This document shows, one piece after another, positions 1-64,000 of a DNA stretch of 64,000 nt. Where the stretch lies: positions 37,793-101,792 of the forward strand of contig JBGTHM010000102.1 of the NCBI GenBank assembly GCA_041746255.1, read 5' to 3'. The notes below the pieces were generated by a model that had not been told where the DNA came from, did no database searches, and worked only from the letters and a program-made list of their open reading frames with translations. Source of the stretch: Fibrobacteria bacterium. Lineage in GTDB: Bacteria; Fibrobacterota; Fibrobacteria; UBA11236. How positions within the stretch are numbered: position 1 is the first letter of the stretch; every line of letters starts with the position of its first letter. Both the position numbers and the translations under genes were made by a program.

Positions 1-450
1 TGGAATGATCCCGAAGGGTTCCGGCTCAGCGTGGACGCCTTCGCCGAATATTACGGGGGACTGGATTTTACCACCATCGTCGGAATCGAAAGCCGGGGTT
101 TCATCATCGGTGCGGCCTTGGCCGCCCGGCTGGGCAAGGGATTCGTACCCATCCGTAAAATGGGCAAGCTTCCCGCCGAAGTCGAAAGCCAGGAATACGA
201 ATTGGAATACGGCAGCGATTGCATTGAAATCCACCGGGATGCCATCATCGCGGGCCAAAAGGTTTTGCTGATGGACGATTTACTGGCTACCGGCGGGACC
301 ATGCGAGCGGCTTGCCACTTGCTTTCCAAACTGGGCGGAACGGTACTTTCCTGCGGAGTGATCGTGGACTTACCGGTGCTCGGTGGCCGCAAGGTGCTCG
401 AGGCGGAAGGTTCCCATGTCTTCTCGCTGGTCGAGTTCGACGGAGACTGA
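1..450 (+). CDS. apt: Adenine phosphoribosyltransferase, 5' end outside the window
   Basis: Frame is open from base 1. Motifs GIESRGF, IRKMGKLP, YELEYG and the PRPP-binding LMDDLLATGGT. Confidence 0.95.
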   Translation, partial: WNDPEGFRLSVDAFAEYYGGLDFTTIVGIESRGFIIGAALAARLGKGFVPIRKMGKLPAEVESQEYELEYGSDCIEIHRDAIIAGQKVLLMDDLLATGGTMRAACHLLSKLGGTVLSCGVIVDLPVLGGRKVLEAEGSHVFSLVEFDGD

Positions 451-617
451 TCCGGGCCCATCCTCGGCGCTCCAATCCTGTTCATCCTACACGCCAAGCC
501 CCGGCCAACTCAGAAGGAATTCGTGTCCGGCAATGGGTTCTGACCCGACATTTTATTTTTTCCCCGCTGCAGTGACACATTCCTCCCTTTGCGGTGTTCC
601 AAGAATAGAATAGACAC

Positions 618-1115
618 ATGGACTCGGAAAAGCTGAAAAACCTGTACCGCCGGTATGGCCCGCTTGTGCTGCGGCGCTGCGGTCGACTATTGGGTAATTC
701 CACCGAAGCCGAGGACGCCATGCAGGAGGTTTTCATGCAGATTCTAAGGAATCCCGCGCTGATCGATGCCGAGTTTCCCTCCAGCCTTTTGTACAAGATC
801 GCCACGAACACCTGTCTGAACCGTCTGCGAGGGCGTTCGCGTCGGGCCGAGACGCGCGAGGATGCCGCCTTGCTCGCCATCGCCTCGGAGGAGGACGTGG
901 AGGCGCGCTCGGCTGCCGGGCGTTTGCTCGACCGGTTGTTTGGACGCCACCCCGAATCCACCCGCGTCATGGCCGTACTGCACTTCTTGGACGGTCTCAC
1001 GCTTGAAGAAGTGGCGCGCGAGACCTCGCTCTCCGTATCCGGTGTTCGCAAGCGCCTTCGCGCGCTGAAGGATAGCTCCCTTAAACTCGGCGACACGGAG
1101 GTTGTCCATGGCTGA
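618..1115 (+). CDS. ECF-family RNA polymerase sigma factor
   Basis: 165 aa. Region 2 (LYRRYG...EAEDAMQEVF...LYKIATNTCLNRLR) and region 4 HTH (GLTLEEVARETSLSVSGVRKRL). Confidence 0.92.
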   Translation: MDSEKLKNLYRRYGPLVLRRCGRLLGNSTEAEDAMQEVFMQILRNPALIDAEFPSSLLYKIATNTCLNRLRGRSRRAETREDAALLAIASEEDVEARSAAGRLLDRLFGRHPESTRVMAVLHFLDGLTLEEVARETSLSVSGVRKRLRALKDSSLKLGDTEVVHG

Positions 1116-1971
1116 GCCCATTTTACCGGGATCCTCGGAACCCGTTTCCGACCTGCTTTTGGAGCGTTACGCGCTCGGCGAGTTGCCGCTCGATCTGAAA
1201 CGGCGAGTTGAGGCGCGACTGGACGTGGATCCTGCGCTAAGCGCCCGCCTCGACTCTTTGCGCGCCTCCGACGAAACGTTGCTGAAGCAATATCCTCCCG
1301 AAGTCGTCGTGCCAAGCCTTAGAAACCTACTCCGACGCGAGCGGGTGGAAATGAATAACCGTAACGCGCATACGGGACGGAGCTCGGCCTATTTTCTGGC
1401 AAAGCCTGTCTTCGCGGCCGCGCTTGTGTTAGCGGCGGTGTCCATCCCCCTGTGGCAGTTCGGGCGATCGGTGCTTCCACCTTTGGTGGATGAAGGCCTA
1501 GTCGCTGTTATTTCCGTCCCGGAACCTTCCGTAATTGCGCCGGAACCCACGAAAGAGGGCACACGAATCAAAGGACTGGATCCCGCCATCGCGCTGTTCC
1601 GACGCACGGATCAGGGCGCCGAGGCCCTCAAGCCTGGCGCGACGGTGCGTCCTGGCGATGTGCTCCGGGTCGGCTATCGCTCCGGCGGTTTTCCATTCGG
1701 CGCCATCTTTTCGGTGGACGGAAACGGTAGCGTTACCCGCCATTGGCCGCTTGCGGGCGACGGTGGGGGCCGCCTCGAGGCCGGAGAGCAACTGCTCCCC
1801 GGCGCGTTCATGCTGGATGCGGCCCCGGATTATGAACGATTTTTCCTGTTGGTTTCGGAAGAACCATTCAATCTGAATCCCGAGCTGGAGGCGCTGCTTG
1901 CCGGTAATCCACCCAGGACACGCGGGCTCCAAACAATACGCTTCGAACTCCTGAAGGACAATGGAATATGA
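1108..1971 (+). CDS. Membrane anti-sigma factor-like protein with periplasmic DUF4384-like domain
   Basis: GGAGG precedes ATG 1108, which overlaps the sigma stop. N-terminal ASD-like helices (SDLLLERYALGEL...VEARL) without Zn ligands, one TM segment (VFAAALVLAAVSIPLW), Pro-rich linker, then an LKPGATVRPGDVLRVGY...SVDGNGSV beta domain. Confidence 0.75.
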   Translation: MAEPILPGSSEPVSDLLLERYALGELPLDLKRRVEARLDVDPALSARLDSLRASDETLLKQYPPEVVVPSLRNLLRRERVEMNNRNAHTGRSSAYFLAKPVFAAALVLAAVSIPLWQFGRSVLPPLVDEGLVAVISVPEPSVIAPEPTKEGTRIKGLDPAIALFRRTDQGAEALKPGATVRPGDVLRVGYRSGGFPFGAIFSVDGNGSVTRHWPLAGDGGGRLEAGEQLLPGAFMLDAAPDYERFFLLVSEEPFNLNPELEALLAGNPPRTRGLQTIRFELLKDNGI

Positions 1972-4364
1972 AAACCCCTCTCGCTCTCATACTGACGGCA
2001 TCGCTCTGCCTGGCCCAAATTACTCATGCCGCGGCATCGGATGGCGCGACGCGCCGATTCGCGCTGGTAATCGGCGCGCACGAAGGCGGTAAGGGGCGCG
2101 ACCGGCTCCTGTACTCCGGTTCGGATGCACGAGCCTTCCAGAATACGCTGCAGGAACTGGGCGGCCTGAGCTCGGTTGACGCGAATCTTTTGATTGATCC
2201 GGATAGCGCAGGCCTGCAGCGAGCCTTCGAAAAACTCGCGGCCCGGGTTCAGGTTGCGAGACGGGACGGCGCGCGCACCGAGGCGGTCGTATACTACTCC
2301 GGCCATGCCGACGAGAACGGTTTGCAACTTGGCAAGGAGCGGTTCGACTATCGAGCCTTCCGGGAGCGGATGAACGCCCTCGGTGCGGATGTGCGCATCG
2401 CGGTAGTCGACGCCTGCGCGTCCGGAGCTCTCACCCGTATGAAGGGTGGCACGCCTGTGCAAGCTTTCATGGTGGACCGATCCGCGCGTGCCGAAGGTTA
2501 CGCTTTCCTTACTTCCAGTTCCGAGAGCGAGGTGGCGCAGGAGAGCGATCGGCTGCGGGGATCCTTCTTCACTCATGCGCTCACCACGGGCCTTCGCGGC
2601 GCGGCCGACGCGACGCGGGACGGGCGCGTGACTTTGCACGAGGCCTATCAGTTCGCCTACCACGAAACCCTTGCCCGAACGGTGTCAACCCGAGGAGGGC
2701 CTCAGCATGCCGCCTACGACATCCAACTTAGTGGTAGCGGTGACGTGGTGCTTACCGATCTGCGTCAGGCCACGGCTTCACTGGTGCTGGCAGAAGCTTT
2801 GCACGGTCGGCTATTCATCCGGGACAGTCTCGATCATCTTACCGCCGAGTTGAATAAGCCCGCGGGACGCGAAATGAACTTTGGCCTACCGCCGGGAACC
2901 TACGGACTGCGCCTACAGCAGGGCACGAGTTGGAGCGGAGCCACGGTAACGTTGCTCGAAGGTAAATCGGCCGTACTTGATCCGTCCTCCTTTCGCCCGG
3001 TCGAGAGCGAGCCCACGGCATTTCGCGGGGGGGAAGGCGATAGTGGTCGTGCGTTCCGGCATTTACAGGGAACAGGAAATCCCGGATTTTCCGCCTCGTT
3101 CCTGTACGACGCGAAGAAAGAGGATTGGTACGGCACTCAGATCGCCCTGCTGGCCACCGATGGGCGCAAGAATCGCCGCGGCGGGCAGGTCGCGGTCGGG
3201 TTCAATTTTACGCGCGGGGATCTTGAGGGTTACCAGGGAGCAGCGGGCTTGAACGTGGTCGGGGGGGCGCTGCAGGGATTCCAGTTCGCGCAAATCGGAA
3301 ACTTCACGGCTGAAGACGCACATGGCACGCAGTTCTCCGGGATCTTCGGAGCGACCGGCGGTGGTCTTAATGGTGTTCAGGTGGCCGGTATCCTTAACCT
3401 CGCCGGCGGCGGTGTCGAGGGCTTGCAAGGAGCCGGAATCTTCAACATCTCGGGCGATTCCGTAAGAGGCTTGCAAATAGGCGGTATCTTCAACATCGCT
3501 GCAGAAAGCGTACGCGGTGGACAAGGCGCCGGTATCTTCAATATCGCGGGCGGAAAGATAAAAGGCGGCCAAGGTGCCGGAATCTTCAACATCACCGCAC
3601 GCGATATTATCGGAGGTCAGGGCGCCGGAATCTTCAACGTGGCCGGAGGCGACATCACAGGAGGTCAGGGCGCTGCCATTTTCAATGCGACTGCGGGATC
3701 TCTTAGAGGCATTCAAGGCTCGGCCATCTTGAATTTCGCCGGCCGGGTCGAGGGGCTTGCTTCGGACAGGGGATCGATGCCGGGTTTCCAAATCACTTCC
3801 ATTCTAAACGTCGCGGGGAAGGTCAATGGGCACCAAATCGGTTTGGTGAATCTATCGGATGACTATCAATCGGGGTTTCCCCTGGGTCTCGTGAATATCA
3901 GCCGAAAAGGCGCGTTTCACGGCATAACGTGGGTGGACGAAACCGGCATGGCCTACGCGGGGCTGCGCACTGGGGTACGATCCGTATATTCCATCCTGGC
4001 GGTCGGAACGAATGCATTCGATGACCAGTCCCTGTTCGCTCCTACCTTCGGCATGGGCGCGCGTTTCTCCTTGGGCAAGTCCTGGTTCCTGGAACCCGAC
4101 CTGATGTACAGCACGCTTTTCGAGTCGAAGAACTATTCATTCGATGACGCGGAAGTAAACACGGAGTGGTCGCGCCTAAGATTTGCCGCAGGGTGGGAAT
4201 TTCTCCCCTACGCTTCCGTATTCTGGGGGGTGGCATACAATGTAGCAGTACACACCCAAACGGATGCCCCGGTGACGGGAAGCAATTTTCCTTTTTTCAC
4301 CTCGGTTTCCCATCACGTCAGCATGTGGCCCGGGGCATTCCTGGGAATTCGTGTCGGAAAGTGA
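1968..4364 (+). CDS. Secreted caspase-family (C14-like) protease with glycine-rich repeat solenoid and probable C-terminal OM beta-barrel
   Basis: Signal peptide; RRFALVIG first strand; catalytic dyad YYSGH (His113) and VDAC (Cys150); AQESDRLRGSFFTHAL; RDGRVTLHEAY; 16-aa repeats; amphipathic C-terminus ending GAFLGIRVGK. ATGA overlap with the upstream gene. Confidence 0.88.
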   Translation: MKTPLALILTASLCLAQITHAAASDGATRRFALVIGAHEGGKGRDRLLYSGSDARAFQNTLQELGGLSSVDANLLIDPDSAGLQRAFEKLAARVQVARRDGARTEAVVYYSGHADENGLQLGKERFDYRAFRERMNALGADVRIAVVDACASGALTRMKGGTPVQAFMVDRSARAEGYAFLTSSSESEVAQESDRLRGSFFTHALTTGLRGAADATRDGRVTLHEAYQFAYHETLARTVSTRGGPQHAAYDIQLSGSGDVVLTDLRQATASLVLAEALHGRLFIRDSLDHLTAELNKPAGREMNFGLPPGTYGLRLQQGTSWSGATVTLLEGKSAVLDPSSFRPVESEPTAFRGGEGDSGRAFRHLQGTGNPGFSASFLYDAKKEDWYGTQIALLATDGRKNRRGGQVAVGFNFTRGDLEGYQGAAGLNVVGGALQGFQFAQIGNFTAEDAHGTQFSGIFGATGGGLNGVQVAGILNLAGGGVEGLQGAGIFNISGDSVRGLQIGGIFNIAAESVRGGQGAGIFNIAGGKIKGGQGAGIFNITARDIIGGQGAGIFNVAGGDITGGQGAAIFNATAGSLRGIQGSAILNFAGRVEGLASDRGSMPGFQITSILNVAGKVNGHQIGLVNLSDDYQSGFPLGLVNISRKGAFHGITWVDETGMAYAGLRTGVRSVYSILAVGTNAFDDQSLFAPTFGMGARFSLGKSWFLEPDLMYSTLFESKNYSFDDAEVNTEWSRLRFAAGWEFLPYASVFWGVAYNVAVHTQTDAPVTGSNFPFFTSVSHHVSMWPGAFLGIRVGK
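3132..3911 (+). repeat. About 16 tandem 16-aa (48-nt) repeats, consensus GxQxaGIFNIAGGxvx (LA_2272-like beta-solenoid)
   Basis: ATCTTCAA recurs at 3438, 3486, 3534, 3582 and 3630, a 48-nt period. Confidence 0.9.
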
Positions 4365-4472
4365 TTTTGAGATTGGCCGGAACATCGCGTAAGGGCTACG
4401 TCGGGCGAGAACCCATACCGGTACGCACCGCACGGTGTGATTGAGACCACAATTCAAGCAAGCGATAATTAT

Positions 4473-4519
4473 TCATTTTTCCTCCGACCGCCTCCAGGCG
4501 GGTGGAGGAATAAAAATGA
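4473..4519 (+). promoter_or_regulatory. Hairpin covering the Shine-Dalgarno and start codon of the lamin-tail gene
   Basis: TCATTTTTCCTCC-gACCGCC-tcca-GGCG-GGT-GGAGGAA-t-AAAAATGA. Confidence 0.55.
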
Positions 4520-6084
4520 TCAGACCCTTGCTTTTTTCCGGCGTAGGGTTACTCCTGTACGGATCGGTTCATGCTGAACTGCTGCTTTCCGAGGTTATGG
4601 CCGATCCGGCAGCGGTACCCGACGCCTCGGGAGAGTATCTCGAGCTGGGAAACTCCGGTGATAAGGAATTGTTCCTCCGGAAATTGTCTATTGCGGTGGA
4701 CGGCGATACCCTGGTTTTCCCCGATGTGAAATTGTCGGCCGGAGGGGTGGCATTGCTATGCCGCGATTCCCTTCCCGAACGGAACGGAGGCATGGCCTGC
4801 GACAGGAAGGCCGAGCGGCTTAGGCTCGCTAACGGTAGGCCAATCGCCATTGTACTTCGCCATGACGAGGGCGACGTAACCTATGAGATTCCCGCTGCAA
4901 GATCCGGTCAAAGCTGGGAGAATACCTGGGACGAAAAATCCGGATATTCCCGATTCGCCCTTGCAAACGGAATCCATGCCGGTGGCGACAAGGGGTCTCC
5001 TGGCCATTCCAACAGCGTGAGTGTCGTACCTCCGCTTTTTGATTTGGCGCTGACGGAAATCACTTTCCGGAAAGAAACGCGCGAGGCGCGACTACGCATC
5101 GAGAATCGGGGGCGCCTGCTTCCGGATTCCGCATCCGTCTCCCTGATTTCCAACCGAATTTTGAACGGCATTCCCCATGCCGTCCTTAAAACCCGGTCGT
5201 TGGACATCTCTTCCTGCCGACAGGAATGCACGGTTCCATTCCTTTTCGAATCGGGAGGGCCTCCCGTGGTTAACTTCGCCTTATCGGGGGATTCCAACCC
5301 TCTGAACGATACCCTCCTCTTTGTCCTTCCCGAATATCGGCGGGGAGGATTGCTCCGGCTCACGGAGGTTTGCGCCGCACCCACCGACGGAGCTCCCGAG
5401 TGGGTGGAGATACGCAATGGGTCTTCCTATGCGATTGCCATAGGCGACCTGCGCTTACAAGACCGGTTGGTTTTGGGCGAAGGGCGCGCGGCGACGCTCA
5501 AGCCGGGGGAATACCTGGTCCTGACGGAAGACGAAAAAGCCTTTCGGGAAATCCACGGCGGTTTGAAATTGCGCCTTGTGCAACCACCCTCGTGGAGAGT
5601 ACTGCGAAATACGGGGGATACGGTTCGCCTGGCTCTCCCCTCGGGAACATTACTGGATAGCGTGGCCTACCGGGGGTTTCGTCCATCCGACAATACGGGA
5701 TGCCTGGAAAGGATGGGTGAGGACCTTGCGCCAGTGCTCGGTGAATCGCATGTGCTGGGATCGACTCCCGGTTTCGAGAAAACCCGGGATAAGCCCACTG
5801 GATGGAAAATTTCACCGAGAATTTTACGAACGGACGAGGGCGGTCGCATTGATATTCAGGTGACCGCTTCGCCGCAAAAAGCATATCGCCTGGAGATTTT
5901 CGATTTGTCGGGGTATTCCGTGCGCGCCTTTTGCTCACCTTGCACGGGTAGCCGTTCCTTTTCCTGGAAGGGGGAAGATGAACGGGGAAAATCGCTTCCC
6001 GTAGGCCCCTACATAGTCCTGTTCCATCCGCAGGGGGACAACCCCCATAAAAAATCCCTGGTCATTTCGAGAAAGTTACGATGA
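4516..6084 (+). CDS. Secreted lamin-tail-domain (LTD) protein, two LTDs plus FlgD-Ig/T9SS-type C-terminal domain
   Basis: SEVMADP...GEYLELGN and TEVCAAP...EWVEIRN LTD motifs; C-terminal IFDLSG...WKGEDERGKSLPVGPYIV. Confidence 0.8.
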   Translation: MIRPLLFSGVGLLLYGSVHAELLLSEVMADPAAVPDASGEYLELGNSGDKELFLRKLSIAVDGDTLVFPDVKLSAGGVALLCRDSLPERNGGMACDRKAERLRLANGRPIAIVLRHDEGDVTYEIPAARSGQSWENTWDEKSGYSRFALANGIHAGGDKGSPGHSNSVSVVPPLFDLALTEITFRKETREARLRIENRGRLLPDSASVSLISNRILNGIPHAVLKTRSLDISSCRQECTVPFLFESGGPPVVNFALSGDSNPLNDTLLFVLPEYRRGGLLRLTEVCAAPTDGAPEWVEIRNGSSYAIAIGDLRLQDRLVLGEGRAATLKPGEYLVLTEDEKAFREIHGGLKLRLVQPPSWRVLRNTGDTVRLALPSGTLLDSVAYRGFRPSDNTGCLERMGEDLAPVLGESHVLGSTPGFEKTRDKPTGWKISPRILRTDEGGRIDIQVTASPQKAYRLEIFDLSGYSVRAFCSPCTGSRSFSWKGEDERGKSLPVGPYIVLFHPQGDNPHKKSLVISRKLR

Positions 6085-6962
6085 TGATTTGGCGTCTTGT
6101 CTGGGTTTGTATGGGAATGCTCCTTCCCGCGTCCGGTTTTTTCCGGGACGATTTGCAGGGAGGGATTTACGGCTCCTCCCTCGGTGCCGGTGGCGGGACG
6201 GCCTGGGAACGCATGGCGCATGGGCAGAATCCGGCGGCATCCAAGGAGAGAGGATACGGAGCCTACCTTGGCTACCATTCGCCCTTTGGTATGGATGGAC
6301 TTAATGTGGTGGAAGCCGGACTCCATATCGATGGGCGGCGTTGGGGGACGGCATTGGGGTTTCTCCAAACCGAGGTCGAGGAATTCTATCGCGAACAAAG
6401 CCTGGAAGTCCAATTCTCATGGACCCTCGGGACGCTTTCCTTAGGCGGCATGGGTGTGCTTCGCCGTGTTCACCTTCCCGAACCGGAAAGCGAGCTAATC
6501 GGTGGAGAGGCATGGGGATTATTATGGCGCCCTTTTCCCAAGTTGGTTCTGGGTGGTTTTTGCCGTAATTTCGCCTCACGAAATATCTGGACGCGTGAAC
6601 TCAATCCGATTGTACAGGTCGGATTTCGGGTTCAAGATGAGCAGGATGGTTCGCATCCTGGTGGCAGGGCGATTCGCCCTGCGCTGGCTTTCGACTTGCG
6701 CCGGGTCCGAAATTCATATTGGCGTGCGCTAATCGCACACAGTTTGTGCATTGGTCCCGACTTAGTGCTGACGGCCGGTTTGGCCAACCGGCCTTTTCAA
6801 TTTTCGGTAGGCGCGGCCATAAGTTGGTCCGGCGCCACGATTTACTATGCGATGCGCACGCATACGGCCTTGGGCCGGACGAATTACCCCGGTCTGGCTT
6901 TTGTTCGTTCGTTGGAAGAAGGTGGAATTTCCGGAGCGGCCGGAGAAAGGCACGCACCTTGA
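6081..6962 (+). CDS. Probable outer-membrane beta-barrel, PorV/PorP-like
   Basis: Signal peptide, SSLGAGGG...NPAA motif of the FadL/PorV-type N-terminus, amphipathic strands; translationally coupled to the LTD gene. Confidence 0.55.
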   Translation: MMIWRLVWVCMGMLLPASGFFRDDLQGGIYGSSLGAGGGTAWERMAHGQNPAASKERGYGAYLGYHSPFGMDGLNVVEAGLHIDGRRWGTALGFLQTEVEEFYREQSLEVQFSWTLGTLSLGGMGVLRRVHLPEPESELIGGEAWGLLWRPFPKLVLGGFCRNFASRNIWTRELNPIVQVGFRVQDEQDGSHPGGRAIRPALAFDLRRVRNSYWRALIAHSLCIGPDLVLTAGLANRPFQFSVGAAISWSGATIYYAMRTHTALGRTNYPGLAFVRSLEEGGISGAAGERHAP

Positions 6963-7084
6963 CTTTACCCGCTTTTTTCCCGACAATTACTGCAATCTTA
7001 ACCTAAAGAGCAAATTCCGTAATTCGGTTCCTTAACGCCGCCTTCCGCTCCATGCGGGTCCGGTTACAAGGGTGTAAGGTTGTC

Positions 7085-8278
7085 ATGATTCGCATGCACA
7101 TGGATGAGGTTAAGGCGGGTATGGTCCTGGCCCGCTCCCTGGTGAAGGAAAACGGAGATTTGTTGCTGGCCTCGGGCTTCGTCATAACCGAGCGCGTTTT
7201 GGCCAAGCTTCGTGAAATCGGCCTTTCGGGGTGCTATGTCTACGAAGAAGGCACGGAATTCGTCATTCCCGAAGAAATGATTTCGGAGCAGCTCGCCAAT
7301 CAAACCCAGGGAATCTTGAAGGATAATGCCGAGGCGCTCAAGACCGCTCTCAAAACCCAGGAAATCACCCAGGATAACCTGAAATCCGCGCTCAAGGACA
7401 AGTCCCGCTTTAAAAATATCATCGCGGTGGACCGCATGAAGAACGCCGCTCAGGATATTATCAATAGCTTGATGGGGAGCGAGCCCGTAATCGTGAATAT
7501 CAGTTCCATCCGCACCAAAAGCGGCTATGTCTTCCAACATGCGTTAGACGTCGCTGTTACCGCCATCATGGTGGGAGTGCGTATCGGTTATTCGGAAAAG
7601 GAATTGGAGGAGTTGGCGATGGGTTGTCTGCTCATGGATTTGGGCATGGTCATGATATCGGATAGCATCGTTTACAAGACCTCGCCCTTGAACGATGCGG
7701 AGAAAAACCTGCTGCGCGAGCACACCACTCTAGGATACGCGATTTTGCGGGAGAATCAAAAAATCGCCTTGACCACGGCGCATGTCGCTTATCAACACCA
7801 TGAGAGGCAGGACGGAACAGGTTTCCCCCGGGAATTGATCGGGGACAATACCCTTCCCATCAAGCGAATTTCGGGTGAGAGAAATCGAATGCACCGATAT
7901 GCGGAAATAGCCGCCGTGGCAGACACTTATGTGAGCCTCCTCTCCCCGCGCCCGGGAACAGGCGTATTGCGCACACCGGATGAAGTGATGAAACTTCTCA
8001 TCCTAGGATCCGGAACCCATCTCAACAAGTCAATCGTGGACGGGTTAATCACCATGATCCCGATTTTTCCCGTGGGATCGCGCATTGCCGTGGTGGAGGA
8101 TCGTAAGTTCGGAAAGTTGTTGGGTTGCACCGGAATCGTCACAAAAACCCGCATGGATGCGCCGGAACAGCCAGAAATCGTCGTTCTTTACGATAAGGAG
8201 AAGAATAAAATGACTCCGGTGATAATCGACTTACTCGAAGAGCCGGGAGTAAAAATCCAATTCGCGAAATTGCGATGA
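7085..8278 (+). CDS. HD-GYP domain protein with degenerate HD motif
   Basis: GMVLARS N-terminus, HALDVA, LLMDLG, HHERQDGTGFP, IAAVADTY. Confidence 0.85.
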   Translation: MIRMHMDEVKAGMVLARSLVKENGDLLLASGFVITERVLAKLREIGLSGCYVYEEGTEFVIPEEMISEQLANQTQGILKDNAEALKTALKTQEITQDNLKSALKDKSRFKNIIAVDRMKNAAQDIINSLMGSEPVIVNISSIRTKSGYVFQHALDVAVTAIMVGVRIGYSEKELEELAMGCLLMDLGMVMISDSIVYKTSPLNDAEKNLLREHTTLGYAILRENQKIALTTAHVAYQHHERQDGTGFPRELIGDNTLPIKRISGERNRMHRYAEIAAVADTYVSLLSPRPGTGVLRTPDEVMKLLILGSGTHLNKSIVDGLITMIPIFPVGSRIAVVEDRKFGKLLGCTGIVTKTRMDAPEQPEIVVLYDKEKNKMTPVIIDLLEEPGVKIQFAKLR

Positions 8279-8314
8279 AGAGGCAAATGCGTCTAATTGC
8301 TATTTTCCAGGAAC

Positions 8315-9238
8315 ATGACGGATAATCCCATATCGGCGGACGCGGAGGTGGCTTCGGCGGTAGAGGCTTATTTGGCTTTTATCAAAAATGAAAGAGGTTA
8401 CTCCCGGCATACCCAGTCCGCTTACGCAGGCGACTTAGCCAAGCTAACCGCCTGGTTGGAACAAACTTCCGTTCCTGGAGGCGCTCACGCCGCCCTGGAG
8501 ATACTGGACAAGAAATTATTGCAAAGATTCCTGTTGGCTCAGCGCGGCGGCTTTTCCGCGGCTACCCAGGAAAGGCTTGTGGCCTGCCTGAAAGGCTTCG
8601 GTAAATTTCTGGCATTGCGGTATTCGATGGATAAGAATCCGGCACAGGGCCTGGTTTTCCCACGTAAGGAAAAAAAATTGGCATCGGTCGCGGGCGAGGG
8701 ATTTTTGAAGGAGTTGTTGGAGGTGGAAGTCGACGGGTTTACCGCCTTGCGAACCCGGCTGTGTCTGGAGATGTTTTATGGCTCCGGCTTGCGCCTTAGC
8801 GAGTTGGTGAATTTGAAGTGGAACCATATTTCCCGTGATGCCCGCATGGCCCGGGTATTGGGCAAAGGCAACAAAATGCGCACCGTACCCCTTACCCAAT
8901 CCGCGCAGGAGGCGCTTGGCGCCTACCGGGCCGAATGCTCCCGACGGGCCTATCCCCGGGATGGAGCCCTGCTGCTTACGCAAACCGGCAAGCCGCTGGG
9001 CGGACGAAGCGTACAAAAGAATATCACGGATCTGCTGCGCACGATGGGCAGACAGGGCAAATCTTCTCCGCATATTCTCCGCCACTCCTTCGCGACCCAC
9101 CTTTTGGATCATGGCGCGGATCTCATGGCGGTGAAGGAGATGCTCGGACATTCCTCCCTCTCGACCACGCAAAAGTATACGCATGTGTCGGTCGCCAAAT
9201 TGAAGGAGACCTATGGACGCGCGCATCCCAGGGCCTGA
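8315..9238 (+). CDS. xerC: Tyrosine recombinase, XerC-like
   Basis: ERGYSRHTQSAY, YGSGLRLSEL, GKGNKMR, PHILRHSFATHLL, LGHSSLSTTQKYTH, HPRA C-terminus. Confidence 0.85.
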   Translation: MTDNPISADAEVASAVEAYLAFIKNERGYSRHTQSAYAGDLAKLTAWLEQTSVPGGAHAALEILDKKLLQRFLLAQRGGFSAATQERLVACLKGFGKFLALRYSMDKNPAQGLVFPRKEKKLASVAGEGFLKELLEVEVDGFTALRTRLCLEMFYGSGLRLSELVNLKWNHISRDARMARVLGKGNKMRTVPLTQSAQEALGAYRAECSRRAYPRDGALLLTQTGKPLGGRSVQKNITDLLRTMGRQGKSSPHILRHSFATHLLDHGADLMAVKEMLGHSSLSTTQKYTHVSVAKLKETYGRAHPRA

Positions 9239-9295
9239 TTCGCCTTCAGGCGAGTAGACCCACATGACTCGCAGCATGGAAAGGCTGACTTAACT

Positions 9296-11572
9296 ATGAC
9301 TGACTCACCGAATTCCGAATATGCCGTACGCACCCTCATGGAAAGGGTGGCTGTGCTGGAAGCCCGATGCGCGGAGCGTGAGGAGACCCTGAAGAGTCTG
9401 GGCAGTTTGACCGAAGGACGGGAATTGGAACTCAACCGTCTTAAGCTTCTATTCGACAATATTCCCGACGCCATCCACTTCAAAGACAAGGAAGGCCGTT
9501 ACACCTGGGTAAACAAGGCCAAGGCGGATTCCATGGGGCTTAAAGACAGATCCGAGGCGATAGGCAAGACCATGTTCGAAACGTATTCGGCGCAATTCTC
9601 CTGGGAGGTTCTGGCGGAAGAGCAGAAACTGATGACGACTCAGGTTCCCATCATCGATAAAATCGAAAGGATAACCCGGAAAGATGGTGAGGTACGGTGG
9701 CATCAGGTGACCAAAATCGCCCTGCTCGACTCGGAGGGTCAGGTAGTGGGAACCGCTGGAGTCATGCGGAATATCACCGAACGCAAGCAGATGGAGGACG
9801 AACTGTTCAAAGCAAGTATGCTATTGAATACTTTCCTCGATCAGGTTCCAGATGCGGTGTATTTCAAAGATGTGGAATGCCGTTTCATTCGAGTCAGCCG
9901 CAGTATCCACCTTGAGGGAATGAAAAACAAAGAGGAGGCCATAGGTAAGACCGATTTCGACTATTTCACGGAGGAGCATGCGCGCCAGGCTTATATAGAC
10001 GAGCAGGAAATTATCCGAACCGGCGTTCCCATAATCGATAAAATTGAAAAGGAGACCTACCGCAATAAGGAAGAGACCTGGGTTTCCACCACCAAGGTCC
10101 CCTACTACGATGCGGAAGGAAAGGTGGCCGGCATCATAGGCATATCCCGCGATGTTACCGAGCGATTCCGGGCGCAGGAAGCCATACGGATGGCCAAGGA
10201 AGAATTGGAAATCCGGGTGCAGGAGCGCACGGCTGCGTTGGTGCAGGAAATTCGTGAGCATCTCAAAATGCAGAAGGCGCTCAGGGACAGCGAAGGAATG
10301 TTGCAGGACTCGAACGTTCGGCTGGAAACGCGCCTGTCGCAATTGAAATATTTGAACGCGACGGCGCATCAGCTTTCGCAATTCACCAGCAGGAAGGACT
10401 TGCTGCCCGCCATTCTCAGATCTTTTACTCAATGTTATCCGGGTCTCGAAATGGTCCTATGCGAAGGCTCTAACGGAGAGTTGCGCTGCACGGCGGCGAC
10501 TCCGGGTCTGGATAATCCAGTCGCCAGGGCCGCCTGCGAAAAGGCTCTCTCCGCAGGATACGATTCCCTGGACGCCAGGCTCGTAGTCGACCGAAGGCTG
10601 GACCCGACGTTGGCCGGCCTGAATATCAAGGGTTTTGAGCATTTGACCGTGCATTTGGCGCTCCCGTTGGTCATGAAGAACAGGCGGATTGCCGTGGCGC
10701 AAATATTAGCCGCCAAAGAATTCGCGGAATGGTTTCCCCTGGAGCAGGAAATGATCGATACGCTGGCCGCGCAATCCGCTATCAGTCTGGACAACGCCAA
10801 CAATTTCGAAGAATTGGAGAAGCGGGCCCGGGTGCAATCCGAACTCGACGTGGCCCAGCGCATCCAACGGCGCTTCACTCCGCAAGACCGGGTATCCATT
10901 CCCCGCCTCCAGGTTAAAGGTGTGTACCACCCTGCTTATGAAGTCGGCGGGGACTACCTGGATTATTTCGAAACCAAATCCGGAAGTTGGGTGATTGTAA
11001 TCGCAGACGTAAGCGGAAAAGGAATACCCGCGGCGTTGGTGATGACGATGTTGCGAAGTACCTTCCGGGCCGAGGCACGCTACGAGACTTCGGCCAAAAA
11101 ACTGCTTTGCGCCGTGAACGACATGATGAGCCAGGATTTGGACGAAAAATCCTTCGTGACGGCCCTGTGCCTTATCGTCGACAAGGATGGACGTTCCATG
11201 ACATACGCCCGCGTCGGCCACCCGCCTTTGGTGATTCGGCGTAAGAGCGTGGAGTCGCCGGAAACCATCACTCCCAAGGGAATCGGACTGGGAATGGTGG
11301 ATGCCGAAACGTTCACGCGTACCATTGAGGAAGTGCATATCGATTTGACCGAAGGCGACCGCTTTCTCATCTTCACCGACGGTCTCACGGAAGCGCGCGA
11401 TTCAAACAAGGAGTCCTACGGAATGGAACGGGTTATGGGCCAATTATCGGGAGGAGAGCGCCTGGGTCCCGAAAAGGCCCTGAATAGACTTCTCAAAGAC
11501 GTTGAGGCCTTTATCGGCAATGAACCTTATCATGATGATTTGACCATTTTGGCGATGGAAGTCATCGGATAG
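9296..11572 (+). CDS. PAS-PAS-GAF-SpoIIE (RsbU-like PP2C) phosphatase
   Basis: Two PAS/PAC domains (PDAIHFKD, PDAVYFKD); EVGGDYLD, IADVSGKG, FTDGLTEA and DDLTIL. Confidence 0.9.
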   Translation: MTDSPNSEYAVRTLMERVAVLEARCAEREETLKSLGSLTEGRELELNRLKLLFDNIPDAIHFKDKEGRYTWVNKAKADSMGLKDRSEAIGKTMFETYSAQFSWEVLAEEQKLMTTQVPIIDKIERITRKDGEVRWHQVTKIALLDSEGQVVGTAGVMRNITERKQMEDELFKASMLLNTFLDQVPDAVYFKDVECRFIRVSRSIHLEGMKNKEEAIGKTDFDYFTEEHARQAYIDEQEIIRTGVPIIDKIEKETYRNKEETWVSTTKVPYYDAEGKVAGIIGISRDVTERFRAQEAIRMAKEELEIRVQERTAALVQEIREHLKMQKALRDSEGMLQDSNVRLETRLSQLKYLNATAHQLSQFTSRKDLLPAILRSFTQCYPGLEMVLCEGSNGELRCTAATPGLDNPVARAACEKALSAGYDSLDARLVVDRRLDPTLAGLNIKGFEHLTVHLALPLVMKNRRIAVAQILAAKEFAEWFPLEQEMIDTLAAQSAISLDNANNFEELEKRARVQSELDVAQRIQRRFTPQDRVSIPRLQVKGVYHPAYEVGGDYLDYFETKSGSWVIVIADVSGKGIPAALVMTMLRSTFRAEARYETSAKKLLCAVNDMMSQDLDEKSFVTALCLIVDKDGRSMTYARVGHPPLVIRRKSVESPETITPKGIGLGMVDAETFTRTIEEVHIDLTEGDRFLIFTDGLTEARDSNKESYGMERVMGQLSGGERLGPEKALNRLLKDVEAFIGNEPYHDDLTILAMEVIG

Positions 11573-11692
11573 GTTTTTTTCAGCCGTTACTTGGGTGTAC
11601 CCATAATACCTCAATAACGGTGTTTTTTCCCTGAAACGGTTTATCCCCCATTAATTAGGCGAAAAATAGAGTAACGCGCTATACTCAATAGC

Positions 11693-13294
11693 ATGCGAAC
11701 CTTGATTCTTCTTATCCTGCTTTTTTCCGTCATCGGCGGGAAACAATCCTACGCCCAAACCCAGCCGCTTCCGAATTTTATGCTCATTGTCGCCGACGAC
11801 ATGGGACCGCAATTGGAAAAGTATGGCCACCCCGGCGCGCGGACTCCAACTCTGGACTCCCTCGCCAATCAGGGAGTGTTGTTCCGAAACGCGCAGGCGC
11901 CGGGGTCCACCTGCTCGGTCGCGCGCGCGTCGATCATGACCGGCACCCATCCCCATACCCATAATGTGCGCATTAACGTGCATGAATACATGGGTCCGAA
12001 ACCGAATTTCAGCAGCAATGAATTGAATTTGATGCAATCGCAGGCCCTTCCCGATTCCCTGGCTACCTTGGTGGAGCTTCTGGTCAAGGCGGGCTATCGT
12101 ACCGGACTTACCAAGAAATTCCATACCGCTTCCCATGACCGGTATCCCTATCACGAGTGGCTGAAAGGGGACGAAACTTCCGAGGTAAAAGCCTTTATCC
12201 AACGTGCCGGAGCTAAGCCCTGGTTCTTGATGGTGAATGTCAGTTCGCCCCATCGTCCCTTTCGCCTATTCCAAAGTGTAGGCCCGACGCCAAACGAATC
12301 CGTATTCAAACTTCCCGGTCACTTTCCGAATACTCCGGTGATTAAAAAAGATTGGACTGAATACCTGAAAGCCATCCAACGTACCGATGCCGAAGTGGGA
12401 ATAGCCGTGAATTCCGTGCGCCAATTGAACCAGGCGAACAAAACCGTGATTATTTTCGTGGGCGATCATGGTCCGCCCTACCATCGCGGGAAATACTCTA
12501 CTTATGGATTCGGAGTGAACATACCTTTCATCGTTTCGGGGCCACCTGATTTGGTGAAGAAAAATCCGCAAGGCGCGACTTCTTTGGTTAGCCTAGTCGA
12601 TATCATGCCGACTTTACTGGATTATGCGGGTATTGCTAAACCGCGCGGCGTCCAGGGAGTTTCGTTGAGGCCATTATTGCTGGGAACTGCGGGGGCCAAA
12701 ACCCATGATTATTTGTTTTCCGAGGTCCATCATGGCGGCGGGAGCCCGGGCTCTGCTTTGCAAGAGCGTTCGATTTTTGATGGCCGCTTCCGTTTGATCT
12801 TCCGGGATCATTTGCAGAAGCGCTATATCGTTCCGGGGGATAACCGCGAGGTCAGTCCTTGGGGTAACCCGGTTTATGCCGAAATCATCAAACGCAAAGG
12901 CGAATTCCCCGCTCAATATGCCATGCTGGCGCAACGGGATTCCGATTTGGAGGGGAACGCTCCCATGGCGGAGTTCTACGACACCTCCACCGACCCGTGG
13001 GAAGTAAAAGATTTATGGAATTCCCAAAACCATAATGAGGATAAAAACCGGCTGATTCGGGCCTTGGCGGATTGGGGCCGGGAAACGGGAGACAGGTATC
13101 TCGACTATGCAAAGCTGGGAGGGACCATTTCCATTCATTCCCCAAAAACTTTCCCTGGATCGGAAGCGCTGAACGGCCGAACCACCAGCGGATTCGGTAT
13201 CACTCCGCTGTTTGAATACCAGTCCGAGGACGGAAGTTTACAATTCCGCGATTCCCAGGGCCGTAGCCGGATTCCGGCGCTCTTGCCTCAGTAA
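11693..13294 (+). CDS. Secreted formylglycine-type sulfatase, copy 1
   Basis: Signal peptide, PNFMLIVADD, TPTLDSLA, CSVARASIMTG, PHRPF, GDHG, GKYSTY. Confidence 0.9.
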   Translation: MRTLILLILLFSVIGGKQSYAQTQPLPNFMLIVADDMGPQLEKYGHPGARTPTLDSLANQGVLFRNAQAPGSTCSVARASIMTGTHPHTHNVRINVHEYMGPKPNFSSNELNLMQSQALPDSLATLVELLVKAGYRTGLTKKFHTASHDRYPYHEWLKGDETSEVKAFIQRAGAKPWFLMVNVSSPHRPFRLFQSVGPTPNESVFKLPGHFPNTPVIKKDWTEYLKAIQRTDAEVGIAVNSVRQLNQANKTVIIFVGDHGPPYHRGKYSTYGFGVNIPFIVSGPPDLVKKNPQGATSLVSLVDIMPTLLDYAGIAKPRGVQGVSLRPLLLGTAGAKTHDYLFSEVHHGGGSPGSALQERSIFDGRFRLIFRDHLQKRYIVPGDNREVSPWGNPVYAEIIKRKGEFPAQYAMLAQRDSDLEGNAPMAEFYDTSTDPWEVKDLWNSQNHNEDKNRLIRALADWGRETGDRYLDYAKLGGTISIHSPKTFPGSEALNGRTTSGFGITPLFEYQSEDGSLQFRDSQGRSRIPALLPQ

Positions 13295-13312
13295 GGACCT
13301 CCATACGATTGA

Positions 13313-13355
13313 ATGCGGATACCGCCCACGAGCTGGGAGATGCCCGCAATGCTCG
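13313..13355 (-). pseudogene. Decayed 43-bp fragment of the neighbouring macB permease gene
   Basis: 38 of 43 nt identical to 15400-15442 by manual alignment. Confidence 0.75.
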
Positions 13356-13402
13356 GAAAGGCAGGTTGTTGATGCGAATGGTATTGCGCTATATTCAATG
13401 GT

Positions 13403-15004
13403 ATGCGATCCTTAATACTTCCTATACTGCTTTTTTCCGTCATCGGCGGTAAACTATCCTTCGCCCAACCTCAGCCGCTTCCGAATATATTGCTCATTGT
13501 CGCCGACGATATGGGACCGCAACTGGAAAAGTACGGTCATCCCGGTCCGCGCACTCCCACCTTGGATAGCCTCGCCAATGAGGGAGTATTATTCCGAAAT
13601 GCCCAGGCGCCAGGGTCTACCTGCTCAGTTGCGCGCGCGTCGATAATGACCGGCACCCATCCGCATACCCATAATGTGCGCATCAACGTGCTGGAGCACA
13701 TGGGTCCGAAACCGAATTTCAGCGGCAACGAATTGGATTTAATGAATTCGCAGGCCCTTCCCGATTCTTTGTCGACATTGGTGGAACTACTGGTCCAGGC
13801 AGGCTATATAACCGGAATTACCAAGAAATTCCATACCGCTTCCCATGATAAATACCCGTTTCACGAATGGATGAACGAAGGGGAGACCTCCCCGGCGCAT
13901 TCTTTTATCCAGCGCGCGGGAGACAAACCCTGGTTCTTGATGGTCAATATCAGTTCGCCCCATCGGCCATTTTTTAAGTACCAAACGGTAGGCCCGACGC
14001 CTGACGAAGCGGTTATCAAACTCCCCGGCCACCTACCCTCCACTCCCACGATCAGGAAGGATTGGATTGAATACCTGAAAGCCATTCAACGTACCGATGC
14101 TGAGGTGGAAAGGGTCGTCAGTTCCATACACCAATTGAATCGTGCGGGCAAAACCGTCATTATTTTCGTAGGCGATCATGGTCCAGCCTACCATCGGGGG
14201 AAATTCTCGACCTATGGATTCGGCGCGAACATACCCTTCATCGTCACGGGACCACCCGATTTAGTCAAGAGGAACCCGCAAGGGTCGGATGCTTTAGTCA
14301 GCTTGATAGATATTATGCCAACCTTACTGGATTATGCCGGTATCGGTAAACCCCGCGCCATACAGGGAGTCTCCCTGAGGCCATTATTGCTGGGAAATGC
14401 GGAGGCCAAAACCCATGATTATTTATTTTCCGAGGTTCATCACGGCGGCGGCAGTCCGGGCTCTGCTTTGCAGGAGCGTTCGATTTTCGATGGCCGCTTC
14501 CGCTTGATCTACCGGGACCATATGCAGTGGCGCTATATCGTTCCGGGGGATAATCGCGAGGTAAATCTTTGGGAAAACCCGGTTTATGCCGAAATTATCC
14601 AGCGCAAAAGCGAGTTCCCTATTCAATACTCCATGCTGGCGCAAAGGGATTCCAATTTGGAGGGAGATGCTCCCATGGCGGAGTTCTATGACACTTCCAC
14701 CGATCCGTGGGAAGTAAACGATCTTTGGAAGTCTCAAAACCAAACGGAAGATAAAAATCGGCTGATTCTGGCTTTGGTGGATTGGGCCCGCGAAACAGGT
14801 GATACGTATCTCGACTATACAAAGATAGAGAAAACCGTTTCCATCCATTCCCGAAAAACAACCACCGGAGGGGGAGAGTTGAACGGCCGAACCCCCATTG
14901 GGTTCGGTACTACTCCGCTGTTTGACTACCAGCCCAAGGATGGAAGTTTACAATTCCGCGATTCCCGGGGACGTAGCTGGATTCCGGCGCTATTGCCCCA
15001 GTAA
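13403..15004 (+). CDS. Secreted formylglycine-type sulfatase, copy 2 (tandem paralog)
   Basis: Same 533-aa length and motifs as copy 1, colinear at a 1710-bp offset. Confidence 0.9.
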   Translation: MRSLILPILLFSVIGGKLSFAQPQPLPNILLIVADDMGPQLEKYGHPGPRTPTLDSLANEGVLFRNAQAPGSTCSVARASIMTGTHPHTHNVRINVLEHMGPKPNFSGNELDLMNSQALPDSLSTLVELLVQAGYITGITKKFHTASHDKYPFHEWMNEGETSPAHSFIQRAGDKPWFLMVNISSPHRPFFKYQTVGPTPDEAVIKLPGHLPSTPTIRKDWIEYLKAIQRTDAEVERVVSSIHQLNRAGKTVIIFVGDHGPAYHRGKFSTYGFGANIPFIVTGPPDLVKRNPQGSDALVSLIDIMPTLLDYAGIGKPRAIQGVSLRPLLLGNAEAKTHDYLFSEVHHGGGSPGSALQERSIFDGRFRLIYRDHMQWRYIVPGDNREVNLWENPVYAEIIQRKSEFPIQYSMLAQRDSNLEGDAPMAEFYDTSTDPWEVNDLWKSQNQTEDKNRLILALVDWARETGDTYLDYTKIEKTVSIHSRKTTTGGGELNGRTPIGFGTTPLFDYQPKDGSLQFRDSRGRSWIPALLPQ

Positions 15005-15074
15005 CTCCGCAAAAGGCTCTCTGTCCCCGGGTTTGGACCGACATTCCTTTGGGGCCTTGATAGCGTCTTAGGGC

Positions 15075-16295
15075 TTATTCAAACCGCAGCGCATCGATGG
15101 GATTCAGGCGCGAGGCCTTGCCCGCCGGATACCAGCCAAAAAAAACACCGGTGGCGAAGGAAAATCCGAAGGCCATCAGAATAGACGCGGTGGAGACTTC
15201 CACGGCCCAGCCCTGTGCGGATGCCAGGAATTGCGAGGCACCCACTCCCAAAGAAATGCCGAGTATGCCTCCCAAGAGGCTGATGGCTACCGCCTCCACC
15301 AGGAATTGCAAGCGGATGTCGCGGCCCCGGGCGCCCAGCGCCAGGCGGATGCCGATTTCACGCGTTCTTTCCGTAACGGAAACCAACATGATGTTCATGA
15401 TGCCGATGCCGCCCACCAGCAGGGAGATTCCCGCAATGCTCGAAAGCAGTAAAGCCAATGTCCGGGAGGTCGAGGTGGCCGCCTCGGTGATTTCGGTTTG
15501 GGTACGGATATTGAAGTCCGATTCTTGATTCGCGGCAATGCGTAGGCGTCGTCGCAGTATGGATTCGATTTGCGCCGATGCTTCCGGGATGGCCTCCTCC
15601 GATATGGCTGAGGCGAAGAGGCTTTCCACATAGGTGGTGCCGAGCATTTTCTTCTGGACGGTGGAGAAAGGCGCCAAGACGATATCGTCCTGATCCTGGC
15701 CGAAGGAGCTTTGGCCTTTGGATTCCAGCACACCGATGACTCGAAAGGGCAGATTGTTGATACGAATGGTCTTGCCGATGGGATCCACTCCCTCCTCGAA
15801 AAGCCCGGCCGCGACGGTCGAGCCCAGGATGCATACCTTGGCTCCCCCGCGTTCTTCCGAAGGGCCATAGGCCGCGCCCTGGGCCAGGCCCCAATCCCGG
15901 ATAAACAGGTATTCGGCATATACGCCATGTACCCGGGTTCGCCAATTGCGATTGCCGAATTTGAATTGCGCCATGCTGCGCACCACTGGGGTGATATAAC
16001 GTACCGCCGGTGATTCGGCATAAATGGCGTCGGCCTCGGCCTCGGTGAAGCGGCTTGCCGTGCCGGCCTCCTGGCGTGCTCCCGAAAGGTTACGCGATCC
16101 CGGATAAACGTTTATCACATTGGTGCCAAGACTGGAAATGGCGGCTTCAACCGAGAGGCGCGCTCCGGTACCCACGGCCATCATGGTGATGACGGCCGCC
16201 ACTCCGATGATAATGCCCAACATGGTCAGAAAGGTGCGTAGCTTGTTTCGCGAAAGGGAGAGGAAGGCGATTTTAAGCAGTATGGTGGTCCGCAT
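15075..16295 (-). CDS. MacB-family ABC transporter permease
   Basis: RTFLTMLGIIIGV, GGIGIMNIMLVSVTERTREIGIR, PIDALRFE. Confidence 0.93.
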   Translation of the reverse strand: MRTTILLKIAFLSLSRNKLRTFLTMLGIIIGVAAVITMMAVGTGARLSVEAAISSLGTNVINVYPGSRNLSGARQEAGTASRFTEAEADAIYAESPAVRYITPVVRSMAQFKFGNRNWRTRVHGVYAEYLFIRDWGLAQGAAYGPSEERGGAKVCILGSTVAAGLFEEGVDPIGKTIRINNLPFRVIGVLESKGQSSFGQDQDDIVLAPFSTVQKKMLGTTYVESLFASAISEEAIPEASAQIESILRRRLRIAANQESDFNIRTQTEITEAATSTSRTLALLLSSIAGISLLVGGIGIMNIMLVSVTERTREIGIRLALGARGRDIRLQFLVEAVAISLLGGILGISLGVGASQFLASAQGWAVEVSTASILMAFGFSFATGVFFGWYPAGKASRLNPIDALRFE

Positions 16296-16297
16296 GT

Positions 16298-17044
16298 TCA
16301 GGTCTCCCCGATGTCGGTGAGAAATTGGGTTAATTCCGTCTGGGCCGAATGGGGGTGCGGATTTAGGGTATCCGATACGATGGATCCGTCGCGCACTACC
16401 ACTTGGCGTCCGGTGAAGGCAGCGATATCCGGTTCATGGGTGACCAGTACCAGGGTAATGCCTTGGGCGTTCAGGTTTTGGAACAGGGTCATGATTTCCA
16501 GACTGGTACGGGTGTCCAGGTTACCCGTGGGCTCGTCCGCGAGAATGATGACCGGGTCGTTGACCAGAGAGCGCGCCACGGCCACCCGCTGCTGCTGGCC
16601 CCCCGACAATTGGTTGGGATGGTGGTGCATGCGATCGGCCAACCCCACGGATTGCAAGGCTTGCACGGCCCGTTCCCGGATTTTAGCCGCCGGCACATCC
16701 TTGCGGTAGAGCAAGGGTAACTCTACGTTTTCCAACGCCGATGTACGTGAGAGAAGGTTGAAGGATTGAAAGACGAATCCCAGTTTACGGTTGCGTACCT
16801 CAGCCAAATCGTCGGGCTTGAGGCTTTGGACTTCCTTGCCGTCAAGCCGATAGGATCCTTCCGTAGGGGCATCCAGGCAGCCGAGAATATTCATGAGGGT
16901 GGATTTTCCCGATCCGCTCGGACCGCTGACGGCGACGAATTCACCACGTTGGATGTCGAGATCCACCCCACGCAAGGCTTTCAAGGTCACCTCGCCCATT
17001 TGGTAAATCTTGGTCAAGTTCCGTACCGAAACGATGGAATCCAT
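16298..17044 (-). CDS. MacB/LolD-type ABC ATP-binding protein
   Basis: GPSGSGKST, LSGGQQQRV, ILADEPTGNLD. Confidence 0.95.
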   Translation of the reverse strand: MDSIVSVRNLTKIYQMGEVTLKALRGVDLDIQRGEFVAVSGPSGSGKSTLMNILGCLDAPTEGSYRLDGKEVQSLKPDDLAEVRNRKLGFVFQSFNLLSRTSALENVELPLLYRKDVPAAKIRERAVQALQSVGLADRMHHHPNQLSGGQQQRVAVARSLVNDPVIILADEPTGNLDTRTSLEIMTLFQNLNAQGITLVLVTHEPDIAAFTGRQVVVRDGSIVSDTLNPHPHSAQTELTQFLTDIGET

Positions 17045-17049
17045 AGCGA

Positions 17050-18294
17050 TTAACGCCTCCGCCGGGGCTGCATGCCAAAAGGGCTGGACGGCTGTCCGCC
17101 GGGTCTTGTTCCCTCCGCTTCCATGCCCGTAACTGCCAGGTCACCGGCTTGCAATTCTCCCCGGACTTCGTTGCGAATCCCGTCGCTCAGGCCCACCCGC
17201 ACGCGAACCGCCACGGGATTTCCATCCTTCAACAAAAAGACGCGTCCGGACGCCTCTCTGGCCCCGGCCTCTCCGTCCGAGGTTCGCCCATCCCTTCCCC
17301 CACCTGCCCGTCCTCCGCCGTCGCGGCGTTCGCCTGCTGGAGTCGAAGGCCGGCGCTCCCCGCCGTTATTGGACTTTTCCGTTACGGGGGGCCGAAAGCT
17401 GAGTGCCGCGGCGGGAACCACCAGCACGTTCTCGCGTCTATCGACGATAATGGCAAGATTCGCCGTCATGCCGGGCATGAGTCTTCTTTCGGGATTCGGT
17501 ACGCGTATGACAACGTCGTAAGTGACCACGTTCTGTTCGACGAGGGGTTGCAGGCGCACCTGTTCCACCACTCCGGTGAAGGTTTCTTCGGGATAGGCGT
17601 CCACGCTGAAGGTCGCGGACTGGTCTTTTTGGATTTTTCCGATGTCGGCTTCGTCTACCGCCGCTTTCACCTGCATTTCACGCAGGTCTCCAGCCAGTAT
17701 GAAGAGAGTAGGCGCGCTGAAGCTGGCGGCTACGGTCTGGCCTACGTCCACCGCGCGCGAGAGCACGATGCCGTCGATGGGCGATGTGATGGTGGCGTAG
17801 CGGAGATTGATGCGGGAGCGGTCTACCTGGGCGCGGGCGGAGTTGGAATTGGCTTCGGCGACGCGGGCCTGCGCTTTGGCCCGGTCCAGCTCAGCTTGCG
17901 ACATCAAGTCCTTGTCGAACAAGGCCTTGGTCCGTTTCAATTCCTCGTCAGCCTGGAAAGCCTGGGCTTCGGCGCGAGCCATGTTGGACAAAGCGTCTTG
18001 CAGGGCGGCGCTTAAAAGCGTGCTGTCGAGTCGGGCGATTACCTGGCCTTTTTTCACTTCGGAATTGAAATCGGCGTATAAAGCGGCGATGGTTCCCGAA
18101 ACCTGCGTGCCCACCAATACCGTGGTAAGCGCTTCGAGTTTGCCGGTGGCGGTAACCGATTTTTCCACGGATCCCAAGGTAACGGCGGCGGTACGCCAGG
18201 CGATATCCGGTTTTTTCTTGAAACCGAAATGAAAGGCGCCATACCCTAGGATGCCTAACAAGGCGAGAACCAGCGTGATTTTAGTTTTAGTCAT
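17050..18294 (-). CDS. MacA-like periplasmic adaptor (membrane fusion protein)
   Basis: VGTQVSGTI, ITSPIDGIV, VDEADIG, LMPGMTAN. Confidence 0.92.
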   Translation of the reverse strand: MTKTKITLVLALLGILGYGAFHFGFKKKPDIAWRTAAVTLGSVEKSVTATGKLEALTTVLVGTQVSGTIAALYADFNSEVKKGQVIARLDSTLLSAALQDALSNMARAEAQAFQADEELKRTKALFDKDLMSQAELDRAKAQARVAEANSNSARAQVDRSRINLRYATITSPIDGIVLSRAVDVGQTVAASFSAPTLFILAGDLREMQVKAAVDEADIGKIQKDQSATFSVDAYPEETFTGVVEQVRLQPLVEQNVVTYDVVIRVPNPERRLMPGMTANLAIIVDRRENVLVVPAAALSFRPPVTEKSNNGGERRPSTPAGERRDGGGRAGGGRDGRTSDGEAGAREASGRVFLLKDGNPVAVRVRVGLSDGIRNEVRGELQAGDLAVTGMEAEGTRPGGQPSSPFGMQPRRRR

Positions 18295-18322
18295 AAGCTT
18301 GTCCCTCTAATCCGAAAGCATG

Positions 18323-19630
18323 TTATAAAGGCGATTTGTTCTGTGGGGCTTCGACAATCAATCGTCCCGATAGGCGCTGTAACGATAATTCCGAAGATTT
18401 AGTGGATTGCCGGGCCGCGGCCAGACGGCTACGCGCGTCAAGCAACCTTTGCTGTGCCGCACGGAATTCCAGCGAGGTGGAAGCGCCTGCGCGAAAAACT
18501 TCGCGTGCGGCTTCGGCTTGCATGCGCACTACTTCCAGATTACGCGCTTCCAGGTCAACCTGACGCAGGCCCGTAGCATAACTTTGCGCGGCGCGCTCGA
18601 AATCCGCCCGCACACTTTCTTGTTGTTGGACCAAGCGGGTTTCGCCTTGTCTAAGACCGAGGCGGGCATTTCCCACATTGCGCTGCGTGTTGAGCCGATC
18701 GAAAAGGGGCATGGAGAGGTTAATCCCGTATGAGGGTCCGCCGGTATTGCTGAATGCCGGTGCTTCGGGATTGAGGGCCTCGGGTTGGGCGGAATAGGAG
18801 ATATTGCCGGAAACTCGCGGGAGATGGCCACCTCGGGCTTCTTTCACACTCAGGGCAGCCGCCTCTTTTTCGGCTCTGGCACGGGCGATGTCGGAATTTT
18901 TTTCGGTGAGATTCATGCGCCAGGTTTCCAAAGGAAGGTTTTCCGCCAAGGGAATGGTGTCGATAACTTCGAAAGACGTAATGGGATCGCGGGCCAGGAG
19001 TTGATTCAATTGGATTTTGGCATTGTGCAAAGCCGTCTGTTGCGAAAACAGAGCGGAAGAGTCGGCGTTCAAATCCGCCAGCGATTGCAACTCTTCCAGC
19101 CGGGTGCCCGCTCCCAACTCCGCTCGGGCCGCCGCCAGCCGGGCCCTTTCGCGGGAAACTTCCAGCAGCTCTTCGAGAGCGGAAAGCCGTTGCCGTTGCT
19201 GCACGATTCCGAAATACCCGTCGAGTATGGCCTGCCAGGTCGCTTCAATCGCGGCCTGTTCGGACAGCCTGGCGGAAATTTCCTGGGCCTGCAGGCGATT
19301 ATACGTGTTGTAGGAGCGAAAGCCATCGAAAATAAGGAGTCCGAGTGAAGCGCCTACGGAGGTGCGGGCGGCTCCACCTTCAAAATCGCCGGTATGGCCT
19401 GCCGATGCCGAAAGTTCGGGGAGAAAGGGCCCGATGCCCGCACGACGGTTGTTCTCCGCAATGGAAGTCTGATCGCGGGCCAGCGACAGCGAGTGGTTAT
19501 TTTCCAGGCCAATGCGAACAGCCGCTTCGGGGGTGAGTAATTGGGACTTTCCCGGCAAGAGCGAGTTGCAAAGCCCAAGCAGGAAAAACCGGGAAAAATT
19601 CTTCGAGGCTTTACCGGTTCGCAGTCTCAT
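18323..19630 (-). CDS. TolC-family outer membrane efflux protein
   Basis: GGAGGAG before ATG 19630; two OEP repeats (FLPELS...IFDGF and HLPRVS...PLFD). Confidence 0.88.
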   Translation of the reverse strand: MRLRTGKASKNFSRFFLLGLCNSLLPGKSQLLTPEAAVRIGLENNHSLSLARDQTSIAENNRRAGIGPFLPELSASAGHTGDFEGGAARTSVGASLGLLIFDGFRSYNTYNRLQAQEISARLSEQAAIEATWQAILDGYFGIVQQRQRLSALEELLEVSRERARLAAARAELGAGTRLEELQSLADLNADSSALFSQQTALHNAKIQLNQLLARDPITSFEVIDTIPLAENLPLETWRMNLTEKNSDIARARAEKEAAALSVKEARGGHLPRVSGNISYSAQPEALNPEAPAFSNTGGPSYGINLSMPLFDRLNTQRNVGNARLGLRQGETRLVQQQESVRADFERAAQSYATGLRQVDLEARNLEVVRMQAEAAREVFRAGASTSLEFRAAQQRLLDARSRLAAARQSTKSSELSLQRLSGRLIVEAPQNKSPL

Positions 19631-19695
19631 GTTCTCCTCCATCCATTACCTGAATCAACGTACCAATCCCGCGTAGAGGGGAACCAGGCCCTTTT

Positions 19696-19723
19696 TGTAA
19701 ACCCCATGTAAACGTAGGTTAAC
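19696..19723. promoter_or_regulatory. Tandem direct repeats, candidate OmpR/CpxR-type binding site
   Basis: TGTAAAC-ccca-TGTAAAC-gta-GGTTAAC with 10-11 bp period in the divergent promoter region. Confidence 0.55.
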
Positions 19724-19784
19724 TTATGCGTATCGCTCCCGTTTGCGGTCGCCGTGGGGGCGGGATAAATGGTAAATTGCAGAA

Positions 19785-20486
19785 ATGCCGCAAGAAAAAT
19801 CCGTACTGGTCATCGATGACGATAAAGAGTTGGGTGAGTTGCTTATTGAATATTTAGGGCAGTTCGGGTTCGCGGTGGAAGCGGCCTTACATCCCGACCA
19901 GGGTTTGGCTATGCTTCGCGCTCGCAAACCGGATTTGGTGGTGCTCGACGTTATGCTTCCGGGTAGGAATGGATTCGAAGTATGCAAAGAAATCCGCCGC
20001 GACAGCACTGTGCCCATCATCATGCTTACGGCCCGGGGTGAAGTGAGCGATAGGGTTTTGGGATTGGGCCTCGGCGCGGACGACTATCTTCCCAAACCCT
20101 TCGAGCCCAGGGAGTTGGTAGCCCGCATCGAATCGCTTTTTCGGCGCACCGGGGAGGTAAAAAAGCGGAGTTCCTTCCGATCCGGCGAATTACGGGTTGA
20201 TTTAGACAGGCATTCGGCTCATCTCGGCAACGAGCCTCTCGAATTGACCCGGATGGAATTCCAGGTGCTCTCGCTGTTGGCATCCCAAGCGGGAACTACC
20301 GTAGACCGGGAGACTTTGTCGGCCAAGGTAAAAGGCATTGACTGGGATCCGCTCGACCGGACCCTGGACGTGATAATGGGCAGGCTCCGTTTGAAATTAG
20401 GAGACGACCCTCGCAACCCTCGTTTTATCCGCACTGTGCGCGGCGTCGGTTATCTTTTCGTGGAAAACGTGGTTTGGCATGAATAG
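19785..20486 (+). CDS. OmpR-family response regulator
   Basis: VIDDD, LDVMLP, GADDYLPKPF, IRTVRGVGY. Confidence 0.95.
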   Translation: MPQEKSVLVIDDDKELGELLIEYLGQFGFAVEAALHPDQGLAMLRARKPDLVVLDVMLPGRNGFEVCKEIRRDSTVPIIMLTARGEVSDRVLGLGLGADDYLPKPFEPRELVARIESLFRRTGEVKKRSSFRSGELRVDLDRHSAHLGNEPLELTRMEFQVLSLLASQAGTTVDRETLSAKVKGIDWDPLDRTLDVIMGRLRLKLGDDPRNPRFIRTVRGVGYLFVENVVWHE

Positions 20487-21852
20487 CCCCAGCCTGAAAA
20501 CCCGCAGCGGGGGAATTTCGATATTTCTCAAGCTCTTCGGAATCTATATCGCCACCGTAGTAGTCGTGACGGTTTTGTCGATGGTTTTTCTCCAGGCGAT
20601 TTTTTATTCCGGAAAATCCGATAAAAGCATTCGCGATAAGAACCGCGCCAAATACGTCAGCTTGCTGGTAGAGGAACTGGGAAATCCTCCGCGGCTGGAT
20701 GCGGCGATGGCCTTATCCCGAAAGCTGGACATGCATATTCGTATGGAGGGGTCTACGGGCGGATGGACGACCTGGGACAGTCTACCGGCTATTTCGGAAT
20801 TGGATTCAAAAAATTTTCGCCCCACCACCGAACCGCATACGCGCTTCGGTAAAATTAGAAACCAACGCTTCACGGTCGCGGAAAGGAACGGACATACCTT
20901 TTTGTTCCTCTTTCAAGGAGGACCTTTTCGGGAAGCGCGCGTGGAACTGATTCCGGTTCTTTTGGCATTGGTGGGTGGACTGTTCGCGCTTAGCTTTCTT
21001 TGGCTACGCTATATTTTCAAGCCGCTGCATTGGCTGACCGAAGGGGTGAGCCAAGTCGCCCAGGGAAATCTCGATCACGGGGTCGCCGTAAGAGGTAATG
21101 ATGAATTGGGTGAATTAGCCTCTTCTTTCAACGACATGACCCGGCGCATCCGCGACATGATGAAATCGAAAGAGCAATTGCTGCTTGATGTCAGTCATGA
21201 ATTGCGATCGCCGCTCACGCGCATCAAGGTGGCGTTGGAATTGAACAAGCCCAATGGCCAGGTCGTCATTCGTAGGAATATCATCGAGATGGAGACGATG
21301 ATTTCGGAATTGCTCGAATCGGCCCGCCTCGACAGCGGACACGGGGGGCTGAGATTGGAACCGGTCGCCTTGCGCCCGTTGCTTGAAGAAGCTGTGGGCC
21401 TTTTCCCCGCGACCGCTCCCGGCATCCGCATACACTCCAATACGGAGGCGCTTTCGATTCACGCCGACAGAAATTCTTCCCTCACGGTATTCCGCAATCT
21501 TTTGGAGAATGCCGTCAAATACTCCTCCCACCAGGATAAGCCCGTGGAATTAAGCTCGGAGGCGTTCGCGGATAAGGTTAAGGTGCATGTCGTGGACTAC
21601 GGTTACGGAATCCCGGAGACAGAATTGAAATCGATTTTCGAACCTTTCTATCGCGTCGACAAATCCAGAACCAAAAGTACCGGCGGCTATGGTTTGGGCT
21701 TGAGCCTGTGCCGGAAAATCATGGAAGCCCACGGGGGCGCCATCGTTTTGGAAAGCCGCGAGGGCGAAGGGACAAGAGTAACCTTGGAGTTTCCCTTGTC
21801 CCACGACCTTAACCCGTTCCGAAATCCAACCGAAAAGGATATCGCCGCTTGA
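20479..21852 (+). CDS. HAMP-domain sensor histidine kinase
   Basis: Two TMs, HAMP, SHELRSPL, NLLENAVKY, GYGLGLS. Confidence 0.95.
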   Translation: MNSPSLKTRSGGISIFLKLFGIYIATVVVVTVLSMVFLQAIFYSGKSDKSIRDKNRAKYVSLLVEELGNPPRLDAAMALSRKLDMHIRMEGSTGGWTTWDSLPAISELDSKNFRPTTEPHTRFGKIRNQRFTVAERNGHTFLFLFQGGPFREARVELIPVLLALVGGLFALSFLWLRYIFKPLHWLTEGVSQVAQGNLDHGVAVRGNDELGELASSFNDMTRRIRDMMKSKEQLLLDVSHELRSPLTRIKVALELNKPNGQVVIRRNIIEMETMISELLESARLDSGHGGLRLEPVALRPLLEEAVGLFPATAPGIRIHSNTEALSIHADRNSSLTVFRNLLENAVKYSSHQDKPVELSSEAFADKVKVHVVDYGYGIPETELKSIFEPFYRVDKSRTKSTGGYGLGLSLCRKIMEAHGGAIVLESREGEGTRVTLEFPLSHDLNPFRNPTEKDIAA

Positions 21853-24800
21853 AAGGCGGAATAATCGGTTATTTCGCCGACCGGCATATTCTCGCCAACC
21901 TCCTGATGGTGGTTGTGTTTGTGGGTGGTTTTTACTCCTGGAAAAAAGCGGGCAAAGAGGAAATGCCCGACTTCGTCAACGACAGGGTGACGATTTCCGT
22001 AAGCTATCCCGGCGCCACGGCTCAGGAAGTGGAGTACTTCGTGGTACGTCCGCTGGAAGAGGCAATAAAAGGGGTGGATGGAATCGAGGAAATCCGCAGT
22101 ACGGCCTCTCCCGGCGGGGCCAGCATCAATGCCTATTTGGAAGACCAGCCCTCCCGCTTCCATGAAATCGTCACCGAGATAAAAAACGCGGCCCTCGATG
22201 CGCGGCTTCCCGAAGAAATCACCGAAGAGCCACGGGTAAGGCAATGGCAATCTTCCAAAAGCGCGATCATCGACATCGCCATTTTCGATACGGCCCTGCA
22301 TCTCTGGACTGTGGATGACCGCAAACGGTTGCAGTCAGTAGCCTTGACTTTGGAGAATGCCTTGATCGGCTTGCCTCAGGTCAACTCCGTCAATCGGGGA
22401 GGGTTTCTCCGGGATGAAATCCGTATCAGTGCCAATCCTTTACGTTTACAGAATTACAACATTCCCCTAAATGCCCTGGCCGCCGAAATTCGCGGCAACA
22501 ATCAGCGCCGACCCGCAGGATCCCTGAAGGACGCGGATGAATCGAAAGTCACCCTGGCCGGCGAATTGACCGAGGTCGAGGAATTAAAAAATCTAATCGT
22601 GCAAGGCGGATTCGACGGGCCGGCCGTCAGGTTGGGCGACGTGGCGGAAGTGAACGTCGGTTTCGAAGAAACCCGTTCCATCCAGAAGGTGAATGGGCAC
22701 GAGGCCGTCATTCTCAATGTGGTGAAAAACAGTTCGGCAGGAATCATCAAGGCCGTGGACGCGGTACATGCCAATGTTGAAAGGTTCCAAAAGGAAAACC
22801 TCGCGGGAGAATCCGTTCGCATCCTTCTGCTCGACGACGAATCGCGGGACGTCCGCAACCGTTTATCCATTATCGCTTCCAACGGAATCATAGGGATCGC
22901 TCTCATACTCCTGCTGCTCTTTCTGTTCCTGAATTTGCCGGCCGGGTTATGGGTGACCGTAGGCATTCCTTTTTGCTTCGGTTTCACGCTTATCGGCGCC
23001 TATATGATGGGGCATACGGTGAACAATATGACTTTGGCGGCAGTCATCATTGTGATGGGAATGATTGTGGACGATGCCATCGTAGTCGCGGAAAACATCA
23101 TGCGCCTGCGAAACCAAAAAGGGAATGTCAGGGAGGCTTCCGTGGAAGGAGCCCGGTTCGTAAGTCTTCCCATCACGGCGGCCATAATCACCACCTGCGC
23201 GGCATTTCTCCCGCTTCTTTTTTTCGAAAACCGTTTCGGCAACCTCATCAAGGTCATTCCTCCCGTCGTTTCTTTGATGCTTATTGCCAGCCTGATCGAA
23301 TCGCTGCTTATCCTCCCGGGGCATATGGCCCTTTCTCCGCCCAAGTGGGTGCGTCGTTTAGGCGGAAAATTCCGCAAAACCGTTCCCACGTCGGAAGGCC
23401 GGGCGCCGAAGAAACATTGGTTCGATAATGTGGAATCAGTCTACGCTTTCGTGCTGTACCGGATTTTGCGTTTCAAATGGCTGGTGTTTCCGGTGTTCGG
23501 TGTGTTGCTATTCTGGACCGCGCATATTTTCACGAACGATATGAAATTCGTGCTCTTTCCCAATGAAGAAACCACTCAAGTAAGGGTGGACATAGAGGCG
23601 CCGGTGGAGGTGAGGCGTTATGAAATGGCGGAACTCACGCGCAAGGTTGAGGGATTCCTGCAACCCTATATAGGCCATGAATTGATAGGACATCGTACCG
23701 AAATCGCCCGCAGTCGCTGGGGAAGGCCGGTGCAGGAAAACATCGCCTCGATGCGGGTGGAATTGGTGGCGCGGGAAAAACGGGAGAAATCGGCGCGACA
23801 ATTGATTGCCGAATGGCGGGCGCTTGCCGATTCCCTGCAGGGCTTCACGAAAATTGATTTCCGCACTTCCCGTTTTGGACAAGAAAGCGGAAGTTCCATC
23901 GAGATCCAAGTACTGGAAAACAATGACGGGGTGCGTAATCGCGTGGCGGACTCCTTGGCGGCTGCGCTAATGGCGAATCCAGCCCTGGTCGATGTCGAAA
24001 TCGACAGGCCGCTTGACAATCCGGAATTTCTGCTCAAACTGAATCGCGACCGGATCAAACGCCTTTCCATTAATCCCGCGAATATCGCCCAAACCTTACG
24101 AACCTTGTTGGAAGGTCAGGTCCTGTATGAAATTGCGGGAGATCAGGAAGAAGTCTCGGTGGTGTTGACGGCCAAGGATGCCGTCAAAGGAAATATCCGC
24201 GATATTTTAGCGCTGCCCGTAGAAAACAGCAGGGACTATCTGGTGCCGTTGTCGTCGGTCGTTTCGGTGGAAGAGAGCACGACTCCGGCCAGCATTGAAA
24301 GGGAGCGGTACAAACGGGTTACCAAAGTGATTGCCGATTTGCGCTCAAATAGCAGCGTTACTCCCCTCGAGATAGCCGATCAACTTGAAGCGGAAGTATT
24401 CCCCCGCCTCCTGAGGAATAACCCGAACACCCAGTTGGCTTTCACGGGAGAGGTCAAAGATACGCGCGAATCGCAAGGAAATTTCGAAATGGCTATTTTT
24501 ACCGTGATTATTCTTATATACGGGATTCTAGCCTTGCTTTTCAATTCGCTGTTAACCCCTTTCATCATCATGGCCAGCATTCCTTTTGGCGTAGTGGGGG
24601 TGGTCTTGGCCTTCAAATTCCACGGAATGCAGCAATACGGATTTTTCGCGGCTGTGGGCATATTGGGTTTGATGGGGGTGGTCATCAACGATTCCATCGT
24701 GATGCTGGTAAAACTAAAAAAAAGATTTACCGCCCCCACCGAGGGAATTGAAGACGATTCCGAACCCGAGGTTTCGACCGGAGTTAAATCCATTTCGGAC

Positions 24801-25046
24801 TACAAGGTGGCGCATGTTTCCAAAACCAGGCTCCGTGCCGTTATCTTAACTACGCTTACCACCGTGGCGGGACTTTTCCCCACCGCTTACGGCATCGCAG
24901 GCTACGACGCCATGTTGGCGGAAATGATGCTGGCTATGGGTTGGGGGCTACTATTCGGAACCTTGATAACCCTGGTGTTGGTGCCCTCCCTGTATGCGGC
25001 TGGGTTACAAATTCGGGGCTGGTTCGCTGCCCAAGGAAACGTTTAA
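21849..25046 (+). CDS. RND efflux permease (AcrB/AcrD/AcrF family)
   Basis: 1065 aa; SYPGATAQEVE, GMIVDDAIVVAENI, GVVINDSIV, RLRAVILTTLTT. TTG start overlaps the kinase stop. Confidence 0.92.
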   Translation: MKGGIIGYFADRHILANLLMVVVFVGGFYSWKKAGKEEMPDFVNDRVTISVSYPGATAQEVEYFVVRPLEEAIKGVDGIEEIRSTASPGGASINAYLEDQPSRFHEIVTEIKNAALDARLPEEITEEPRVRQWQSSKSAIIDIAIFDTALHLWTVDDRKRLQSVALTLENALIGLPQVNSVNRGGFLRDEIRISANPLRLQNYNIPLNALAAEIRGNNQRRPAGSLKDADESKVTLAGELTEVEELKNLIVQGGFDGPAVRLGDVAEVNVGFEETRSIQKVNGHEAVILNVVKNSSAGIIKAVDAVHANVERFQKENLAGESVRILLLDDESRDVRNRLSIIASNGIIGIALILLLLFLFLNLPAGLWVTVGIPFCFGFTLIGAYMMGHTVNNMTLAAVIIVMGMIVDDAIVVAENIMRLRNQKGNVREASVEGARFVSLPITAAIITTCAAFLPLLFFENRFGNLIKVIPPVVSLMLIASLIESLLILPGHMALSPPKWVRRLGGKFRKTVPTSEGRAPKKHWFDNVESVYAFVLYRILRFKWLVFPVFGVLLFWTAHIFTNDMKFVLFPNEETTQVRVDIEAPVEVRRYEMAELTRKVEGFLQPYIGHELIGHRTEIARSRWGRPVQENIASMRVELVAREKREKSARQLIAEWRALADSLQGFTKIDFRTSRFGQESGSSIEIQVLENNDGVRNRVADSLAAALMANPALVDVEIDRPLDNPEFLLKLNRDRIKRLSINPANIAQTLRTLLEGQVLYEIAGDQEEVSVVLTAKDAVKGNIRDILALPVENSRDYLVPLSSVVSVEESTTPASIERERYKRVTKVIADLRSNSSVTPLEIADQLEAEVFPRLLRNNPNTQLAFTGEVKDTRESQGNFEMAIFTVIILIYGILALLFNSLLTPFIIMASIPFGVVGVVLAFKFHGMQQYGFFAAVGILGLMGVVINDSIVMLVKLKKRFTAPTEGIEDDSEPEVSTGVKSISDYKVAHVSKTRLRAVILTTLTTVAGLFPTAYGIAGYDAMLAEMMLAMGWGLLFGTLITLVLVPSLYAAGLQIRGWFAAQGNV

Positions 25047-25047
25047 G

Positions 25048-26472
25048 ATGTCGTTATTAAGGGCGCTTTGCTTGGGGTTCTGTTTCGGCTTCCTTTTCCT
25101 CGAAGCCAACGGCCAAGCGTCCGATTCGGTTCCGGATTCCGGGCGGCATCTCACGCTGGAAGCCTTCATCGAACAAGCCAGCCGTAGAGACAGTGTTTTC
25201 CAGGAAATTCTGATAGACGAGTTGACACTGCAATACCAGCGCACCCTGGCGCTCCCTCCGCGCGATCTGGTTCTTTCAGTGCGCGGGGAGTTCGGCCTTT
25301 CCTTGGACGGCACTCCCAGACCCGACTTGACCGCTTCGCTGGAGCGCCTTTTTCCCCTCCAGGGCGCCTCCATGGCCTTGCAATTCGAAAGCGTCTCGCG
25401 CAGCGCCGCCGATCGAAACAATGAGTTGTCTCTGGTGTTCGGAATGGAGTTGGCCCGTAACGCCTTCGGTCGTTCCACGCAAATGCTGGATAAACTTACG
25501 GGAATGGAAACCGAAATCGCCCGACATCAAATCGTGGAGGCCTATGAGGACTATCTCGCGTCGCTCATCGTAAGCTATTACAGGTGGACGGCCGCTTGGG
25601 AAAGTGTCAAGGCCGCGCAGTCGGCGGTAGAAGAAGGGGAGAAGCTGCTGACCAACATCCAATCGAAGCAACGCAGTCATATCGCCTATCAAGTCGATGT
25701 CGATAAAGCCCGCTTTCAATTGCTGGGAAAACAAGAAAGCCGAGTCTCGGCTCAGGATGAATACGATGGACTGACTTTGCATATAGCCCGGGCCGTGGGC
25801 GGGAATCCCGACGGACTGCGCCCCGATTCGGTCGGGTTGCATCGCGATGGCAACATCGATGTGCAGAGGGAAAGGGAAGCATTTTTCGAGTCTGGTCGCA
25901 CCGAGAGCATTTTGCGTCTGTTACAAGATAGGGATTCGCTTGCGCTGGAACGTGCGGCCGACAATCTTCTGCCCTCACTGCAAGCCTATGGAGGCCTGGG
26001 TTTGGGCGATTCCGAACCCACGGTTGCGGAGAATACCCGCGCCTTCGTGGGTCTCAGTCTGGGCTACTCTTTTCAGAAAAGCAGGGAGAAGGCTACGGTT
26101 GAGGTGACCAAGTTGACCTCGCAAAAGCAGCGTCTCGCGGCAGGGAATGCTCGTTCCCGACTCGTGGCGGACCTGGAGAGTTTATTCCAGACTATCGAGG
26201 CGCAAAAAGTGGCCATCGGGCTTTCGGAACAACGATTAATCCTGGCGCAGTCCATTTCCGACGCGGAGTCACGGGATTATATCTATGGGCGCGCCGATAT
26301 CAACGACTTGATTCAGGCCTTGAATACTTTACAGGAAACCCGCTTCAGTAAAATCCGGCAGGAAATAGAACTCGACATCCTTCTGGTGGAATGGCGCAGG
26401 CTCACCGATCAGCTGGTTTCGCGAAGAGAAGCCTTCGAACGCTCACTTCCCGCCGTCATCAGTCCGGAATAG
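25048..26472 (+). CDS. TolC-family outer membrane protein
   Basis: Signal peptide, helical OEP repeats (NLLPSL), directly after the RND gene. Confidence 0.75.
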   Translation: MSLLRALCLGFCFGFLFLEANGQASDSVPDSGRHLTLEAFIEQASRRDSVFQEILIDELTLQYQRTLALPPRDLVLSVRGEFGLSLDGTPRPDLTASLERLFPLQGASMALQFESVSRSAADRNNELSLVFGMELARNAFGRSTQMLDKLTGMETEIARHQIVEAYEDYLASLIVSYYRWTAAWESVKAAQSAVEEGEKLLTNIQSKQRSHIAYQVDVDKARFQLLGKQESRVSAQDEYDGLTLHIARAVGGNPDGLRPDSVGLHRDGNIDVQREREAFFESGRTESILRLLQDRDSLALERAADNLLPSLQAYGGLGLGDSEPTVAENTRAFVGLSLGYSFQKSREKATVEVTKLTSQKQRLAAGNARSRLVADLESLFQTIEAQKVAIGLSEQRLILAQSISDAESRDYIYGRADINDLIQALNTLQETRFSKIRQEIELDILLVEWRRLTDQLVSRREAFERSLPAVISPE

Positions 26473-26533
26473 CGCTCGCAGCGCGCCCGCGTTTGTTCCC
26501 GTCAGGGCCAACGAATTGTTTCGGAGACCGGCG

Positions 26534-26854
26534 CTAGCCGAAGGAACAAATATATTCCGTTTGGCCCTTGGCTACCGCGATTTCAAAAGAGGAGTTGCCG
26601 GGTATGGAAAAAGACGCGCCGGCGCCGTAATTTTCCCAATCGGATTTTCCCGCCAATCGCACGCGGCATTCACCAGCCACGATTTCCATCAATTCGGGGG
26701 CGGCGGTATCGAAACGAAACTCACCGGGGTAAATCAAGCCCAAGGTTTTTTTCGAACCATCGGAAAATAACAAGGAGTGGCTAATCACCTTACCATCGAA
26801 GTAAATATTGGCTTTGGCCGGTACGGTGACGCCTTCGAATCGCTGGGTGGACAT
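26534..26854 (-). CDS. ppnP: Pyrimidine/purine nucleoside phosphorylase
   Basis: KANIYFDGKVISH, KKTLGLI, PELMEIVAG, YICSF. Confidence 0.92.
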   Translation of the reverse strand: MSTQRFEGVTVPAKANIYFDGKVISHSLLFSDGSKKTLGLIYPGEFRFDTAAPELMEIVAGECRVRLAGKSDWENYGAGASFSIPGNSSFEIAVAKGQTEYICSFG

Positions 26855-27963
26855 GGAGTTTCCTCTTTAAGGGGTTTGGGAAAAAAGATAATTCGCAGAC
26901 GATAAAGCATCCAGCGTAATTCCATGCGCAAGGCGAGCTTTAGTGAGAGCGCAACGAATCGCGGCGGAGCCATGCCTCCGAAAACGCCTGCGATGGCGTA
27001 AAGAGCGCCGGGGCGGAAAGGGGAATTCGCGATTCGCGCATAAACCGGCTCCCAATGAGTGGGACGAAATTTCACTTTGAAAGATTCCAAGCCCTTGAAA
27101 TTGTAAAATCGCGTTGCGTGTTCGCGCATCCAGGCGAAAGCCAGCCGCACCCACCAGGGATTCCGCTCCCGGGACTCCGCCGAATAGCGGGCCAATGGGA
27201 CCAAACCCAAGGTGAGGTACTCCCTGCCTTCGTCCTGTGCCGCGCACATGGCAGCATCCACCAATAACTCCGAGGTTCCGTTGGGAGCTTGGCGCCCTCT
27301 CACGATTTGTTCGATAAGCCAACCCTGGCGCGCGGGAATGGGAGTGGCGATGAGATAAGCTAAGGGACGGCCCTGCTTCAGGGCCACGAACACCCGACGG
27401 TCTTCCAGATTTTGGAGCAAATCCGGTTCCACCAAAAAATGGAGAGGAAGCATGCGCCGGGTAGAGAGCCATTCCCGGAGCACCGGACGCAGCCGGGCGT
27501 GCAGCGATTCCTCTCCGCTCAAGCTGATACCTGTCCCCCAAGTTTCCACCGTAACGCCCTTATTGCGGGCGCGGTTGATTTGGGCGCGCAGCGAGGGCGT
27601 TTTCGCAAGAATTCCGGACCATTCCCCGGGGTTCCAGACAGGCTGTGAACCAATCACCACGGAATAAGGTGAATTGGCCGATGCGCCTTCCCCGGCGAAA
27701 TAGCACACTTTTTTGCCGTGCGTAGAGGATTCTTTTTCGAATTCGCGCGCGATGGCATCCTCCGTTCCCGGAGGGCAGACCGGCTCGCCCGATGCCACCC
27801 GGTAGCGGCCAAACGACTGATAGCCCACCACTCCTTCTTTTTTCCGGGAAATCCACAGACGCATGCGGGGATGGAGAATGGGATAGGCGGTGGAAGCGGA
27901 TCCATATCGAAGCGCCAATTTTCGCGCCCTTGCGCCGCTACTTTCGGAAGCGTTCGTCGTCAA
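26785..27963 (-). CDS. DUF2156 (MprF/aminoacyl-PG synthase C-terminal GNAT-like) domain protein
   Basis: ASGEPV, APNGTSELL, LTLGLVPLA, FYNFKGLESFKVKF...WEPVY. Probable TTG start overlapping the hisC stop. Confidence 0.8.
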   Translation of the reverse strand: MTTNASESSGARARKLALRYGSASTAYPILHPRMRLWISRKKEGVVGYQSFGRYRVASGEPVCPPGTEDAIAREFEKESSTHGKKVCYFAGEGASANSPYSVVIGSQPVWNPGEWSGILAKTPSLRAQINRARNKGVTVETWGTGISLSGEESLHARLRPVLREWLSTRRMLPLHFLVEPDLLQNLEDRRVFVALKQGRPLAYLIATPIPARQGWLIEQIVRGRQAPNGTSELLVDAAMCAAQDEGREYLTLGLVPLARYSAESRERNPWWVRLAFAWMREHATRFYNFKGLESFKVKFRPTHWEPVYARIANSPFRPGALYAIAGVFGGMAPPRFVALSLKLALRMELRWMLYRLRIIFFPKPLKEETPCPPSDSKASPYRPKPIFTSMVR

Positions 27964-29048
27964 CCGGCCAACAGTTTTTCCGCCTCTTTCAAAAAGGCCT
28001 CGTTTTGTTCCCGCGTGCCGATGGTAACCCGGCTCCAATTATCCAGGCCGAAGCTTTTCAAGGGGCGGATGATGATACCGCGGCGCGCGAGGTCTTCACA
28101 GAAATCCACGGCGGGCCGTTCAGTGCGGAAGCAGATGAAATTCGCCTGGGTGGCGATGAATTCCAATTGCAGACGATGCAGCTCCGACTCAAGGTAGGCG
28201 CGCCCCTCATTATTCACTTCCAATGACCTGCGTACGAACTCCTTATCCTCCAAGGCGGCCACGCCCGCGACTTGGGCCAGGGTTCCCACGTTGAACGGGG
28301 ATTTGACGCGTCCCATTTCCAACAGCAGGTCCGGATGCGCGATAGCGTATCCGAGACGCAATGCCGCCAAAGCATAGAGTTTGCTGAAGGTGCGGCTGAC
28401 GATAAGATTGGGGTAGGTGCGCATCAGCTTCAGGCAATCGGGAAAGTCGGAAGCCGTCGCGAATTCGCCGTAGGCTTCGTCCACTACCACCAGGGTTTGA
28501 GGTGAAGATTCCGTAAGCAGCGATTCCAACTCGCCATGGGTGAAATAGGATCCGGTGGGATTGTTCGGATTGCACAAGAAAACCAGGCGCGTTTTGCCGT
28601 CAAGCCGTTCCCGAAATCCGGCGAGGTCGTAACGGTTGTGTAATTGGGGGACCTTCACGATTTCGCCATCGAAGATGCGTCCGGAAAATTCGTATTCCGA
28701 AAAAGTATTCTCGCTGACCAGCACCTCTTCGCCCGGATTCAAAAAAGCGGCGGCAATCATCAAAAGCACTTCGTCCGAACCGTTCCCGGCCATGAACCAT
28801 TCCATGGGAAGGCCGAAGTGTTGCGCTAGCGCCCGGCGTAAGGCTCGGCTGGCACCGTCGGGATAGAGATGGATTTGCTCGAGCGCCCCCTGAATAGCCG
28901 CAGTCACTTTCGGGTTGGCGCCCAAGGGGTTTTCGTTGGAGCCCAACTTGACGATACGGGGCGGCTGGTATTGCGCGCGCACATCGGCGATGGATCGACC
29001 TGGAACATAGGGTTGCAAGGCTTGAATACAGGAACGACCGATCTTCAT
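27960..29048 (-). CDS. hisC: Histidinol-phosphate aminotransferase
   Basis: KLGSNENPLG, GNGSDE, CNPNNPTG, VDEAYGEF, RTFSKLYALAALRLGY. Confidence 0.93.
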   Translation of the reverse strand: MKIGRSCIQALQPYVPGRSIADVRAQYQPPRIVKLGSNENPLGANPKVTAAIQGALEQIHLYPDGASRALRRALAQHFGLPMEWFMAGNGSDEVLLMIAAAFLNPGEEVLVSENTFSEYEFSGRIFDGEIVKVPQLHNRYDLAGFRERLDGKTRLVFLCNPNNPTGSYFTHGELESLLTESSPQTLVVVDEAYGEFATASDFPDCLKLMRTYPNLIVSRTFSKLYALAALRLGYAIAHPDLLLEMGRVKSPFNVGTLAQVAGVAALEDKEFVRRSLEVNNEGRAYLESELHRLQLEFIATQANFICFRTERPAVDFCEDLARRGIIIRPLKSFGLDNWSRVTIGTREQNEAFLKEAEKLLAG

Positions 29049-29133
29049 ACCTGCAAAGGTACTCTCAGGGCTCCGATGTCTGCAAATGCGCCGCGGTTTT
29101 AGCCGTTTTTCCAACGCTCTACCCGAATCCGGA

Positions 29134-31158
29134 CTATAGCATCGACAGGGGATCCATATCCGACCGCAGCTTGGTTTCCTGGGGACGGTCGGGCCGGTAT
29201 TCCACCAGGGTTTGCCGCAACAGCCATTGTAGCTGATTCGCCGCGCGTCCTTTGGCGATAATCTGGGCGCGGTATTGGCGATTGATGCGCTTAAGAGCTG
29301 CGAAAGCGGGTCCCAAGACCTGGGCCTCCACCTGCTTCGCATGGTTTTTGAACGCCGTGGCGAACAACGCCATATGTTTTTCCACCCACTCTTCGCGGGG
29401 CCCGGAAATCTCCACCAGGAGAAGTTTTCGGTAGGGCGGAAAATGCAAATCCTTGCGCACCTGCAATTCTTCGGTCACAAAGCTCTCGTAATCCTGGGAC
29501 AGGGCATGCAACAAAACCGGATCCTGGGGCTTGAAAGTTTGCAGGTAAACCTCCCCGGTTTCCCCATGCCTTCCCGCCCGTCCCGCCACCTGGGTGATGA
29601 GTTGGAAGAGCCTCTCTTGCGCCCGGAAATCAGAAAGTCCCATTCCTGTATCGGCATCCACGACTCCGACCAGGTTCACATTGGGAAAGTCATGCCCTTT
29701 GGCCACCATCTGGGTTCCCAATAAGATGCGCGTCGCCCCGCTTTTAAACTCTTCGAGCACCTTGTCGGCGCCCCCGATTCCCCCGGTGGTATCGCGGTCC
29801 AACCTCGAAATACCCACTCCGGGGAAAATGCCCTGGAGGTATTCCTCCACCTTTTCGATTGCCAACCCGAAGTCCACGAATTCATGGCTTCCGCAATCGC
29901 GGCAACCCTCATGCACGGCCATGGCGTAGTCGCAGTAATGGCATTTCAATTTCTGCGCCAGCTTGTGATACACCAGCGGGAGCAGGCAATTGGGGCATTG
30001 ACGGTGTTGCCCGCATTTGGCGCATTGCCGCTTGGGAGCGTAACCCCGGCGATTCTGTAGTAAGATGGCCTGCTCTCCGCGTTGTAGCCGGTATTGTAAC
30101 GCGTCTCGCAGGGGAATGGAGAGGGGTAGCACACCCTGCAATTCCAATTGTTCGCGCATATCCACGATATGCACCTTGGGAAGTTTGCCGCTGGCCCGCT
30201 GTTTCAAAGAAAGCAAAGTGTACTTGCCGGTGAGGGCTGCATGGTACGACTCCAGCGAGGGCGTGGCGCTTCCCAGCACAACGGGGCAGCTCTCCTGTCT
30301 ACCTCGGTAAAGAGCCACGTCGCGCGCGTTATAGCGTGGGGAAGCATCCGATTGCTTGTAGCTGCTTTCATGCTCCTCGTCCACTATGATGAGACCTAGA
30401 TTGTCGAGGGGCGCCAAAATCGTGGAACGAGCGCCTACGATGATCCGCGCCTTCCCCGCGAACAAGGCCTGCCATAATTCCCTTTTGTCGCGCGCCCCCA
30501 GGTTATGGTGCATGGCATGCACCTGCTCCGGAAGAAAAGATCGGAATCGGGAAAGGGTCTGGGCGGTCAGGGCGATTTCGGGAAGCAGCACCAATACGTT
30601 TTTGCCTTGTTCCAGGGCCTGTTTGGCCAAATGGAGGTAAACCAGGGTTTTACCGCTGCCGGTAATGCCGTGCAGCAGAAAGGCTTCGAAACGGGAGGCG
30701 ACCTGAGCCGCGCCGATGGATGCGATGGCTGCCGCTTGTTCCGCCGTGGGCTGCAAGGCCGGCTGGTTGTCCTTTTCCAAAAATTTGGACCTGGATTTGA
30801 CCGCCCGGGGTTTCCGGGGAGGCGCGAACAAAGAGGTCAGGGATTGCTTGGGCAGACATGCCATGCCAACGGCGGGCAAGGGTGTGGAGTAATAGTCGCT
30901 CATCCATTCCAGGAGTTTCATCCAACTCGCGGGGAGCGCGCGTATATTCGCGGCGAAATCATGGGCCGGTTTGGTCTTGAAGTCCAACTCGGGATAGCCC
31001 TTTTCGACGATCAGGCCGATTTGCAGTCGGCCCCGCAAGGGAACCCGGACAATGCCGCCCACCGGCAATTCGTCAGGGGATAAAGTCCCGGAATCGTACC
31101 AAAAAAGGTCCGGCATTCCGCCGGTCAAGAGCACTTTTAGGCGTATGGGCGTTTCCAC
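29134..31158 (-). CDS. priA: Primosomal protein N'
   Basis: GITGSGKT, LPEIALT, DEEHESSYKQ, four CxxC pairs, GTQMVAKGHDFP, QVAGRAGR. Confidence 0.95.
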   Translation of the reverse strand: METPIRLKVLLTGGMPDLFWYDSGTLSPDELPVGGIVRVPLRGRLQIGLIVEKGYPELDFKTKPAHDFAANIRALPASWMKLLEWMSDYYSTPLPAVGMACLPKQSLTSLFAPPRKPRAVKSRSKFLEKDNQPALQPTAEQAAAIASIGAAQVASRFEAFLLHGITGSGKTLVYLHLAKQALEQGKNVLVLLPEIALTAQTLSRFRSFLPEQVHAMHHNLGARDKRELWQALFAGKARIIVGARSTILAPLDNLGLIIVDEEHESSYKQSDASPRYNARDVALYRGRQESCPVVLGSATPSLESYHAALTGKYTLLSLKQRASGKLPKVHIVDMREQLELQGVLPLSIPLRDALQYRLQRGEQAILLQNRRGYAPKRQCAKCGQHRQCPNCLLPLVYHKLAQKLKCHYCDYAMAVHEGCRDCGSHEFVDFGLAIEKVEEYLQGIFPGVGISRLDRDTTGGIGGADKVLEEFKSGATRILLGTQMVAKGHDFPNVNLVGVVDADTGMGLSDFRAQERLFQLITQVAGRAGRHGETGEVYLQTFKPQDPVLLHALSQDYESFVTEELQVRKDLHFPPYRKLLLVEISGPREEWVEKHMALFATAFKNHAKQVEAQVLGPAFAALKRINRQYRAQIIAKGRAANQLQWLLRQTLVEYRPDRPQETKLRSDMDPLSML

Positions 31159-31192
31159 GGAGGTTAAATATAGCCCATCGCCCGCTTATAAT

Positions 31193-31222
31193 TTGCATCC
31201 TGCGAGTTCCCAGCCCTATAAT
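31193..31222 (+). promoter_or_regulatory. Sigma70-like promoter for the FapA/HD-GYP operon
   Basis: TTGCAT-N18-TATAAT. Confidence 0.55.
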
Positions 31223-31271
31223 TACTCGGGTAAAGATCCCACGGTTATCGCGGCCGCTGCCAAAGTGGGTT

Positions 31272-32846
31272 GTGGCGCTTTATTCCGTAGGCTCGTCATG
31301 GCACCACAGGGAAGTCGAGAGGCCAGTGAACGCACCGGAAGAACCATCCAAAGCACAAGATGCGGTTTCACGATTGTCAAAAACCGCTGATTCCGGCCTG
31401 CCTGCGGATGCCGAAGCGAGCGCATTCAAACCCTCATCGGCGGCTGTAGGCCGCTCGACGCCCCCGGAGATTTCCATTCGTCTGAGTCCGGATCGGATAA
31501 GGGCTTTTCTTTCTGTAAAAACCGGCGAAGGAAATGTCGGCGATTTATCCATGGATGCCATAGTGAAGGCATTGAAGGAAACCGGAATCTCTCGCGGGGT
31601 GCAAACCGACTTTATCGTTCAATTCGTGGCGCGGTGGAATACCATCAAGAAGTCCATGGTGGACATCCCGGTGGCCGAGTCACCGGATATACCCATCTCG
31701 GGCATACCAGGCCGCCTGGAGATTTTGGCGCACCCGAAAGGGGAGCCGGAGGGCGAGTCCGCTTCGGGAAAAGTGGATTTCCGGGAGAAAAAGACTTTGA
31801 TCGAAGTCGCGGCGGGCCAAGATCTGGCCCGCTGGCATCCCCCCAAGGCTCCCCAAAATGGGGTGGACCTATTCGGTGAGAATGTGGTTCCTCCCGTTCC
31901 ACCGGGTAACGCTCCCATAGCCGGACCCGGTGTCGAGGTTCCGGGGAATGATCCCTCGCTGTACCGGGCGCTACGGCCGGGTTTCCTACGTATCCATGCG
32001 GGAACGGTAGAAGTAGGTGAACATTACGTCGTAGACGGGGACGTGGATTATTCCAGCGGTAACATCACCTACCTTCATTCCGTCCGAGTGACCGGCGACG
32101 TTCGCAACGGATTCCACCTTAAAGTAGGCGGCGATTTACGTATTGACGGAATTGTGGAAGACAGTTTTATCCTCTGTTCGGGTGATTTGATAGTCGGCAC
32201 CGGCTGTGTGGGCACCGGGAAAGGCCTCATTAATATCAAGGGCAGCGCGAATATCGGGTTCGTCACCAATCAGGCGGTCAAAAGCCGGGTGGACATCCTA
32301 ATCGAGCGGGACAGTATGAATGCGAATCTTTACGGAGCCAAAATGGTGCAGGTCTTGGGCCACGTGGTGGGGGGCCAGGTTATGGCAGGGGAATTGGTGC
32401 ATGTGGGGTCGATTGGAAACGATTCCGGTACACGCACTGAAATTGAATTGGGTAAGGATTATTTTCTCCATGAAACCCTGGCGACCATCCAAGCGAAAAT
32501 CGAGGAATTAATCGGGGCGGTGACGCGAATATCCTTGAATTTGAACCGACTCAGGGAAAAACACGGGACGGACGGCTTGACGGGTTTCGAAAATGCCCAG
32601 TTGTTGGAGATGAGGATGGTGCGCGACGGCATTGAGGAGAAGATGCCGCTTTTGCAGGAGAAAAAAAGCCAGGTCGAAGAACGCATCCGCCAAGAGTATT
32701 TTCAAGAGAACCTCAAGATTAAAGTCGAGAAGAAAATCCACCCGGGAACGGTGATCAAAGTCTGCGGCGAAATCCTCACCTTCAATGAGACGTTGTCGGG
32801 TCCAAAAACCATCGCCTTCAGCGACGGTCGCTTGAAAATATTCTGA
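31272..32846 (+). CDS. FapA/DUF342 family protein (start uncertain, possibly 31326)
   Basis: GKVDFRE, GVDLFG, VDGDVDYSSGNI beta-helix, coiled coil, IHPGTVI. Confidence 0.85.
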   Translation: MALYSVGSSWHHREVERPVNAPEEPSKAQDAVSRLSKTADSGLPADAEASAFKPSSAAVGRSTPPEISIRLSPDRIRAFLSVKTGEGNVGDLSMDAIVKALKETGISRGVQTDFIVQFVARWNTIKKSMVDIPVAESPDIPISGIPGRLEILAHPKGEPEGESASGKVDFREKKTLIEVAAGQDLARWHPPKAPQNGVDLFGENVVPPVPPGNAPIAGPGVEVPGNDPSLYRALRPGFLRIHAGTVEVGEHYVVDGDVDYSSGNITYLHSVRVTGDVRNGFHLKVGGDLRIDGIVEDSFILCSGDLIVGTGCVGTGKGLINIKGSANIGFVTNQAVKSRVDILIERDSMNANLYGAKMVQVLGHVVGGQVMAGELVHVGSIGNDSGTRTEIELGKDYFLHETLATIQAKIEELIGAVTRISLNLNRLREKHGTDGLTGFENAQLLEMRMVRDGIEEKMPLLQEKKSQVEERIRQEYFQENLKIKVEKKIHPGTVIKVCGEILTFNETLSGPKTIAFSDGRLKIF

Positions 32847-32857
32847 CGGGAGAATGT

Positions 32858-34066
32858 ATGGCAAACACCCCGGGAGAAGACGAGGAAATCAAGAAAATCC
32901 TATCCATGGATTTGGATGCGCTGGAAAGCATCGATTTACCCGATCCATTCATTGAACTGGAAAAGCCGCAAGCGGGTAAAAGCAATGCACCCACGCAAAT
33001 CCTCGATCGCATTCTGGCCACGCCCAAATACCAGGAGTTAGAAGGAAAATGGCGCTCGGGCCGGGAAGAGGATGTCCCCGCCGGCAGGGCTTATTCGCAA
33101 AGCCTGATGCAATTGCTTGCATCGGAAAGAACTTCCGCTTATAAGAACAATGCCTTGCAGAATTATCGAAATGCGGTATCCCAAACCAAAGACCTTTATG
33201 GGCAAATACTGGTAGGGGAAATGCTGACCGCGGGGCCGTTGCGGTCTTTGACCATGACGCTGGCTGATATGTTTTCCAAGGATCGCAATCTCTTATTAAG
33301 CCTGGCTTTGGGCCCGGTGGATACCGGTGATGATTTTCGCTACCGGCAGTCCCTAAATACCTGCTTACTCTCGATGGCCGCCGCCTCGGCTGCCGGCTTC
33401 GCGCGCGCGCAAGTGCTGGATATCGCTCAGGGCGCGCTTCTGGCTGATGTGGGAATGTTTCTGGTTCCCGATTCGGTAGTGAATAAATCCGGACGCCTTA
33501 CCGAGGATGAGTTACGGGAAATCCACAAGCACCCCTTGCTGGGCTTTGGATTGCTGGAAAAAACCCAGGGGCTTTCGGATTCCGTTTTCGCGGCCGTGCT
33601 CCAGCACCACGAAAGGTTGTCGGGCGCCGGTTATCCGGGGAGATTGAAGGGCGCGCAAATCACACATGCAGGTCGCATCGTCGGCATCGCCGATACCCTG
33701 GCCGCCATGGCCCATAAACGCAATCATCGCGAAGCCATGACTCCCGCGGAGGCGCTGCAAAGCGTGATCAAAATGGGCAAGGTGGGGTTTTTCGACGCCG
33801 CGCATATCCGCACCCTGCTGGGATATCTTGGAATATACCCTCTGGGATCACTTGTTCGTCTGACCAGCGGTAAGATCGCGAAGGTGGTTGAAGCCCATCC
33901 CGACGATTTAAACAACCCCACCGTATCCATTCTCTTCAATGAAAAAGGGCAGGCATTGCCTACCCAGAATCCCTTGCAATTGGATTTACGCCGATCGGAG
34001 AAAGAGAAAGTCATTGCTGCACTGGGTCATGGTGACATGAAAAATGAAGTTCTAGACGGCTTTTAA
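32858..34066 (+). CDS. HD-GYP domain protein with degenerate HD motif
   Basis: LLADVGM, HHERLSGAGYP, IVGIADT, YPLGSLVRL. Confidence 0.85.
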   Translation: MANTPGEDEEIKKILSMDLDALESIDLPDPFIELEKPQAGKSNAPTQILDRILATPKYQELEGKWRSGREEDVPAGRAYSQSLMQLLASERTSAYKNNALQNYRNAVSQTKDLYGQILVGEMLTAGPLRSLTMTLADMFSKDRNLLLSLALGPVDTGDDFRYRQSLNTCLLSMAAASAAGFARAQVLDIAQGALLADVGMFLVPDSVVNKSGRLTEDELREIHKHPLLGFGLLEKTQGLSDSVFAAVLQHHERLSGAGYPGRLKGAQITHAGRIVGIADTLAAMAHKRNHREAMTPAEALQSVIKMGKVGFFDAAHIRTLLGYLGIYPLGSLVRLTSGKIAKVVEAHPDDLNNPTVSILFNEKGQALPTQNPLQLDLRRSEKEKVIAALGHGDMKNEVLDGF

Positions 34067-34094
34067 AGCGACCGATACCCCGAGCGGGTTATAC

Positions 34095-35105
34095 TCAGCC
34101 GGACCGTTGGCTGGAGGCGCGAATACGGAGCTGGGAATGCAGGGTTTGCTGCACGGGACCGTGGGCATCCGCTTCCAAGAGGTGGGTGACGGCGTTGATG
34201 GCTTCTTCGCCCATGGCCTGCTTGGGCTGGGACACGGTGGTGAGCGGCGGATTCAGAAATGCGCTGTAAGGCAGGTCGTCATGCCCGGCTAAGAGGATGT
34301 CGCGGCCCACGCGCAAATTCTTTTCCTCGAAGGCGCGCATGGCGCCGATAGCGATGGAATCGGTGGCGCAAAACAGGCCCGATGGGGCGGCATGCTCCTT
34401 CAAGTAGGCCGTCACGCTGGCATAGCCATAATCTTCGTTGTCGATATGTCCGTTGCGATGACCGGGAATGAGGAGCGGCTCCAATCCGGCGGTTTCCATG
34501 GCGGCACGGTAACCGCGTTCTCGATCCAGAAAAGCGCGGTTTAAAATACCGTGAAAGCTTCCCAGATAGGCGGGCTGAATACCCTGCTCCAACAGGTGAG
34601 AAGTGACCAGGGCGGCGCTTTCATAGTTATCGTTTACGACATGATGGCTGGCGTCGGCGAAGTAGCGGTCTATATAAACCAGGGGCAACCGTTTATCCAG
34701 TTGCGCTAGTAAATCCCGGTTTTCGTCGGTGATTACCGGCGAGAGGATGATTCCGCAAACTTTTAAGGATAGGAAATGGCGCAACGCCGCAGCTTCGGTG
34801 GCCGCGTCCATATACGAACATCGATAAACCAGCTGATATCCCAGGCGGGCGGCCTCCTTTTCGGCGGCTTCGATAATCTCACCGTAAAATGGATTGACGA
34901 TTTGGGAAACAATCATGCCGATGGTGTTGCTGGTTTTGGATACCAGGTTGACGGCGTAGAGATTCCGTTCGTAGCCCAGTTCCTCACAAGCGGCCAGCAC
35001 CCTTTCGCGGGTGGCTTTTTTAACCGAGGTATTCCCATTCACCACCTTCGATACGGTGTATAGGGAATATCCGGCCATTTTGGCCACATCGCTCATGGTT
35101 GCCAT
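34095..35105 (-). CDS. LacI-family transcriptional regulator
   Basis: TMSDVAKMAGYSLYTVSKVVNG HTH; GHDD...PPLTTVSQP. Confidence 0.93.
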   Translation of the reverse strand: MATMSDVAKMAGYSLYTVSKVVNGNTSVKKATRERVLAACEELGYERNLYAVNLVSKTSNTIGMIVSQIVNPFYGEIIEAAEKEAARLGYQLVYRCSYMDAATEAAALRHFLSLKVCGIILSPVITDENRDLLAQLDKRLPLVYIDRYFADASHHVVNDNYESAALVTSHLLEQGIQPAYLGSFHGILNRAFLDRERGYRAAMETAGLEPLLIPGHRNGHIDNEDYGYASVTAYLKEHAAPSGLFCATDSIAIGAMRAFEEKNLRVGRDILLAGHDDLPYSAFLNPPLTTVSQPKQAMGEEAINAVTHLLEADAHGPVQQTLHSQLRIRASSQRSG

Positions 35106-35212
35106 AGTATTTGCTTCGTACCAAATAATAGTGCGGAATAAGTTAAACCGCAACCCATCGTCTAATAAGACTGTTGATTGCCGTTATTATTTTGAAACAC
35201 TTTTGGAAATAA

Positions 35213-35242
35213 TAAAGGCCCCTAACTCGGTAGGGGCCTTTA
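35213..35242 (-). terminator. Intrinsic terminator after ahcY
   Basis: TAAAGGCCCCTA-actcgg-TAGGGGCCTTTA with a T-rich tail on the minus strand. Confidence 0.8.
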
Positions 35243-35263
35243 GGGATTAAGCGAAATTACAGC

Positions 35264-36730
35264 CTAGTAACGGTAATGATCGGGCTTATAAGGCCCTTCT
35301 ACCGGTACTCCAATATAGGCTGCCTGCTTGGGGGTCAGCTTGGTGAGTTTGACCCCCAGCTTTTCCAGGTGCAGGCGCGCAACTTCTTCGTCCAGGGCCT
35401 TGGGCAGCACGTAAACGCCTACCGGACGGCGGTTCTTCCACAGGTCGAGCTGGGCCAGAACCTGGTTGGTGAAAGAAGACGACATCACGAAGGAGGGATG
35501 GCCGGTGGCGCAACCCAAGTTTACCAAGCGGCCTTCCGCGAGGATGAAAATGGAACGACCGTCGGCGAAGATGTATTCGTCCACCTGCGGCTTGATTTCG
35601 CGTTTCTTCACGCCCGGCAGGGCTTTCAAGCCCGCCAGGTCCACTTCGCTATCGAAATGTCCGATGTTGCAAACGATGCTCTGATCCTTCATCTTGCTCA
35701 TATGCTCGGCGGTGATAATGCCGACATTTCCCGTGGTGGTGACGAAGATATTCGCTTCGGATAGGGCATCCTCGATAGTGGTGACTTTATAGCCTTCCAT
35801 CGCGGCCTGCAAAGCGCAAATGGGATCCACTTCGGTGACTATCACGCGGGCGCCGAAACCGCGCATCGATTGGGCGCAGCCCTTGCCCACGTCGCCGTAT
35901 CCGCAGACCACGACGACCTTGCCGGCCACCATCACGTCGGTGGCGCGTTTAATGCCGTCGGCCAGCGACTCGCGGCAACCGTAAAGGTTGTCGAACTTGG
36001 ATTTGGTCACGCTGTCGTTCACGTTGATGGCGGGAATCAGCAATTCCTTGCGCTCGAGCATTTGGTAAAGGCGGTGTACGCCGGTGGTGGTCTCTTCGGA
36101 GACGCCGATCCATTCCTTGACGATATTCGCCCACATGCCGGGGCGCTCTTTCAAGGTGCGCTTGAGCAGTTTCAAAATCACGGCTTCTTCTTCATGCTCG
36201 GGAGTTTTGTCGAGAATGGAGGCGTCTTTTTCGGCAGCCGCGCCCATGTGGATGAGCAAGGTGGCGTCGCCACCGTCGTCCACGATGAGTTGCGGACCTT
36301 TGCCGTCGGGAAAAGTGAGCGCGTCCAAGGTGCATTCCCAATATTCTTCCAAGGTCTCACCCTTCCAGGCGAAAACGGGAGTACCGGCTTTGGCGATAGC
36401 GGCGGCGGCGTGGTCCTGGGTGGAAAAAATATTGCACGAGCACCAGCGCACGTCGGCGCCGAGATCGTTCAAGGTTTCGATGAGAACCGCGGTTTGGATG
36501 GTCATGTGGAGCGAACCCATGATGCGGGCGCCCTGCAGAGGTTTCTCCTTGCCGTACTTTTGACGCACGGACATGAGACCGGGCATTTCCTTTTCGGATA
36601 CTTCGATTTCCTTACGGCCCCAATCGGCGAGGCTTAGGTCCGCGACTTTGAAGTCGGGCGCGCTTTCGCGAGCTGAACCGGTTTTCTCTCCGGAAGGAGG
36701 TGCTTTGGTGGAAGACGTGGCTGATATCAT
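35264..36730 (-). CDS. ahcY: Adenosylhomocysteinase
   Basis: [53 protein letters not shown]. Confidence 0.98.
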
Positions 36731-36773
36731 GAAATTCCTTTCTCTAGTGTTAAACTTGCGAACCCAATGGGCC

Positions 36774-37985
36774 TTAAGCGTTTACCGTTTCGGCTTTGGC
36801 CGGGAAGGTTTTTATTACGGCGGATTTCTCGGCGGCTTTCCGCAGCGCATCGGCTTTGTCGGTCTTTTCCCAGGTGAAGTTCTCATGGTTGCGCCCGAAA
36901 TGCCCGTGGGCGGCGGTCATGAAATAACGGGGTTTCAAAAGATCGAGCGTGCGGATGATGCCGGCGGGAGTAAGATCGAAATTTTCCTGCACAAGCGCTT
37001 CCATGGCTTCTGGGCTGAGCTTTCCGGTGCCGAAGGTGTCGACATAAATGGAAACGGGGCGGGGGTAGCCGATGGCATAGGCAAGCTGCACTTCACAGCG
37101 CGTGGCCAAGCCGGCCGCGACGATGTTCTTGGCGACGTAGCGCGCGGCGTAAGCGGCGCTTCGATCCACCTTGGAGGGGTCTTTGCCGGAAAAGGCGCCG
37201 CCGCCATGTCGGCCCATGCCGCCATAGGTATCGACGATGATTTTTCGACCGGTGAGGCCGCAATCGCCCTGGGGGCCGCCGACTACGAAGCGCCCGGTGG
37301 GATTGATGAGGTAACGGGTTTTTTCCGTGAGCAATTCCTTGGGAATCACTTCCTTAATGGCCCTTTCGATGACTTCCCTCTCGATGGTGGCATGATCAAC
37401 GTCTTCGGAATGTTGGGTCGAGACGACGATGGTATCGATGGATTTGACCTTGCCGTTCACGTATTCCACCGTAACCTGGGACTTCGAGTCGGGCCGTAAC
37501 CAGGGCAACACTTTGGTTTCGCGCAAGTTGGCGAGTTTCTCCACCAAACGGTGGGACAGATGAATGGGCAGAGGCATAAGTTCGGGAGTTTCATCACAGG
37601 CATATCCGAACATCAAACCCTGGTCGCCCGCGCCCTGTTCCTTGTGAAGACCTTCGCCTTCGGTCACGCCCTGTGCGATATCAGGGGACTGTTTGTCCAC
37701 TACGGTCATGACGGCGCAGGTGCGGTAGTCGAAACCCATGTCGCCATCGGTGTATCCGATGCGCTTGACGGTGTCGCGAACCACTTGCTGATAATCAACG
37801 ATTCCCTTGCTGGTGATTTCACCGGCGATAACCACGAGGCCCGTGGTGATCATGGTTTCGCAAGCGACCCGGCTTTTGGGGTCTTGAGCCAGGAAGGCAT
37901 CCAATATGGCATCGGAAATCTGGTCGGCCATTTTGTCGGGATGGCCCATGGATACGGATTCGGAGGTGAAGAGTTGTCTGGACAT
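36774..37985 (-). CDS. metK: S-adenosylmethionine synthetase
   Basis: [35 protein letters not shown]. Confidence 0.98.
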
Positions 37986-38101
37986 GAAAGCTCCTTTAAA
38001 GGGAAGTACGGATTAGGACTATTCGTGGGCATGGGTCCTGCGGACCCGAATTGACTGCCATAAGGTCTATTGTAAAAAAATTCCGACCGCCGTGCATCGG
38101 T

Positions 38102-38121
38102 TTATCATGATTTACCGATAT
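38102..38121. promoter_or_regulatory. Candidate SahR-like operator upstream of metK-ahcY
   Basis: 20-bp imperfect palindrome TTATCATGATTTACCGATAT. Confidence 0.35.
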
Positions 38122-38339
38122 TTATTAGTAAAGTTCAATAATTTGCCCATTTTCGCCAATAACACCCATCTTGGAGATGATGGGAGCCGGCAATCTGAAA
38201 TAAATGATTATTTGGGCATGGTGGGAAGGGGGAAAAGGGGGTAATTAAACCAAAATCCATGGCTTAGGCGGTATTCGAGTCATTCCATTTTGACGAGATG
38301 GAAAAAACGGACAGATTATTTGTTGAAACCCTTATAAAT

Positions 38340-38353
38340 TTGAAACGTATCAA
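38340..38353. promoter_or_regulatory. Candidate LacI-type operator upstream of the DUF1080 gene
   Basis: TTGAAACGTATCAA, 6 of 7 pairs palindromic with a central CG. Confidence 0.45.
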
Positions 38354-38448
38354 TATTTGGCTTTGTTTGATTACGGTTGGGCGTCAGACGGGAATCTGTA
38401 GGCAAGCACCAGGTAATTGGGTAGGGATGAAAATAAGGCTTGGATTTC

Positions 38449-39537
38449 ATGTTGAATGATAAATCGTTGAATTCGGCATGGGTTGCAGGCTTGGTCTGGG
38501 CTTTGATTTCATTTTCTGGCGCCCAGGAAGCCAATACCCTCTCTTCCGCGGAGACTGAAGCCGGGTACGACCCTTTGTTCAACGGTAAGGATTTGAATAA
38601 CTGGCATGCGTACAGAAGCGACAAGGTTACAGATGCATGGCGTGTAAAAACAGACGCGCCCCTTGGACCTCGCATTGAAAACGTTGCCGGAGAAAAACGC
38701 TCGATTATGACCGACAACAAATACCAAAACTTTGACATCAAGATTGATGTCAAAGTTACTCGAGATGGAAATAGCGGGATTTTTACCCGATATGAAGAGA
38801 CTGCACTGACCGAGAAAGATGCCCGATCCGGTCCTGAATTCCAAGTATGTGGGCCTGAAAATAACGATTGCAGTTTGGAAAAGAGGCATTTTGGCTCAGT
38901 CTACGATTTGTTCGGAGTGTCCAGCTCGATCCGTGATACCTGGTACAACGCCCATGGTCAATGGAATCAAATTCGCATCGTGGCCTTCGATAGCAATTAT
39001 GCCCATTATGGAAACGGAAAAAAATTGCTCGAATATAAAATCGGAACAGCCGAGTTCATCAAAGCCTTCAATGCCAGCAAATATGCCAATGATGTAAACA
39101 ACCGCCGCTACTACCATATTCATCCGGGTGCGATAATGTTGCAGCATCATGGCGAGCATGGCATGGCTTTCCGAAACCTGAAAGCCAAGGAATTAACAGT
39201 TCACCCTTTCCTGAAGGAATTTCCGGATGGAAAATGGCCTGAAGAATTGCCCCAGGATTTTGTTTTCGGGCCGCCCACGACAAGTTTGGGTTCGGGAATG
39301 GAGTTGGTCCCGTCCCAAATCACCGCTAGGCATCGAGGTTCCGGCGCTATCATGGTAAGCGTTCCGCTTGGGCACATCGATTTCCAAGTCACGGATGTCC
39401 ATGGAAGGCAGGTGCCATTCATAGAAATGGGCGAGGGGAGATATTCGCTTTCACGACACGAAGGTAAATTCGGAATAGTCGTTATTCGCGCCATCTTGGG
39501 CAATCAGTCATTGTCGACGATCATCAATCTCTATTAG
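38449..39537 (+). CDS. Secreted DUF1080 (3-keto-disaccharide hydrolase-like) protein with C-terminal T9SS-like tail
   Basis: LFNGKDLNNW, GNSGIF, GPEFQV, GSVYD, WNQIRI, IMLQHHG...FRNLK. Confidence 0.88.
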   Translation: MLNDKSLNSAWVAGLVWALISFSGAQEANTLSSAETEAGYDPLFNGKDLNNWHAYRSDKVTDAWRVKTDAPLGPRIENVAGEKRSIMTDNKYQNFDIKIDVKVTRDGNSGIFTRYEETALTEKDARSGPEFQVCGPENNDCSLEKRHFGSVYDLFGVSSSIRDTWYNAHGQWNQIRIVAFDSNYAHYGNGKKLLEYKIGTAEFIKAFNASKYANDVNNRRYYHIHPGAIMLQHHGEHGMAFRNLKAKELTVHPFLKEFPDGKWPEELPQDFVFGPPTTSLGSGMELVPSQITARHRGSGAIMVSVPLGHIDFQVTDVHGRQVPFIEMGEGRYSLSRHEGKFGIVVIRAILGNQSLSTIINLY

Positions 39538-39950
39538 GATTTGGCCCCTTCATTTTGAGAGACCCTCTTTCCCAAAACATCCTTGTGACCCTCCATCGAA
39601 ACGCCGATGGCCAAGTACACACATTTGTTTTGCACGTGGCCACCCTCCCGGCCTGTGCAGCGAAAGGATTTTGTCATCGAAGCCGTCGAATCGGCTCTTT
39701 CCGGAATTATTGCCTTCGGTAGTATGCTTGGAATAACAGAGGTGATCGGTCATCTCTCCTCACAGGACCCGTTCCAATAGGGCTTTGGTCAGCTGCTTCA
39801 GAATCGCATTTTCCCCGAGCATGTCCTCGGGCTTTTGGTAATCTTTCAGCAATTCATCGAGAAGTTCATTTTTAATGGTCATCAGTTTCCGTTCAAGGAA
39901 AAGTTAGCCTTATAGGCAATGATCATTTACACGGAACTTTTTACACCCTC
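39538..39950 (-). mobile_element. Degenerate IS256-family insertion sequence (left end plus internally deleted transposase pseudogene)
   Basis: End GAGGGTGTAAAAAGTTCCGTGTAAAT at 39950. ATG 39882 gives MTIKNELLDELLKDYQKPEDMLGENAILKQLTKALLERVL*GEMTDHL...GKSR/FDGFDDKILSL, then after a frameshift HVQNKCVYLAIGVSMEGHKDVLG...QNEGAK. Confidence 0.85.
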
Positions 39951-39997
39951 CCGGTTTATGAGCTATGTGTTTCCCAAATTCTGTGTTGGCATCCATT

Positions 39998-40030
39998 CGC
40001 CGAACTTAACGTTAATGCTAAGTTCGAGCG
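39998..40030. repeat. Inverted repeat downstream of the NRAMP-like gene (terminator or REP-like)
   Basis: CGC-CGAACTTA...TAAGTTCG-a-GCG. Confidence 0.45.
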
Positions 40031-40131
40031 GAAAAATTGTGGAGTTTTCTGATGTGTGTACGACTTGCAAAGGAATACGCTTGATGGACCTTCTGGAAGG
40101 AATGGTTTCTGCCTTTCCAACCATATATCCT

Positions 40132-41862
40132 TTATGCGAGTTGCTTCTTCCTGAAAATCTGCACCGCTAATGCGAACACGATAAATGCGACCGCGATGGA
40201 AACTCCGGTCCAATGGGCCTTGTCCCAAATGCTCCAGCCGGCGGCTATCAGCGCTCCCAAAGTGGCGACTCCCATAAGCAAATTCCAAAGCAAGCGTTGG
40301 TTACCGCGAACAATCTGGTCACCCATCAGGCTTTTAGAGTTCATCATCAGGAGAAAGGTCAAGTAGGCGATAGGCAAGAATATCATGCCGATGATGGAAG
40401 TGGGCACGGCCAGCCAGAAAGCGGTTTTACCCGACCAGATGAAGGGGCCCAACACGCCCACCGATGCCAGCATGGCGCCTATACGATGGGTTTTGCCACC
40501 CTGAGGGACTCCTAACATCTCGCATACCACGAAGCCGGAAATAAGCATGAGTATGACAATGGTGGATAGTCCCATGCCCAGCACTCCCAGGCCGAAGACT
40601 GCGTTGGCCACCGTGCTTCCGGTTAAAGGCGCCAAGGCGCTGGAGAGATGGAAGGCGTCGCGCTTGACCAGCATGGCGGCCATGCGTTTATCGCCCTCGG
40701 GTAGGGCAGCGCGGATTTCCGCTTTGGCTTCAGGGGCGAGCGAGGTATAGTCCGCTCCCATCTCGGCGGACAGCCTAGAATCCAACAGCCCATTAAATTG
40801 GCCAACCAATGCGGGTGGCGCATTGCCACCGTCCAATAATCCCGCTCCGGGTTTTGCATGGAATTGGCTGGCGGAGGCAATGACGATACATCCGGTGACC
40901 AATACGAAGGGGATGACCATACCGGTGCTGAGATCGAAAATCGCCAACCCGCGAAAATGTTTATCCCAGCCCCGCGCCAACATCGAATAGGGTAAGAGAA
41001 AAGTCATATTGATTCCCACAGCGGCGGCGGCGGCGGCAATCATTACATCGCGTTGCATGGAAAGAATGTTATTCGACCAGAAGGCACGAAATTCGGGCGC
41101 AACAGCTTGCAAGGCGGGGCCAAAAGTTTCGGCGGGGTGGCTCCATTGTGAGAGGTCGGGGATGAATCCGCTGAAGATCTCACCCCAGGGTAGACCATCG
41201 CCGGTAAAGGCGAGTTTAAGGACCACGCCAAAAAAGCTGATAACGACCAATCCTACCAGGCCTTTCAAAAGCCTTTCGAACAATTTTACGCCTTTTCCTT
41301 TGCTGTCGTAAGTAAAGACAATAGCCGTGGCGGTGATAAAAAGAAGCGCACAAATAATGATTTTTCCGCCTATATCGCCGAAGATTCCTTCCGCTCCTAG
41401 AATTCCGGGAAGCAGGTTTTGCTGCACCACGGCTGTACTCAAGCTGAATTGAGGCAGACACCAGACCATACTGGCCATAAGGGATGCCAAGGCCCATCCC
41501 CATCCCAGAACCGGATTAATATGCCGGTTGATGGCGGCAAAGGGCCTTTCCCGGGTGGAAAGGGTGACATAGGAGATGGCCGAAAGCATGACCACGCCCA
41601 GTACGACTGCGAGAACCTGCAACCAAAGCATGGAATAACCCGCGATTACCCCCAGAAACAAAGCACCGGAGAGAGAGCCGCCCCCCAGCGTGATGGCGCT
41701 TTGCAGCCATCCGGGACCGGAGAGTTTCACATATGCTTTGAGGGCGGGCCCGGTTCCCCGGGCTTGGGCATCGCGCAATAGGGCACGATCGGCCGCCACT
41801 TGGGCGGATGGTTCAATCTGGGCCGCTTCGCGCGTTGCGCTGGACGTTTCAGCTGATTTCAT
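40132..41862 (-). CDS. NRAMP-superfamily (APC fold) membrane transporter without the canonical metal motif
   Basis: GPGWLQSAITLGGGS in TM1, about 11-12 TMs, AAVGINMTFLLPYS. Confidence 0.75.
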   Translation of the reverse strand: MKSAETSSATREAAQIEPSAQVAADRALLRDAQARGTGPALKAYVKLSGPGWLQSAITLGGGSLSGALFLGVIAGYSMLWLQVLAVVLGVVMLSAISYVTLSTRERPFAAINRHINPVLGWGWALASLMASMVWCLPQFSLSTAVVQQNLLPGILGAEGIFGDIGGKIIICALLFITATAIVFTYDSKGKGVKLFERLLKGLVGLVVISFFGVVLKLAFTGDGLPWGEIFSGFIPDLSQWSHPAETFGPALQAVAPEFRAFWSNNILSMQRDVMIAAAAAAVGINMTFLLPYSMLARGWDKHFRGLAIFDLSTGMVIPFVLVTGCIVIASASQFHAKPGAGLLDGGNAPPALVGQFNGLLDSRLSAEMGADYTSLAPEAKAEIRAALPEGDKRMAAMLVKRDAFHLSSALAPLTGSTVANAVFGLGVLGMGLSTIVILMLISGFVVCEMLGVPQGGKTHRIGAMLASVGVLGPFIWSGKTAFWLAVPTSIIGMIFLPIAYLTFLLMMNSKSLMGDQIVRGNQRLLWNLLMGVATLGALIAAGWSIWDKAHWTGVSIAVAFIVFALAVQIFRKKQLA

Positions 41863-41950
41863 AGGGTTTCCTTGATGTTTTTGAATGGTCGGACCCGCGC
41901 GAAAGCCGATTCGCGGGACAGGGTAATAAATTTAGATCCAATCTATACAC

Positions 41951-41998
41951 TTCAGAAATTATTTCCTGAAAAAAGTTGATATGTAACTACTTTTTCAG
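41951..41998. promoter_or_regulatory. Overlapping imperfect palindromes in the divergent promoter region
   Basis: TTCAGAAATTATTTCCTGAA and CTGAAAAAAGTT...AACTACTTTTTCAG. Confidence 0.4.
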
Positions 41999-42171
41999 AG
42001 AAAAATTGTGCAACCCCTTCCCAAACAGAGCAATTCCGGGGAAAACGATTTGCACTCCTGGAAAGAGGCTGGATCAAGGTCTGGCGCCGATTTGGCCTGT
42101 TGCGCCGGATTTTTTCCATTTTTCCGGATACGAAATCGTACCCTGGAACGTTTTTAACATTGAGGAAAAAA

Positions 42172-43149
42172 ATGATCCGAGTTCTTGTTACCACTACATC
42201 CTTTCAAGATACCCCAGGTCCTCATCACCAGCAATTGGCGGATGCCGGTTATGAAATGATTACCGCCAGAGGCCCTTTGTCCGAAGACCAACTTTTGGAG
42301 TTGGTCGGCGATGTGGATGCGATTTTGTGCGGGGACGACGTCATCAGCGAAAAGGTATTGAAAAAGGCCTTGCCCCGATTGAAAGTCATCAGCAAATACG
42401 GTATCGGCGTGGATAAAATCGACGTCAAGGCCGTAACCGAGGCAGGCATTCCTCTGGGTTTCTGTCCGGGAGTGAATCACACCACGGTGGCCGAACATGT
42501 ATTCCTTCTCATGCTGGCGCTTTCCAAAAACTTTCTGGAACAAGCCGATATTACACGCACGGGGTCGTGGAAAAGGTTGATTGGCCATGAAATCCGGGAT
42601 AAGACCCTTGGGATTCTCGGCATGGGGCGTATCGGAAAAGAAGTGGCGATACGGGGCGCAGCCTTTGGAATGAAGGTGATTGCCCACGATGTTTATTGGG
42701 ACGAGGCTTTCGCCGCTTCTCACAACGTGAAAAGAGCCGCTAACGTCGAAGAGTTACTGGCCGCCGTGGACGTGGTCTCCATTCATACCAATCTCAGCGA
42801 TTCGACGCGAAACCTTTTTAATCGCCGTACCTTCGACATGATGAAAAAAGGCGCGGTTATCATCAATACCGCCCGCGGAGAAATCGTCAATACCGCGGAT
42901 ATGGTCGAAGCCCTGGCATCGGGAAGTATCGGCGGGTTCGGAACCGACGTGCTCGACGTCGAGCCTCCTCCCGCGGATCATCCGCTGTTGCGCGCCAAGA
43001 ATTGCATCGTGACTCCCCATATCGGTTCCCGGACCTACGAAAGCGTGGTTCGGCAGGCAGGCATGGCAACCGACAATCTGATTTTGATGCTGCAAGGCAA
43101 AAAACCCTTGGCTCAGGTCAACGAAGTGGCTCCCATAAAACCAGCGTAA
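42172..43149 (+). CDS. D-2-hydroxyacid dehydrogenase (SerA-like, no ACT domain)
   Basis: GIGVDKID, GMGRIG, INTARG, DVEP, TPHIG. Confidence 0.9.
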   Translation: MIRVLVTTTSFQDTPGPHHQQLADAGYEMITARGPLSEDQLLELVGDVDAILCGDDVISEKVLKKALPRLKVISKYGIGVDKIDVKAVTEAGIPLGFCPGVNHTTVAEHVFLLMLALSKNFLEQADITRTGSWKRLIGHEIRDKTLGILGMGRIGKEVAIRGAAFGMKVIAHDVYWDEAFAASHNVKRAANVEELLAAVDVVSIHTNLSDSTRNLFNRRTFDMMKKGAVIINTARGEIVNTADMVEALASGSIGGFGTDVLDVEPPPADHPLLRAKNCIVTPHIGSRTYESVVRQAGMATDNLILMLQGKKPLAQVNEVAPIKPA

Positions 43150-43179
43150 CCTACACATAACCCCTTAAGCGAGTAAAAC

Positions 43180-44271
43180 ATGACCGAAGAATTTTTCGTC
43201 GTGCCCCAAGACCAGCACGACCAATTGATTAAGCAAGCCTACCTTCACCGCGGTTACTCCCAGTCGGAATCCGAACTGGCGGCGCGGTTCTCCAGCTATG
43301 CTTCGCGGCATGGCATTCGAACCCACAATGCCATCAAGGCCTTGCATCTCGACCACCTCTTCGGAAGCGGCGCCGGTGGCTGTAAACCCAATGTGGCCAT
43401 CGAAAAATTGCCCAGCCGTTTCCCTGCATCCGAAGTATGGAACGCCAACCTCAAATTGGGTCAAGCCGTCGCCTACGAAGCCATGGATAGGGCGATGGAA
43501 TTGGCCGACAAATATGGCGTCGGCATGGTTTCCGTAGATAACGCATTTCATTATCTCTGGGGAGGCGGTTACGTCATGTATGCCGCCAATAAGGGATATA
43601 TCGCTTATACCAATTGCACCGCCGCGCTCGCGGAAGTAGTCCCCTTCAAGGGAAGCAAGGCCACCTTGGGCACCAATCCCCATAGTTGGGGATTTCCCAC
43701 TACCGATGCCGTCGGATTTCCCATTGTCGTGGATTGGGCTACTTCCGTCATGGCCATGGGTCGCGTTCAGCAATTGGTGCGTGAGGGCAAGCCGCTTCCG
43801 CCGGACGCAGCGGTAGACAAGGATGGCCGCCCGACCACCGTGGCTGCGGAAGCCGTGGCCCTGTTGCCTTTCGGAGCGCATAAGGGGTATAGCCTTTCTT
43901 TAATCAACGAAATCGTGGGCGCCTTTATCGGCGGATCCTTGCCGACCGTCCGCAGCCGCTGGGCGGATGACGGCGAGAAGCACAGCCCCTGTTTCTTTTT
44001 CCAGGTTATTCACCCCGACGCGATTTCTTCCGGCAGCTTCGCTCAAGGCAGGAATCAATCGGCCAACATCAAGGCCGTCATTGCGGACATCCTCTCGGGC
44101 GGCAACAGCGAATGTCTGCTGCCCGGACAATTGGAAGCCGAGGCGGCGAAGCGTAGTGACAAAAATAACGGACTGCTTTTTTCGGGAGCCGAGATACAGG
44201 CCTTGGCCGAAATCGCAACCGAGTGCGGTTTCCAGGGTTGGGATCCCGCGGAGTTTTCCAAAGCAATCTGA
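43180..44271 (+). CDS. Ldh_2 family oxidoreductase (YiaK/AllD-like)
   Basis: HGIRTH, LGTNP, VVDWATS, LLPFGAHKGYSL, LLPG. Confidence 0.88.
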   Translation: MTEEFFVVPQDQHDQLIKQAYLHRGYSQSESELAARFSSYASRHGIRTHNAIKALHLDHLFGSGAGGCKPNVAIEKLPSRFPASEVWNANLKLGQAVAYEAMDRAMELADKYGVGMVSVDNAFHYLWGGGYVMYAANKGYIAYTNCTAALAEVVPFKGSKATLGTNPHSWGFPTTDAVGFPIVVDWATSVMAMGRVQQLVREGKPLPPDAAVDKDGRPTTVAAEAVALLPFGAHKGYSLSLINEIVGAFIGGSLPTVRSRWADDGEKHSPCFFFQVIHPDAISSGSFAQGRNQSANIKAVIADILSGGNSECLLPGQLEAEAAKRSDKNNGLLFSGAEIQALAEIATECGFQGWDPAEFSKAI

Positions 44272-44297
44272 TACACAAATTCTGAAAGGCAATTTCC

Positions 44298-45089
44298 ATG
44301 TCGACTTCCGAAACTTTTCTCGCTTCCCTGTTTTCCCTGGAAGGAAAAGCCGCACTCGTCATCGGAGGCACGGGTGAGCTCTGCGGCGTAATGGCCGAAG
44401 GCTTGGCCCAGGCCGGCGCCGAAGTCGTGCTGGTGGGAAGAAACCGCGAAAAGGCGGATGCCCGCTTGCAACGCATAACCGAGGCCGGCGGCAAAGGTTG
44501 GTTTCTGGAAGCGGATGTTTGCGAGAAGTCGGCCTTTGAAGATGTGCTCGCTAAAACCGTCGCCAAATGCGGGCGGGTGGACATTCTCATCAACGGCGCC
44601 GGAGTCAATTCGGCTACTCCTTTTTTCGAAATCAGCGAAGAAGAGAATCAGCGCATCTTCGATGTCAATTACAAGTCCGTCCTGCAAGGATGCCAGGTCG
44701 TCGGCCGGCACATGGTCGAATCCGGAAAGGGCGGCTCCATTATCAACCTCGGGTCCATGAGTGGAGTGGTGCCGCTTTCGCGGGTCTTTACCTATTCCGC
44801 CTCCAAAGCCGCGGTGCATAATCTTTCCAAGAACCTGGCCAGGGAGTGGGCTCCGAAAGGGGTTCGCGTCAATACTTTGGTGCCCGGTTTTTTCCCCGCG
44901 GAGCAGAACCGTAAAGTGCTCACTCCCGATCGGGTGGAAAAAATCATGGGGCATACTCCCATGTCACGCTTCGGCGAGGGACGGGAACTTATCGGCGCCA
45001 CCCTTTTATTGGCCGCACAGGGCGCGGGAAGTTTTATCACCGGGCTGGAATTGATCGTCGACGGCGGCTATTCCTCCATGACCATTTAA
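44298..45089 (+). CDS. SDR oxidoreductase (D-mannonate oxidoreductase/KduD-like)
   Basis: [36 protein letters not shown]. Confidence 0.85.
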
Positions 45090-45139
45090 TCCGCCGACCA
45101 CAGCGGACAACGGATCGCACAGCAAAACAAGGATTCACA

Positions 45140-46555
45140 ATGAGTTTCATCACAGATAATTTCATGCTGCAAAGCGACGTCGCGGCCAGGCTGTATCACG
45201 AACATGCCGCCAAACAACCTATCATCGATTATCACTGCCACCTTTTCCCCCAAGACGTGGCCAACAATCGCCGTTTCGCCAACCTATTCGAGATATGGCT
45301 GGAAGGCGACCATTATAAATGGCGGGCTATGCGCGCGAACGGCGAGCCGGAATCGCTCGTAACGGGTAGCGGAGATCCCCATGCCAAGTGCATGGCTTGG
45401 GCGAGAACCGTCCCCGCCGCTTTGCGGAATCCCCTTTACCATTGGAGTCACCTCGAGCTCAAACGCTATCTCGGCATCGATTTGCTTATCAATGAGAAGA
45501 ACGGTGAAGAAATCTGGCGTCAGGCCAACGAAAAGCTGAAAAGCCCCGAGTTGTCGGCCCATGGAATTTTGAACAATTTCCGCGTTCACGTGGTTTGCAC
45601 CACCGACGATCCCGCCGACGACCTGGCCCACCACAAGACCATCGCCGCTTCCGGATTGCGTACCAAGGTGTATCCTACCTTTCGGCCGGACAACTCCTTG
45701 GCCATCGAAGACGCCCGAAACTTCAATGAGTGGATAGGCAAGTTGGAGCGCGTGACCGGCAAGGAAATCACTTCCTTGGACGGCTTGCTTGACGCGCTTA
45801 AGGGACGGCACGACTATTTTCATTCCCTGGGCTGCCGAGTCTCCGATCACGGGCTACCCCATTGCCATGCGGAGGATTGCACCGAAAGGGAGGCCGCCAC
45901 CCTGTTCGATAGAACGCGTTCGGGAAAAGACGCTTCTCCGGCGGAGCGGGAGAAATTCGCTTCCTATATGATGCATTTTTTCGGAATTCTCGACGCCGAA
46001 AAAGGCTGGACCAAACAATTGCACCTGGGGCCCATCCGCAACAACAATACTCGCCTGTTCAAATCGCTTGGGCGGGACGTGGGAGGGGACTCCATCGGCG
46101 ACTACCCGCAAGCGGCATCGCTCTCCCGTTACCTCGACCGGCTGGATTCTCTCGGCAAGCTACCCAAAACCATCGTCTACAACATCAACCCGAGTGACAA
46201 TTACGTTTTAGCCACCATGATTGCCAACTTCCAGGACGGCAGCATTCCGGGAAAGATGCAATTCGGATCGGGTTGGTGGCATCTCGACCAGCAAGACGCC
46301 ATGGAATGGCAAATCAATGCGCTGTCGCGCCTGGGGCTTCTCAGCCGCTTCGTGGGCATGCTTACCGATTCGCGCAGCTTTCTTTCTTACACGCGTCACG
46401 AATACTTCCGCCGCATTCTCTGTAACATCCTGGGCGAAGATGTCCGCCGCGGCGAAATTCCCAACGACATGGAAATGCTGGGCGGTTTGGTGGAAGATAT
46501 TTGCTACAACAACGCCAAGAACTACTTCGGTTTTAAAATCGGCGATTGGGGCTGA
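45140..46555 (+). CDS. uxaC: Uronate (glucuronate/galacturonate) isomerase
   Basis: PIIDYHCHL, GDHYKWRAMR, NPLYHWSHLEL, GMLTDSRSFLSYTRHEYFRR. Confidence 0.97.
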   Translation: MSFITDNFMLQSDVAARLYHEHAAKQPIIDYHCHLFPQDVANNRRFANLFEIWLEGDHYKWRAMRANGEPESLVTGSGDPHAKCMAWARTVPAALRNPLYHWSHLELKRYLGIDLLINEKNGEEIWRQANEKLKSPELSAHGILNNFRVHVVCTTDDPADDLAHHKTIAASGLRTKVYPTFRPDNSLAIEDARNFNEWIGKLERVTGKEITSLDGLLDALKGRHDYFHSLGCRVSDHGLPHCHAEDCTEREAATLFDRTRSGKDASPAEREKFASYMMHFFGILDAEKGWTKQLHLGPIRNNNTRLFKSLGRDVGGDSIGDYPQAASLSRYLDRLDSLGKLPKTIVYNINPSDNYVLATMIANFQDGSIPGKMQFGSGWWHLDQQDAMEWQINALSRLGLLSRFVGMLTDSRSFLSYTRHEYFRRILCNILGEDVRRGEIPNDMEMLGGLVEDICYNNAKNYFGFKIGDWG

Positions 46556-46560
46556 CGGTT

Positions 46561-46605
46561 CGAGCGGATGAAGCCGGACGGTAGCCACCGCCGGTTTCAT
46601 CCTCG
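46561..46605. terminator. Long hairpin between convergent genes
   Basis: CGAG-c-GGATGAAGCCGG-a-CGGT-agcc-ACCG-CCGGTTTCATCC-TCG. Confidence 0.6.
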
Positions 46606-46620
46606 TAAGCAAATGGCGCC

Positions 46621-47790
46621 CTATAGCCCGCCGTTTTTGTTTAACTTCATTATCCAGGCCGCTTCTTCGTCTTCGTAGTCGCCTTGCTTGGTGCCGAATA
46701 CGATTGAGCCACCGCCCGGGGATTTGAGCACATCACTGAAGCTGCTGAAAGAGGCGATATAGGGATTGCGAGGGTAAAACTTCGTCCAGATTGCTTTACC
46801 CTTCAAATCGGCTTCCACAATAGCGGGATCGTTGTTGGCCTCTCCAACCAAAATCATGGTCGAACTGGTGTTCTTATAGAATCCGTTGACTCTTGTCAAC
46901 GGGGTATTCAAAGTCAGATACCGGGTGGCGAGTCCACTATGTGCGGTAACGGTGATTAAGGTGGTGTTCGCGAAAATGACCAGGTTCCCATTGGTGGAAT
47001 GATCCAATTTATGGGCGACGCGGGTTTTGTAGTAGACTTTATCCGTAGGCGCTTGATGGTATTCGCGACGGTAATTTACTTTCAGATTTTCTTCAAAGCG
47101 AACCAGCAACGGTTTTCCGGAAATTCGGCTGAATCCGGAAACCAACAGACTCCCGTTTGAGAATTGCATTACCGACTGGAATTCATCGCCCTTTTTGCCG
47201 ATAAAACTCTTCATTTTGAAGCGATTGTTTTCATCGAAGCCGCCCAAGACGAAATACGGGTAGAAAGTCAACACCCCGCTTTCCACTCTACGGATATGCC
47301 CAACTCCCGCCATACCGCCATCTATCGTTGCCAACGATTCTATAAAGTGAATCAATTCGTTTGTTGGGTGATTGGTGAACCATGTTATCGCACCTTCTTC
47401 GTCAAAACCGTAAAAAGCGATTCCATAAGGAAAACCGTAAATGGACCCCACTCCTAATATTTCGTTTCTGCTGCCGCTGTAATCCGTAGTGAAATAACGA
47501 AAATCGCTTAATTTGGTTTTCTTAAGGGTTTTGCCATTCGGGTTGATGATGGATAGAAAGGCGTCATAGGTGGTGATATCGCCGTCGTTGTCCGAGTAAG
47601 CATTGTTCATCGCTGCAAAATTGCCGCTGGGTAAAATGCTGACATCCCTCACGTTTTCGGAACGCTGATACCGGAGCGGATTATTGAACTCGACAATTTC
47701 CCAGGTGTTGATTTTCGCCGAGACCGGGGAAAAATTGATTGAAATGCAAGCGCTCAAGGCCAGCAGGGAGGAAAGCGCGGCTTTTGGCAT
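46621..47790 (-). CDS. Hypothetical exported beta-rich (propeller-like) protein
   Basis: 389-aa ORF, hydrophobic N-terminus with possible LSAC lipobox, repeated DxxG..W and GGxIxxG blade-like motifs; visibly more AT-rich than its neighbours. Confidence 0.7.
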   Translation of the reverse strand: MPKAALSSLLALSACISINFSPVSAKINTWEIVEFNNPLRYQRSENVRDVSILPSGNFAAMNNAYSDNDGDITTYDAFLSIINPNGKTLKKTKLSDFRYFTTDYSGSRNEILGVGSIYGFPYGIAFYGFDEEGAITWFTNHPTNELIHFIESLATIDGGMAGVGHIRRVESGVLTFYPYFVLGGFDENNRFKMKSFIGKKGDEFQSVMQFSNGSLLVSGFSRISGKPLLVRFEENLKVNYRREYHQAPTDKVYYKTRVAHKLDHSTNGNLVIFANTTLITVTAHSGLATRYLTLNTPLTRVNGFYKNTSSTMILVGEANNDPAIVEADLKGKAIWTKFYPRNPYIASFSSFSDVLKSPGGGSIVFGTKQGDYEDEEAAWIMKLNKNGGL

Positions 47791-47954
47791 TGTAATCTAT
47801 CTTTGGTTTAGGTGAGTAAATATTACATCGTTACGGCTGCGAAAATAATTTCCTTATGATCTGAAAGTCAATTTGAATATGTTTTAAAATTATTTCGGTC
47901 ACGGCGATTTCAGTTACGAACCCCCTTGAGTTGGATAAAGGGCGTAAGCTCCAT

Positions 47955-47986
47955 AAAAAAGGGCCCCGGTCTGTCGACCAGGGCCC
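47955..47986 (-). terminator. Intrinsic terminator of the eda-kdgK-Gfo operon
   Basis: Minus strand GGGCCCTGGTC-gaca-GACCGGGGCCC-TTTTTT. Confidence 0.85.
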
Positions 47987-48033
47987 CTGCTTTGCAATTC
48001 GGCACAGAGGGCTGCCGCGTTTGTCGTGGCGAT

Positions 48034-49134
48034 TTAGTTGAAGCTGCGACGTTCGGGAGTTTTCGTCAGGGGCAATCTGACTTCTTTGCCGCCTTCCAAG
48101 GCGGATTGGTAAATGGCCAGGATGATCTCCACCGATTTCCGGCTCTCTTCTCCATTGATGGCCGGTTCGCGACCCTCTTTGACGGCTCGCGCGGCGTCTT
48201 CGAAAACCTTTTTGTGATCCTCGAAATTAATGGCTTTGGGGTCGGCCGCTCCCACGCCCGCGGCCCCGGCTTGGGCCCCGTATTTCTTAAGCACTTCGGC
48301 ATCGCCGGGTAGGCTTTGCTTGAAATCCCAAACCGTGAAGGAATTATCCTTCATGAAGATGGAACCTTCCGAACCCGAAACATGCACTTCCGCCCCGTGC
48401 CCCGTATTGGAGAAACACGCGGTGGAACCCTCGATCACGCCCAGCGCACCGTTCTTGAACTTGAGAATGGCGACCGCCACGTCCTCCACTTCGATACGTT
48501 CGTGAATGGATCGCCTGGCGAAAGCGCACACCGATTCGATTTCTCCGACCAGGTAATACAGTTGGTCGATGGTATGGATGGACTGGTTCATCAGCGCGCC
48601 GCCCCCGTCCATTTTCCAGGTGCCGCGCCAGCCGCCCTGATCGTAATACTCCTGGGTCCGGTACCATTTGATATAGGCGTCCGCGACGGTAACCGTGCCG
48701 AGTCTGCCGGCATCGATGGCCGCTTTGAATTCCCGCACGGAATCGAAAAAGCGGCGCTGGTGCACTCCGGCGAGAATCACTCCGTTTTTCCGGCAGGCGG
48801 AAATGATGGCGTCGATGCGTTCCAGAGTGATTTCCAGCGGTTTCTCGCAAATGACATGCTTGCCCGCCTCGGCGGCCTTTACCGCGGGTTCCATATGCGA
48901 GCCGCTGGGGGTGCCGATGGTGACGACGTTGAGGCCGGGATGTTTCAAAAAATCCTCGAAATTGGAATACGCTTTGACGCCGTATTCATTCGCCAACCGG
49001 TCGGCGCTTTCTTGCCTCAAGTCGAAGACGCATTCCAGATGGCCTCCTTCCATGGCCTGAATGGCCTTGGCATGGAAATGGCCTATCATTCCGCATCCGA
49101 TGATTCCGAAACCGAGTCCTGACTTGTCCTTCAT
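48034..49134 (-). CDS. Gfo/Idh/MocA family oxidoreductase
   Basis: GCGMIG, CEKPL, WRGTWKMDGGGALMNQSIH, VEDVA. Confidence 0.93.
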   Translation of the reverse strand: MKDKSGLGFGIIGCGMIGHFHAKAIQAMEGGHLECVFDLRQESADRLANEYGVKAYSNFEDFLKHPGLNVVTIGTPSGSHMEPAVKAAEAGKHVICEKPLEITLERIDAIISACRKNGVILAGVHQRRFFDSVREFKAAIDAGRLGTVTVADAYIKWYRTQEYYDQGGWRGTWKMDGGGALMNQSIHTIDQLYYLVGEIESVCAFARRSIHERIEVEDVAVAILKFKNGALGVIEGSTACFSNTGHGAEVHVSGSEGSIFMKDNSFTVWDFKQSLPGDAEVLKKYGAQAGAAGVGAADPKAINFEDHKKVFEDAARAVKEGREPAINGEESRKSVEIILAIYQSALEGGKEVRLPLTKTPERRSFN

Positions 49135-49211
49135 TTCAATTCCTTTCCAGAATCCTTAAAGTATGTGCCACCGTATTCGCCCCGTGGCTTGAATAAATCC
49201 ATCCTAAAGGA

Positions 49212-50516
49212 TCAACCCAGAGGCTTGGCAGGCGAGGCAAAAGCTTTTTTCCGGGCTTCCACCAGCAAGGTATACTTCGATACGATGTTGGCTCGTAACT
49301 CGGAAGGCTCGGATCCGGTGGCCAGCATGTCCAAAAATGCGCTTCTGGCTTCGCCGAAATGCTGCTCGTGAGTTGTGCGCAGCGCCTGTGGCACGTTGAT
49401 GAGAAACTTATCACCTTCCCGTTCCAAGGACAATCCCGGATATTTCTCCGCATGTTTTTCCAAGGCAGCCCGGATGGGCACCTCCAGCGCCTGTGAGTCG
49501 CCGTGAGGGGCAATCAGAAATTCAGACAGGTATTTGCGCTCCGCCAATTGCCGTACTTCCAGGTTGGAGCGCGTGCCGCGTATGAGGGATCGATGCGTGT
49601 CGCCGGCTCCCGCAGGCGGCTCCAGATTCCAAATCACTTTCAGGTGGACGGGGACGCCGCGCACCTGGTACAGGATTTCGCCATTGCAGAAAAGGTCGAG
49701 GATTCCATTCCGCACGGAATCTTTTACTCCGGCGGGAAAATCGGAATGCTGGGTGATTTTCGAAAACTTTTCCAAGGGCACCTGGGTGGCCCAGCGACGG
49801 GCTTCCATGATTTGGATATCGCGGGCGAAGTCGATGCTTTCACCGGGAAAGGCCATCCAATGCGTCATATCCACCAGATGGGTAGTAACGTCTACGATAC
49901 CCTCGCCCTGGACCTTCACGTCGAAATACCAAGGCGGCCTTTTAAGCGGCTTGCCGTTGACCACTTTATACAGATGATGTACGGACTCCTTGAAAATGGC
50001 GGGCGCGCCTGAGTCCACCATGAATTCACCGAAGATATCGGGTTCCGCCAAAAACATCTTTTGCAGGATGGTGGTTATTTCGAAGCGTTCGGTCATGATG
50101 TCCAGGGTGAGCGGACGCTCCTTTTCCATGGCCCGACGAAGCGACTCCAACCCTACTTCGTCGGTAACCCAGGGCTTATCCGCGAAAATGCGGTAGCCGG
50201 CCCGGTTCAGCTTTTCGATGTTGGCTATCTTGGCGTCGTTCTTGCCCGCCAGGATGGCGATGCCTCCTCGGCCCTCGCGCAGCAGGGCTTCCAGGGAATC
50301 TTCGCCGGTATGGACTTTAAGATTCCATTGCGTAGGCTCGTTTTGGCGGGCGTTGAAATCCTTGAGAAATTGGACGAAGGACTGCAACTCCTCGCCCTCG
50401 GGAGCGAATACATGCACCTCATCCGATAGGGACGGATGCGATTCCCGCAGGCTCAAAGCCGCATGGAAATGCCCGGGATTCAAAACGGAGACGGGGTATT
50501 TTTGCATGGTAGACAC
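49212..50516 (-). CDS. Gfo/Idh/MocA-related putative oxidoreductase (oxidoreductase C-terminal domain type)
   Basis: PGHFHAAL, ADKPW, DIMTERFE, QGEGIVDVTTHLVD. Confidence 0.75.
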   Translation of the reverse strand: MSTMQKYPVSVLNPGHFHAALSLRESHPSLSDEVHVFAPEGEELQSFVQFLKDFNARQNEPTQWNLKVHTGEDSLEALLREGRGGIAILAGKNDAKIANIEKLNRAGYRIFADKPWVTDEVGLESLRRAMEKERPLTLDIMTERFEITTILQKMFLAEPDIFGEFMVDSGAPAIFKESVHHLYKVVNGKPLKRPPWYFDVKVQGEGIVDVTTHLVDMTHWMAFPGESIDFARDIQIMEARRWATQVPLEKFSKITQHSDFPAGVKDSVRNGILDLFCNGEILYQVRGVPVHLKVIWNLEPPAGAGDTHRSLIRGTRSNLEVRQLAERKYLSEFLIAPHGDSQALEVPIRAALEKHAEKYPGLSLEREGDKFLINVPQALRTTHEQHFGEARSAFLDMLATGSEPSELRANIVSKYTLLVEARKKAFASPAKPLG

Positions 50517-51614
50517 TTAGCGTTGCACGCGCGCGCTGCCGCCCTTGGCCAGTTTTTCCACTTCGGCCAGCGAGGCCATGGAAGTGTCGCCAGGCGTGGT
50601 CATGGCCAAAGCTCCGTGAGCGGCGCCGTATTCGACCGCCTGCAGCACGTCGCCTTTTTCCAGCAAACCGTAGATGAGGCCGGAAGCGAAACTGTCGCCG
50701 CCTCCCACGCGGTCGTAGATCTCCAGGGATTCACGATGGGTGGCGACGTGGAATTTGCCCTCGGCCCAGGCGATGGCGCCCCAGTCGTTATTGCTCGCCG
50801 ATTTCACGCCGCGCAGGGTGGTGGCGATGACTTTGAAGTTGGGGAAGTCTTTGATGACCTTTTCGATCATCCGTTTGAAGTTACCGACGTCGAGGGAACT
50901 GAGGTTTTCGTCGACACCCTCGACTTCAAAGCCGAGCGAGGCGGTGAAGTCCTCTTCATTACCGATCATCACGTCGACGTATTGCGCCAGGGAACGGTTC
51001 ACCTTACGGGCCTGTTCCAGTCCGCCGAAGTTCTTCCAAAGGCTGGGACGGTAATTGAGGTCATAAGAGATGATGGTGCCGTGTTTTTTGGCGGCTTTCA
51101 TCGCCTCTTCAATCACTTCCGGCGTCGTTTCCGAAAGGGCCGCGTAAATTCCACCGGTGTGGAACCAGCGTACGCCCCGAGAGAAAATGCCTTCCCAATC
51201 GATATCGCCTTTTTTGAGCTGCGAAGCCGCGGTGTGACCTCGGTCCGACACTCCCACCGCGCCACGAACGCCATAACCTCTTTCGGTAAAATTCAAACCG
51301 TTGCGAACGCTGCGACCGAGGCCGTCATAGGGTGCCCAACGGATATTGGAAGTGTCCACCCCGCCTTGCAGGATAAAATCCTCCAGCAAGCGGCCTACGT
51401 CGTTTTCGGCGAAAGCGGTAACCAGGGTGGTGCGCATGCCGAAGCATTTGCGTAAACCACGGGCCACGTTATATTCACCGCCTCCTTCCCATGCTTTGAA
51501 TTCGCGGGCGGTGCGGATGCGCGAATCGCCCGGATCCAGGCGCAACATGACTTCACCGAGGGAGATTTCATCAAATTGGCAGTCGGCTTTATCGCGGATT
51601 TTCAAAACGGACAT
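50517..51614 (-). CDS. kdgK: 2-dehydro-3-deoxygluconokinase (PfkB family)
   Basis: LGEVMLRL, GGGEYNVA, DLNYRPSLW, DRVGGGDSF; adjacent to eda. Confidence 0.88.
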   Translation of the reverse strand: MSVLKIRDKADCQFDEISLGEVMLRLDPGDSRIRTAREFKAWEGGGEYNVARGLRKCFGMRTTLVTAFAENDVGRLLEDFILQGGVDTSNIRWAPYDGLGRSVRNGLNFTERGYGVRGAVGVSDRGHTAASQLKKGDIDWEGIFSRGVRWFHTGGIYAALSETTPEVIEEAMKAAKKHGTIISYDLNYRPSLWKNFGGLEQARKVNRSLAQYVDVMIGNEEDFTASLGFEVEGVDENLSSLDVGNFKRMIEKVIKDFPNFKVIATTLRGVKSASNNDWGAIAWAEGKFHVATHRESLEIYDRVGGGDSFASGLIYGLLEKGDVLQAVEYGAAHGALAMTTPGDTSMASLAEVEKLAKGGSARVQR

Positions 51615-51653
51615 GAGATTTTCCTGTTCCTTGTAATGAAGTTTTCGGCCCTT

Positions 51654-52295
51654 TTAGGCCGGTTTGACCTGTGCAACGGCTTGGCGCGTAAGCCGGGTTA
51701 TTTCCTCGAATGCGCCGGAATCGATTAAATCGGCCTTGACCATCCAACTCCCGCCGCAGGCGATGACCTGCTTCAGCTGCAAATAGGAGGCGATGTTTTC
51801 CGGGCCGATGCCTCCGGTGGGAATGAAAGACATCATGCCATAGGGGCCGGAGATGGCCTTCAGGGTTTTCACGCCGCCATATGCCTCGGCAGGGAAAAAT
51901 TTAACGGCTCTCAGGCTAAAACTCAAGGCCATTTCGATGTCGGTGGGATTGCATACCCCGGGAAAAATCGGCATGTCCTTACTCAAGGCATATTCCACCA
52001 CATTGGGGTTGAATCCGGGGCTTACCAGAAAGGCGGCGCCGGAATCGATTGCCATTTGCGCCTGTTCGACGGTAAGCACCGTACCGGCTCCCAGCAGCAA
52101 GTCGGAGTTTTTCCCCAAAATTGCAATGGCCTTGGCGGCGGCCGGGGTACGGAAGGTGATTTCAGCGCAGGGCAAGCCGCCCGCTTTGAGGGCATCCGCC
52201 AAGGCGCGCGCCTTGGATGCTTCATGGATTTCCACTACGGGTACGATACGTAGCGTGCGGAGTCGGTCGGTAATTTGCTCGGTTTTGTTTTCCAT
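51654..52295 (-). CDS. eda: KDPG/KHG aldolase
   Basis: AEITFRT, GAGTVL, VSPG, KFFPAE, PTGGI, CGGSW. Confidence 0.96.
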   Translation of the reverse strand: MENKTEQITDRLRTLRIVPVVEIHEASKARALADALKAGGLPCAEITFRTPAAAKAIAILGKNSDLLLGAGTVLTVEQAQMAIDSGAAFLVSPGFNPNVVEYALSKDMPIFPGVCNPTDIEMALSFSLRAVKFFPAEAYGGVKTLKAISGPYGMMSFIPTGGIGPENIASYLQLKQVIACGGSWMVKADLIDSGAFEEITRLTRQAVAQVKPA

Positions 52296-52389
52296 AATTC
52301 ATTTAAAAATGCTTAATTAAAGCAAAGTTGTTGGGAAATAAAACGAATTTGAAGGTAAAAAACGCTTGCGAAGCTGCGCAAGCCGGGGC

Positions 52390-53172
52390 TTATAGCCGTT
52401 GCAGGGTCAGGCCGCCATCCACCGTAAGCACCTGCCCGGTGGCATAAGGTATTTCGCCCCGGGCCAAAGCCGCCGCCGCGCGACCGATATCGTCGGGCAC
52501 TCCCCAACGTGGTTCCACCAACAAGCCTTCGGCGATGAGTTTATCATATTTCTCGCCGACTCCGGCCGTCATGTCGGTTTTGATGACCCCGGGACGGATT
52601 TCGTATACGGCAATACCGAATTCGCCCAATCGCGCGGCCCATAACTTGGTCGCCATGGCCACGCCCGCTTTGGTCAGGCAATAATCCCCACGGTTGACCG
52701 AGGCCACGATAGCCGAAACCGAAGAAATATTGATTATGGCGCCGCTAAAGTCGCCGGCCGACTTTTTCTGCTCCACCATCCAACGCGCCGCGAGTTGCGT
52801 CAAAAAATACGGGCCTTGTAAATTGACGCGCATCAGCCGTTCGAAACTCTCTTCGGAGGCTTCCAAAATGTCGCTGCGTTGCGTGGGGGCCACCCCGGCA
52901 TTGTTGACCAGGAGATGCAGTGCGCCGAATTGTCCGCGCGTTTCCTCGATGAGCCGTTGGCGCGCCGCGGCCTCGCTCACATCGGCCTGACAATACTCAG
53001 CCTTAACTCCCAAGGCGCGAAGGCTCTCCATCGCCTCTTGTACGGCCTCTAGGGGGCGAATGCCGGAAATCATGAGGTTGAAGCCGCTACGAGCCAGATG
53101 CTGCGAGATTCCCAGGCCTATGCCACGGCCGCCACCGGTGACCAGCGCAACCTTATTCTTGGTGGTGTTCAC
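52390..53172 (-). CDS. SDR oxidoreductase (3-ketoacyl-ACP reductase-like)
   Basis: GTG start just after the GH88 stop; TGGGRGIG, NNAG, YCLTK, RPGVIKTDMT. Confidence 0.88.
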   Translation of the reverse strand: MNTTKNKVALVTGGGRGIGLGISQHLARSGFNLMISGIRPLEAVQEAMESLRALGVKAEYCQADVSEAAARQRLIEETRGQFGALHLLVNNAGVAPTQRSDILEASEESFERLMRVNLQGPYFLTQLAARWMVEQKKSAGDFSGAIINISSVSAIVASVNRGDYCLTKAGVAMATKLWAARLGEFGIAVYEIRPGVIKTDMTAGVGEKYDKLIAEGLLVEPRWGVPDDIGRAAAALARGEIPYATGQVLTVDGGLTLQRL

Positions 53173-53173
53173 G

Positions 53174-54568
53174 TTACTGCTTTTTCTCCGGCTGTGGTCC
53201 GAAAAAGGAATAATAGGTTTTCTCTTCGGCCAGGCGCTGGACATACAAAGCAGCCTCACGCATGTGGTAATCGCCCCACATGCTCGATTCGCCGCGCGGG
53301 ACCCCTTTGCCGCCGGGAATATGATCCCAGCCATTGGGGCGGTGGTAAACCGAATGGAGCAGCAGCCCTTGATGGCTGGTGTCGCCGCTAAGATAGGGTT
53401 CGTCCAATAGGGTGCGTAATACGGTAAGGCCCGCCTGACGGTATTGGGTAGCGTTCGCCTGACCTCGACGCCCCAGTTCGACTCCCAGACGGACCAGGCC
53501 TTGCGCGCAAATGGCGGCTGCCGAGCTGTCCACCGGCTCGAAGGGATTTTCAGGATCGGCGGGTTTCTCCAGGTAGCTTTCCAGTTTATGCAGGTTGGGC
53601 GCGCCGGTATCCCAATAGGGGACGCCATCCGTCGGGGTTTCGCGAAGGTAAAAGTCCGCGGTAGCCATTCCTGCTTTAAGCAAAGGCGCTTCGGCCTTTT
53701 CACGTCCCCCCGATTCCGCGAATTCGGAATCGGGCAAACTCGCCAGGTATTCCAACTGTTCGGCGCAGCCAAGCAGAATCCAAGCCAGGCCGCGCGTCCA
53801 GGTGGTGAAGGGGGAATAGCCTTGCTGGGAATTGGGGCAGCGGTAGCTGCCGTCGTTGGTATTGAAAATACTTTCATGGGCCACGCGACCCCGCATATCG
53901 TAACTATCGCGGCCTTCGCCATAGTAGACGGCGTATTCGGCGGTGGTGCGGGCATGCTGTAAAAGGCGGTCCAGCAGCGAGATGCGCCGGTCTTTTTCAT
54001 CCATCAAGGCATGGCCCAGGGAGTGAGCCAGCGACAGCGCCCGCAGCGAGCGGATGGTGTCGGCGAAAAGAGAATGCGGGCCATTGAAGGAATAAATGAA
54101 ACCTTCGCCTTCGCCGATCGGGGTCCAGCGCCTGGCTTGCACGGCGCCCGAGTTCTTCAGGGCCAGTTCATAAAACGACAGCTCCCAATTATTGGTGGGA
54201 ATGCGGCCTTCCAGCATCAGCCGGCGGAGATTTCCGTAGGTACTCACATTATTAAATCCGTGATCATGGACACCCATGTGCGTAATATGCGGAGCCATCA
54301 GCTCCCGGGTTTTGTCGCGGCCGATATCCAGGAAGGATTTTTCGCCGGTGACGTCGAACTGCAGCAGAGCGGATCCGAACTGAAACCCCTGCGTCCATTC
54401 CGTCCAACCGCGCGAAACATAGCGGCCCTCTACGGTGAAAACCGGCGATCCGTCGGAAGGGTTCCATTTTTTTTCGATGGCGTCGATTTTGACGGCGGAC
54501 AATTCCCACATCCGCTTCAAGGCGGGGAGGAGATCATTAGGATTCAAAGAATCATCGATGCGTATCAT
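53174..54568 (-). CDS. GH88-like unsaturated glucuronyl hydrolase, no signal peptide
   Basis: WTQGF, HDHGF, QGY...WTRGLAW, PYWD, DSSAAAI, WGDY. Confidence 0.85.
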   Translation of the reverse strand: MIRIDDSLNPNDLLPALKRMWELSAVKIDAIEKKWNPSDGSPVFTVEGRYVSRGWTEWTQGFQFGSALLQFDVTGEKSFLDIGRDKTRELMAPHITHMGVHDHGFNNVSTYGNLRRLMLEGRIPTNNWELSFYELALKNSGAVQARRWTPIGEGEGFIYSFNGPHSLFADTIRSLRALSLAHSLGHALMDEKDRRISLLDRLLQHARTTAEYAVYYGEGRDSYDMRGRVAHESIFNTNDGSYRCPNSQQGYSPFTTWTRGLAWILLGCAEQLEYLASLPDSEFAESGGREKAEAPLLKAGMATADFYLRETPTDGVPYWDTGAPNLHKLESYLEKPADPENPFEPVDSSAAAICAQGLVRLGVELGRRGQANATQYRQAGLTVLRTLLDEPYLSGDTSHQGLLLHSVYHRPNGWDHIPGGKGVPRGESSMWGDYHMREAALYVQRLAEEKTYYSFFGPQPEKKQ

Positions 54569-55183
54569 TCAAACCGCCCTTCCCTTGCGAAGATGGATAA
54601 TGAGAAGCTTGCAATCGGAAATGGCGCGATAGGTATGTTTCAGCACCGCGTCGAATTGAAGGGCGTCCCCCTCTTTGAGCACGTGCGACTCGTCGTTCAG
54701 CATGATTTCGACGTTTCCCTGCAAGGCCCAGCAGATTTCGATATCGTTATGATGGACCTCGGGTCGGCTGACGGTTCCGCCGCCCATGGAGGTTCCCACG
54801 AAACATTGCAGGTTCATGAAGTTGATATGTTGGAATTGGAAGCTGCCGGAAACGTAATGCTGCGCGGTCACCAATTGCTTGTGTTTCGATTCCGCGAGGC
54901 CGAGCAAATCGGATGCGGCGATCCCGAAGGCCTTGCCGAGCCGATAGATGGTATCCAATTCGGGACTAGCCTGGTTTCTTTCGATGCGGGAAATCACCGC
55001 CGTGGAGATACCCGAGACCTGTGCGATATCCGCGATGGTAAAACCCTGGGATTTCCGCAGGTTACGCAAAATCGAGAAATCGTAATGGTCGGTCCGTCCA
55101 CCGGTTTTGACTTCGTTGTCGTCGCTGGGGTCGGTCGGATCTATGCCATTGTGCTGGTTGGTTGCGGTGCTATCGTTTTTCAT
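54569..55183 (-). CDS. XRE-family HTH regulator with cupin domain
   Basis: LRNLRKSQGFTIADIA...ISRIERNQASP; EGDALQFDAVLKHTY. Confidence 0.9.
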   Translation of the reverse strand: MKNDSTATNQHNGIDPTDPSDDNEVKTGGRTDHYDFSILRNLRKSQGFTIADIAQVSGISTAVISRIERNQASPELDTIYRLGKAFGIAASDLLGLAESKHKQLVTAQHYVSGSFQFQHINFMNLQCFVGTSMGGGTVSRPEVHHNDIEICWALQGNVEIMLNDESHVLKEGDALQFDAVLKHTYRAISDCKLLIIHLRKGRAV

Positions 55184-55513
55184 GAGACTCCAAAGTAATG
55201 GGGTTGGGCGCCACCGGCGGATTGGTTAAATTCTCCAAGGCAATGCGCCGAAGTGCAGGTTCCACATCGCCTTGCAACGCAGCCGAATCGGTAAGGCAGA
55301 TGCTGGAAAAACCGCCTCTTGAAGGTGTCTATCTCCTGCATTTAGGCTCCGTGTTCTCAATCGCCGATCACTCCAGGAAGCAGCCCTTAAATCAATGGGC
55401 GTCCCAGGAGACCCATGTCGATTTAGGGGTTTAAACTACTTTGCTCAAAATATAGCATGACTTTTTCTTTCCTTGGGGATACATTTTTATAGAAATTATA
55501 CTACGGAGCACAT

Positions 55514-57031
55514 ATGTCCCTGGATTTGAAGCGAATTCCCTCGATCAAAACCCCAGCAGCGTTTCGCGAGCGATTGCAGGCTCTGGGAGTGGAAATGCCG
55601 GTGGAGGATGCCATATTAACGGCAGCGCACTCTCCCATGGCCCAATCCATCGAAATAGGCGGGTTTTCTGTAGGAAACCGCTATGCCATTCACCCCATGG
55701 AAGGGTGGGACGCCACTGCGGATGGGCAGCCCACGGAGGATGTTTTGCGGCGCTGGGAGCGATTCGCCATTTCGGGCGCGAAATTCCTATGGGGCCTGGA
55801 GGCCGTGGCCGTTCGCCCCGATGGACGCGCCAATCCCAATCAGCTGATCATGTCCGGCGATACTATCGACTCGATATGCCAAGCCATTGACCATATTCGT
55901 ACCCTTCACGCTAAACGCTTCGGAACCGCCGACGATTTACTCCTGGGATTGCAGCTCACGCATTCCGGGCGCTTCAGCCGCCCGAACGACAAGAAAAAAC
56001 TCGAACCCCGCCTGGCCTATGCCCATCCCGTGCTCAACCCCAAATTCGGCCTCCCCATGGATTACCCCATCCTCACGGACGATGAGGTGGAAGAATTGAT
56101 TGAGCGTTATATCCAGGCTGCGGTCATGTCGGACAAGGCGGGCATTCCCTTCGTCGACATCAAACAATGCCATGGATATCTCCTGCACGAATTCCTCTCC
56201 GCTTTTACACGGCCAGGGCGTTTCGGCGGCGAAACCCTGGAGGAGCGCGGAGAGCTAGCGCGCCGCATCATTACCGGAATCAAGCAGGCGGCGCCGAATC
56301 TCATCATCGGCGTGCGGCTGTCGGCTTTCGATTTCGTGCCCTTCAAACCCGATCCGGCCGGATCAAGCAACGGTAATCTCGGCCCCGGAATTCCGGAGGA
56401 GTACCGGCATTGCCTCCCCTATAAATACGGATTCGGCATGAATCCCGACAACCCGTTGGAATACGATTTGACGGAGCCGAAAAAATACCTGGGCATGCTG
56501 AAGGAATGGGGCGTGTCCGTGGTGAATATCTCTTGCGGCTCTCCCTATTACAATCCGCATATCCAACGCCCCGCCCTCTACCCGCCTTCCGACGGATATC
56601 AACCCGCCGAGGATCCCCTCATCAACGTGGCCCGGCAGGTGGCCGTAGTCCGGGAGTTGAAGGCCGCGTTTCCGGAGATGCCCTTGCTCAGCTCAGGGCT
56701 GACCTATTTGCAGGAATTTTTCCCGCATGTGTCCCAGGGCCTTGTGCGCGAGGGCTGGACGGATATCGTGGGCATGGGCCGCATGGTGCTTTCCTATGCC
56801 GACATCATCGCCGACTCCCTGGAGAAAGGCGAGATCACGACCAACCTGATTTGCCGAACTTTTTCCGATTGCACTACCGGCCCGCGCAACGGTTTGAAGT
56901 CGGGATGCTATCCTCTCGACGGTCACTACAAGAAAATGGAAGAGGCGGGTCTGCTCAAGCAAATCAAGAAAGACCAGAAGGAAAAGCTCAAGGCGGCGAA
57001 CGCCATGACCGCTTCCGAAGCAGCCGGATAA
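55514..57031 (+). CDS. NADH:flavin oxidoreductase (Old Yellow Enzyme family)
   Basis: NRYAIHPMEG, QLTHSGR, CHGYLLHEFLS, GVRLS, GMGR. Confidence 0.88.
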   Translation: MSLDLKRIPSIKTPAAFRERLQALGVEMPVEDAILTAAHSPMAQSIEIGGFSVGNRYAIHPMEGWDATADGQPTEDVLRRWERFAISGAKFLWGLEAVAVRPDGRANPNQLIMSGDTIDSICQAIDHIRTLHAKRFGTADDLLLGLQLTHSGRFSRPNDKKKLEPRLAYAHPVLNPKFGLPMDYPILTDDEVEELIERYIQAAVMSDKAGIPFVDIKQCHGYLLHEFLSAFTRPGRFGGETLEERGELARRIITGIKQAAPNLIIGVRLSAFDFVPFKPDPAGSSNGNLGPGIPEEYRHCLPYKYGFGMNPDNPLEYDLTEPKKYLGMLKEWGVSVVNISCGSPYYNPHIQRPALYPPSDGYQPAEDPLINVARQVAVVRELKAAFPEMPLLSSGLTYLQEFFPHVSQGLVREGWTDIVGMGRMVLSYADIIADSLEKGEITTNLICRTFSDCTTGPRNGLKSGCYPLDGHYKKMEEAGLLKQIKKDQKEKLKAANAMTASEAAG

Positions 57032-57062
57032 TCGGTTTGTTAATTGGAAGTGGCGGGGTTTA

Positions 57063-58181
57063 TCACGCCGCTAATATTTTGGAGATGCGCGCGCCGCCAA
57101 TTAGCCGATCGCCGTCGAAGAACACTGCGGATTGGCCGGGGCTGACGCAGAAGCCCGGTTCCAGCAAACGGACGGTGAGTCGGCCATTGCCTTCGTTTCT
57201 TACTTCGGCGGGTTTTACCGGGGAGCGATAGCGGATTTGCACCAGGCATTCCCGTGTTTCGAAAGGTTCACAAAAGAAATTGGCGGCTTCGGCGGTGAAG
57301 CCTTCGCTGTATAAATCCTCTTTTCGGCCCAATACCAGGGTATTGGTCTCCATCTCCAGGCTTTTGACGTATAGCGGTTCGCTGGATGACACGCCGATGC
57401 CCTTCCGCTGGCCGACGGTATAGTAGGTAAGCCCTTGATGGCGGCCCATTTCTTCTCCGGTAGGGCCGCGAATTACCCCCTGGGGAATGGCATGGCCATT
57501 CTCCTTGGCGCGCGCTTCGATGAAGGTTCGGTAATTGCCGTTGGGAATGAAGCAAATATCCTGGCTTTCGGATTTTTGCGCGGTGCGCAGGCCCGCCGAC
57601 GAAGCCATTTCCCGCACCTCACGCTTATTCAGGTGTCCCAGCGGGAACAACGTATTCTCCAGAGTGGAAGGAGGAATGCCCCAGAGAAAATAACTCTGGT
57701 CTTTACCGGGGTCGTCTCCCCGCAGGATATAGGAGCGGCCCGCTTCCGCGTCCGTGATGGCATAATGCCCGGTGGCCAGCTTGGAAGCTCCGATGGCGCG
57801 TGCCTTTTTCCATAAGGCGTCCCATTTCACGAAGCTATTGCAATTGACGCAGGGATTGGGCGTTTCGCCCTCCAAATAGGCTTCGTAAAAGGGCTGGATT
57901 ACCCTTTCCTCGAAATCCTCTTGCATGTCCAGGGTATAATGCGGGATTCCGATTTGATCGCATACGCGCTTGGCATCCATGGCGCTGTCGACGGTGCAGC
58001 AGGTCTTATCGCCGTCCACCTCCGACTCTTCGTCGCAGGGCGGGCTCCATAATTTCATGGTGATACCGACGGCCCGATAGCCCGCCTGCTGTATCAGCAA
58101 GGCCGCTACGGAGGAATCGACGCCGCCGCTCATGGCGACGGCCACCAATTCGGAGCCCGGTTGTATTGCTTGCTGCGTCAT
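57063..58181 (-). CDS. mnmA: tRNA-specific 2-thiouridylase
   Basis: AMSGGVDSS, PNPCVNCN, ATGHY, KDQSYFL, ESQDICF, TVGQRKG, PGQSAVF. Confidence 0.97.
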   Translation of the reverse strand: MTQQAIQPGSELVAVAMSGGVDSSVAALLIQQAGYRAVGITMKLWSPPCDEESEVDGDKTCCTVDSAMDAKRVCDQIGIPHYTLDMQEDFEERVIQPFYEAYLEGETPNPCVNCNSFVKWDALWKKARAIGASKLATGHYAITDAEAGRSYILRGDDPGKDQSYFLWGIPPSTLENTLFPLGHLNKREVREMASSAGLRTAQKSESQDICFIPNGNYRTFIEARAKENGHAIPQGVIRGPTGEEMGRHQGLTYYTVGQRKGIGVSSSEPLYVKSLEMETNTLVLGRKEDLYSEGFTAEAANFFCEPFETRECLVQIRYRSPVKPAEVRNEGNGRLTVRLLEPGFCVSPGQSAVFFDGDRLIGGARISKILAA

Positions 58182-58343
58182 TTTGACTTTTATATGAATA
58201 GGGTGAGGAAGACCTCTAAGCCGAAAACAAGTTAATCGATTCTCATTTCCACCGCAACCGGGTACGCGTCCACTCCAAGGGAGGTGTTTTACCGAATAAG
58301 CTCCAATGACACAATACCTTTACAAATTGCTAAAATCAAAGCT

Positions 58344-58769
58344 ATGGAAATCCCTTCCACACGGAATTCCAAACTGCATACCTCCAAGCCTGTTCGGCAT
58401 CTTTTGTTGGCTCTGGGCTGGATATTCGTCGGTTTGGGTGCCTTGGGCGCGCTTTTGCCTCTACTTCCCACCACGCCCTTCATTTTGCTTGCGGCCTATT
58501 GCTTCGCGCGGGGCTCCGATAAGGCGCATGCTTGGCTGCACCAGAACCGGGTTTTCGGCCCGCTGTTGCGGGATTGGGAAAACGGGGGCGCGATTTCCCT
58601 GCGGACTAAATTCATCGCTGCGGCCATGCTTTTGTCCTTGGTCGGGTATCAAGTTTTTTTCGGCGATCGGCCCATAGGGCTCCGGATTTTTCTGGGTGTA
58701 ATGGCAATTGGGGTGTTGACCTTTATTTTTTCGCGTCCATCGCGTCCGGGAAGAGGTTCTGCCTCATAA
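58344..58769 (+). CDS. YbaN/DUF454 family membrane protein
   Basis: LPLLPTTPFILLAAYCFARGS...FGPLLRDW. Confidence 0.9.
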   Translation: MEIPSTRNSKLHTSKPVRHLLLALGWIFVGLGALGALLPLLPTTPFILLAAYCFARGSDKAHAWLHQNRVFGPLLRDWENGGAISLRTKFIAAAMLLSLVGYQVFFGDRPIGLRIFLGVMAIGVLTFIFSRPSRPGRGSAS

Positions 58770-58868
58770 CCGCTTTTGCGATGCGGTTGTCGTCGCAACT
58801 CGGCCGCCTCCGCGGCCTCAGACATGCTCCGACGCCCTTCGCAAAGCGGGGGCTGCGCTTGACGCCTC
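58770..58868. repeat. Nested-palindrome element of the TGTCTGAG-hairpin-CGAGTT repeat type
   Basis: CCGCTTTTGCGA/TCGCAAAGCGG outer stem, CGTCG/CGACG middle stem, AACTC-GGCCGC-ctcc-GCGGCC-TCAGACA apex. Confidence 0.55.
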
Positions 58869-59060
58869 CAAAATCTCCCCCCGTAAGGCTTCAGCCCTAT
58901 GCTACGTCGTTAGTGAATTTCCTCAAAGCCACCCTGGCATCAATTTTTTATCCTTGGTTTATTCTTGGGGTAAAGCCAGCTGGAATTTTCCACAATTAAC
59001 TTCGACTTCCCCAATTGACAAAAAAGGACAAAGTGGAAGAACCTTTCTGCTATTTCCGGC

Positions 59061-59089
59061 TTCACATCGTACTCCCATTGTGATAGAAT
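59061..59089 (+). promoter_or_regulatory. Sigma70-like promoter for the kinase operon
   Basis: TTCACA-N17-TAGAAT with extended TG. Confidence 0.5.
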
Positions 59090-59219
59090 ACTCGCACTCA
59101 ATGCAAAACGTCACACAAATTCACGAGTTCGGAAACAGTTGCGTAAGACATGCCCGTCCGAACCGGCCTGGCTTCCGCAATACGCGCTTCAGGCACATCA
59201 CCTCCTCTAAGAGAACACC

Positions 59220-60212
59220 ATGGAATTCTCCTTAACGACAATTACCAACTGGCTTACGCCTGGTCGGGATAAAATCCCCGATCAGGGCGCCGACTACCTG
59301 GAAATCTACCGGAATGCCCTCGAGCTCGATTTCAAGGCCTACGATCCCGAATTCAAGTTGCTCAAATGGCTCGGCTCGGGAGGGTTTTGCGATGTCTTTC
59401 TCGCCCCCGATGTCGACGTCGTAGGCAAGGGTAAACATAACGTGGTGCTGCGCGTGCTGCGTCCTTCGCTTTACCGCTCTCCGCAGGTTATGGCCAATAA
59501 CCGTATCGTCAAAACTTTCATGACCGAAATTTTCTACAACACCTTTCTCACGTCGCAAAACGTACGCAATGTCGTCAAGATCTACGATTACGGCAATCTT
59601 CGCAACAAGCACTATTTCACCATGATGGAATACGTCGATGGCCCGAATTTTCAGGATCTCATCAAAAGGGCGCCGCGCGATCTCAAGGAGTTGATGCGGC
59701 GCATCGTCTTCATGAACGCCGTGGCCGGCGTGGTGGGGGAGCTGCATTTTCGCGGGGTTATTCACCGCGACTTGAAACCCAGCAATATCATCGTAAAAGG
59801 ATGGGAACCCTATCTCAGCGACCTGGGCGCGGCGCGTTGGTTGCATGTGCGCGACGACGTGGGAGACGAACACCTCACCGTGCTCGGCACGCCTTCCCAC
59901 ATGTCTTACGAGCAATTGGAGGGTCAGTATTATAAAATCGATAACCGCACGGATATTTTTTCCATTGGCGCCATGGCTACCTTCGCCTTCACGGGAGTGC
60001 ATCCCTTCGCCAAACGCGAAGAAATCAACCATATGGAAATGGGCATAGCCGAATTGGCGAAAGTCGAGCCCGATGTGCCGGAAATACCCTTCGCCAAAGG
60101 GAAGAAATTGCGTAATTTCCTATTACGCTGCATGCACCGCAACCCGGAAGTCAGGCCGCGCAGCATGGTGGAGTTCCAGCACTTTTTGAACACCTGGATT
60201 TTGGAGATATAG
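59220..60212 (+). CDS. Hanks-type Ser/Thr protein kinase, atypical and soluble
   Basis: LGSGGF, MEYVDG, IHRDLKPSNI, SDLG, GTPSHM, TDIFSIG. Confidence 0.88.
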   Translation: MEFSLTTITNWLTPGRDKIPDQGADYLEIYRNALELDFKAYDPEFKLLKWLGSGGFCDVFLAPDVDVVGKGKHNVVLRVLRPSLYRSPQVMANNRIVKTFMTEIFYNTFLTSQNVRNVVKIYDYGNLRNKHYFTMMEYVDGPNFQDLIKRAPRDLKELMRRIVFMNAVAGVVGELHFRGVIHRDLKPSNIIVKGWEPYLSDLGAARWLHVRDDVGDEHLTVLGTPSHMSYEQLEGQYYKIDNRTDIFSIGAMATFAFTGVHPFAKREEINHMEMGIAELAKVEPDVPEIPFAKGKKLRNFLLRCMHRNPEVRPRSMVEFQHFLNTWILEI

Positions 60213-60214
60213 CG

Positions 60215-60544
60215 ATGATTATCGCCGTGGATTTCGACGGAACCCTGGTCCAACATGAATATCCCCATATCGGCGCTCTTAAAGAAGGGGGGCGCGAAGC
60301 CTTGAAAGCCTTTAAAAAGGCCGGGCACCAAGTCGTCATTTGGACCTGCCGGTCGGGGCCCAGCGAAGCCGAGGTCCGCCATTTCCTCATTGAAAACGAT
60401 ATACCGTTTGATTCCATCAACACCCCCGCTCCCGGAACCGATCTGGGTACGCGAAAAATCTATGCCGACGTCTATATCGACGACAAAGGCCTCCGCTTCG
60501 AGGATAATTGGGAGGAAATGCGCCGACTCATCGTCGGTAAATAG
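60215..60544 (+). CDS. Small capless HAD-superfamily hydrolase (BT0820-like)
   Basis: IAVDFDGT, IWTCR, KIYADVYIDDK. Confidence 0.88.
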   Translation: MIIAVDFDGTLVQHEYPHIGALKEGGREALKAFKKAGHQVVIWTCRSGPSEAEVRHFLIENDIPFDSINTPAPGTDLGTRKIYADVYIDDKGLRFEDNWEEMRRLIVGK

Positions 60545-60592
60545 ATTCGGTTAGATGCCCGCTACGGGGCAATTAAGTACTTTGGACGCCTC

Positions 60593-62599
60593 ATGGTGTC
60601 GGCCTTCGCTCTTTTAGGCTTCATTGCGCTCTTTGCCGCCTCTGCCCATGCTTCCTTCGACGATATCCGACCGTGCCGCGAAACCGTGGAATCCGCCACG
60701 CAATGCCTACGCGACGAGGTCGAAGTGCATATCATGGGAACCGGCTTCCCCGGGGTTCGTGAACATGTTCTGGATCGCGGCTCGAGCCGAAAGGTGGAAT
60801 ACCTTTCCCCATTCGCTCCCTCTTTGACTCACTCGCCATACGGTATCGGAGGTGCAAGCCGCCCAGCCGCCTATCGATTGAAATCGGGAGCCTCGGGTGT
60901 TACCGCCTATGAGGAAGTGTGGACGCCCGTATCGCCCTTGGATACTCCGTTGACCCAACTGCATTGGGTACGCGGCGCCTTGGATTACAATCAGCTCCAT
61001 TTCAATCTGGAGCGCATGGTTTCTCCGCGAACCTATGCCAGTTTCGATATCTTCGCCAACTCGGCATCCTCCATCGAATACGATTATGCCGAGCAAATCC
61101 ATCAACCTTACTTGAGCGGGTGGGGTTTGAGCGGGCTGTTTCCCGCGCTGGATCGCGACAGCGCCAGTTTGGTCTTGGAAGGAGTGAGTCCCTCCATTTC
61201 TTCCTGGAATATGCGGCCGCGTTTGGGCTATTGGATCGATTCCAATCAAGTCGTGGAGGTCTTCTTCGATCGTTTCCGCAATTCCACCGACCTTACCCTA
61301 CCCGCAGGGACGGTGGGCAACGACTCCCTGCAAGCCTTGGTCCCGGGCGAATTCGGCAGTTCTACGGGCGGAGTATTCCTTTCAGGCAAGTGGCAAAGCC
61401 ATGAATATGCCGCGGGATTCACACACGGCTCCTTTACGCGTAAGGAACCGTTACCCGAGGCTTCCGGAGATGCGCTTTCGGTGCCAAGCCAAACGCTTTC
61501 CGGCCTGGTGGATGAAGTACACGGAAGCTTGAAACTACCGATACTCGTCGGTTCCCCTGAAATCGCCTTCCGGGCGCGGAACGAATTGTTGGAAGGCCGG
61601 CTGTACCCGCGTCTGCCGACGCAAAGCGGCCCGGTTTCCGAGGGATGGGTGGATGGGCAGAATCTTCTCCTTGCCTGGCATCCTCGCCTGGGACCTGTTT
61701 CCTTTGACCTGGGCGCGGAAGGTAAGCGCCAAAGTCTGCTGAATAACACGGTTCATTATTTATGGGGTCAAAACGCTGGGGCCTTCGCTCAGCTTCCCTT
61801 CGGATTCACCGTGGGTGTGGGCCAACAAACCTCCGCCGATTTGCCGGACTTAAGCTCCATGTTCCGATTTAATCCCCTGTTATTCCACTACCCCAGTCCC
61901 GATTTGCAGCCTCGAAAATGGCGCAGCCTTCGCGGCGACTTGGAATGGGAAGCCGGCCGTTTTTCCTTGGGATCCGGAATCTCACTGCACCGAATCCGGG
62001 ACAGTTGGCTTCCGCGCCTATTGCCGGACTCCAATCCATGCGGATTCGTGCGAGCGGGGGTCTACTCGGGACTGGATACGCAAACCTGCGCCGATTTCGA
62101 TGACAACGTGGCCGACTCGTTGGCTTTGGGGCTTCGCAATTATGCCCAGGAAGATAGGGACAGTTGGTATTGGAAAGCGGGAATCCAGCTCGGCAATTGG
62201 AACGCGGCGTTGCATCATACTTTGCTTTTCCACAGCGCCATCGGCGACGATAATTTATCGAGGAACCTCGAAAACCGCACCTTGCCGCGACATGTGTACC
62301 AAGGACGTTTGGGTTGGAATCGCTCACTCGTGGAGAACCGCCTGCATGTGGCCGTTCGCTGGGATTGGGAATGGCGATCGGCCCGCTACGGCTGGGCCCC
62401 CTTGGGGGATGGAAATTCGCGCAATGTGATGCTCGACGAATTTCTCGCTCTCGATTTCCAAGCGCAGATGCGCATCAAGAGTTTTACCCTATTCTATAAA
62501 ATCATTAACTTCAATCACGACCGCTTCGCAACTGAGCCGGGAGTGCACCCTCCCGGCGTCAATTTCCGTTTCGGCGTCGATTGGACTATAGCCAATTAA
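60593..62599 (+). CDS. Outer membrane beta-barrel protein (putative porin or TonB-receptor-like)
   Basis: Signal peptide, amphipathic strands, C-terminal FRFGVDW. Confidence 0.65.
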   Translation: MVSAFALLGFIALFAASAHASFDDIRPCRETVESATQCLRDEVEVHIMGTGFPGVREHVLDRGSSRKVEYLSPFAPSLTHSPYGIGGASRPAAYRLKSGASGVTAYEEVWTPVSPLDTPLTQLHWVRGALDYNQLHFNLERMVSPRTYASFDIFANSASSIEYDYAEQIHQPYLSGWGLSGLFPALDRDSASLVLEGVSPSISSWNMRPRLGYWIDSNQVVEVFFDRFRNSTDLTLPAGTVGNDSLQALVPGEFGSSTGGVFLSGKWQSHEYAAGFTHGSFTRKEPLPEASGDALSVPSQTLSGLVDEVHGSLKLPILVGSPEIAFRARNELLEGRLYPRLPTQSGPVSEGWVDGQNLLLAWHPRLGPVSFDLGAEGKRQSLLNNTVHYLWGQNAGAFAQLPFGFTVGVGQQTSADLPDLSSMFRFNPLLFHYPSPDLQPRKWRSLRGDLEWEAGRFSLGSGISLHRIRDSWLPRLLPDSNPCGFVRAGVYSGLDTQTCADFDDNVADSLALGLRNYAQEDRDSWYWKAGIQLGNWNAALHHTLLFHSAIGDDNLSRNLENRTLPRHVYQGRLGWNRSLVENRLHVAVRWDWEWRSARYGWAPLGDGNSRNVMLDEFLALDFQAQMRIKSFTLFYKIINFNHDRFATEPGVHPPGVNFRFGVDWTIAN

Positions 62600-62604
62600 T
62601 CAGG

Positions 62605-63528
62605 CTATTCGGCAACCGTCGTTTTAAGCTCGGTTCCACCTGGCGTCCGGATAAGGTAAAGGGAACTTGCTCGAGAACCCGTGCCTTTCATCTCGTTTCT
62701 GGGAATCAAAGCTCCGTTTACAGTGTAGGCTTGCGAGGGGCCTGAACGCAAAATAGGATGGATCGATTTGTTTGGAAGCAAACGGGTTGTCGCTTCCGTT
62801 TTGCTCTCGGCAGGTCCGACACCCGCAGGCCGGGCGAATTTCGCCTCGGTGGTCATCAACCAACGGTCCATTTCGAATCCGTCTTCCCGCAAGGTAAACG
62901 TAATGGTATGGATGCCGGCCGAAGGAACGTCCAACCAGATTTTTCCGTCTTCACCACAATGGTTGGCGTCGGTTCGCTGGGCGCTATTCCAATACCAGGA
63001 GTCTTTACCCGTACACCATTGCAGTCTCTCACCGGATTTTGGGAAGGTACCATTGATTCCCACATGCACTCCATTATCTTCGGGGCCGGTTGAATAGGCC
63101 CTTGCCCAGACATAATAACGTCCGGCTTTTGTGAAATTGACTTTGTAATGGAGGTTGGCCATCAGGCCGGGAAAATCCGAAAAGTTGGCGTCGCTGGGGA
63201 TGTTGCCAGGCATGGCCTTGATGAGCTTGTCGGAATGAGTGACCCGGGTATCGGGGAGAATTTTCATATAGGCTTTTCCGGAAGCAGTGGCAGAGTGGTT
63301 GGTGGATGGGTTGGGTTTGGGGTTATTGGGATTGGACTCGTCGACCAGATACCATGCCCGAACTTGAGTTTCCGTCTGGGAGTGGTAGTGCTCGGCTTCG
63401 ACCACCACCAACCCATTGGATTCAAGAAATATCTTCTCCGGATAGCCGGAAGGTTTTTGTGCATTCACCATGCCGATAGCTGAAAGAACGAGGGATGACA
63501 TTGTTGCCATACAGGATACTTTAAACAC
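62605..63528 (-). CDS. Secreted CBM-like beta-sandwich protein with T9SS-like tail
   Basis: Signal peptide, ESNGLVVVEAEH, GRYYVWAR, REDGFEMDRW, then a short tail. Confidence 0.75.
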   Translation of the reverse strand: MFKVSCMATMSSLVLSAIGMVNAQKPSGYPEKIFLESNGLVVVEAEHYHSQTETQVRAWYLVDESNPNNPKPNPSTNHSATASGKAYMKILPDTRVTHSDKLIKAMPGNIPSDANFSDFPGLMANLHYKVNFTKAGRYYVWARAYSTGPEDNGVHVGINGTFPKSGERLQWCTGKDSWYWNSAQRTDANHCGEDGKIWLDVPSAGIHTITFTLREDGFEMDRWLMTTEAKFARPAGVGPAESKTEATTRLLPNKSIHPILRSGPSQAYTVNGALIPRNEMKGTGSRASSLYLIRTPGGTELKTTVAE

Positions 63529-63680
63529 GTTTACTCCTTGGATAGGCGCTTACCTGCTAAGCTGCCGATTATCATGGAGATGGGTTGCCATCGCAAACCC
63601 ACCTCCCAGTCTAGAGAGTATTATAGGGGGCACAGGTTGATTCGGCAGGGGATCCCGGCGAGTTCTAGGCAATTAATGGG

Positions 63681-63736
63681 GCCTAGAGGGTACAATTCCG
63701 GCCTAGGATTAGGGAACGGAATTGTACCCGCTAGGC
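63681..63736. terminator. Long hairpin between the tandem paralogs
   Basis: GCCTAG-a-GGGTACAATTCCG...CGGAATTGTACCC-g-CTAGGC. Confidence 0.55.
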
Positions 63737-63755
63737 GTCGAATTCGGTTATCCGG

Positions 63756-64000
63756 TTATTCGGCTAAACGGGTTCTAAGCTGTGTGCCTTCGGGGGAGCG
63801 GAGCAGGTAAAGCGAGCTGCCGCGGGAATCCGAGGCTTCCAATTCGGACTGTGGAATCAGGGCTCCGGTCAAAGTATAGGCTTGTACGGTCCCCGAACGC
63901 ATAAGGGGTCCGATTGCCTTGTTCGGCATCAAACCGACGGTGACGGTTTCCGTCTTGCTCTCGTCGGGTCCGGCGCCCGAAGGGTTGGCATTCGCTTTGG
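63756..64000 (-). CDS. 3' end of a tandem paralog of 62605-63528 (runs off the window)
   Basis: Translates ...PSGAGPDESKTETVTVGLMPNKAIGPLMRSGTVQAYTLTGALIP...SSLYLLRSPEGTQLRTRLAE*, colinear with the neighbour's C-terminus. Absent from the ORF track. Confidence 0.85.
   Translation of the reverse strand, partial: KANANPSGAGPDESKTETVTVGLMPNKAIGPLMRSGTVQAYTLTGALIPQSELEASDSRGSSLYLLRSPEGTQLRTRLAE

Follow-up and report, generated by a model that had tools for sequence, protein, structure and literature searches.

An operon encoding an ECF sigma factor, a single-pass anti-sigma factor and a secreted caspase-fold protease: a candidate autoregulated envelope module in Fibrobacterota

Operon structure and conservation

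What does a secreted caspase-fold protease do in one operon with a sigma factor and an anti-sigma factor? This question is raised by a 64 kb stretch of Fibrobacteria DNA (the window), in which positions 618-4364 of the + strand hold three overlapping genes for an ECF sigma factor, a single-pass anti-sigma factor and a secreted C14 caspase:

618-1115, + strand: ECF (group 4) sigma-70 family sigma factor, 165 aa (Pfam, TIGR02937)
1108-1971, + strand (1102/1108-1971 in the ORF list): single-pass anti-sigma factor, 287 aa from the ATG at 1108 (structure model, homologues, gene order)
1968-4364, + strand: secreted caspase-fold protease, 798 aa (Pfam, AF2, fold matches)

The ORF list starts the anti-sigma gene at a TTG (1102), and the gene caller's version of 287 aa (P0125) starts at the ATG at 1108. 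This ATG lies inside the sigma gene, whose TGA occupies 1113-1115, giving an overlap of 8 nt. The junction between the anti-sigma and caspase genes is an ATGA at 1968-1971 with an overlap of 4 nt. The translational coupling of the three genes proposed in an earlier, sequence-only reading of this locus is thus borne out, and we count both overlaps in favor of a dedicated sigma/anti-sigma/caspase unit. That reading had also proposed HMM searches and structure predictions; we ran HMM searches for all three proteins and AF2 models for the anti-sigma and the caspase.

Sigma, anti-sigma and caspase genes co-occur near-obligately, in both directions. All three are present in 9 of 11 loci from relatives; one of the other two is cut by the locus end and one has the caspase alone (in one relative, L004/L016, the caspase is present without sigma or anti-sigma). 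Among 80 metagenome loci, an anti-sigma gene lies directly upstream of the caspase on the same strand in 75, with contig ends accounting for four of the five misses and a flagellin-like gene taking the place of the anti-sigma in L071. A sigma gene is found in 59 of the 80 and is absent despite room only in L022 and L071. The lone caspase of L004/L016 and the arrangement in L071 speak against a caspase dedicated to the anti-sigma. Starting from the anti-sigma, the trio is present at 29 of the best 30 loci from 121 Fibrobacterota genomes, and the single exception is a contig end. The conservation of the triplet that had been predicted therefore holds in this gene-neighborhood survey. No conserved fourth gene was found 3' of the caspase, the largest similarity cluster having 7 members among 34 downstream ORFs.

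The trio is flanked by genes for a phosphoribosyltransferase, an HD protein, an integrase and a PAS-SpoIIE protein. No CRISPR array occurs across the 64 kb window and none of five proteins checked matched a PADLOC defense family, in agreement with the earlier statement that the window holds no CRISPR component. On these grounds, and given the types of the flanking genes, we rejected membership in a CRISPR type III-E Craspase/CASP-sigma system.

The sigma factor and its promoter

The sigma factor matches Sigma70_r2 (E 3.5e-15, 56 bits, cut-off 24), Sigma70_ECF (23.1 bits, cut-off 21.1) and TIGR02937 (69.4 bits, cut-off 42.9), which confirms its earlier identification as an ECF sigma, and falls just below the cut-off with Sigma70_r4_2 (25.0 bits versus 25.7). 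Its small size and its possession of sigma2 and sigma4 domains only are those of the ECF group (group 4). In the accessible part of the Casas-Pastor 2021 supplement, DUF4384 anti-sigma factors are named under ECF25 only, and "caspase", "metacaspase" and promoter words have no occurrences.

A promoter-like motif precedes the operon:

572-598, + strand: GTGACA-N16-GTGTT, ending 19 nt 5' of the sigma ATG (sequence, relatives)

We regard this motif as a candidate autoregulated ECF promoter with -35 and -10 elements. GTRACA-N16-GTGTT occurs 5' of the sigma gene in relatives and in 48 of the 58 loci whose upstream sequence reaches 100 nt or more, where shuffles expect 0.01. The 4.59-Mb genome contains one exact match, at this operon. 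With one mismatch allowed, neither the genome-wide count (31 versus 45 for a reversed-pattern control) nor the intergenic count (5 versus 10) showed an excess, in a search that degenerate target promoters would escape. Because the motif is conserved 5' of the sigma gene and has a single copy in the genome, the operon looks like a self-contained module under its own regulation. The idea that this locus commands a wider transcriptional program did not find support, the only predicted output being the operon itself.

The anti-sigma factor

From its N-terminus, the anti-sigma factor comprises anti-sigma helices, one membrane-spanning helix and a disordered linker that leads to an Ig-like domain in the periplasm. 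In its AF2 model (pLDDT 82) helices at residues 15-61 are followed by a long helix (64-112) that spans the membrane segment; residues 117-154 are disordered and residues 160-283 form a beta-sandwich. Residues 11-74 superpose on Mycobacterium tuberculosis RslA (3hug_B; Z 6.5, rmsd 3.1, 62 residues aligned, 21% identity). Searches with Pfam gave no match to this protein, and NCBIfam anti-sigma models match residues 19-140 below cut-off (NF052375, 36 bits versus 100). A helical N-terminal domain, one membrane helix and a gene directly after that of the sigma factor constitute the class I transmembrane anti-sigma layout, and the protein would hold the ECF sigma at the inner membrane. A zinc-binding anti-sigma (ZAS) was considered and rejected, as H-x3-C-x2-C is missing in residues 1-60 and zf-HC2 matches only two of 32 homologues (E 0.23).

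1576-1968, + strand: periplasmic beta-sandwich domain, residues 157-287 (AF2 pLDDT about 95, fold matches)

Fold matches of this domain are generic Ig/macroglobulin-like, with Z up to 8.4 and a Foldseek E of 5e-4. The sequence-only reading described a one-TM anti-sigma with a periplasmic DUF4384-like domain. The helices, the single membrane helix and the beta-sandwich of that description stand on the AF2 model and the RslA match, and the DUF4384 label is weak: PF14326 (DUF4384) has no match in this protein at E<=1 and gives sub-threshold matches in 23 of 32 homologues (best E 0.0033), and among the 120 distant relatives listed it occurs in two, with one named DUF4384. The domain can thus be called DUF4384-like only loosely.

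The catalytic domain of the caspase

The caspase runs from a signal peptide through a C14 domain (28-255), a beta-sandwich (261-337), a linker and a beta-solenoid (373-645) to an 8-stranded barrel (646-798). It matches Peptidase_C14 (PF00656) with 49.5 bits (cut-off 21.4), and its AF2 model (pLDDT 89.6) fits 6w8r with Z 21.1 (rmsd 2.7, 207 residues aligned). This caspase-haemoglobinase fold, together with a His-Cys dyad, places it among the C14 peptidases.

2304-2306, + strand: codon of catalytic His113 (120/120 homologues, 92/92 locus ORFs)
2415-2417, + strand: codon of catalytic Cys150 in D148-A-C150-A-S-G (invariant in 120 aligned homologues and 92/92 locus ORFs)

The signal-peptide-bearing caspase with an intact dyad that had been read from the sequence is therefore confirmed by the C14 match, the signal peptide and the dyad in all 92 ORFs. 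In an alignment with Arabidopsis metacaspase 4, D148-A-C150-A-S-G corresponds to DSCHSG, and D53 and D148, both kept in 92/92 ORFs, fall on the ND and DSC positions. We take the equivalent metacaspase Asp residues to line the S1 pocket and to give Arg/Lys specificity. Since H113, C150, D148 and D53 are invariant and the Asp positions align with those of metacaspase 4, the protease looks active and may be Arg/Lys-specific in the manner of metacaspases. It scored 50 bits against a cut-off of 140 with the model for EACC1-associated caspases (NF047832), a family to which we do not assign it.

A motif common to the anti-sigma factor and the caspase

1564-1575, + strand: R153-I-K155-G156 of the anti-sigma, at the junction of disordered linker and Ig domain; candidate cleavage site (conservation)
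2433-2450, + strand: T156-R-M-K159-G-G of the caspase, in an L2-like loop; candidate autoprocessing site (conservation)

Among 32 anti-sigma homologues K155 and G156 never vary, and R153 is kept in at least 90%. In the locus ORFs (86, of which 6-7 are truncated) the motif is kept at R in 72, K in 79 and G in 80 of about 80 aligned. The corresponding counts in 92 caspase ORFs are T 84, R 91, K 92, G/S 92 and G 92. T-R-x-K-G-G sits 6-11 residues C-terminal of the catalytic Cys, and the residues right after it (161-172) form a low-confidence loop with pLDDT <50. K159 is presumably nearer to the Cys than metacaspase autoprocessing sites are, and the four residues of R-x-K-G in the caspase could be structural, as part of an active-site loop, rather than a cut site. 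R-x-K-G at matching places in both proteins, together with the metacaspase-type S1 Asp positions, supports a site-1 role for the caspase. That part of the earlier proposal of a periplasmic site-1 protease with a ligand-sensing surface domain thus gains ground, and the surface-sensing part does not (see below).

Proposed mechanism and alternatives

We propose, at slightly less than an even chance, that site-1 cleavage of the anti-sigma factor is the dedicated task of the caspase within a self-contained, autoregulated envelope switch, for which we infer the following topology, P1 specificity, cleavage and order of events. The caspase would be exported by its signal peptide and tethered by its outer-membrane barrel, here via a beta-solenoid stalk, and the Ig-like domain of the anti-sigma would hang on the disordered linker that ends in R-x-K-G. 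A trigger would activate the protease, possibly with the protease cutting itself in its T-R-x-K-G-G loop, and the activated protease would cut the anti-sigma between K and G of R-x-K-G (site 1). The remainder would be removed by an RseP-type M50 protease, for which the genome has an M50 protease gene as the site-2 candidate, and by cytoplasmic proteases. The freed sigma would then transcribe its own operon from GTGACA-N16-GTGTT and raise protease levels in a positive feedback. The motif common to inhibitor and protease is a testable candidate target for bacterial caspase relatives.

A bolder version of this proposal, which we consider quite unlikely, is a bistable, self-amplifying switch in which a zymogen under the outer membrane, once triggered, cuts its own anti-sigma and thereby boosts its own production, up to the point where Arg/Lys proteolysis in the periplasm commits the cell. 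The trigger might be, for example, a barrel that is not assembled or an envelope that is breached, and the end state remodeling, dormancy or death. If true, this would be a bacterial counterpart of the caspase activation cascade, and the anti-sigma would be the first natural substrate to be defined for a bacterial metacaspase relative.

The absence of the promoter motif elsewhere in the genome means that the protease may be the output of the system, whether instead of or in addition to being its input. As an alternative that we hold to be on balance unlikely, the Ig-like domain would sense an envelope cue, general proteases (DegS/Prc-like, then RseP) would cut the anti-sigma, and the sigma would induce the outer-membrane-tethered protease, whose remodeling or degradation of envelope proteins might serve self-destruction or dormancy. 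ECF operons commonly carry effector genes. Because the motif is unique to this operon and no conserved gene lies 3' of the caspase, the predicted regulon yields a single product that is not regulatory, the protease, although the motif search is insensitive to degenerate target promoters. An output role leaves unexplained the invariant R-x-K-G between linker and domain that matches a basic-residue protease, the fusions of DUF4384 to orthocaspases (see below) and the pairing of this anti-sigma family with a caspase in 29 of its best 30 loci.

It is very unlikely, in our estimate, that the two proteins bind each other but no cleavage follows, with the Ig-like domain docked on the caspase, either as an inhibitor of the pseudosubstrate type or as a tether, and presenting R-x-K-G to the active site. 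The signal would then be a lost trans-envelope contact, for example through an unassembled barrel or envelope damage, by analogy with RcsF-IgaA. Obligate co-occurrence fits such a pair, the common motif could serve as pseudosubstrate, and the best, weak matches of the Ig-like domain are macroglobulin domains of protease-trapping proteins (Z 8.4-7.7). These matches, however, are at the level of the generic Ig fold, and the invariant dyad and S1 residues argue for real catalysis.

Topology of the caspase

3084-3902, + strand: beta-solenoid stalk of LA_2272-type 16-residue repeats (AF2, fold matches, tandem repeat)
3903-4364, + strand: C-terminal 8-stranded OmpA-like outer-membrane barrel, membrane anchor (fold matches)

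The solenoid is modeled as strand pairs with a 16-residue period, is visible at the DNA level as a 48-bp tandem repeat (3420-3673) and best fits 3p4g (Z 20.1, residues 381-645). The barrel (residues 645/648-798) matches the 8-stranded outer-membrane barrels OprF-N (Z 15.1), NspA (14.8), OprH (13.4), PagL (12.7) and OmpW (12.3), so that the repeat solenoid and beta-barrel seen earlier as fused to the caspase are both substantiated. OmpA-type 8-stranded barrels have both ends in the periplasm. Since the predicted barrel is of this type, the caspase is placed in the periplasm, as had been proposed, probably held on the periplasmic side of the outer membrane. A surface domain that senses a ligand is not borne out by this topology, in which only the small-barrel loops would be surface-exposed.

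We rejected a type Va autotransporter and find it hardly probable at all that solenoid and caspase are the passenger of a surface-exposed, autotransporter-like protease, an extracellular adhesin or protease merely co-regulated by the sigma pair: the order of signal peptide, functional domain, beta-helix and C-terminal barrel resembles type Va autotransporters, the beta-helix is like those of secreted adhesins (EtpA Z 18.4, HMW1 15.3, Ag43 13.1) and one homologue bears a surface-repeat name, but residues 645-798 form an anchor of 8 OmpA-type strands and not a 12-stranded translocator, the AF2 model joins solenoid and barrel without a connecting helix, the caspase has no Autotransporter Pfam match at E<=0.1, and the solenoid, an optional part, is missing altogether in 20 of 49 complete homologues.

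The homologue concerned (P0066) is named "LA_2272 family surface repeat-containing protein". The caspase of the window scored 15 bits against a cut-off of 25 with that family (NF047436), and was not assigned to it. Stalk length and anti-sigma linker length correlate positively (Spearman +0.54, n=49; a crude measure on related sequences). The two lengths do not compensate each other, which does not fit a simple model of two proteins reaching across a fixed gap.

Relation to known systems

In the regulated intramembrane proteolysis of E. coli sigmaE-RseA-DegS-RseP, a membrane anti-sigma from an autoregulated operon is cut by a periplasmic site-1 protease and then by an M50 site-2 protease, an order of events that is here proposed. 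The E. coli site-1 protease is an inner-membrane PDZ serine protease that is encoded elsewhere and activated by outer-membrane-protein C-termini, whereas the site-1 candidate here is a caspase-fold cysteine protease, predicted at the outer membrane and encoded in the operon.

As far as its accessible text goes, Asplund-Samuelsson et al. 2012 (PMC3501461) found sigma-70 factors common to four Myxococcus xanthus metacaspase operons and the same operon structure in Anaeromyxobacter, Haliangium, Sorangium, Ralstonia and Fibrobacter; this very probably corresponds to the trio described here. Sigma/metacaspase operons, including that of Fibrobacter, have thus been known since 2012, without a mechanism. 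That text covers gene neighborhood only, has no occurrence of "anti-sigma" and describes neither an outer-membrane anchor nor a motif, a promoter or a mechanism.

The available text on DdvS/DdvA of M. xanthus (PMC11506125) describes a single-pass anti-sigma that holds an ECF sigma and whose periplasmic CHAT module, caspase-like in fold and equipped with a His-Cys dyad, is proposed to initiate regulated proteolysis ahead of RseP. This protease module follows TPR repeats within the DdvA anti-sigma itself and would act, if at all, in trans within a dimer, whereas here the protease is a separate, predicted outer-membrane-anchored C14 protein. DdvA also has a zinc-binding anti-sigma domain, unlike the anti-sigma here, which is without H-x3-C-x2-C, and controls CBASS/CRISPR genes, whereas this trio has no defense genes nearby. 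We rejected a DdvA-type fused anti-sigma, as the anti-sigma here ends in a 130-residue Ig-like domain and the protease is a separate gene.

In the type III-E CRISPR Craspase, according to the portion of PMC10028731 at hand, Csx29 (TPR-CHAT) cleaves Csx30 and thereby frees CASP-sigma. The likeness is that of a caspase-fold protease acting on the inhibitor of an ECF-like sigma, a cleavage that is only proposed here. Craspase is cytoplasmic, RNA-guided and CRISPR-dependent, whereas the trio encodes envelope proteins in a window free of arrays and PADLOC matches. We count Csx29/Csx30 and the CHAT domain of DdvA as precedents in which an anti-sigma factor is the target of a caspase-fold protease.

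Finally, cyanobacterial orthocaspases combine a C14 domain of basic-residue specificity with DUF4384 (PMC8283722, PMC7475262, accessible text), with 23 such fusions in Table 1 of PMC8283722. Those are single proteins for which that text describes no sigma pair, whereas here two proteins would sit on opposite membranes. We count the fusions in favor of the proposed site-1 role of the caspase in this operon.

Gene layout and the sigma factor

Reading the ORFs of the window placed three genes of the trio on the + strand between positions 618 and 4364, each overlapping the next:
618–1115, +, ECF sigma factor gene encoding 165 aa, with its TGA at 1113–1115
ATG at 1108, +, anti-sigma factor gene, which starts 8 nt inside the sigma gene
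ATG at 1968, +, caspase gene, which overlaps the anti-sigma stop codon as ATGA

The first product had been called an ECF sigma factor from the sequence alone, and this identity holds, as it matches Sigma70_r2 (E 3.5e-15) and exceeds the cut-off of TIGR02937 (69.4 bits; cut-off 42.9). Overall, what the sequence-only reading observed at this locus is confirmed and its interpretation is supported in part.

The caspase is predicted to hang from an outer membrane barrel

The third protein of the trio matches Peptidase_C14 with 49.5 bits (cut-off 21.4) and is the sole match to this family in the whole genome that we searched (4.59 Mb in 130 contigs, with the window at C102:37793–101792). The His113/Cys150 dyad lies at exactly the positions first assigned to it, and both residues are invariant among 120 aligned homologues. 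An AF2 model built from 120 rows (pLDDT 89.6) comprises a signal peptide, a caspase domain (28–255), a beta-sandwich (261–337) and a low-confidence linker (350–359), followed by a solenoid whose paired strands recur every 16 residues from residue 373 on and by eight long strands at 649–797. When the caspase domain was compared in an all-against-representatives structure search it superposed on metacaspase 4 (6w8r) with a Z of 21.1 and an rmsd of 2.7 over 207 aligned residues. The solenoid (model residues 381–645) matches the beta-helical antifreeze protein 3p4g (Z 20.1), and the C-terminus (645/648–798) resembles 8-stranded outer membrane barrels (OprF-N 15.1, NspA 14.8, OprH 13.4, PagL 12.7, OmpW 12.3). 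The solenoid is also visible in the DNA as a 48-bp tandem repeat at 3420–3673. No other tandem repeat occurs in the window, which accordingly lacks a CRISPR array, in agreement with the earlier statement that it holds no CRISPR component.

Barrels of the 8-stranded OmpA type have both their N- and C-ends in the periplasm and offer no channel through which a passenger could leave. We therefore expect the solenoid and the caspase to project into the periplasm, so the type of barrel favors the outer membrane-anchored, periplasmic caspase that had been envisaged. This predicted topology leaves no surface domain that could sense a ligand, and that part of the proposal is not supported.

Tail length after the caspase-sandwich unit was compared in 49 complete homologous genes that adjoin an anti-sigma gene. 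It amounts to 328–519 residues in 29 of these and to 165–237 residues in the other 20, and these short-tailed forms indicate that the solenoid is dispensable. As judged by eye, the short forms keep a barrel-like end and a similar C-terminal G-x-x-F-G-K/R.

The anti-sigma factor

There is no Pfam family for the anti-sigma factor itself, and two NCBIfam anti-sigma models match its residues 19–140, both below cut-off. In its AF2 model (32-row alignment, pLDDT 82.4), three N-terminal helices are followed by a long helix across the hydrophobic segment, a disordered linker at 117–154 and a confident beta-sandwich at 160–283. Mycobacterium tuberculosis RslA in its SigL-bound form (3hug_B) superposes on residues 11–74 (Z 6.5, rmsd 3.1, 62 aligned, 21% identity). 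The sandwich matches only generic Ig/macroglobulin-like structures, with Z up to 8.4, and searching solved structures with the anti-sigma sequence profile gave no match below E 0.3. The earlier description of this domain as DUF4384-like proved weak: PF14326 is sub-threshold in 23 of 32 homologues (best E 0.0033), and the PF14326 or DUF4384 name is borne by few distant members of the family. Two homologues (P0143 and P0200) carry the source names 'ActD' or 'ActD-like protein', which hints that the family is related to ActD of Myxococcus xanthus. The act operon of this organism, which includes ActD, controls C-signal timing. The one paper listed for MXAN_3215 is an acetylation review, a hint that actC does not encode a sigma factor.

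Conservation of the trio

The caspase protein was matched in 31 of 41 related genomes, and the names of close relatives assign the source genome to Fibrobacterota. In 9 of 11 fetched loci of relatives the sigma, anti-sigma and caspase genes follow in this order on one strand, or in 9 of 10 when L011 is set aside, a locus from genome G021 whose end falls inside the anti-sigma gene and on which none of our conclusions rests. A metagenome scan with the 120-row alignment as query yielded 80 loci that were kept (33–55% identity), and in 75 of them an anti-sigma HMM matches the same-strand ORF directly upstream of the caspase. In four of the other five, less than 300 nt of upstream sequence is available, and the fifth, L071, has a flagellin-like ORF instead. 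We found a sigma factor in 59 of the 80. Of the 21 loci without one, 19 lie on contigs that stop within or ahead of the anti-sigma gene, and only L022 and L071 lack a sigma gene despite having room for one. Searching 121 sampled Fibrobacterota genomes with the anti-sigma profile gave matches in 66 (E<=1e-5), and among the best 30 anti-sigma loci in this phylum the trio lies on one strand in 29, the exception being a locus that ends about 300 nt past the anti-sigma gene. A profile search of 1.84 billion representatives puts the anti-sigma family at 2,124 members (50%-identity clusters) for E<=1e-30, 3,588 for <=1e-10 and 7,689 for <=1e-3. Judged from their source names, members of this family and homologues of the caspase belong to Fibrobacterota, Spirochaetota, Myxococcota, Acidobacteriota and Proteobacteria. 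A single-protein scan of genome contigs gave only 4 loci, all of them duplicates of relatives' loci. This gene-neighbourhood survey demonstrates that the trio is conserved, and the locus studied here is typical of the module, which is large, conserved and so far uncharacterised.

No fourth gene proved to be conserved. Of the 42 loci whose downstream sequence reaches 900 nt or more, 34 carry a same-strand ORF within 250 nt, and at most 7 of these ORFs fall into one similarity cluster. These 7 loci (L016 at 8362–10884, L040, L062, L074, L081, L082 and L097) encode a related protein after the caspase, which measures ~810–840 aa, or less at a contig end. Genome G002 has seven matches to the caspase protein, and at L004/L016 it carries a full-length caspase-solenoid-barrel gene alone, with no sigma or anti-sigma gene within 6 kb.

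A motif common to the anti-sigma factor and the caspase

The disordered linker of the anti-sigma factor ends in R-x-K-G (R153-I-K155-G156), directly ahead of the first strand of the Ig-like domain. K155 and G156 never vary and R153 rarely does, with column counts of R 72, K 79 and G 80 among 86 locus ORFs, 6–7 of which are truncated. The caspase carries T-R-x-K-G-G after its catalytic cysteine, in D148-A-C150-A-S-G-A-L-T-R-M-K159-G-G, and this is followed by its only internal low-confidence loop (161–172). Column counts there are T 84, R 91, K 92, G/S 92 and G 92 among 92 ORFs. Residues D53 and D148 are present in 92/92 ORFs, and their counterparts in Arabidopsis metacaspase 4 are the N-D and D-S-C positions. 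In metacaspases the Asp residues at these positions form part of the S1 pocket and confer its preference for Arg/Lys. Arg/Lys specificity of metacaspases is stated in a passage of PMC3501461.

Promoter and predicted regulon

One promoter-like element precedes the trio:
572–598, promoter-like motif GTGACA-N16-GTGTT, 19 nt ahead of the sigma ATG and also present in relatives

Of the 58 loci that extend 100 nt or more upstream, 48 carry the motif, or 52 if one change is tolerated in the second element; the number expected per shuffled set is 0.01. The motif lies a median of 25.5 nt from the start. From this layout we infer an autoregulated ECF promoter. In the whole genome the motif occurs once, ahead of this operon, and the reversed pattern also occurs once. 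With one mismatch allowed there are 31 sites versus 45 for the reversed-pattern control, and intergenic sites of this kind with an ORF start nearby number 5 versus 10. Since the motif shows no genome-wide excess, the regulon defined by it is the operon itself, and degenerate targets would escape such a search. A second match of the exact type, on contig 3, falls within a hemA-like gene, and we regard it as chance.

A candidate route of sigma factor release

The best-supported reading, which we favor tentatively, is that the caspase serves as a dedicated site-1 protease of the anti-sigma factor in regulated proteolysis. The caspase would cut the anti-sigma factor at R-x-K|G, an M50 protease would then make the site-2 cut, and the freed sigma factor would transcribe its own operon, resulting in positive feedback. 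An M50 protease gene is present in the genome (C111, E 1.2e-59). The site-1 model draws further support from cyanobacteria, in which DUF4384 is fused to orthocaspases (23 cases in Table 1 of PMC8283722; also PMC7475262), and from two precedents for caspase-fold proteases that act on anti-sigma factors, one proposed for DdvA (PMC11506125) and one described for Csx29/Csx30/CASP-sigma (PMC10028731). Counting against it, the motif is short and could have a structural role in the caspase. Stalk and linker lengths also rise together and do not compensate.

This length relationship speaks against a 'ruler', in which the caspase stalk (its solenoid) and the anti-sigma linker would compensate for each other across the periplasm. 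The two lengths correlate positively, with a Spearman rho of +0.48 raw and +0.54 corrected (n=49, a crude measure on related sequences), and it may reflect shared ancestry. Linkers are shortest in loci without a solenoid (median 15 versus 26 residues).

That the protease is the output of the system and not its input is a less likely reading overall, and the operon-only regulon suits it at least as well as the site-1 model. The two are compatible, and both together would make a self-amplifying switch. We think it improbable that caspase and anti-sigma factor form a binding pair that does not cleave. A complex prediction with caspase 24–345 and anti-sigma 118–287 gave a score of 0.00, which is uninformative either way. 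A surface-exposed protease, as opposed to the periplasmic one that the barrel type favors, is very improbable.

In its working the trio is closest to sigmaE/RseA/DegS/RseP with the site-1 enzyme replaced, which for the trio is a predicted scheme. Membership tests place it outside the DdvA, Craspase, autotransporter, ZAS and EACC1-caspase families. According to Asplund-Samuelsson et al. 2012 (PMC3501461), sigma-70 factors are common to four metacaspase operons of M. xanthus, and the same operon structure also occurs in other Deltaproteobacteria, Ralstonia and Fibrobacter. This is very probably the gene neighbourhood of the trio, in print since 2012. The term 'anti-sigma' has 0 occurrences in the text of that paper, and our literature search found no account of an anti-sigma factor, anchor, motifs or mechanism for the trio, only this neighbourhood remark. 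The portion of the ECF reclassification supplement considered here contains neither 'caspase' nor 'metacaspase' and lists DUF4384 anti-sigmas under ECF25 only; part of a review (PMC8999054) mentions CHAT proteins near ECF54.

The role and substrates of bacterial caspase relatives are a long-standing question. Here the sequence defines a candidate substrate, a candidate cut site (R-x-K|G), a candidate autoprocessing site and a candidate reporter promoter, all within one small operon that recurs widely. If the cleavage model is true, an outer membrane-anchored cysteine protease joins the known routes of ECF sigma release, and envelope signalling is tied to the caspase fold outside CRISPR systems. 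The value of the module lies in a sharply testable substrate hypothesis rather than in this one locus.

Flanking genes

A phosphoribosyltransferase gene lies upstream of the trio. Downstream are genes for an LTD/FlgD_ig protein, a PorV/PorQ/PorP-like protein, an HD protein, a tyrosine recombinase and a PAS-SpoIIE phosphatase. The first two of these are:
4516–6084, +, LTD protein gene; secreted product with two Lamin Tail Domains and a C-terminal FlgD_ig-like domain
6081–6962, +, gene for a 293-aa protein, overlapping the LTD gene; no Pfam or NCBIfam family

The nearest Atlas clusters of the 293-aa protein are PorV/PorQ- and PorP/SprF-like (by features only, 0.97), and the pair may be a type IX secretion cargo and shuttle. 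A five-gene operon was considered and rejected, as the two genes 3' of the caspase (P0004/P0005) have no tblastn match in any relative's locus, including L013/L014 with ~6 kb downstream. They are absent beside the trio in relatives, the 152-nt gap after the caspase gene holds a sigma-70-like promoter match (4441–4469), and we left them out of the conserved module. None of five proteins examined matches a PADLOC family. The recombinase gene (8297–9238, +), 4 kb downstream, encodes a phage-integrase-family, XerC/D-like enzyme and adjoins the HD-domain and PAS-SpoIIE phosphatase genes.
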